IMG/VR virus record: IMGVR_UViG_3300027974_000025
Length of the DNA: 10,789 nucleotides
Reading direction: 5' to 3' (one strand)
DNA from: a virus
Taxonomy: Duplodnaviria > Heunggongvirae > Uroviricota > Caudoviricetes
Shown here: positions 1-10,789 of the stretch, piece by piece
How positions within the stretch are numbered: position 1 is the first letter of the stretch
How the letters are laid out: each line of letters opens with the position of its first letter
Program-made: the position numbers and the translations under genes
The notes under the pieces: model-generated
Told to the model about the DNA's origin: nothing
What the model saw: the letters and a program-made list of their open reading frames with translations, nothing else
Database searches by the model: none

Positions 1-819
1 TACAAGGATTCAGGAGACGTAAGTCAGTATTTAGGAGTTTATATTCCTATTCTACGTCCTTATTGCTTAATGAGATATTTCCAGGACAATCCTGATATGG
101 TCACCAAAGCAGTGTTTTACTGTGACTGTGACGTAATCTTTACAGATAAATTTGATGTTGACAAGTTTAAAGATGATGATGTAAACTACTTGTCTGATAC
201 AAACAGCTATATCAATGCTTCATATTTTGATAGTAAATTAAGAGATGTCTTATTAGATAAGGTGGAAGAATACCAAACTAGAGATGTCTTAGCTGAGCTT
301 ACAAGCTTAGTGGGTATAACAAGAGAGATAGCTGAAGCTAACAATGATCACTCAGGAGGAGCTCAATATTTCCTTAAGAACATAGACGCTAACTTCTGGA
401 AGAAGGTGATGAATGATTGTGTACTTATTCGTACATATCTTCAGAACATAAACAAAGAGTTCTTTAAAGATGAGAACGCAGGGTTCCAAAGCTGGTGTGC
501 AGATATGTGGGCTGTGTTATGGAACATTTGGCTTAGAGAACAAGAAGCAAAGAACATTCCTGAAATGGAATTCTGTTGGTCTTCAGATCCTATAGAGAAG
601 CTTGATAGAACAACTATATTACATAACGCAGGTATTACAGGACAAAGCAGTATGGGATATCCTGCTTTCTATAAAGGAGCATATCACACTGGTAAAGATC
701 CTTTTCTAGATACACACGTACTAAAAGTGCTTAGTGATGAGACTTCTAAAAAATATGCCACTTATTACTACACTAGACAACTAACAGAAATAAAAAATAA
801 ATATAACCTTAACTATTAA
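1..819 (+). CDS. GT-A fold glycosyltransferase, 5'-truncated, with motifs resembling GT95/GT96 (HPAT/SERGT1-like) protein O-glycosyltransferases
   Basis: The frame is open from base 1 (YKDSGDVSQYLGVYIPILRPYCL precedes the tracked Met at 70), so the true start lies outside the window. DxD motif in VFYCDCDVIF after a hydrophobic strand. YIPILRPY, SWCADMWAV and ILHNAG resemble remembered GT95/96 segments. Confidence 0.7.
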   Translation, partial: YKDSGDVSQYLGVYIPILRPYCLMRYFQDNPDMVTKAVFYCDCDVIFTDKFDVDKFKDDDVNYLSDTNSYINASYFDSKLRDVLLDKVEEYQTRDVLAELTSLVGITREIAEANNDHSGGAQYFLKNIDANFWKKVMNDCVLIRTYLQNINKEFFKDENAGFQSWCADMWAVLWNIWLREQEAKNIPEMEFCWSSDPIEKLDRTTILHNAGITGQSSMGYPAFYKGAYHTGKDPFLDTHVLKVLSDETSKKYATYYYTRQLTEIKNKYNLNY

Positions 820-836
820 CCTAATTAAACAAAATT

Positions 837-1340
837 ATGGGAAGCAATAAAAATTTAAAAGCTTATGTTCGCTACGATGGTAGTGGCAGAGTAGTTCCAG
901 GTAGTTTAATACTACGTAGAAACAAACCAAAAGTGGGTAACTTTCAGCAAGTACAGGGCTATGAATGTAATAGCGGTGGTACATCTTATCGAGTTGTAGC
1001 AACTGCTTCAGGTGCTGTATCAAGTGTTATCACTTACAGATCTGGTGTTGACAACAGTACACAAACTGTAAATTTAGTTGGTACTAACTTATTAGTGGCT
1101 ACTATTTGTGCTGTAACTGGTTCTGTGTCTGCTACAAATGCTGTTGGAACTACAACAGTTATTACAGCAGGAGCTGGTTGTTCATGTTCTGCTTCAGATC
1201 CTGCAGTGAGCTTTAGTAATACAACTACTACCACTACATCATCTACTAGTACAACAACCACTACATCATCTACTAGTACAACAACTACAACAACAACTAG
1301 ACCTGTTACTACTACAACAACAACAACTAGTGGTGGATAA
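837..1340 (+). CDS. Putative virion/surface protein: N-terminal module, beta-rich Cys-containing domain, Thr/Ser mucin-like tail
   Basis: A-rich leader then ATG; ends in tandem TAA TAA. aa 7-39 align without gaps to aa 10-42 of the 3198 ORF. aa 45-128 are V/T/S/A/G-rich, with Cys44, 91, 115 and 117. aa 129-165 are almost all Thr/Ser. No signal peptide. Confidence 0.75.
   Translation: MGSNKNLKAYVRYDGSGRVVPGSLILRRNKPKVGNFQQVQGYECNSGGTSYRVVATASGAVSSVITYRSGVDNSTQTVNLVGTNLLVATICAVTGSVSATNAVGTTTVITAGAGCSCSASDPAVSFSNTTTTTTSSTSTTTTTSSTSTTTTTTTRPVTTTTTTTSGG
1221..1330 (+). repeat. Coding tandem repeat: two perfect 27-bp units plus ACA/ACT trinucleotide runs
   Basis: ACCACTACATCATCTACTAGTACAACA at 1230-1256 and 1257-1283 (each encodes TTTSSTSTT). 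ACTACAACAACAACTAG at 1284-1300 recurs at 1311-1330 with one extra ACA. Confidence 0.95.
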
Positions 1341-1355
1341 TAAAACCAATATATA

Positions 1356-1772
1356 ATGGCACTTAAATCACTATTTCCTGATGAGATGATGAAATCAGGA
1401 GAATTAAATTTGGAAACAATAGCTGGGAAGCTTTCTTTCTTTTATGAGCAATTACATCTATTACATTGGCAAACTACATCATTTGCTGAGCATGAAGCTT
1501 TAGGTAAACTGTATGATAAGGTGGGAGATTTACAAGATGAGATTGTAGAAAAAATTATGGGCTATGCAGGCAAAAGAGTTAAAGCATTTAAAATTGATGC
1601 TTTGAAAGATTATGCTTCAGGTATGTCTAATAAAGTGGTAAAAGACCTAGTTTCTTTTGCAAAAGATCTTGAAGAGTTTGGAGAAGAAAACAACATGCCT
1701 GATATTGAAAATGTAGCTCAAAGCTTGTCTGGAGAAGCTGCTCAAACATTGTATCGTTTAAGTTTGTCTTAA
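1356..1772 (+). CDS. Dps/ferritin-like four-helix bundle protein (phage type)
   Basis: LHLLHWQTTSFAEHEALGKLYDKVGDLQDEIVE carries the Dps pattern HW...H...D-x3-E (His37, Trp38, His46, Asp61, Glu65). 138 aa with helical periodicity. Confidence 0.8.
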   Translation: MALKSLFPDEMMKSGELNLETIAGKLSFFYEQLHLLHWQTTSFAEHEALGKLYDKVGDLQDEIVEKIMGYAGKRVKAFKIDALKDYASGMSNKVVKDLVSFAKDLEEFGEENNMPDIENVAQSLSGEAAQTLYRLSLS

Positions 1773-2065
1773 TGCAAATAAATAAGAAATTCTTTCCTGA
1801 GGTGATGCAAGATAATGAAATAGCTTATTTTGCACACCTTGAGGGAGTTATATCATCTGTAGACGAACTGTCTACACTTGAAATAACTAAGAATCCACAT
1901 TCGTATCACTTTAGACTAGCACCTTCATTGCCTATGTACAATGACATGCTATTGCAGGAGATATTGAAGTTACATAATATGTTTAAGATTAGACTAAACC
2001 TATCTAAAAGTATCAAAAGTTCAGCAACTATAACGTTTGAAATAAATTTGGAAGATACGCAATAA
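1772..2065 (+). CDS. Hypothetical protein
   Basis: TAATG overlap with the upstream gene; 97 aa; no recognised motif. Confidence 0.75.
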   Translation: MQINKKFFPEVMQDNEIAYFAHLEGVISSVDELSTLEITKNPHSYHFRLAPSLPMYNDMLLQEILKLHNMFKIRLNLSKSIKSSATITFEINLEDTQ

Positions 2066-2078
2066 ATGCATATCTTTG
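2047..2078 (+). promoter_or_regulatory. Bacteroidota primary-sigma promoter (-33/-7 type)
   Basis: TTTG at 2047-2050, a 20-nt spacer, then TATCTTTG at 2071-2078, matching TTTG-N(19-21)-TAnnTTTG. The -7 box lies in the largest intergenic gap, 24 nt upstream of the ATG at 2103. Confidence 0.8.
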
Positions 2079-2102
2079 TGACTAAACCAAAAAAACAATT
2101 AT

Positions 2103-2381
2103 ATGTCAGAGATTATCAATTTTGAAGAAGTTCAACAAGAACCTCAAACTCCTAAGTTTGATCCAACTAAAAAGTACACATGGGAAAAAGATACCCAGTT
2201 TGTATTAGATGGTGGACAATTTGGAATGTTATTGAACGCACTACGTGCAGTTATTAATACAAAGGAAGCACAAACTATTCTATTAGCTAAACAAGCAGGA
2301 GATGTTCTTGAAGAGGCATTGGCTGCTGCAGTTGAAGTTGGTATAGTAGTAGAGGTTCCTGAAAATAAAGCTAGTTTATAA
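2103..2381 (+). CDS. Hypothetical acidic protein
   Basis: A-rich leader; 92 aa, Glu-rich, helical C-terminal half; first gene after the promoter. Confidence 0.8.
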   Translation: MSEIINFEEVQQEPQTPKFDPTKKYTWEKDTQFVLDGGQFGMLLNALRAVINTKEAQTILLAKQAGDVLEEALAAAVEVGIVVEVPENKASL

Positions 2382-2530
2382 TGGCAAAAGAAATGATTAA
2401 ACGTAAAGATGGCTCTGTTTCACAGCGTGGTCTTTGGGACAATATTAGAGCTGCTAAAGGATCTGGAAAGAAGCCTACAGCTGCTATGTTAAAACAAGAG
2501 AAGAAAATAAAAGCTAAAACTAAAAAATAA
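2381..2530 (+). CDS. Small basic phage protein, 49 aa (not in the ORF track)
   Basis: ATG at 2381 overlaps the upstream TAA, and its TAA at 2528-2530 overlaps the next ATG. Translation: MAKEMIKRKDGSVSQRGLWDNIRAAKGSGKKPTAAMLKQEKKIKAKTKK. It fills the 2382-2529 gap exactly. Confidence 0.9.
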   Translation: MAKEMIKRKDGSVSQRGLWDNIRAAKGSGKKPTAAMLKQEKKIKAKTKK

Positions 2531-2874
2531 TGGCAACTGTAAAAAAAGATAGAATGGGTAGTCTTTCAGGAATGAAAGCTTCTGATAAGCGTGTAGGTCC
2601 TGTTGACCCTCAAGGTGCTTGGACTAAAGTTCAAGAAGCTACCTTAGCAGGTGCTAAAGGCAAAGCTAAGTTAACTATGGATAAAGAACTTGGTGCTACT
2701 AAGATGGCAAAGAATGGACGTTCTGAAAAGCAATTTGGTCTTGATAAGAAGCAAGCAGCTACAAAAGAAGTTAATCCAGCAAGTTTTAGAAAAGCAGCAT
2801 TAAAGCGTGAATCTGAATTAATAGAGAAGCGTAGTGGTGAAATGGCTCCTAAGTTAAAATCTAAAAAGAAATAA
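2530..2874 (+). CDS. Lys-rich basic hypothetical protein
   Basis: TAATG coupling; K/A/G/M-rich; contains KMAKNG and KRVGPVDPQ. Confidence 0.8.
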   Translation: MATVKKDRMGSLSGMKASDKRVGPVDPQGAWTKVQEATLAGAKGKAKLTMDKELGATKMAKNGRSEKQFGLDKKQAATKEVNPASFRKAALKRESELIEKRSGEMAPKLKSKKK

Positions 2875-2875
2875 C

Positions 2876-3196
2876 ATGGCAACAATTCAAAAACCTAAGA
2901 AAGCTGCTCCTAAAATGGTACCAGGTGAAATGACTGGTAAAATGTACAAGAAGTCTGAAATAGATGAGATTGTTAGAAAACAAGCTGCTGAATTAGACAA
3001 GTCTGGTGTATTTGGTAAAGCTGCTATGGCTAAGAAGAAAGCTCCTAAAGCTAAAGATGGTAAATGGATTCAAAAAGCTGTTAACCCTAAACATAAAGGA
3101 TATTGTACACCAATGACCAAAGCTACATGTACTCCTAAGCGTAAAGCTTTAGCTAAGACATTTAAAGCAATGGGCAAAGCTCGTAAAAGTAAATAA
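2876..3196 (+). CDS. Lys-rich basic hypothetical protein
   Basis: One-base spacing to neighbours; KAKDG followed by KWIQKAVNPKHKGYCTPMTKATCTPKRKALAKTFKAM. Confidence 0.8.
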   Translation: MATIQKPKKAAPKMVPGEMTGKMYKKSEIDEIVRKQAAELDKSGVFGKAAMAKKKAPKAKDGKWIQKAVNPKHKGYCTPMTKATCTPKRKALAKTFKAMGKARKSK

Positions 3197-3197
3197 T

Positions 3198-4178
3198 ATG
3201 GCAACAACAAACCCAAATATCCCTTTAAAGCCTTATGCAAGGTTTAACAGAAATGGAGATATAGTTCCAGGAAGCCTTGGTTTATTTAGAGGTGCTCCCA
3301 CTGTTGGTATCTGGAAAGAGATGCAACCTATAGAGTATTTTAATAAAACTACTAAAAGTTATAGTGGAGTGATTAATGCCAAATATCCAAATGCATTATT
3401 AGCTAATAATATTGCTTATAGTTTAGTAAGATTTCTTGATACTTTAGGTGCTGATGCATACAATACTGTTTTGAATTCTACAGTTTGTTCAGATGATGTT
3501 AATGCTTCTGAGTTTGCTAATATATTTAACATAGGTCAAAATCCTCCAGCATTAAATAACTATCTTGGACCATTCATGGGTGGTGGTCTTGCTGGATATC
3601 CTCATACAGGTATATTAGGAGCACAAGCTTGGCAAAGTCACACTACATCAAATAATAATGCAAATGGACCATTATTGTTAATTAACATGCCTCATATAGG
3701 AATTACACAACAAGCTGATCTTGTTGTAGCTAATGATAATGTAGGTAGAATGTTAAGAAGAGGTAAGAGTTCTGCTACAAGTGATAATACATGTGGAGCT
3801 GTTGCTACAGCTATTGCTGATGCAATTACATTAAATGGTGTTGCACCAGTGGCTACAAATGCTCCTTTTGTAAACAATTATCAAAGATATCAACTTGCAT
3901 TAATTGTTTATGGCTCTTATGCTTATTATAATGCTCACACATATTCAGAGAATATGATTCAAGCTACAGAACTTATAAGAGTTGCAAGTTATAACATCTT
4001 ACATAATACAATCATTCCTGCATTAGGATCTGTAAACAATTTATATTTATTTAGTGGTACATTTATTAATGCTGATGATGGTTATTCTGCATTTATTAAT
4101 TTTAATTCATTGGAAGTGAGAACTGGTTCAACTTGGACATCTCTTACAACAAACTTTTCAAATTTTATAAATGGCTAG
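3198..4178 (+). CDS. LCIB-family (theta-type, beta-CA fold) carbonic anhydrase homologue fused to an N-terminal module
   Basis: Family motifs in the right order: YPNAL; NTVLNSTVCSDD (Cys97, Asp99); GPFMGGGLAGYPHTG...SH; LLLINMPHIGI (His166); VGRMLRRG; CGAV (Cys199); LYLFSGTFIN. This is the Cys/His/Cys zinc triad plus Asp and Arg of LCIB/C proteins. Confidence 0.85.
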   Translation: MATTNPNIPLKPYARFNRNGDIVPGSLGLFRGAPTVGIWKEMQPIEYFNKTTKSYSGVINAKYPNALLANNIAYSLVRFLDTLGADAYNTVLNSTVCSDDVNASEFANIFNIGQNPPALNNYLGPFMGGGLAGYPHTGILGAQAWQSHTTSNNNANGPLLLINMPHIGITQQADLVVANDNVGRMLRRGKSSATSDNTCGAVATAIADAITLNGVAPVATNAPFVNNYQRYQLALIVYGSYAYYNAHTYSENMIQATELIRVASYNILHNTIIPALGSVNNLYLFSGTFINADDGYSAFINFNSLEVRTGSTWTSLTTNFSNFING

Positions 4179-4590
4179 TATTAAGAAACCTGGTCCCTAT
4201 AATCCACAGAAAGCTTCTGCTTATGTAGGTAAAGGAGTTCTCAGAAATGGGGACACTCTAACTTCTATCAAAGGTTCTATCACTCCTGTTCCTAATGGTC
4301 ATCTAATTAAAAAAGATGGCACATCATTAAAGAATGGTGGTAAGACAAAAGCTATTGTTAAAGCTGGTGGTCAAACACATAAAGTATTTAAGAAGAAAGT
4401 TGATAAGGGTATAGGTGATAAAGGAGACATAGTTGTAGATCATACAGCTGGTCCTTCTGCAGGTAAATGGGACAAGATTAACCTCACTGAAAAGTCTAAA
4501 GCTAAAACTGTTAAACAAGGTGTTGCTTCTGTTAAGAAATGGCATAGAGAGAACCCTAACTATGGTAAAAAGCCATTAAAAAAGAAGTGA
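4171..4590 (+). CDS. Lys/Gly-rich basic hypothetical protein
   Basis: 8-nt overlap with the upstream gene; several K-x-G motifs; a possibly folded C-terminal part (GDIVVDH...KWDKINLT...KKWHRENP). Confidence 0.8.
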   Translation: MASIKKPGPYNPQKASAYVGKGVLRNGDTLTSIKGSITPVPNGHLIKKDGTSLKNGGKTKAIVKAGGQTHKVFKKKVDKGIGDKGDIVVDHTAGPSAGKWDKINLTEKSKAKTVKQGVASVKKWHRENPNYGKKPLKKK

Positions 4591-5015
4591 TGGACATTAA
4601 AGAATTTGATATGGATAAGTACATCTTACTAATTGGTAAGAATGCTACTGACATATTCAAATACTATAAGGTTAAAGAAATGCATGGGCTAAATCTAAAA
4701 GATGCCCAAGCAGAAGAGGTTGATAAGACAAAAGGTAACGGAGTGTACATCTATGGGCTTACTAATTATGACCCAGCAGATAAAAAGCTTATAGCTAAAG
4801 ATCCTTATAAGCCCTTTTTATTCTTAAACATGGGAACGTTTAAAAAATACAGTGCTGATGAACAGAAGACAGCAATAATGCATGAAACTATGCACATGGC
4901 TCTTCTTCTATACAAATGGGATGCTGAGAAGAAATCAGAAGAGATAGTCACAATGGCTGAGGATGAGGCCAATAAGATTATTAGAAAACTTAAAGGTATT
5001 AAACTTATAAAGTAA
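4590..5015 (+). CDS. Small HExxH (zincin-like) putative metallopeptidase
   Basis: PFLFLN strand, then AIMHETMHMAL and downstream EEIVTMAE. Start is most likely the ATG at 4590 (TGATG overlap) rather than the GTG at 4587. Confidence 0.6.
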   Translation: MDIKEFDMDKYILLIGKNATDIFKYYKVKEMHGLNLKDAQAEEVDKTKGNGVYIYGLTNYDPADKKLIAKDPYKPFLFLNMGTFKKYSADEQKTAIMHETMHMALLLYKWDAEKKSEEIVTMAEDEANKIIRKLKGIKLIK

Positions 5016-5269
5016 TGGCAAAGACTGAAGCTTGGCAACGTAAGGAAGGTAAGAATCCTTCTGGTGGCCTAAATGCAAAAGGTAGGGCTTCCTACAACAG
5101 AGCTAATCCAGGTAAGCCTGGTCTTAAAGCTCCACAACCTGAGGGAGGTTCTAGAAAGAAATCATTCTGTGCTAGGATGAGTGGTATGAAAAAGAAACTA
5201 ACAAGTTCAAAGACTGCTAATGATCCTAACAGTAGAATTAATAAGTCACTTCGTAAATGGAAATGCTAA
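5015..5269 (+). CDS. Conserved basic phage protein (DUF6321-like, from recollection)
   Basis: AWQRKEGKNPSGGLNAKGRASYN...RKKSFCARM...SRINKSLRKWKC is a pattern I recognise from many aquatic phage genomes. TAATG coupling. Confidence 0.75.
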   Translation: MAKTEAWQRKEGKNPSGGLNAKGRASYNRANPGKPGLKAPQPEGGSRKKSFCARMSGMKKKLTSSKTANDPNSRINKSLRKWKC

Positions 5270-5288
5270 CAATTTAAAATTATAAAAA

Positions 5289-5735
5289 ATGGCAAAGATG
5301 AAAAAGGCTCAATCTGGTGATATGGTATCAAAAATAAAATCAGCTGCTAAAAAAGCAGATTCAACTGTTCGTAAAACAGGCATGAACTTTGACAAGAAAA
5401 GTTTTGATTCATTACCTAAAATGAAAACTAAAGCTAAATCTGGTGGAGAATTTGGTATGTTATCAGTGAAAGCTGGTATTGACAAAAACCCTAATCCTAC
5501 ACAAGCAGATAGAATTGCAGGTGCTAAGGGTATGGCTAAGTCTGGTAAGAAAGTTGCTAAGCAAGCTGCTATTGCAATTGCTATGAAGAAAGAAGGTAAA
5601 GTACCTAAGAAGATGATGAAAGCTGGTGGCACTGTATCTATGCAACTTGGTAGTTATGACAGACAAATTGGTAAAAACTACACTGGTAAAGCTAAGATGG
5701 GTAAATCTGTTGGTAAGTGTAAAAATGGTTGCTAA
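5289..5735 (+). CDS. Lys/Met/Ala/Gly-rich basic protein with repeated K-x-G motifs
   Basis: A-rich leader; seven (K/M)x(K/Q)xG motifs; includes KQAAIAIAM and GMLSVKAGIDKNPNPTQADRIAGA segments; ends KCKNGC. Confidence 0.8.
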   Translation: MAKMKKAQSGDMVSKIKSAAKKADSTVRKTGMNFDKKSFDSLPKMKTKAKSGGEFGMLSVKAGIDKNPNPTQADRIAGAKGMAKSGKKVAKQAAIAIAMKKEGKVPKKMMKAGGTVSMQLGSYDRQIGKNYTGKAKMGKSVGKCKNGC

Positions 5736-5941
5736 TGAAATCAGCTAAGGTGAGTGTTAAACAAGCAAAGTCAGTAAAGCCAATGACTGCAGGTAAAGCT
5801 AAAGGATCAGGTACACCAAGACCTGCACCTAAGGTGGCTCCTCCTAAACCAGTTGATGGTAATTATATGAAGGAAGCTGATACAAAGCTTAGATTGAGAA
5901 GTAAGAATTGGCCTATGAAACAAAAGAGATTATCAAAATAA
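5735..5941 (+). CDS. Lys/Pro-rich basic hypothetical protein
   Basis: Start is most likely the ATG at 5735 (TAATG overlap) rather than the TTG at 5729. The stop lies just before the terminator. Confidence 0.75.
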   Translation: MKSAKVSVKQAKSVKPMTAGKAKGSGTPRPAPKVAPPKPVDGNYMKEADTKLRLRSKNWPMKQKRLSK

Positions 5942-5944
5942 AAG

Positions 5945-5971
5945 AAAAGCCCCAATTAAGGGGCTTTTTTT
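5945..5971. terminator. Bidirectional Rho-independent terminator
   Basis: AAAAGCCCC-AATTAA-GGGGCTTTT inverted repeat (5945-5968). T7 tract at 5965-5971 on +, and an A-rich run upstream giving a T tract on -. It sits in the 34-bp gap between convergent stops. Confidence 0.95.
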
Positions 5972-5975
5972 ATTA

Positions 5976-6509
5976 TTATCTAAGTGCGTTGTAAGTGCTT
6001 AACACTTTAGGAATATAGTTTGAAGTTTTAGATTTGTTGTAACAGTTTTCAGCAAATACACCATCTGCATCCCTTCTATGTATAACAAATCTTTCATCAC
6101 CTACTATTGTTGTATGTACAATGAAGTTGTGACTATCTATGTAGCTTAGTCTAACTTTACTTTGTCTTAATCTAATGCTTCCATCTTTTTCTTCTTGATC
6201 AAAATGAATAAAGTCATTAGTTAAATCTTTAATGTTGTTCCACAGTTCTGGATGTATGATAGTGTCATCGTCATTAAAATAGATGTAACCTTCTGTTACT
6301 AAATCAATTGCTAAATTTCTTTGAGCATTTCCACATACACTACCTGCATCTTTTATACAATAGGCTTCGCATTCAGGAATGCTATCAGGAACAGTGTCTG
6401 AATCAAACACAACAATCCATCTGTAATTTTCTTTAGGTATGTTAATGCTCTCTGCAATTCTATGTAAAAGATGAGGTCTACTACAAGGAGTGATGATGTT
6501 TAAGAACAT
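5976..6509 (-). CDS. Glycosyltransferase, GT2-like (minimal GT-A domain)
   Basis: LNIITPCSRP N-terminal strand, WIVVFD, GNAQRNLAI and YIYFNDDDT are hallmark GT2 motifs. Confidence 0.85.
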   Translation of the reverse strand: MFLNIITPCSRPHLLHRIAESINIPKENYRWIVVFDSDTVPDSIPECEAYCIKDAGSVCGNAQRNLAIDLVTEGYIYFNDDDTIIHPELWNNIKDLTNDFIHFDQEEKDGSIRLRQSKVRLSYIDSHNFIVHTTIVGDERFVIHRRDADGVFAENCYNKSKTSNYIPKVLSTYNALR

Positions 6510-7153
6510 GGTTTGTCGTTTCTATGTAATATTAATAGTTTATCATTGTCCCAACCTGGAGAAAACTTTAAATCATGATTAGCTAAAACAAATGTAGCTG
6601 ATGAAAAGTATTCTTTGATGTGATCTATAGCTTCCATATATCTGTTTTCATCTTCTTTAATGAAGATGTCTTCAATAACAATTGTTCCTCCTGGTTTAAC
6701 ACACTTATAGGCTATGTTTAAAAATCTGATTTGATCTTCAAACACATGCGTTGAATCCTCAATGATGATGTCAAAGAAGTTGGTTTCAGAAAACACAGCT
6801 TTTAAAGACTCTTCACTAGTGATGTCTACATGAATATAGGATGCTCTATCAACCTTGTCATTTATTGCTTTGTCTAATTTGTTTTGGTGATATTCATAGC
6901 CAAACAATAAAGCATTAGGAAAATATTCTCTCCAACATAACATTGAGTTGTTATCTAATATACCCACCTCACCAATTATAAGTTTGTTATAACGTATGTG
7001 TGAGAATATTAAATTATACACAGACGTATAAGCATGTCTATGTAAAGTGGAGTTATTATGATAGGGACACTTGTCTGTAGGATACTTGACAGCAAGTTTA
7101 CACAATTCTGTGTTAGAACTTGTAGAGTCAATAATTAGTTTATTTATCTTCAT
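6500..7153 (-). CDS. Class I SAM-dependent methyltransferase, MycE/sugar O-methyltransferase-like
   Basis: TDK...HAYTSVY...F, IIGEVG (motif I), WREYFPNALLFGYE, FDIIIEDSTH (DDGSH equivalent) and VKPGGTIVIEDI. Confidence 0.85.
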   Translation of the reverse strand: MKINKLIIDSTSSNTELCKLAVKYPTDKCPYHNNSTLHRHAYTSVYNLIFSHIRYNKLIIGEVGILDNNSMLCWREYFPNALLFGYEYHQNKLDKAINDKVDRASYIHVDITSEESLKAVFSETNFFDIIIEDSTHVFEDQIRFLNIAYKCVKPGGTIVIEDIFIKEDENRYMEAIDHIKEYFSSATFVLANHDLKFSPGWDNDKLLILHRNDKPCS

Positions 7154-7895
7154 CTATTTTCTTTTGTAACATTTCTTTATAATCTTTTTCCCAATAAGGA
7201 TTGAGATGAACATTTCCTGTAGGAATTCTTCCCATAGTTCTTTCCATTTCAATGTGATTACTGTGTCTTTGAATAGCATTGAGTTTTCCAGGTTTATCAT
7301 GACCTTGTCCACTCATATGATATCCTCTTCCTCCCCACATATAGAACCAGCTAGCTTCTTCTTTGGGTGGTTTGGCAAACAGTCTACCTCCATACTTATG
7401 TAATGTTTCTATAAACGTCATATCATATCCAGCATTTTCAAGAGGATGTCCCCCTATTGCTTTCCAAGCTGCTTTTCTAAACACAATACCAGAGTTACCT
7501 ATCCAACCAACATTTTCAATACCTGTAATGTGACATAACACTCCTGTCTCCCAATGAAGAATATTAACTTCTTCTGTCATATACTTAGCTACATTCTGTA
7601 AGTGGTTTGGTAGAGCTACGTCATCATCGTCCCATTGACATATAATGTCTCCTTGACATAGTTCTGTAGCATAGTTTTCCTTCTCTCCTATTGTATCAAA
7701 CGTTTTAGGTAAATTAACTATCTTGATTTGAGGATGCTCAAATATAAGAGTTTGTAAGGGATAGTCATTTACTATGATGAGTTCACATCTATCCTTAGGA
7801 TAGTCCTGCTTGAGGAAAGATTCAACACTCTCCTCAAGCGTACTAACTCTTCCATAAGTTATGCACTTACATGATATAAATGGAAGTGGATTCAT
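7140..7895 (-). CDS. Glycosyltransferase family 2
   Basis: ISCKCITYGR, SFLKQDY, ELIIVND, IGEKENYA, ICQWDDDD, GGHPLENAGYD. Confidence 0.9.
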   Translation of the reverse strand: MNPLPFISCKCITYGRVSTLEESVESFLKQDYPKDRCELIIVNDYPLQTLIFEHPQIKIVNLPKTFDTIGEKENYATELCQGDIICQWDDDDVALPNHLQNVAKYMTEEVNILHWETGVLCHITGIENVGWIGNSGIVFRKAAWKAIGGHPLENAGYDMTFIETLHKYGGRLFAKPPKEEASWFYMWGGRGYHMSGQGHDKPGKLNAIQRHSNHIEMERTMGRIPTGNVHLNPYWEKDYKEMLQKKIDEDK

Positions 7896-7896
7896 A

Positions 7897-8184
7897 TTAC
7901 CAGATTTGAATTACATCAAATGGTGATACTAAGATTGCACGTTCATCATCATCATTGATTGGAACCAATGTAGCTTTGTTTAAAGCTGCTGGATCTACCA
8001 ACACCCAATCTCCCACCTTGATTTCTGTAACAATGGTGCCCACTTGTAACACTTTTAACTTAGACATCTTATTAAGCAATTCTCTTTGTAATGCTTCTTT
8101 AGTGTTGTCATCTACAATTAACTTACTTTCTTCATCTTCCTTAGGCATTTCTAAGTAGATTCTGTTTCCTAATAACTTTGGCAT
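7897..8184 (-). CDS. groES: GroES/Cpn10-like co-chaperonin
   Basis: KLLGNRIYLE (cf. PLGDRV), SKLIV mobile-loop remnant, VLQVG...IKVGDWVLV and C-terminal ILVSPFDVIQIW (cf. LIMSESDILAIV). 95 aa. Confidence 0.8.
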   Translation of the reverse strand: MPKLLGNRIYLEMPKEDEESKLIVDDNTKEALQRELLNKMSKLKVLQVGTIVTEIKVGDWVLVDPAALNKATLVPINDDDERAILVSPFDVIQIW

Positions 8185-8186
8185 GA

Positions 8187-8450
8187 TTATTTGTTTAAAT
8201 TGTTAAATCTTATAATGTCTTCACCACGTAATCTAATCTCTGTTTGATAAGTGTGACGTTCTCTTTTGGAACCAACCACTTTACCATTTTTAACATCAGG
8301 TACTTCTTCAGAACGCTCGTAATAATCATCAAATAAGATTAATAGTTCCTCTTCAGAAATTTGCATAGATCTGATCATTTTGTTAAGGTTAAAGCACTCT
8401 GTGTAGTCTTTACCATTTTCTCCTTGTCTTGTAAAAAAGAATAAACTCAT
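8187..8450 (-). CDS. Hypothetical protein
   Basis: ATGA overlap with the upstream gene; 87 aa; no recognised motif. Confidence 0.75.
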   Translation of the reverse strand: MSLFFFTRQGENGKDYTECFNLNKMIRSMQISEEELLILFDDYYERSEEVPDVKNGKVVGSKRERHTYQTEIRLRGEDIIRFNNLNK

Positions 8451-8905
8451 TGTTTTGGTTTTATTTGATTGTAAAATTGTTTTGATAAATGTTGTAATTG
8501 ATATGTATAAACTTCTTCTGTTTCAGGAGATAGTTCTATTCCCACAGCGTGTAACATAGAATATGTTAAATGTAACAGTTCATGATGTACAATAGATGTA
8601 TCTTCAGCACTCTTAGTAGGAAGCCATATTACAAATGTGGTTCCAAGCTCATCAGAAAGAGTTAATCCTCTTGCTTTGAAGTCTTCATTTGTATAGGGCT
8701 CATTTAATATTTGAGTGGCATAACTTGCAGCATAAGCTGTGTCATCTGTAATAATTATATAAGCATCTAGATCAAAGGTGCCACCAGTTATCATAAATTG
8801 TTTTGGTTCTTCCATTTTATCCATGTTTATAATTAATAAACTCATTAAAACTATTACTAACATTATACCTAATACATAAGTAATAATCTTATTTACCATG
8901 CTCAT
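8447..8905 (-). CDS. Membrane-anchored HExxH (zincin-like) protein
   Basis: N-terminal hydrophobic helix IITYVLGIMLVIVLMSLLII; FVIWL strand; IVHHELLHL with downstream EEVYTY. Confidence 0.65.
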   Translation of the reverse strand: MSMVNKIITYVLGIMLVIVLMSLLIINMDKMEEPKQFMITGGTFDLDAYIIITDDTAYAASYATQILNEPYTNEDFKARGLTLSDELGTTFVIWLPTKSAEDTSIVHHELLHLTYSMLHAVGIELSPETEEVYTYQLQHLSKQFYNQIKPKQ

Positions 8906-9539
8906 ATTCTAATATTTTACCCACTATATCACTTCTGTGGTTTTCTTTAAGTTTAATCCATTTGATTTCTTCAATCTTTTTAGACAATTCAATTGCATAA
9001 GCAAGTCCATTTATACTATCTTTAGTATCCTGTTGTTCCATATCACCATTGATGATAATCTTACCAGTTTTACCAAGTCTAGTTAAGATGGCTAACATTT
9101 GTGCTTTAGACAGATTCTGTGCTTCTTCTACAATAAGAACATCATCTACAGTTTTACCTCTAATAAATTGTATAGGATAGGCTAATATTTTTTGTTCAGA
9201 TACTAACTTTTCTAATGTTTCCTTTTCTTTACATTTAGCAAGATTTTCCATAAATGCTTCTAAATAAGGATTAAACTTCTCATCTAATCCTCCAGGAAGA
9301 AAACCTAATGAATTACCCACCTCAATAGTAGCTCTAGTAATAAATATATTATCACATTGCTTCTTTAATAAAAAATCAAGAGCTGTTTGAGCACAAACTA
9401 ATGACTTACCAGAACCTGCTCTACCAGTGACAATTACCACTTGATTTTCTATAATAAGTCTTTTGGCTTCTTTTTGTTCTTCATTAAGCTGTACATTATA
9501 TTTAATCTCCTGTTTACGTTCCCTGTTTGATTCTTTCAT
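8889..9539 (-). CDS. phoH: PhoH-like ATPase
   Basis: LNEEQ, Walker A GRAGSGKS, ITRA, LGFLPG, FIRGKT, VEEAQN, LTRLG and GDMEQQD. Confidence 0.95.
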   Translation of the reverse strand: MKESNRERKQEIKYNVQLNEEQKEAKRLIIENQVVIVTGRAGSGKSLVCAQTALDFLLKKQCDNIFITRATIEVGNSLGFLPGGLDEKFNPYLEAFMENLAKCKEKETLEKLVSEQKILAYPIQFIRGKTVDDVLIVEEAQNLSKAQMLAILTRLGKTGKIIINGDMEQQDTKDSINGLAYAIELSKKIEEIKWIKLKENHRSDIVGKILEYEHGK

Positions 9540-9921
9540 ATTTGAGGTTTAATTGTTCACGTCTTCTGTTTACTTCTTCATATCTATACATATCAGATTC
9601 TACATTACTATGCTCATCTAATGTCAAAAGTATGATATTTTCTTCATCTAATTTAGCTTCAGGGTATTTTTCTTTTGTTAAAATATGATGAAAGAATACA
9701 TGTAATGCTTCAGAGCCTAGATAATCACCACTAACTTCTGACTTATGTGTCCTTTTCTTCCAAATCTGTAAGAAAAGGTTTCTCATTTCATCAATTTGTT
9801 GAATCTGTGGTTCTCTTTTAACAGCATTAAATCCTTTTGTAGCTGTCAAAGGTTTTCTAGGCTTATGTTGAAAACAGTATTCTTTATCACATTTCTTACC
9901 ACAGGTTTTACACGTACCCAT
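9514..9921 (-). CDS. HNH-like nuclease with an N-terminal Cys/His zinc-binding segment
   Basis: CKTCGKKCDKEYCFQH at the N-terminus; FHHIL...YP...EENIILLTLDEH gives His78/His79, Asn95 and His104 in HNH spacing. Confidence 0.65.
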   Translation of the reverse strand: MGTCKTCGKKCDKEYCFQHKPRKPLTATKGFNAVKREPQIQQIDEMRNLFLQIWKKRTHKSEVSGDYLGSEALHVFFHHILTKEKYPEAKLDEENIILLTLDEHSNVESDMYRYEEVNRRREQLNLKYERIKQGT

Positions 9922-10373
9922 TACTTAAGACCAGTTGAACCAAATCCTCCTTCACCTCTTTCAGATTGCTCTAGCTCAGGCACCACTTCAAAAGCTATAG
10001 GTATAACTGGTTCAAAGAATATTTGACCCACTCTATCACCTACATTATAAGGAAATGATGTAGAACCTTCATGAGATCCTAAAGGAACAGGAATTTGTGT
10101 AAATATTGCCATCCACTCTCCTCTATAATCAGCATCAATTATGCCAAAGGAGTTGTTCATCATCCAGAAGTATTTAGTTAAGTTACTGCGTGGAACTAGG
10201 ATGCCTTTATATCCCTTAGGGATTTCAGTTTTAAATCCAAGTCCTACAACCACTTTACCATCTTCTTTACTTGTGATGCTATGTGCGTATACATCATAGC
10301 AAGCAGCATCAGAGGATGCTTTAAATGGCATGTTTGCATCCTCTGTTGTCTTTTGTAGTTTAATTTTCAACAT
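9921..10373 (-). CDS. dut: Trimeric dUTPase
   Basis: All five motifs: ACYDV, PRSNL, GIIDADYRGE, GDRVGQ and RGEGGFGSTG. Confidence 0.97.
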   Translation of the reverse strand: MLKIKLQKTTEDANMPFKASSDAACYDVYAHSITSKEDGKVVVGLGFKTEIPKGYKGILVPRSNLTKYFWMMNNSFGIIDADYRGEWMAIFTQIPVPLGSHEGSTSFPYNVGDRVGQIFFEPVIPIAFEVVPELEQSERGEGGFGSTGLK

Positions 10374-10789
10374 TTGCTAATTCAATTTTAGGTTCAATTT
10401 GTTTAATCTTGTTAATTATACTTTGTTTAATCTCAGTATAGAATTCTTCATTGTCTAACAACATGCGTTTGAATTCGTCAAGGTTGTATTTGATTTCATT
10501 GAATGTCATTGTCTGACCATACTTTCTACCAAGTTCATACTCATTCAATAAGTCCATGATTTCTTTCACTTTATCAATACCTACACCATAGACAATCTCA
10601 AAACTAGTCATTCTAAATGGAGGACTCATTCTATTCTTAGCACACTTCACTTTAGTAATATTACCATAAGTTACATCACCATCTTTAGCAGCTGACTTGC
10701 TCACTTCTATACGAGCATCAGATGCAAACTTCAATGCATGACCACCTTGTGTAGTGGTGGGGTTACCAAACATAACACCAATTTTCTCT
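10360..10789 (-). CDS. recA: RecA recombinase, C-terminal part (5'-truncated by the window edge)
   Basis: The frame stays open to the window edge: EKIGVMFGNPTTTQGGHALKFASDARIEV (L2 loop), KVKCAKNRMSPPFR and IVYGVGID. Confidence 0.95.
   Translation of the reverse strand, partial: EKIGVMFGNPTTTQGGHALKFASDARIEVSKSAAKDGDVTYGNITKVKCAKNRMSPPFRMTSFEIVYGVGIDKVKEIMDLLNEYELGRKYGQTMTFNEIKYNLDEFKRMLLDNEEFYTEIKQSIINKIKQIEPKIELANVEN

Follow-up and report, generated by a model that had tools for sequence, protein, structure and literature searches.

A glycosyltransferase resembling plant GT95/GT96 enzymes adjoins poly-threonine tracts in tailed phages and is a candidate initiator of mucin-type O-glycosylation

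To our knowledge, glycosylation of the virion by phage enzymes has been demonstrated in mycobacteriophages only. In the work of Freeman et al. (2023, Cell Host Microbe), as it is cited in three later articles (PMC12619734, PMC11600133, and PMC12363180), phage glycosyltransferases place O-glycans on the C-termini of capsid and tail-tube subunits, and by the account in the last of these (PMC12363180) virion glycosylation shields the particles from antibodies. DNA glucosylation and serotype conversion are the most familiar roles of phage glycosyltransferases (PMC12619734). So far as those accounts describe the Che8 (gp108-110), Corndog (gp38), and Myrna systems, they share with the locus studied here the use of phage-encoded glycosyltransferases, accompanied by an O-methyltransferase in cluster O phages, and the glycan-bearing C-termini of Che8-type capsid and tail-tube proteins correspond to the place of poly-Thr tails in the Gram-positive phages described below. 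The systems differ in that neither the capsid nor the tail-tube protein of Che8 has poly-Thr, their C-termini reading ...TGS and ...DGS, respectively, and in that the Che8 glycosyltransferase genes are remote from the structural ones, at the opposite genome end, whereas the gene of interest here (encoding P0001) adjoins its presumed acceptor. No gene of the P0001 family was found in Che8 when an alignment profile was compared to the whole genome (E values up to 1), and no Mycobacterium phage was present among the 77 records listed in a tblastn search with P0001. Glycosylation of the Che8 type was established by experiment, whereas the P0001 system is known here from sequences and models. Our literature search, for which most subscription journals were outside the scope, returned no report on the P0001 family, poly-Thr phage tails, or HPAT-like phage enzymes, which is weak evidence, and no paper on a sugar on any of these proteins.

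The window, which is the whole stretch of 10,789 nt that was analysed, derives from a 58.7-kb viral record, and a Bacteroidota host is plausible for the source phage. Positions 1 to 819 on the plus strand are occupied by an open reading frame that is open at its 5′ end and carries YIPILRPYCLMRYF, VFYCDCDVIF, SWCADMWAV, and ILHNAG. The full-length protein, P0001, comprises 338 amino acids; its gene begins 197 nt before the window (L001, 2022-3038, minus strand), and the window holds the C-terminal 272 residues. On the basis of its fold and invariant residues, P0001 was designated a DxD GT-A glycosyltransferase; it is predicted to be soluble, with no hydrophobic or transmembrane segment being found (maximum KD19 of 0.72). 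Using the window fragment as the query, P0001 matched PHROG 4417 (E 7.7e-49, 167 bits, profile positions 67-287 of 293), an existing family label of unknown function to which a poly-Thr link and a GT95/GT96-like fold are added here. The family is broad: it forms at least 772 clusters when grouped at 50% identity, and its members in databases number more than 2000 proteins. The residues Y80, D108, D110, Y136, Q229, F257, H274, K291, and Y323 are invariant across 70 diverse homologs, the DxD being D108-C-D110. P0001 had no Pfam match at E values up to 10, GT8 (PF01501) and HPAT (PF23452) included, and neither the single sequence nor a 70-sequence profile gave a match in NCBIfam or in PDB sequence searches. 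PF23452 likewise matched none of the 70 diverse homologs (E up to 0.01), the homologs from 10 isolate phages had no Pfam match at E values up to 10, PF23452 included, and a six-frame search of the whole record, for which PF23452 was in the library used, found nothing for this profile. Separately, PF23452 is present on 10% of the members in one Atlas cluster of P0001 relatives, which we regard as a lead only.

The AlphaFold model of P0001, built from the alignment of 70 diverse homologs, was of high quality (pLDDT 97.3, pTM 0.93) and exhibited a GT-A fold with the DxD. When this model was compared by Foldseek to the AlphaFold-DB Swiss-Prot set, the best match was Arabidopsis SGT1 (GT96; E 2.5e-9, TM 0.59), the GT95 proteins HPAT1-3, RDN1/2, PLENTY, and NOD3 matched with TM values of 0.58 to 0.62, and ranks 1 to 9 were all taken by SGT1/HPAT-family members (TM by query 0.49-0.62, with eight of the nine at 0.58-0.62), both sides of this comparison being predicted models. 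Glycogenin was placed lower in the same ranking (TM 0.44-0.47), and the AlphaFold-DB cluster library also put clusters named 'Hydroxyproline O-arabinosyltransferase-like' above GT8. The nearest catalytic domains in the predicted-model ranking are thus those of HPAT and SGT1, and D108, D110, and H274, the DxD and C-terminal His predicted to be metal ligands in a retaining GT-A enzyme, are invariant. The comparison to solved structures gave a different order. The best match was the GT8 enzyme glycogenin (Z 14.8, rmsd 3.6 over 230 residues), followed by Skp1 alpha-GalT (Z 14.3), LgtC (Z 13.8), and GlyE of the PsrP pathway (Z 13.2), together with UGGT (GT24), the solved matches overall having Z values of 13 to 15 and rmsd values of 3.6 to 4.1 across 216 to 248 residues. 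Several of these retaining GT-A enzymes (Skp1 alpha-GalT, UGGT, and GlyE) act on proteins or protein-bound glycans, glycogenin modifies a protein hydroxyl (Tyr), and GlyE is a cytoplasmic enzyme working on a Ser-rich repeat glycoprotein. By structure, LgtC and other glycan-acting GT8 enzymes come almost as near to P0001. No GT95 or GT96 entry was among the PDB matches, so the solved-structure comparison cannot separate GT8 from GT95/GT96. The GT8 and GT24 enzymes share the DxD and the later His with P0001, but P0001 has no GT8 Pfam match, has a lower model TM to GT8 than to GT95/GT96, and possesses approximately 80 extra residues. The sequence-only reading had proposed a GT95/GT96-like enzyme and had named a best structural match to GT8 beforehand as refuting that assignment; the predicted models favor the assignment, with GT96 and GT95 proteins as the best matches, whereas the best solved structure is that of the GT8 enzyme glycogenin, in a comparison that cannot separate the families.

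The resemblance to the plant enzymes is one of whole-chain models (TM 0.58-0.62, rmsd 5.1-5.7), with a GT-A fold and a DxD in both, whereas identity to P0001 is 10 to 15% in the structural alignments and PF23452 provides no sequence match. The phage family keeps Y80-I-P-x-x-R85-P86, D108-x-D110, W231-x-A-(D/E)-M-(W/Y)-A, and (I/F)-(L/Y/F)-H274. For plant HPAT (GT95) and SERGT1 (GT96), the motifs that the sequence-only reading put forward for comparison are Y-x-x-x-N-(R/K)-P, a DxD approximately 20 residues on, W-x-x-E-M-Y-(A/G), and a late I-(I/L)-H. By analogy with these enzymes, P0001 may transfer sugar directly onto a hydroxy-amino acid within an extended segment, which is Ser/Hyp-rich in the plant substrates and would be Thr-rich here, so that the acceptor is Hyp or Ser in a eukaryote and is proposed to be Thr in a phage. 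Unlike the plant enzymes, which are type II membrane proteins of the Golgi, P0001 has no membrane anchor. The tie of P0001 to protein O-glycosyltransferases rests on predicted-structure similarity at a TM of approximately 0.6. We conclude that 'GT95/GT96-like' is an apt description of the modeled protein; membership is not established, and the suffix is correct because PF23452 does not match P0001 or its relatives.

The P0001 stop codon ends at position 819 and is separated by an A/T-rich spacer of 17 nt (CCTAATTAAACAAAATT; 820-836, plus strand) from the ATG of the next gene at 837. No terminator-like site was found in positions 1 to 2400 of the window, making co-transcription of the two genes likely. 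The second gene (837-1340, plus strand) encodes P0002, a candidate acceptor protein of 167 amino acids that consists of an N-terminal module, an all-beta domain, and a C-terminal poly-Thr/Ser tail. The conserved N-terminal module, which we term module A (LKAYVRYDGSGRVVPGSLILRRNKPKVG...ECN; approximately residues 7-47, 855-977, plus strand), is common to many small proteins encoded beside the enzyme in related phages and is often followed directly by poly-Thr. It is also present at the start of a 326-residue LCIB/carbonic-anhydrase-like protein encoded further along the window (3198-4178, plus strand; PF18599, E 8e-18) that has no poly-Thr, indicating that module A, a general N-terminal element, forms no part of the acceptor signal. 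The poly-Thr/Ser tract of P0002 (residues 129-165; 1221-1331, plus strand), which is predicted to be disordered (pLDDT < 50) and is the proposed array of O-glycosylation sites, contains 34 Ser/Thr among its 37 residues (27 Thr and 7 Ser), is encoded mostly by ACA and ACT codons, and is followed by GG and the stop codon. The P0002 model had a pLDDT of 67 overall and 77 to 84 across most of the folded part. Its beta domain had no match among PDB structures at E values up to 0.001, and P0002 matched no known virion protein. Orthologs range from 156 to 173 amino acids, and among the matches listed the tail is kept while its length varies. Each of the features from which the sequence-only reading had started, the motifs in the first open reading frame, the next gene 17 bp on, and the Thr/Ser tail of approximately 37 residues, was found in the sequence. 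The same holds, by inspection, for its remark that P0002 lacks both a signal peptide and a D-(S/T)-x sequon; the three Asp residues of the protein precede G, N, and P. Modification of P0002 by a host periplasmic Bacteroidota O-glycosylation system was rejected on these two grounds and because the same tracts occur in Gram-positive phages. A complex prediction for P0001 with the Thr tail (residues 118-167) and Mn scored 0.02 compared to a mark of 0.32 and counts neither way.

P0002 was the only one of 97 non-overlapping open reading frames in the record with at least 10 Ser/Thr in 12 residues, and its gene directly follows that of P0001. To place this pairing in context, viral loci encoding relatives of the enzyme were surveyed, with the caution that loci within one clade are not independent of each other. 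For the close clade, 75 of 80 loci had a dense Ser/Thr tract no more than two genes away from the enzyme, the tract lying at the +1 position in 56/78 and at the -1 position in 44/79, compared to 16 of 1745 background open reading frames. For a distant branch, in which the enzyme was located by BLASTP-based detection, the corresponding number was 57 of 80 loci, with the tract at -1 in 52/80 and at +1 in 0/76; these loci fall into 15 clusters at 60% identity, 12 of which include at least one such locus, and the background was 25/789 (1-3% overall). A Ser/Thr-tract gene was missing from the two genes on either side in 5/80 close and 23/80 distant loci. The presumed acceptors in the distant set look like fibres.

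The association extends to isolate phages. In all 11 of those sampled, whose hosts include Enterococcus, Lactococcus, lactobacilli, Staphylococcus, Clostridium, and Chryseobacterium, among others, the homolog adjoins poly-Thr genes, and the tracts are usually C-terminal tails on the annotated major capsid or tail protein. By its glycosyltransferase, the isolate nearest to the clade of the source phage is Chryseobacterium phage MA9V-3. Eight siphoviruses altogether have the homolog directly 3′ of a structural gene, which encodes the major tail protein in four (Enterococcus phiFL1A, Staphylococcus RQ1, TPWB06, and FA88) and the major capsid protein in the other four (Lactococcus prophage bIL285, Planchet, 4995_1, and Lacticaseibacillus R3.3); each of these proteins ends in poly-Thr, for which glycosylation is predicted. 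In phiFL1A the tail protein is gp50 and the enzyme gp51, and the pair in bIL285 is orf50 and orf45. Homologs of the phiFL1A tail protein run on into poly-Thr where the enzyme is present (phiFL1A and R3.3), and those of six phages that lack the enzyme (Javan47, Javan505, Javan311, Silenus, phiJL-1, and Bacillus 049ML001) end at the equivalent position. Absence of the enzyme was searched for across whole records by a procedure that detected four of four positive controls. Within Coetzeevirus, R3.3 has tails on both its capsid and tail proteins; Silenus and phiJL-1 have neither. The synteny of the enzyme with Thr-rich genes in relatives, which had been suggested as a check of the proposed pairing, is therefore strong, crosses host phyla, and is accompanied by a presence/absence correlation. 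These results provide indirect backing for direct transfer of sugar by P0001 to a peptidyl hydroxy-amino acid, and the earlier interpretation that the phage enzyme glycosylates its own Thr-tailed protein is supported.

Additional genes for glycan synthesis are located nearby. GT9 (heptosyltransferase-type), GT4, GT2, and methyltransferase genes are situated 3 to 9 kb upstream of P0001, the GT9 gene being at 3 kb. Within the window, the minus strand encodes a GT2-family glycosyltransferase of 251 amino acids (7140-7895; PF00535, E 1.9e-12), a SAM-dependent methyltransferase of 217 amino acids lying between two glycosyltransferase genes (6500-7153; PHROG 21658, E 1.3e-12, with Pfam matches below the curated cut-offs, best E 7e-5), and a 177-residue protein with a weak GT2-like match (5976-6509; PF00535, E 0.0048, 17.3 bits versus a cut-off of 23.3) that is possibly the third glycosyltransferase of a convergent operon. 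P0001-like domains occur elsewhere fused to GT2, methyltransferase, and Gly_transf_sug domains. In P0200 and P0249, a P0001-like domain is joined to a GT2 domain with which the window GT2 protein shares homology (BLASTP E 1e-13 and 8e-18), and this window protein is likely a glycan-extending enzyme in the P0001 pathway. The methyltransferase is possibly a sugar O-methyltransferase, associated with P0001 by context only. P0140, P0167, and P0200 each combine a methyltransferase domain with a P0001-like one, and use of the window enzyme as a Rosetta-stone link was rejected because its similarity to the fused domains is generic (E 0.06; no alignment).

From these data we consider it likely that P0001 is the protein O-glycosyltransferase that initiates a phage mucin-type system, with poly-Thr tracts of phage proteins as acceptors. 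P0001 would be a soluble, cytoplasmic, metal-dependent (DxD plus His) GT-A enzyme of the retaining GT8/GT95/GT96 fold group that transfers the first sugar from an NDP-sugar to Thr/Ser hydroxyls of the tracts before or during assembly, where we infer both the donor sugar and the anomeric outcome. In the source phage the acceptor would be P0002, with its N-terminal module, beta domain, and 37-residue Thr/Ser tail, and the nearby GT2, GT4, GT9, and methyltransferase genes would extend and methylate the glycan. Elsewhere, the acceptors would be the poly-Thr tails of major capsid and major tail-tube proteins or the poly-Thr linkers of fibre-like proteins. The outcome would be a mucin-like glycan brush or a stiffened stalk, with P0002 presumably carried on the virion.

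An unlikely alternative, though the best placed of those we considered, is that P0001 extends a glycan whose first Thr-linked sugar is supplied by a phage GT9/Aah-TibC-like heptosyltransferase or by a host enzyme such as GtfA/GtfB. GtfA/GtfB is the initiator pair of serine-rich-repeat protein pathways, with the GT8 enzymes GlyA-GlyG adding later sugars on PsrP. The nearest solved structures include the glycan-acting GT8 enzymes GlyE, LgtC, and the Skp1 glycan alpha-GalT at the Z values given above, and the GT9 gene 3 kb upstream in the source phage could be the initiator in place of P0001. The nearest models overall, however, act directly on peptide hydroxyls, and the family accompanies poly-Thr in phages of both Bacillota and Bacteroidota, which have no obvious common host initiator. 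In addition, five small Gram-positive phages with both the homolog and the tails contain no GT2 (PF00535) or GT4-type (PF00534) gene, these being the two Pfam families searched, and the homolog is the sole glycosyltransferase found beside the tails, which argues for the initiating role.

It is less probable still that the enzyme has a target other than protein, such as a host envelope polysaccharide, teichoic acid, or phage DNA, with the adjacency arising from late or structural gene blocks and the Thr tracts serving as flexible spacers. Such targets would fit the best-known phage glycosyltransferase roles (PMC12619734), Thr-rich linkers are frequent in fibre proteins, and Ser/Thr tracts are found in 1 to 3% of background open reading frames. 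The adjacency is nevertheless immediate and directional (in the distant set, 52/80 at -1 versus 0/76 at +1), the tails sit at the protein ends, where there is nothing for them to connect, tails and enzyme have been gained or lost together in one genus and in one tail-protein family, and P0001 has no membrane segment, which a wall- or lipid-linked acceptor might need. Least probable is that the association is real yet yields no sugar brush on the virion, the modified Thr tracts belonging to non-structural or injected proteins (for stability or assembly timing) and P0002 never entering the particle: P0002 lies among genes that look non-structural (an endolysin upstream; a Dps-like protein and small basic proteins downstream) and matches no known virion protein, and the major capsid protein of this phage has no Ser/Thr tail, the tract residing instead on P0002, but the isolate acceptors are annotated major capsid and tail proteins and those of the distant set look fibre-like.

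Returning to P0001 as the initiating enzyme, we regard as evenly balanced the wider proposal that one compact family (at least 772 clusters at 50% identity), the phage counterpart of plant GT95/GT96, initiates mucin-type O-glycosylation in tailed phages of many bacterial phyla, coating capsids, tail tubes, and fibre stalks by means of portable poly-Thr tags. If this is true, PHROG 4417 and more than 2000 database proteins would gain a function, the odd poly-Thr tails of capsid and tail proteins would be explained, and a prokaryotic-virus enzyme family would be tied to the plant glycosyltransferases of extensins and peptide hormones. Transferable glycosylation of a chosen protein in the bacterial cytoplasm would be possible with this one gene and a T7-x-x-P tag. 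The claim is directly testable, as several phages carrying the homolog have been cultured. Virion glycosylation would reach phages of Enterococcus, Staphylococcus, Lactococcus, lactobacilli, Clostridium, and Bacteroidota-type hosts, as well as abundant freshwater crAss-like phages, by an enzyme different from those of mycobacteriophages and with an acceptor tag that is simple and easy to recognise. Dairy, gut, skin, and freshwater phages would then commonly have glycan-coated virions, which would matter for the stability of phages, for their adherence to mucus, and for their recognition by antibodies in phage therapy. The recurrence of this enzyme beside long Thr runs in phages of unrelated bacteria suggests that the sugar-coating of virions is widespread.

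The window corresponds to minus-strand sequence from an IMG/VR viral record of 58.7 kb, which is estimated to be about half complete. Its first open reading frame (1-819, + strand) is open at the 5' end; in the record this frame begins 197 nt before the window and encodes the 338-residue protein P0001; all four motifs quoted for this frame in a sequence-only reading were found in the window sequence. The stop codon of this frame ends at 819 and is followed by a 17-nt A/T-rich gap and then by the gene for P0002 (837-1340, + strand), a protein in which 34 of the 37 residues at positions 129-165 are Ser or Thr (27 Thr and 7 Ser), confirming the described pairing of a glycosyltransferase gene with a Ser/Thr-tailed neighbor. 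No terminator-like site was found within positions 1-2400. P0002 is the sole product with at least 10 of 12 residues Ser or Thr among the 97 non-overlapping ORFs of the record. The nearest relatives of the terminase were those of Leptolyngbya phage Lbo-JY46 (38%), Cellulophaga phages phi17:2 and phi4:1 (31%), Flavobacterium phages, and crAss-like gut phages, and the host is likely a member of the Bacteroidota. Directly after P0002, a DUF5856/Dps-like protein is encoded (1356-1772, + strand; Pfam E = 3e-14), which matches PHROG 858, "starvation-inducible transcriptional regulator". Seven small, very basic ORFs rich in Lys, Ala, and Gly (49-148 residues) lie between 2381 and 5941 on the same (+) strand as the glycosyltransferase and P0002 genes and could encode internal or DNA-binding proteins.

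P0001 matched no Pfam model at E values up to 10 and no NCBIfam model at E values up to 0.01, and a PDB search gave no sequence relative either, also when a profile of 70 sequences was used. It falls in PHROG 4417 (E = 8e-49), annotated as "unknown function", and has 2099 near-length relatives in a 90%-clustered database. At 50% identity the family numbers at least 772 clusters, 250 of them with E values below 1e-30. Our literature search, incomplete in coverage, retrieved no report on this family or on poly-Thr tails. Nine residues were invariant in an alignment of 70 diverse members (Tyr80, Asp108, Asp110, Tyr136, Gln229, Phe257, His274, Lys291, and Tyr323), and among them are a D-x-D motif, a His after it, and a Gln and a Lys, which probably correspond to those of retaining GT-A enzymes. 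The AlphaFold model was very confident (pLDDT 97.3, pTM 0.93), and its best match among solved structures was glycogenin (Foldseek E = 9e-6; VIA-align Z = 14.8, rmsd 3.6 over 230 residues), followed by UGGT, Skp1 alpha-GalT, LgtC, WbbM, and GlyE; these top matches all belong to the GT8/GT24 group of retaining GT-A enzymes. In a search of AlphaFold models of reviewed proteins, the nine top-ranked matches were SGT1, the peptidyl-serine alpha-galactosyltransferase of Arabidopsis (E = 2.5e-9, TM 0.59), the Chlamydomonas homolog of SGT1, and the hydroxyproline O-arabinosyltransferases HPAT1-3, PLENTY, RDN1/2, and NOD3 (TM 0.58-0.62, rmsd 5.1-5.7), with the glycogenins below them (TM 0.44-0.47). Among AlphaFold-DB clusters, the first three were uncharacterized members of the family (TM 0.75-0.84, 24-30% identity), and many eukaryotic "Hydroxyproline O-arabinosyltransferase-like" clusters came next, with GT8 after them. 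The proposed likeness to GT95/GT96 thus holds at the level of the fold but not at that of the sequence family, since the Pfam HPAT model PF23452, which was in the library searched, matched neither P0001 nor 70 of its homologs nor 10 homologs from isolate phages. Beyond the P0001 family, the closest models in these clusters were HPAT-like domains of protists and algae. The bacterial DUF7164 family (Pfam PF23741) also turned up there and in an Atlas feature search, and may be a bacterial branch of a P0001/HPAT-like superfamily. P0001 has no hydrophobic segment and is thus expected to be soluble and cytoplasmic, whereas the plant HPAT and SGT1 enzymes are membrane-anchored.

The suggested synteny of the enzyme with Thr-rich genes was borne out in its relatives. 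A Ser/Thr tract was defined throughout as at least 10 of 12 residues or an unbroken stretch of at least six. Among 80 viral loci from the clade to which the window belongs (64-95% identity), such a tract occurred in the +1 gene at 56/78, in the -1 gene at 44/79, and within two genes at 75/80, compared with 16/1745 background ORFs. For 80 loci from the family's short branch, which make up 15 clusters at 60% identity, the corresponding figures were 0/76, 52/80, and 57/80, with 25/789 background ORFs, and 12 of the 15 clusters had such a neighbor for at least one locus. Because loci inside a clade are related, these counts are not independent events, and the cluster-level count and the survey of isolate phages are the fairer measures of association. 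The short-branch partner, encoded just upstream of the homolog in diverse environmental phages (loci L108-L187), is usually a protein of 350-1650 residues with an N-terminal domain, a pure Ser/Thr linker, and a C-terminal domain of variable sequence, often Cys-rich and often ending in motifs such as ...CP.CP; these proteins look like exchangeable receptor-binding fibers on glycosylated stalks.

A tblastn search with P0001 against isolate phages gave 77 records, all below 34% identity, from hosts that were mostly Lactobacillus, Enterococcus, Staphylococcus, and Lactococcus but also Clostridium and Arcanobacterium, together with one Chryseobacterium phage. In 11 of the 11 isolate phages examined, the homolog adjoins genes carrying poly-Thr. 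It follows the major tail protein in phiFL1A, RQ1, TPWB06, and FA88 (where the upstream ORF18 is taken to be the tail protein) and the major capsid protein in bIL285, Planchet, 4995_1, and R3.3 (where the upstream protein is unannotated but can be aligned to the capsid proteins of Silenus and phiJL-1). Poly-Thr tails terminate the virion proteins, as in the phiFL1A tail protein (...NGTTTTTSTTTTTTSSTTTTTTTQASSK), the bIL285 tail protein (...KTTTTTTTTTRHD), and the 4995_1 capsid protein (...GTTTTTTKPTTTTTTTQA), and in R3.3 both the capsid and tail proteins are tailed. In the Staphylococcus phage RQ1 (locus L086, 7232-7934) and the Arcanobacterium phage TPWB06 (locus L089, 7164-7926), an ORF of near-pure T7-x-x-P repeats shares about 40-50 nt with the 3' end of the gene for the major tail protein, and looks like a poly-Thr frameshift extension of the tail-tube protein that replaces the usual Ig-like extension. 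Semele, ENFP1, and the Chryseobacterium phage have neighbors with internal or repeated Thr tracts.

Homologs of the phiFL1A tail protein were found in 76 records and share a conserved end, ...(E/Q)(R/N)PGE.(T/A)G(D/E)(Y/F).... The chain runs on into poly-Thr in both enzyme-bearing phages, phiFL1A and R3.3, and ends without a Thr run in six phages (three Streptococcus prophages, Lactobacillus phages Silenus and phiJL-1, and Bacillus phage 049ML001) in whose complete records a P0001-family profile search found no enzyme, the same search detecting 4/4 positive controls at E values of 3e-60 or lower. R3.3, Silenus, and phiJL-1 are members of a single genus; the capsid protein of R3.3 ends ...AIFTAGTSATTTTTTKAPTTTTTSSHA, and those of Silenus and phiJL-1 end ...AIFTASPKA and ...AIFTATPKA, respectively. 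With tails in the compared phages that have the enzyme and none in those lacking it, the two were therefore gained or lost together.

Orthologs of P0002, the candidate acceptor in the window phage, are 156-173 residues long, and all of those listed are tailed, with tails of varying length. Its folded part was all-beta with no structural match, and the tail was predicted to be disordered; the major capsid protein of the window phage carries no Ser/Thr tail. About the first 47 residues form a conserved module A (LKAYVRYDGSGRVV.GSLILR..KPKVG...ECN). In related phages, between one and three small paralogs encoded immediately downstream of the enzyme begin with module A, and poly-Thr often comes straight after it. 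A second N-terminal module, B (MAIPSRQIGWS...LLWQISKQLE), heads proteins of 50-67 residues, otherwise poly-Thr only, just upstream of the glycosyltransferase in relatives (loci L007, L031, L035, L047, and others); in the window's genome it heads the 189-residue P0003, which has no Thr tract and is encoded just upstream of the window (L001, 3212-3781, - strand). Module A also begins proteins free of Thr tracts and is therefore ruled out as an acceptor signal; it is more likely a docking module. One such protein (3198-4178, + strand; 326 residues) matches Pfam LCIB_C_CA (limiting-CO2-inducible B/C, carbonic-anhydrase-like; E = 8e-18), an unusual joining of a carbonic-anhydrase-like domain to a probable phage docking module.

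Other sugar enzymes are encoded nearby. Within the window, on the - strand, are a GT2 (7140-7895), a methyltransferase (6500-7153), and a weak GT2-like gene (5976-6509), and 3-9 kb upstream of it a convergent operon (L105, 12190-17982, + strand of the record) encodes a heptosyltransferase-type GT9 (Pfam E = 1.3e-17), an 885-residue GT4-type protein, a second methyltransferase, a further GT2, and a 331-residue protein with no assignment; an endolysin gene separates this operon from the P0001 gene. Fusions to GT2, methyltransferase, and Gly_transf_sug domains occur in distant P0001 homologs, and the window GT2 is homologous to the GT2 domains of those fusions (E = 1e-13 and 8e-18), so P0001 belongs to a multi-enzyme glycan pathway. 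The main rival reading, that the family acts as an extender in such a pathway, is improbable. Five small Gram-positive phages with a homolog and tails contained no GT2 or GT4-type gene in a search whose controls were detected in 14/14 genomes. The minimal complement that goes with the tails is thus the P0001 family, and for that reason we take it to be the initiating, protein-directed enzyme. The family most likely comprises protein O-glycosyltransferases that initiate glycosylation at poly-Thr tracts in proteins of the phage, and unrelated targets or non-virion roles take up the small share of likelihood left by these two readings.

The only virion glycosylation established so far for phages is that of mycobacteriophages, in which phage glycosyltransferases place O-glycans on the C termini of capsid and tail-tube subunits and these glycans blunt antibody recognition (Freeman 2023, as related in PMC12619734, PMC11600133, and PMC12363180). 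No P0001-family member was found in Che8, whose capsid and tail proteins end ...TGS and ...DGS. As in mycobacteriophages, the P0001-linked tails of Gram-positive phages are placed on major virion proteins, but the enzyme family is a different one, the candidate acceptor is poly-Thr, and the genes are tightly adjacent. The P0001/poly-Thr pairing would thus be a system of that same kind, with putative glycans on its proteins, and as far as computation goes the reading of the pair as a protein O-glycosylation system is supported.

Follow-up and report, generated by a model that had tools for sequence, protein, structure and literature searches.

In a viral sequence of 10,789 nucleotides (IMGVR_UViG_3300027974_000025; “the window”), two proteins, ORF A and ORF B, begin with the same mini-domain of ~45 residues, which we call the “handle,” and continue into unrelated cargoes; this shared beginning is confirmed. 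The handle is an uncatalogued but very common protein module in uncultured aquatic phages related to crassviruses. Among the gene slots of an abundant lineage of these phages, the one that it marks varies most. By analogy with the fibres of phage PhicrAss001, we are moderately confident that it would dock its passengers on the virion, and consider this the most likely of its possible roles.

A module shared by ORF A and ORF B

A first-pass annotation had aligned positions 855–953 and 3225–3323 as 33-residue segments, without gaps and with 15/33 identical residues. Both strings were reproduced by translation, with the same identities when counted by hand, and their claimed placement at the extreme N-terminus stands, as they are residues 7–39 of ORF A (167 aa) and 10–42 of ORF B (326 aa). 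BLASTP of the whole proteins extends the ungapped match to 37 residues, 17 of them identical (46%) and 68% positive, at E 5e-9. A second, weak match joins the cargoes at 27% over 116 residues (E 1e-4); it lies in Thr/Ser/Asn-rich sequence and is read as compositional. The proteins are, as had been proposed, unrelated beyond the module: ORF B carries an LCIB_C_CA domain, and ORF A a predicted beta-sandwich belonging to no family, followed by a Thr/Ser tail.

The same annotation had described both cargoes as rich in T/S/N/A/G and poor in charge, unlike their neighbours, and both proteins as devoid of a signal peptide; the composition was upheld. T+S+N+A+G account for 0.62 of ORF A and 0.46 of ORF B, against 0.21–0.43 in 22 neighbouring ORFs, and D+E+K+R for 0.09 and 0.10, against 0.18–0.41. 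Neither has a hydrophobic N-terminal stretch (the top 12-residue Kyte-Doolittle mean is ~1.0 over the first ~45 residues), this check being a heuristic on that scale rather than a signal-peptide predictor.

The 58.7-kb record that contains the window holds two module copies only, those of ORF A and ORF B. Modelling suggests that the handle is a 40–46-residue, independently folding, basic beta mini-domain: AF2 predicts three strands, with a pLDDT of ~90 within the whole protein and a mean of 87 when the module is modelled alone, and the net charges of the two 33-residue cores, counted from the translations, are +6 and +3. The features of the window are collected in the table.

Table. Features of the window, with positions counted from its first nucleotide
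Feature	Position	Strand	Basis
ORF A, 167 aa: handle, beta-sandwich cargo and Thr/Ser tail	837..1340	+	ORF list, translation, AF2
ORF A handle, residues 1–46 (earlier core 855–953)	837..974	+	BLASTP E 5e-9, family profile, pLDDT
ORF A handle, predicted three-stranded mini beta-domain: strands at residues 8–13, 25–27, 35–39			AF2
ORF A handle Cys44	codon 966–968	+	
ORF A cargo, Cys-containing beta-sandwich (predicted), residues 47–128; replaceable cassette	975..1220	+	AF2, DNA similarity
ORF A mucin-like Thr/Ser tail, residues 129–167, predicted disordered	1221..1337	+	Translation, pLDDT <50
ORF B, 326 aa: handle and LCIB-type beta-carbonic-anhydrase-fold cargo	3198..4178	+	
ORF B handle, residues 1–49 (earlier core 3225–3323); divergent subtype without Cys-Cys pair	3198..3344	+	BLASTP
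ORF B LCIB_C_CA domain, residues 73–308	3414..4121	+	Pfam PF18599, PtLCIB4 5b5y
Glycosyltransferase-like gene (338 aa), 3' part; remainder outside the window	1..819	+	phrog_4417 E 7.7e-49
DUF5856 (Dps/ferritin-like) gene, conserved 3' flank of the cargo cassette	1356..1772	+	Pfam E 3.3e-14

An exhaustive profile search of 1.84 billion representatives matched 895 protein clusters at E<=1e-3, of which 522 reach E<=1e-10; the family size of ~900 counts clusters at 50% identity. This was the check that the first-pass annotation had put forward, and it yielded hundreds of N-terminal matches, which go beyond full-length orthologues and have very diverse C-terminal partners. The module starts no more than 12 residues from the N-terminus in 283/286 fetched members, and 17 of the 286 carry tandem double modules. 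A Cys-Cys pair closes the handle in 77% of members; the residue that precedes it is often Glu, with Q, K, I, D, and others across the family. The ORF B subtype is kept in 21 orthologues and, more divergently, in 78/100 LCIB homologues. No match to a known catalytic or regulatory domain was found in Pfam, PHROGs, NCBIfam, or PDB sequences; the first-pass annotation, too, had known of no named family for the module.

The family is large, unnamed, and phage-restricted. IMG/VR holds 276 loci with the module, and the look-alike clusters of the ESM Atlas are 100% viral. Among 185,579 species genomes there was one match, a 112-kb phage contig encoding the same capsid protein at 97% identity. The module is absent from cultured phages, with 0/50,697 GenBank phage records containing it.

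Cargoes and the cassette boundary

The 279 cargoes of the fetched members fall into ~100 BLAST groups. They range from bare poly-Thr tails and Cys-rich beta domains to lectin/adhesin domains, a tail-fibre chaperone domain, and the LCIB-type carbonic anhydrase. Most family members are very small (70–200 aa); Thr runs of at least five residues occur in 138/286 fetched members, some of which consist of a handle and poly-Thr only. A Pfam search of 100 representative members identified Fib_succ_major four times, LRR_5 and LCIB twice each, and Ice_binding, Lcl_C, Laminin_G_3, PQQ_2, and Peptidase_S74 once each. The cargoes identified by Pfam are extracellular binding or fibre-type domains. Peptidase_S74 is the C-terminal intramolecular chaperone of trimeric tail fibres and tailspikes. 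It occurs in one member, P0221, whose gene occupies the same slot, behind one of 340 aa, and whose PHROG matches are tail-fibre families; the Pfam search found it in neither ORF A nor ORF B.

At ~80 related loci, DNA similarity spans the glycosyltransferase-like gene and the module, collapses at ~961–1260, and is back at the next gene, with the number of similar loci falling from ~60 to 11–18 across the ORF A cargo. The alignment to the complete genome G002 stops at 968 (codon 44) and restarts at 1355. Similarity is thus interrupted between the last codons of the module and the next gene, which makes the cargo a replaceable cassette. The complete genomes G002 and G004 each carry a single handle gene, in the same slot but with different cargo: that of G004 encodes a handle and poly-Thr only, and the single handle protein of G002 is without a Thr run. 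The original proposal of one tag with swappable passengers is thus well supported, both by the varied C-terminal partners and by the swap boundary in the DNA at 968/1355.

The core of the ORF A cargo (residues 48–114) is predicted by AF2 to be a beta-sandwich, at a pLDDT of 82–89. Domain searches assigned ORF A to no family, and a fold search with its cargo gave no significant match (best Z 4.7, Foldseek E>0.3), the weak structural matches (Z<=4.7) being jelly-roll-like. Its Thr/Ser tail is a probable O-glycosylation acceptor.

For ORF B, the carbonic anhydrase fold named in the first-pass annotation is borne out. Residues 73–308 match Pfam LCIB_C_CA (PF18599) at E 8.2e-18 and 64.9 bits, above the gathering cut-off of 25, over positions 8–222 of the 223 in the profile. 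With phmmer, ORF B matches the solved PtLCIB4 (PDB 5b5y) at E 2e-5, and the zinc-ligand and Asp/Arg motifs are aligned (ORF B/PtLCIB4: CSDD/CSDE, GGLAGYP/GGLAGFP, H-I-G/H-V-G, RRG/RRG, CG/CG). Domain match and motifs liken it to the LCIB/theta-type beta-carbonic anhydrases, with a putative activity, and it differs from these in its fusion to a phage handle.

Gene neighbourhood

In this lineage, a handle gene is invariably found in the slot directly downstream of the glycosyltransferase, at the distal end of the late arm; some genomes have one to three extra handle genes, and ORF B is such an extra. The glycosyltransferase-like gene lies directly upstream of ORF A and is present in 79/81 module loci, and the DUF5856 gene in 76/81. 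Homologues of the enzyme occur in 77 GenBank phages, none with a handle, and its relatives adjoin major tail protein genes in Enterococcus phiFL and Lactobacillus Semele phages.

The handle genes belong to the late arm, which comprises structural and lysis genes. They share their strand with the genes for terminase, portal, and capsid protein and are located downstream of a Phage_lysozyme gene (E 1e-30). A distance of ~40 kb separates them from the head genes, and their neighbours are small basic proteins and a Dps-like gene, not tail genes. The capsid protein gene of this phage is found at L003:2829-4379, and its portal is homologous to PhicrAss001 gp20 (E 3e-36).

Proposed docking on the virion and competing explanations

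Virion association is favoured on indirect grounds: the genes lie on the late arm, the cargoes are of adhesin and fibre type (Peptidase_S74 included), the adjacent glycosyltransferase has relatives next to major tail protein genes in other phages, and PhicrAss001 offers an analogy. In the arrangement we propose, the assembled virion would offer a conserved site that receives the free N-terminal handle like a plug, and the passenger would be held outside the particle. The Cys-Cys pair at the end of the handle may staple chains together after release, and the Thr tracts would probably be O-glycosylated by the neighbouring enzyme.

In PhicrAss001, the head fibres gp21 (a trimer, through residues 1–38) and gp29 (a dimer, through residues 1–58) bind capsid hexon pockets, which the major and auxiliary capsid proteins form, and the N-terminal residues 1–26 of the tail fibre gp22 dock in the THA2-THB tail hub; analogous uncharacterised proteins are expected by the authors in other crassviruses (Bayfield et al. 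2023, PMC10172136). The chances that the docking site of the handle would be the capsid (as for gp21 and gp29) or the tail (as for gp22) are roughly even. Like the handle proteins, gp21 and gp29 are small, docking by their extreme N-terminal ~40–60 residues with an unrelated C-terminal domain outward, and handles may dock in the same manner; the architecture is matched by a 40–46-aa module, N-terminal in 283/286, followed by ~100 unrelated cargo groups. The two PhicrAss001 fibres for two pocket types are comparable to the two handle subtypes, and gp29, like the handle genes, has a lysis gene neighbourhood. Unlike gp21 and gp29, the handle defines a large family: it takes ~100 types of cargo, can occur in tandem, and comes with a Cys-Cys pair and poly-Thr tails. 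Comparison of the module profile by hhalign showed no homology to gp21 (E 0.2 over 18 columns), gp29 (E 0.3 over 5 columns), or gp22 residues 1–26 (E 0.48, 1 aligned column). The module-alone model, a 46-residue query with little power, gave 11 rows at Z of at least 2 against 48,161 PDB representatives (best 2.6), with no crAss001 chain among them.

Phage receptor-binding proteins have conserved N-terminal anchors and exchangeable distal domains. Handle proteins share with these and with gp22 a conserved N-terminus and exchangeable adhesin-type C-termini, and one ends in Peptidase_S74; they differ from gp22 in that their genes lie outside any tail-fibre cluster in this lineage, most members have only 70–200 aa, and handles can be in tandem. 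The first-pass annotation had proposed a docking tag, for example a capsid-surface anchor functionally like that of Hoc. Should the handle bind the capsid, T4 Hoc and T5 pb10 would be further parallels, in which a small part binds the capsid and carries an exposed passenger that looks non-essential. However, Hoc binds via its C-terminal part, and the passengers of both are Ig-like, a class of Pfam families not detected in the 100 representative handle members. Neither Hoc nor pb10 is known to form a family with many alternative cargoes.

The same design is found in a cultured Bacteroidota phage, Chryseobacterium phage MA9V-3 (PV245944.1), where three adjacent paralogues with a ~45-residue N-terminal module ending in Cys, poly-Thr linkers, and varied C-termini lie upstream of a glycosyltransferase gene whose product is the best homologue in GenBank of the enzyme encoded next to ORF A (34% identity, E 5e-40). 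Between the MA9V-3 module and the handle, hhalign detects no relation (E 0.42), and none of the genomes studied here has that module; no virion proteomics is reported for that phage (PMC13120357).

Several points speak against virion docking. The genes are remote from the head genes and not among tail genes, it is not obvious what a carbonic anhydrase would do on the particle, tandem handles suit a lattice-binding or dimer model better than a trimeric fibre base, and any conserved partner, structural or not, could impose the conservation of the handle. In one alternative, the handle would be only a folding or oligomerisation nucleus, or would bind something other than the virion (a host surface polymer, for example), with the proteins free, either released at lysis or intracellular. 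Lysis and auxiliary-type genes (Dps-like, basic proteins, the PhoH and RecA region) are indeed close by, the cargo with the carbonic anhydrase fold recalls an auxiliary metabolic gene, doubled handles are reminiscent of tandem binding repeats, and the cores are basic. We nevertheless consider this unlikely, since a constant N-terminus joined to a hypervariable C-terminus is the signature of contact with a conserved phage part on one side and the environment on the other, and the strict N-terminal position fits plug-type docking. Moreover, a tail-fibre chaperone domain is among the cargoes, and without a signal peptide such proteins would leave the cell only at lysis.

Leader or carrier domains recruit modifying enzymes, and the handle could be such a recognition element, on which the glycosyltransferase docks before glycosylating the Thr/Ser-rich passenger; its conservation would then come from the enzyme and not from the virion. 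The enzyme gene is the tightest neighbour of the handle, ORF A and ORF B are both Thr/Ser-rich, and Thr runs are frequent in the family, with some members being handle and poly-Thr only. Yet half of the family is without a Thr run, and G002 retains the enzyme beside a handle protein that has none. The 77 GenBank phages with the enzyme and no handle show that it is independent of the handle, and co-occurrence is synteny in one lineage rather than independent association. This explanation, which is compatible with virion docking, seems to us distinctly unlikely as the source of the conservation.

The targeting sequence of T4 internal proteins is the model for a capsid-targeting propeptide. That the handle is one, with passengers loaded into the prohead for ejection and the handle cut off by a prohead protease, is very improbable: it is short, at the extreme N-terminus, and joined to unrelated cargoes, Glu often precedes the Cys-Cys pair, and cargo protein packaging is known in crassviruses (PMC10172136), but that Glu lacks conservation, being replaced by Gln, Lys, Ile, or other residues in some members, the module is a confidently predicted folded domain that can be duplicated in tandem, and cargoes such as poly-Thr tails, lectin-type domains, and a fibre chaperone are of the external type.

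If the handle is a virion plug, as we favour, it would represent the head- or tail-fibre equivalents expected by the PhicrAss001 paper and missed by homology in most crassviruses. It would also reveal which domains these phages expose, an enzyme among them, and offer a 45-residue tag for capsid and tail binding tests. A handle that served as a tag for the glycosyltransferase, or as a module of free proteins, would nonetheless define a new family of substrates or effectors. The sharp cassette boundary is a clean system for studying the swapping of exposed domains in phages.

A bolder form of virion docking, possible although the odds are against it, would make the handle the universal plug of a natural “phage display,” placing any passenger on the capsid lattice of a widespread lineage of aquatic crAss-like phages. 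Its passengers would include an active zinc carbonic anhydrase, ice-binding-like domains, lectins, and bare glycosylated poly-Thr “mini-mucins,” exchanged among populations via cassette replacement at the tag boundary. If true, an enzyme on the virion surface, converting CO2/bicarbonate at the host surface, for instance, would be a new virion function, and the tag a ready-made tool for decorating crassvirus particles. The LCIB domain also occurs in another viral clade, behind other N-termini, one of which weakly resembles a cyanophage tail fibre (E 2e-3).

The handle family

ORF A and ORF B both open with the handle, an N-terminal mini-domain of about 45 residues (1-46 in ORF A, 1-49 in ORF B); we call the sequence that follows it the cargo, or passenger. 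The first-pass annotation had claimed that the two proteins begin with a common 33-residue segment and are unrelated after it, and its observations held. The translations match the two strings exactly and are identical at 15 of 33 positions without a gap, the segment starts no more than 10 residues from the start codon in both ORFs, neither protein has a hydrophobic leader, and both differ from their neighbours in being rich in Thr, Ser, Asn, Ala, and Gly and poor in charged residues. In a BLASTP comparison of the full proteins the match extends to 17 of 37 residues (E 5e-9). Past the module, ORF B is an LCIB-type beta-carbonic-anhydrase domain (Pfam PF18599, E 8.2e-18, far over threshold); the diatom PtLCIB4 structure also matches it (E 2e-5), and the Cys/His/Cys and Asp/Arg motifs of the two line up. 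The remainder of ORF A is without a family; its AlphaFold2 model has a beta-sandwich at residues 48-114 (pLDDT 82-89) and then a disordered tail of 39 residues.

Positions and properties of the features discussed (L003 and L005 are coordinates of the same record outside the window)
Feature	Position	Length (aa)	Remarks
ORF A	window 837-1340 (+)	167	Handle, beta-sandwich, Thr/Ser tail
DUF5856 gene	window 1356-1772		Directly downstream of ORF A; fixed 3' neighbour of the cassette; the protein has a further match, to a PHROG labelled starvation-inducible (Dps-like) regulator
ORF B	window 3198-4178 (+)	326	Handle, LCIB-type domain
Seven extremely basic proteins	window 2381-3196, 4171-4590, 5015-5941	49-148	Encoded on both sides of ORF B, on its strand; net charge +12 to +27
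Major capsid protein	L003:2829-4379		Identity among relatives 94-97%, against only 78-86% for their portal and terminase
SPFH/Band 7 protein	L003:5809-6336	176	Pfam E 6.8e-27; between the portal gene and the gene preceding the capsid gene, an unusual site for this membrane-scaffold family
Charge-poor protein	L005:9244-9810 (G000 49244-49810)	189	Rich in Thr/Ser/Asn/Ala; between the lysozyme gene and the glycosyltransferase gene
Chryseobacterium phage MA9V-3 paralogues	PV245944.1 (L100) 3615-6004	245, 117, 428	Three adjacent genes

A word-based search with the first 45-50 residues returned 21 full-length ORF B orthologues, together with 381 proteins of 81-323 aa that have the ORF A N-terminus and another C-terminus. 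An exhaustive HMMER search of 1.84 billion representatives with a nine-sequence profile then gave 895 proteins at E≤1e-3, of which 522 reach E≤1e-10. Each representative stands for a cluster at 50% identity, so that a count of this size by itself implies one head joined to many different bodies. In 283 of the 286 members fetched the module starts within the first 12 residues; the remaining three seem to have had their starts called too far upstream. A tandem double of the module is present in 17 members.

An alignment of 104 modules has invariant Pro31 and Gly34, and seven further positions are near-invariant (Leu7, Ala9, Arg12, Gly17, Ser23, Trp36, and Glu38). Immediately after the module, 221 of 286 members have a Cys-Cys pair; at this site ORF A has one Cys and ORF B none. 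The module matched no family in Pfam, PHROGs, NCBIfam, or the PDB sequences.

Modelled alone with 104 sequences, the handle reaches a mean pLDDT of 87 and forms three short strands (residues 8-13, 25-27, and 36-39), and the same element is present in the full ORF A model. The two 33-residue cores are both basic (net charge +6 and +3). Nothing significant was found among solved structures for the handle alone (best Z 2.6), or in the PDB for the whole ORF A model (Foldseek best E 0.31; VIA-align best Z 4.7). The fibre N-terminus of cyanophage Pam3 aligns with the handle model at Z 2.0, which is not significant, with an rmsd of 2.2 A over 35 residues, and as a possible structural relative it should be treated as a lead only. 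Clear fold matches were limited to family members in viral databases: BFVD yielded a single one, from Virus NIOZ-UU157, and the ESM Atlas only viral hypothetical clusters.

Cargoes and the cassette

The 279 cargoes of at least 25 aa fall into about 100 BLAST groups, so that N-terminal matches with varied C-terminal partners, the outcome by which the first-pass annotation had proposed to judge its idea, are what the profile search delivered. Please note that some of the 81 singletons among these groups are pure poly-Thr tails kept apart by the low-complexity filter. Runs of five or more Thr occur in 138 of 286 members, and the shortest proteins (68-92 aa) consist of the handle, Cys-Cys, and poly-Thr, with nothing else. 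A Pfam scan of 100 representative members found Fib_succ_major in four, BspA-type LRR_5 and LCIB_C_CA in two each, and Ice_binding, Lcl_C, Laminin_G_3, PQQ_2, and Peptidase_S74 in one each. Handle cargo is of a hypervariable, external type. S74 domains serve trimeric tail fibres and tailspikes as a self-cleaving chaperone; the member that bears one occupies the same slot, after a 340-aa gene, and the PHROG matches of its S74 domain are tail-fibre families. Two divergent members (P0170 and P0221) lie on contigs of 2.6-3.8 kb, too short to reveal more of an independent gene context than another handle gene or the 340-aa gene upstream.

Of 100 homologues of the LCIB domain in viral metagenomes, 78 have the handle, including a divergent 315-aa clade barely reached by the profile. 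A clade of viral LCIB-type proteins of about 360 aa (P0324-P0352) is without it and has other N-termini, one of them weakly like a tail fibre of Synechococcus phage RB11-B (36% over 89 aa, E 2e-3). The LCIB domain itself travels and, given these other N-termini, the carbonic-anhydrase fold may be a distal domain that recurs on several kinds of phage handle.

ORF A lies in a slot of constant order: glycosyltransferase gene (79 of 81 loci; 338 aa in our record, with its 3' part in the window), handle gene, DUF5856 gene (76 of 81), and two small conserved ORFs (73 and 61). DNA similarity over the glycosyltransferase and handle extends to 57-73 loci per 60-nt bin, goes down to 11-18 across 961-1260, and is recovered by about 1380. 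Aligned with a complete related genome, G002, the window loses similarity at 968, which is codon 44, and regains it at 1355, a single base ahead of where DUF5856 starts. The passenger is thus swapped whole, from the point where the handle ends up to the gene that follows.

Exactly one handle gene, always at the position of ORF A, is present in each complete relative with terminal repeats (n=2; 111 and 117 kb), and 34 of 80 IMG/VR loci have two to four, usually adjacent. Our 58.7-kb contig, about half a genome, has two only; the extra one, ORF B, is found within ±10 kb of a handle gene in 8 of 81 related loci.

Phage lineage and gene neighbourhood

Among the genes of the record are those for a large terminase, a portal, and a major capsid protein, with a 321-aa candidate auxiliary protein encoded downstream of the last. 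The portal is homologous to gp20 of PhicrAss001 (25% identity over 804 residues, E 3e-36), a match that suggests a "crAss-like" placement. The capsid protein has no BLASTP similarity to PhicrAss001 gp32 (E 0.5), and its only phage relative in GenBank is from Leptolyngbya (cyanobacterium) phage Lbo-JY46 (26%).

The handle was found at 276 IMG/VR loci, in no GenBank or cultured phage, and in only 1 of 185,579 species genomes. That match is a 111,986-bp contig (JBBAJS010000010.1) in a Sediminibacterium sp. MAG, a complete-length relative with a handle gene. Its capsid protein is 97% identical to that of our record, so that it is a binned phage genome; Sediminibacterium (Bacteroidota) is possibly a weak hint of the host, or a binning artefact.

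In the complete genomes the slot shares its strand with the genes for terminase, portal, and capsid protein. It lies at the distal end of their arm and converges with the replication arm; upstream on this strand are small ORFs resembling membrane proteins and a Phage_lysozyme gene (E 1e-30). Handle genes therefore lie in the late, structural and lysis transcription direction.

Two further observations concern this neighbourhood. The 189-aa charge-poor protein resembles handle cargoes in composition, is without the handle, and has no Pfam or PHROG match. The seven basic proteins around ORF B may be DNA-associated or packaged; one of them is DUF6321 (E 4e-20), a family that PHROGs shows at the C-terminus of far larger phage proteins.

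Proposed virion docking and its alternatives

Phages are known to combine conserved N-terminal anchors with distal domains that can be exchanged. For the handle, the closest worked example of docking by extreme N-terminal segments is PhicrAss001, in which the trimeric head fibre gp21 and the dimeric head fibre gp29 occupy two types of hexon pocket with their first 38 and 58 residues, respectively, and the tail fibre gp22 is seated in the tail hub through its first 26 (PMC10172136). Homologues of gp21 and gp29 are absent from most crassviruses, where uncharacterised proteins may do their job (PMC10172136). PhicrAss001 gp29 is also encoded among lysis genes. In profile comparison the handle had no similarity to the N-termini of gp21, gp29, or gp22.

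The proteins described here have a conserved, folded mini-domain strictly at the N-terminus, a hypervariable C-terminus that is adhesin-type, Cys-rich, or glycosylatable, no export signal, a place in the late arm, and a phage-only distribution. This is the pattern of proteins in which a constant end meets a conserved phage part and a variable end faces the outside world. Taken with the PhicrAss001 example, it inclines us, by somewhat better than even chances, to the view that they dock on the virion through the handle, with the capsid, proposed by the first-pass annotation, and the tail about equally likely as the site. Relatives of the adjacent glycosyltransferase adjoin major tail protein genes in Firmicutes phages, which fits an enzyme that would modify virion proteins, and the Thr tails are probably glycosylated.

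That they are instead free, non-virion proteins we regard as unlikely. Slightly less likely still, in our judgement, is that the handle is a docking tag for the adjacent glycosyltransferase, a reading weakened by the lack of Thr runs in half of the family and by the occurrence of the enzyme family in 77 phages that do not have the handle. An internal-packaging propeptide, a targeting peptide removed by a protease, is very improbable and was set aside, as the putative cleavage Glu is not conserved.

What is new is the identity and size of the handle family, the very small handle and its tandem form, the base-precise cassette boundary, and the variety of passengers, a carbonic-anhydrase fold among them.

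The same design recurs, with an unrelated N-terminal module, beside a homologous glycosyltransferase gene in the cultured Chryseobacterium phage MA9V-3, the paper on which reports no proteomics (PMC13120357). Its three paralogues begin with a common module of about 45 residues that closes with Cys-Pro, and poly-Thr linkers join this module to C-termini unrelated to one another; comparison with the handle did not support a distant relationship. Just downstream of them come the best homologue of the window glycosyltransferase in GenBank and, after it, a 785-aa gene. MA9V-3 is a culturable system in which the design of N-terminal module, poly-Thr, and variable end could be tested.

Follow-up and report, generated by a model that had tools for sequence, protein, structure and literature searches.

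The LCIB-type gene and its surroundings

The window, by which we mean the whole 10,789-nucleotide stretch of phage DNA that was analyzed, carries a gene for a 326-residue protein (P0001) that belongs to the LCIB/theta-type carbonic anhydrases (CAs) by sequence and fold. The features discussed below are listed with their positions in the window, their strand and the evidence that defines them.

837..1340, plus strand: tag-only paralogue of 167 aa, with module A, a Cys-containing middle and a Thr/Ser tail of ~40 residues (phmmer)
3198..4178, plus strand: LCIB-type carbonic anhydrase gene, P0001, 326 aa (open frame, translation)
3216..3338, plus strand: N-terminal module A, aa ~7-47, consensus LKAYVRYDxxGxIVPGSLILxxxxPKxGxWxEV (phmmer, alignment, model)
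3354..4178, plus strand: LCIB_C_CA/beta-CA-like catalytic domain, aa 53-326 (Pfam, fold, profile)
3486..3494, plus strand: Cys97-Ser98-Asp99 (alignment to PtLCIB4, conservation)
3495..3545, plus strand: clade-specific segment, aa 100-116 (alignment, model)
3639..3641, plus strand: His148, equivalent of PtLCIB4 His88 (invariant; aligned to the position of the H88A chain)
3693..3695, plus strand: His166, putative second zinc ligand, equivalent of PtLCIB4 His102 (alignment, conservation)
3756..3758, plus strand: Arg187, invariant Arg of the RRG motif, aligned to the RRG Arg of PtLCIB4 (alignment, conservation)
3792..3794, plus strand: Cys199 in the CGA motif, putative third zinc ligand, equivalent of PtLCIB4 Cys126 (alignment, conservation)
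5942..5971, no strand assigned: two-way terminator-like hairpin of 12 pairs

The translation of the frame at 3198-4178 contained the motifs CSDD, GGLAGYPHTG...SH, PHIG, RRG and CGA at the places where the initial annotation had put them. The ATG lies 1 nt past the stop codon of the open reading frame at 2876-3196, and the 3′ end of the gene overlaps the frame at 4171-4590 by 8 nt. The encoded protein is small and looks soluble, and its function is open to standard assays.

A run of genes on one strand opens with the endolysin gene and adjoining lysis-type genes and has the LCIB gene at its far end; the hairpin closes both this plus-strand run and a converging minus-strand run. Because the gene shares its run with endolysin, late expression is likely, and P0001 is probably made late in infection. 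Sigma-70-like promoter matches were not enriched. The initial annotation had described the gene as lying within a block of likely virion genes, a description that found no support: none of its neighbors within the window matched a virion family, no hallmark virion gene adjoins it in this phage, and in one complete relative of 113.6 kb, IMGVR_UViG_3300021354_000001, the terminase gene is located ~66 kb away.

Family membership and fold

In a Pfam scan, P0001 matched LCIB_C_CA (PF18599) over residues 73-308, with an E value of 8.2e-18 and a score of 64.9 bits (cut-off 25), the match covering positions 8-222 of the 223 in the profile. LCIB_C_CA was the sole family found at E values of up to 10, and the canonical beta-CA model was unmatched. 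As a single sequence, P0001 matched PtLCIB4 with an E value of 2e-5. A family profile made from 79 sequences matched the solved LCIB structures 6kfs (E = 2.2e-41) and PtLCIB4 (E = 1.6e-39), as well as Chlamydomonas LCIB and LCIC (E = 6e-14 and 1e-13, respectively).

An AlphaFold model of P0001 built from 79 sequences had a pLDDT of 87.9 and replaced a first model built from 36 sequences, whose pLDDT was below 50 over residues 91-132, including Cys97. Superposition by VIA-align placed PtLCIB4 closest to the model, with a Z score of 26.6 and an rmsd of 2.3 Å (234 of 241 residues), followed by 6kfs (Z = 26.2), Chlamydomonas LCIB (Z = 21.3) and LCIC (Z = 21.0). By contrast, canonical beta-CAs reached Z scores of only 10.5-12.6, below those of the LCIB structures. 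P0001 is thus a homolog of LCIB/theta-type CAs by both sequence and fold, in agreement with the initial annotation.

Active site and predicted dimer

We aligned P0001 to PtLCIB4, having fixed the offset of the PtLCIB4 residue numbers through the PDB mutant chains S47R and H88A. Cys97 (codon 3486-3488), which would be the first zinc ligand, aligned to PtLCIB4 Cys46, and the adjacent Ser98 aligned to Ser47. Asp99, two residues past this Cys, occupies the position expected of the catalytic Asp, and the RRG motif corresponds to Arg187/188. Six residues (C97, D99, H148, H166, R187 and C199) were invariant in 79 sequences representing all phage lineages and the Bacteroidota homologs, and the same six were fully or almost fully conserved in 127 phage-type proteins; Ser98 was nearly invariant from phages to Bacteroidota. 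For close pairs, the dN/dS of the enzyme domain was 0.15-0.32.

The superposition on PtLCIB4, taken together with the residue-by-residue alignment, implies that Cys97, His166 and Cys199 converge on one metal site in the model. The zinc triad and the Asp/Arg pair initially read from the motifs therefore appear intact on alignment to PtLCIB4 and are invariant across the family. From the sequence, we infer that P0001 is a catalytically active zinc CA. An intact site does not guarantee activity, however, because Chlamydomonas LCIB and LCIC keep the same ligands and yet are inactive as recombinant proteins (review PMC5876011).

Next to the putative catalytic Asp, the segment at residues 100-116 includes a 9-residue insertion and holds a conserved NIGQxP motif (residues 111-116). 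The insertion is absent from the solved algal LCIBs and from Bacteroidota LCIBs. In the monomer model the segment was given a low pLDDT, and its predicted place is within the dimer interface.

Modeled as a homodimer, P0001 obtained a score of 0.93 (best of three controls, 0.00), a value that may echo memory, since solved LCIB dimers exist. Of 30 proteins whose solved structures are pairs of one chain, 20 reached the mark used for this score, compared with 1 out of 23 solved as single chains. The dimer runs agreed in at least 98% of contacts, with a partner pLDDT of at least 94. The predicted interface comprised residues 98-101, 126-131, 147-148, 187-192 and 200-201, active-site residues included. 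P0001 is thus predicted to form a homodimer whose interface houses the active site.

Exchangeable N-terminal tags

Module A, which precedes the enzyme domain, is predicted to form three short strands, and residues 41-50, which link it to the enzyme domain, were modeled with lower confidence. The sharing of this N-terminal module, already noticed in the initial annotation, was borne out by phmmer: among the 256 ORFs of the genome, residues 4-44 of ORF 837-1340 matched residues 7-47 of P0001 with an E value of 4e-7. Elsewhere, module A was present on Fib_succ_major (lectin-like), Ice_binding and poly-Thr proteins, often in tandem, and the proteins bearing these lectin-like, ice-binding-like and mucin-like cargoes had no visible signal peptide. 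A module-A LCIB gene also occurs on a 65-kb contig of an unrelated phage, between an endolysin gene and a gene for a module-A lectin-like protein.

Other tags replace module A in other phage lineages. Nested inside the module-A clade of the LCIB tree were proteins bearing tag B1 or B2, the two being interleaved, which indicates that tags have been exchanged on a retained enzyme domain. By sequence comparison, the N-terminal tag is thus modular and swapped between lineages. On one myovirus contig (L039), the LCIB gene sits in the structural block, between the genes for the major head protein and the head-tail adaptor. The order on this contig is major head protein, PhoH, a 69-aa B2-tag protein, LCIB (with tag B2), a 120-aa B1-tag protein, a 162-aa ORF, a 776-aa B1-tag protein, head-tail adaptor, two ORFs and tail sheath. 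The 776-aa protein carries fiber-like QTASYVQN repeats, and a Pfam scan of the tag-bearing proteins of L039 and their neighbors returned no match. Gene context was mixed over the lineages, the LCIB gene adjoining a DNA polymerase gene in L081 and lying near an ATPase gene in L066. Tag-less copies and tandem pairs of phage LCIB were also present (L076, L079 and L085).

No structural family annotated in PHROGs, in Pfam or among deposited phages matched module A. PHROGs held no family for P0001, ORF 837-1340, nine alternative N-terminal segments or one C-terminal segment, and a feature-based search of the ESM Atlas with residues 1-55 of P0001 yielded no usable match. Tags B1 and B2 gave matches to deposited phages at E values of 0.02-0.03, including a match to a Synechococcus phage gene annotated as tail fiber; we set these aside as too weak.

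Phage, host and occurrence

The window belongs to a 58.7-kb IMG/VR record of an uncultured phage from lakes that is related to crAss and Cellulophaga phi4:1 phages; no tRNA genes were found in the record. The nearest relatives of its TerL were mostly from Flavobacterium, Cellulophaga and crAss-like phages, and the cellular RecAs nearest to the phage RecA were those of Bacteroidota, with 44-47% identity. Judging from these two proteins, the host is probably a member of the Bacteroidota, as the initial annotation had suspected. We also considered a cyanobacterial host, as the best cultured TerL relative was from a Leptolyngbya phage (38%), a match outweighed by the other TerL relatives and RecA.

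The LCIB gene of this phage was detected in lake samples from 18 studies, in lake metagenomes as well as in six metatranscriptome libraries, where it marks presence in RNA libraries and is not proof of transcription. One contig of 3,485 nt was identical to positions 2444-5928 of the window. A joint between positions 2915 and 5336 was seen in a single contig and rejected as unreliable, one of its sides being only 21 letters long and lying in Lys/Ala-rich, repeat-like coding sequence. Four read runs consisted of assembled contigs, in which depth cannot rank genes and uncovered parts have no meaning.

LCIB/theta CAs whose active site is complete make up a large, varied branch that is confined to phage contigs, relatives of the phage protein occurring on at least 106 IMG/VR viral contigs. 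Among deposited phages in INPHARED, a set from which the window's own record may have been removed, tblastn gave no match for P0001 or module A, and megablast gave none for the window. The viral fold library BFVD held no LCIB-type match at E values of up to 0.001, and the literature that we searched contained no description of phage LCIB-type proteins.

Bacterial homologs, which the initial annotation had mentioned, were found as chromosomal LCIB_C_CA proteins of ~237 aa in Bacteroidota, including Reichenbachiella, Aquimarina, Aureitalea, Seonamhaeicola, Pontibacter and others. Among the cellular proteins compared, these were the closest relatives (25% identity, E = 5e-19 to P0163). In a tree whose cellular sequences were from Bacteroidota, a long branch with 100/100 support split all 68 phage LCIBs from the chromosomal ones.

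Possible roles of the phage enzyme

The explanation that we tentatively favor, giving it a little less than an even chance, is that P0001 is an active dimeric enzyme that is probably mounted on the virion. Two chains would pair, by analogy with beta-CAs, with each active site at the dimer interface. Zinc would be held by Cys97, His166 and Cys199. Asp99 and Arg187 would orient a water or hydroxide bound to the zinc, with His148 close by, for the interconversion of CO2 and HCO3-. The N-terminal module of ~40 residues would act as a docking tag. The virion is its most likely destination because module A is also borne by lectin-like, ice-binding-like and mucin-like cargoes that lack a signal peptide, and because the other tags include one found on a fiber protein. 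So attached, P0001 would lend the particle CA activity outside the cell, where it might, for example, shift the pH or the CO2/bicarbonate balance in the thin layer next to the host cell as the phage adsorbs or enters. Several points count against virion mounting. The two-fold symmetry of the enzyme is at odds with a three-fold fiber anchor, this phage has no hallmark virion gene beside the LCIB gene, the gene context differs among lineages, tag-less copies and tandem pairs occur, and module A resembles no annotated structural family. We are also aware of neither a precedent nor an evident use for a CA on a virion. It is possible, if rather doubtful, that many freshwater phage lineages (with crAss-related podovirus-like, myovirus and jumbo-size genomes) mount active CA on their particles via lineage-specific docking tags.

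The main rival to a virion-mounted enzyme, and one that we consider unlikely, is a soluble auxiliary metabolic enzyme made late in infection. A dimeric CA would then speed CO2/HCO3- equilibration in the infected Bacteroidota cell, serving pH control or host carboxylases (acetyl-CoA, pyruvate or PEP carboxylase, CPSase, PurK), and the tag would merely aid assembly or folding or link P0001 to other late proteins. No signal peptide was seen in P0001, so the protein would be cytoplasmic until lysis, and both the tag-less phage copies and the LCIB genes beside replication genes in some lineages are in keeping with such a role. Alpha-, beta- and gamma-class CAs have already been reported as viral auxiliary genes (bioRxiv 10.64898/2026.01.21.700432), and the giant viruses Pandoravirus and Harvfovirus encode beta-CAs. 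The chromosomal LCIB-type genes of Bacteroidota are a plausible source for a host-derived auxiliary gene, although they encode proteins only ~25% identical to the phage proteins, across the long branch. Several observations argue against the soluble enzyme. It leaves unexplained why the tags are lineage specific, repeatedly swapped and common to lectin-like, ice-binding-like, mucin-like and fiber proteins. The location of the gene on the same strand and in the same run as endolysin and lysis-type genes makes late expression probable, and a boost to biosynthesis would be least useful at that time. In addition, no match to CPSase_L_D2 or AIRC (PurE), and thus no gene for a bicarbonate-using enzyme, was found in five near-complete LCIB-carrying phages. 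Of the two functional readings offered in the initial annotation, bicarbonate supply for carboxylation draws no support from these five genomes, whereas the virion-displayed enzyme gains indirect support from the sharing and swapping of tags.

We regard as improbable a third explanation, in which a late or virion protein re-uses the dimeric LCIB fold for structure or binding, with zinc kept for stability and no physiologically relevant CO2 hydration. The inactive Chlamydomonas proteins lend it some support, as does the conserved NIGQxP segment, which sits at the predicted dimer interface and might make a new contact there. Yet the non-ligand residues Asp99, His148 and Arg187 are invariant from phages to Bacteroidota, and Ser98 nearly so, a degree of conservation that a purely structural zinc site would not need. 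Some beta-CA-fold enzymes hydrolyze COS or CS2, and the clade-specific insertion beside the active site could reshape the pocket for such a small substrate on the same fold and metal site, but this is very improbable, as there is no positive evidence for it and the nearest solved relative, PtLCIB4, is reportedly an active CO2 hydratase.

As a soluble enzyme, P0001 would bring a new CA class to the viral metabolic genes of lakes. Carried on the particle, an arrangement to which the swapped tags point, it would represent a new kind of virion enzyme and the first CA known as a virion component.

Comparison with known systems

To our knowledge, algal CO2-concentrating mechanisms are almost the sole setting in which LCIB/theta CAs are known; the probable hosts here, by contrast, are heterotrophic Bacteroidota. 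The closest solved counterpart of P0001, PtLCIB4 from Phaeodactylum tricornutum (5b5y, 5b5z and 5b60), has the same fold and Cys-His-Cys ligands, the same Ser after the first Cys and Asp two residues past it, the same His (His88, corresponding to His148) and RRG Arg, and the two-chain assembly that is predicted for P0001. The two proteins are ~20% identical. P0001 differs in adding a 50-residue N-terminal tag and the 9-residue insertion with NIGQxP, and in being encoded by a bacteriophage and having no part in a CO2-concentrating mechanism, whereas PtLCIB4 is algal. Chlamydomonas LCIB and LCIC (5k5w and 5b5x), which act around the pyrenoid, have the Pfam family and fold in common with P0001 and are more distant from it than PtLCIB4.

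The Bacteroidota LCIBs have the same invariant residues and come from the phylum of the probable phage host, but they consist of the bare domain, lacking both the tag and the NIGQxP insertion. Canonical beta-CAs, such as E. coli Can and the H. influenzae CA, are related in fold and differ from P0001 in sequence motifs and helical additions. The CAs reported from viruses are virus-encoded, as P0001 is, but belong to other CA classes, and structural-type tags have not been reported on them.

For the tags, the nearest parallel lies in phages with multiple receptor-binding proteins, such as those with CBA120-type tailspikes and the Klebsiella multi-depolymerase podophages, in which conserved N-terminal anchors are combined with exchangeable C-terminal modules. 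Module A matches no described anchor family. As in those phages, a short conserved N-terminal module is present on several late proteins and unrelated C-terminal cargoes are exchanged; there, the cargo is a depolymerase or an adhesin, whereas here it is a carbonic anhydrase whose attachment to the virion we infer.

The window encodes an LCIB-family zinc protein

The phage gene product P0001 is, close to certainly, a true LCIB-family zinc protein. Every motif named in the initial annotation was found at its codon, and the residues aligned with those of PtLCIB4, an LCIB-family carbonic anhydrase (CA) of Phaeodactylum tricornutum whose numbering we fixed by alignments to its S47R and H88A mutant chains.

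LCIB-type gene, its motifs and the aligned PtLCIB4 residues
3198-4178 (+): LCIB-type CA gene (P0001), an open frame of 326 residues
CSDD (+): Cys97 codon at 3486, includes Asp99; Cys97, Ser98 and Asp99 align with Cys46, Ser47 and Asp48
GGLAGYPHTG, then SH (+): the latter holds His148, aligned with His88
PHIG (+): His166 codon at 3693, aligned with His102
RRG (+): Arg187/188; Arg187 lies within an RRG common to both proteins
CGA (+): Cys199 codon at 3792, aligned with Cys126

Pfam LCIB_C_CA (PF18599) matched P0001 at E 8.2e-18 and 64.9 bits (curated cut-off, 25 bits) over profile positions 8-222 of 223. No other Pfam family matched at E up to 10, and P0001 matched no PHROGs family. The single sequence matched the solved structures PtLCIB4 (5b5y, E 2e-5), 6kfs and 9vzj. 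Searching 5.8 billion proteins returned 362 relatives; PF18599 was present in all of the best 120, many of them on contigs of 100-160 kb. Pairwise dN/dS over the enzyme domain was 0.15-0.32 between close relatives.

A first AlphaFold model, built from 36 sequences, was of poor quality between residues 91 and 132, and PtLCIB4 already ranked first when it was searched with Foldseek. The second, from 79 sequences, had a mean pLDDT of 87.9 and was low at residues 100-113 only. VIA-align placed it nearest PtLCIB4 (Z 26.6, rmsd 2.3 A, 234 residues), followed by 6kfs (Z 26.2), Chlamydomonas LCIB and LCIC (Z 21.3 and 21.0) and ordinary beta-CAs (Z 10.5-12.6). The top returns from AlphaFold DB clusters were algal LCIB-domain proteins. 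The Pfam match and the top structural match thus bear out the proposed LCIB/theta-CA homology.

Two copies of residues 50-326 were predicted to pair with a score of 0.93 (best of three controls, 0.00), a mark reached by 20 of 30 solved one-chain pairs and 1 of 23 solved single chains. Contacts agreed between runs at 98% or more, with partner pLDDT of at least 94, and the predicted interface comprised residues 98-101, 126-131, 136-141, 147-148, 187-192 and 200-201. Because LCIB dimers have already been solved, this prediction is a likeness, not proof.

The active site is conserved

Cys97, Asp99, His148, His166, Arg187 and Cys199 were invariant or nearly so in 127 of the relatives. The same six were among only 21 invariant columns in a 79-sequence alignment of every phage lineage found and the chromosomal Bacteroidota homologues; its profile matched 6kfs at E 2.2e-41 and PtLCIB4 at 1.6e-39. 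The zinc triad had been called intact, and Cys97, His166 and Cys199, each aligned with a PtLCIB4 counterpart, were indeed invariant in all 79 sequences. The superposition on PtLCIB4 and the residue alignment imply, though only indirectly, that the three meet at one metal site. Recombinant Chlamydomonas LCIB has the same ligands as P0001 and is inactive; the disordered residues in inactive LCIB and LCIC are His162/161 and Arg194/193 (PMC5876011). Their spacing suggests that they correspond to His148 and Arg187. P0001 is likely to be catalytically active.

Genome, host and occurrence

The window spans positions 38081-48869, on the minus strand, of an IMG/VR virus record of 58.7 kb with an estimated completeness of 51%, which codes for a terminase large subunit, portal protein, major head protein and endolysin. 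The terminase was nearest to that of Leptolyngbya phage Lbo-JY46 (38% identity). Next came those of Cellulophaga phages phi17:2 and phi4:1 (31%), then those of crAss-like phages (about 27%), and Flavobacterium phages were the largest named group among the 92 records matching it. Bacteroidota proteins were closest to the phage RecA (44-47%), save for a 71% match on a 2.8-kb contig binned with an Aquiluna MAG, which is probably a phage fragment. On the terminase relatives and RecA, the Bacteroidota host suggested by the initial annotation is likely, though not proven.

Freshwater and lake metagenomes from 18 studies contained the LCIB gene, which also occurred in six metatranscriptome libraries. 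A 3,485-nt contig from one such library was identical to window 2444-5928 and stops 14 nt short of a hairpin at 5942-5971; it is evidence that the sequence is present among RNA reads but not that it is transcribed. In another RNA-library contig, 2915 is connected to 5336 through 13 unrelated letters, so that the LCIB gene and three neighbours are missing. Just 21 letters fit one side of this joint, and Lys/Ala-rich coding sequence lies on both; it may represent a relative lacking the cassette or an assembly artefact.

Gene neighbourhood in the window

The LCIB gene is tightly packed: 1 nt separates it from the gene upstream, and it overlaps the one downstream by 8 nt. It belongs to a same-strand run that begins outside the window with the endolysin gene and with small ORFs that, from sequence only, are putative holin- and spanin-type lysis genes. 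The run continues with a PHROG-4417 protein, a mucin-like protein carrying module A (the N-terminal tag of P0001), a DUF5856 protein and several small Lys-rich proteins.

Features around the LCIB gene
1-819: ORF open at its 5' end (full form 338 aa), matches phrog_4417; no Pfam match
837-1340 (+): module-A protein, about 40 Thr/Ser at its end, starts 17 nt after ORF 1-819
1356-1772: DUF5856 protein (E 3e-14), also phrog_858 'starvation-inducible transcriptional regulator'; position kept in relatives L002-L005
2530-3196, 4171-4590 and 5015-5941: six small, very Lys-rich proteins
4587-5015: 142-aa protein with a zinc-metallopeptidase-like HExxH motif (HETMH); sole PHROG match weak, labelled HNH endonuclease (E 3e-4)
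5015-5269: DUF6321 protein (E 4e-20); in PHROGs, found as the C-terminus of far longer proteins (up to 928 positions)
5942-5971: strong, GC-rich, 12-pair, two-way terminator-like hairpin, with T runs beside it on either strand, exactly between converging + and - strand gene runs
8447-8905: 152-aa protein with a zinc-metallopeptidase-like HExxH motif (HELLH)

The initial annotation had placed the gene in a block of likely virion genes. Such a block is not shown, since no LCIB neighbour within the window matched a virion family and, in a complete 113.6-kb relative with terminal repeats, the terminase and LCIB genes lie at 27 kb and 95 kb, respectively.

N-terminal tags have been exchanged on the enzyme domain

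Module A was rightly described as shared: P0001 residues ~7-47 matched residues 4-44 of ORF 837-1340 (E 4e-7), with no further match in the 58.7-kb record. Searching 1.84 billion representatives with residues 1-55 (HMMER) returned 28 proteins of 68-492 aa at E up to 1e-3, often with two tandem copies of the module; their C-terminal parts include Fib_succ_major (lectin-like) and Ice_binding-like domains and poly-Thr regions. No N-terminal signal peptide was seen in the module-A sequences read. Two or three module-A genes lie within 3 kb in complete relatives; in more distant ones the module is on LCIB only.

An unrelated 65-kb phage contig (L090) carries, in order, an endolysin, LCIB with module A, and a protein with two module-A copies and Fib_succ_major. 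Its full order over 6673-11612 is a small holin-like ORF (hydrophobic stretch, by eye), an LRR_5 protein, two small hydrophobic-stretch ORFs, the M15 endolysin, LCIB, the lectin-like protein and a basic protein of 40 aa. The window's own genome has ORFs that resemble the first and the last of these.

Apart from module A, the enzyme domain in IMG/VR occurs bare or with at least seven further N-terminal parts. Two of these, B1 (MANLTLRxxKGSxLTxxExDGNFEY) and B2 (MSTLKTNNIEPxSGN), are common to LCIB and neighbouring genes, and proteins bearing them were nested in the module-A clade and interleaved with each other. The tree thus indicates that tags are exchanged while the enzyme domain is retained. 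In L014 and L018, compared with the P0001 gene, dS was 0.95-1.14 for the tag and 0.13-0.26 for the enzyme domain (4-9x, in some close pairs), which suggests that the tag and the domain have recombined even in near relatives.

The strongest indirect link of LCIB to the particle is a myovirus contig (L039) with the order head protease, major head protein, PhoH, 69-aa B2 protein, LCIB (B2), 120-aa B1 protein, 162-aa ORF, 776-aa B1 protein with QTASYVQN-type fibre repeats, head-tail adaptor, two ORFs and tail sheath. This link is weakened by an LCIB gene adjoining a DNA polymerase gene (L081), another near an ATPase gene (L066), and tag-less or tandem copies (L076, L079 and L085). No tag matched a described structural family.

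Possible roles of the tagged enzyme

The tag evidence favours docking of P0001 on a late product, in the simplest case the virion. A particle released by lysis is where cargoes of the lectin-like, ice-binding-like and mucin-like kinds, lacking a signal peptide, make best sense, and it would carry the tagged enzyme as well. We therefore read P0001, tentatively, as an active enzyme mounted on the virion. Against this stand the lack of a structural neighbour in the window and the poor fit of a two-fold enzyme with three-fold fibres; we also know of no precedent or use for a carbonic anhydrase on a virion. A soluble late enzyme, which agrees with the general pattern of viral CAs, is the main alternative but less likely: it leaves the tags unexplained, and a search of five near-complete genomes for a phage-encoded bicarbonate-using enzyme matched neither CPSase_L_D2 nor AIRC. 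A non-catalytic scaffold is improbable, and an enzyme acting on another substrate very improbable.

The phage branch is distinct from cellular LCIBs

At least 106 IMG/VR contigs, from records of 4 kb to 217 kb, carry P0001 relatives. We found no description of a phage LCIB in the literature searched and no LCIB-type match in BFVD at E up to 0.001, where the nearest enzyme matches were giant-virus beta-CAs (E 0.02-0.06). Tandem LCIB pairs occur on phage contigs of 157-217 kb (L076 8907-10957, L079 8922-10960 and L085 9749-11811), each with one copy bearing an N-terminal part of ~80-120 residues and one bare.

A motif scan of one genome per prokaryote species gave only two matches, on a 1.6-kb MAG contig and in a Roseivirgaceae MAG (26% identity). 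With the Roseivirgaceae protein as query we recovered 644 cellular proteins, so bacterial homologues do exist, as had been claimed. The best of these were all bare domains of ~237 aa, with many encoded on contigs of megabase size (from Reichenbachiella, Aquimarina, Aureitalea, Seonamhaeicola, Pontibacter and others), and P0001 was 25% identical to one from Bacteroidota (E 5e-19). In a maximum-likelihood tree, a long branch with 100/100 support divided 68 phage from 11 cellular sequences. Being unrooted and built from phage and Bacteroidota sequences, the tree is compatible with more than one direction and number of transfers.

Chromosomal Bacteroidota LCIBs thus differ from tagged P0001 in being a bare ~237-aa domain. 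A second difference is a 9-residue insertion in phage-type LCIBs, marked by a conserved NIGQxP motif at residues 111-116 and lying in the predicted dimer interface; neither the solved algal LCIBs nor the Bacteroidota homologue compared has this insertion.
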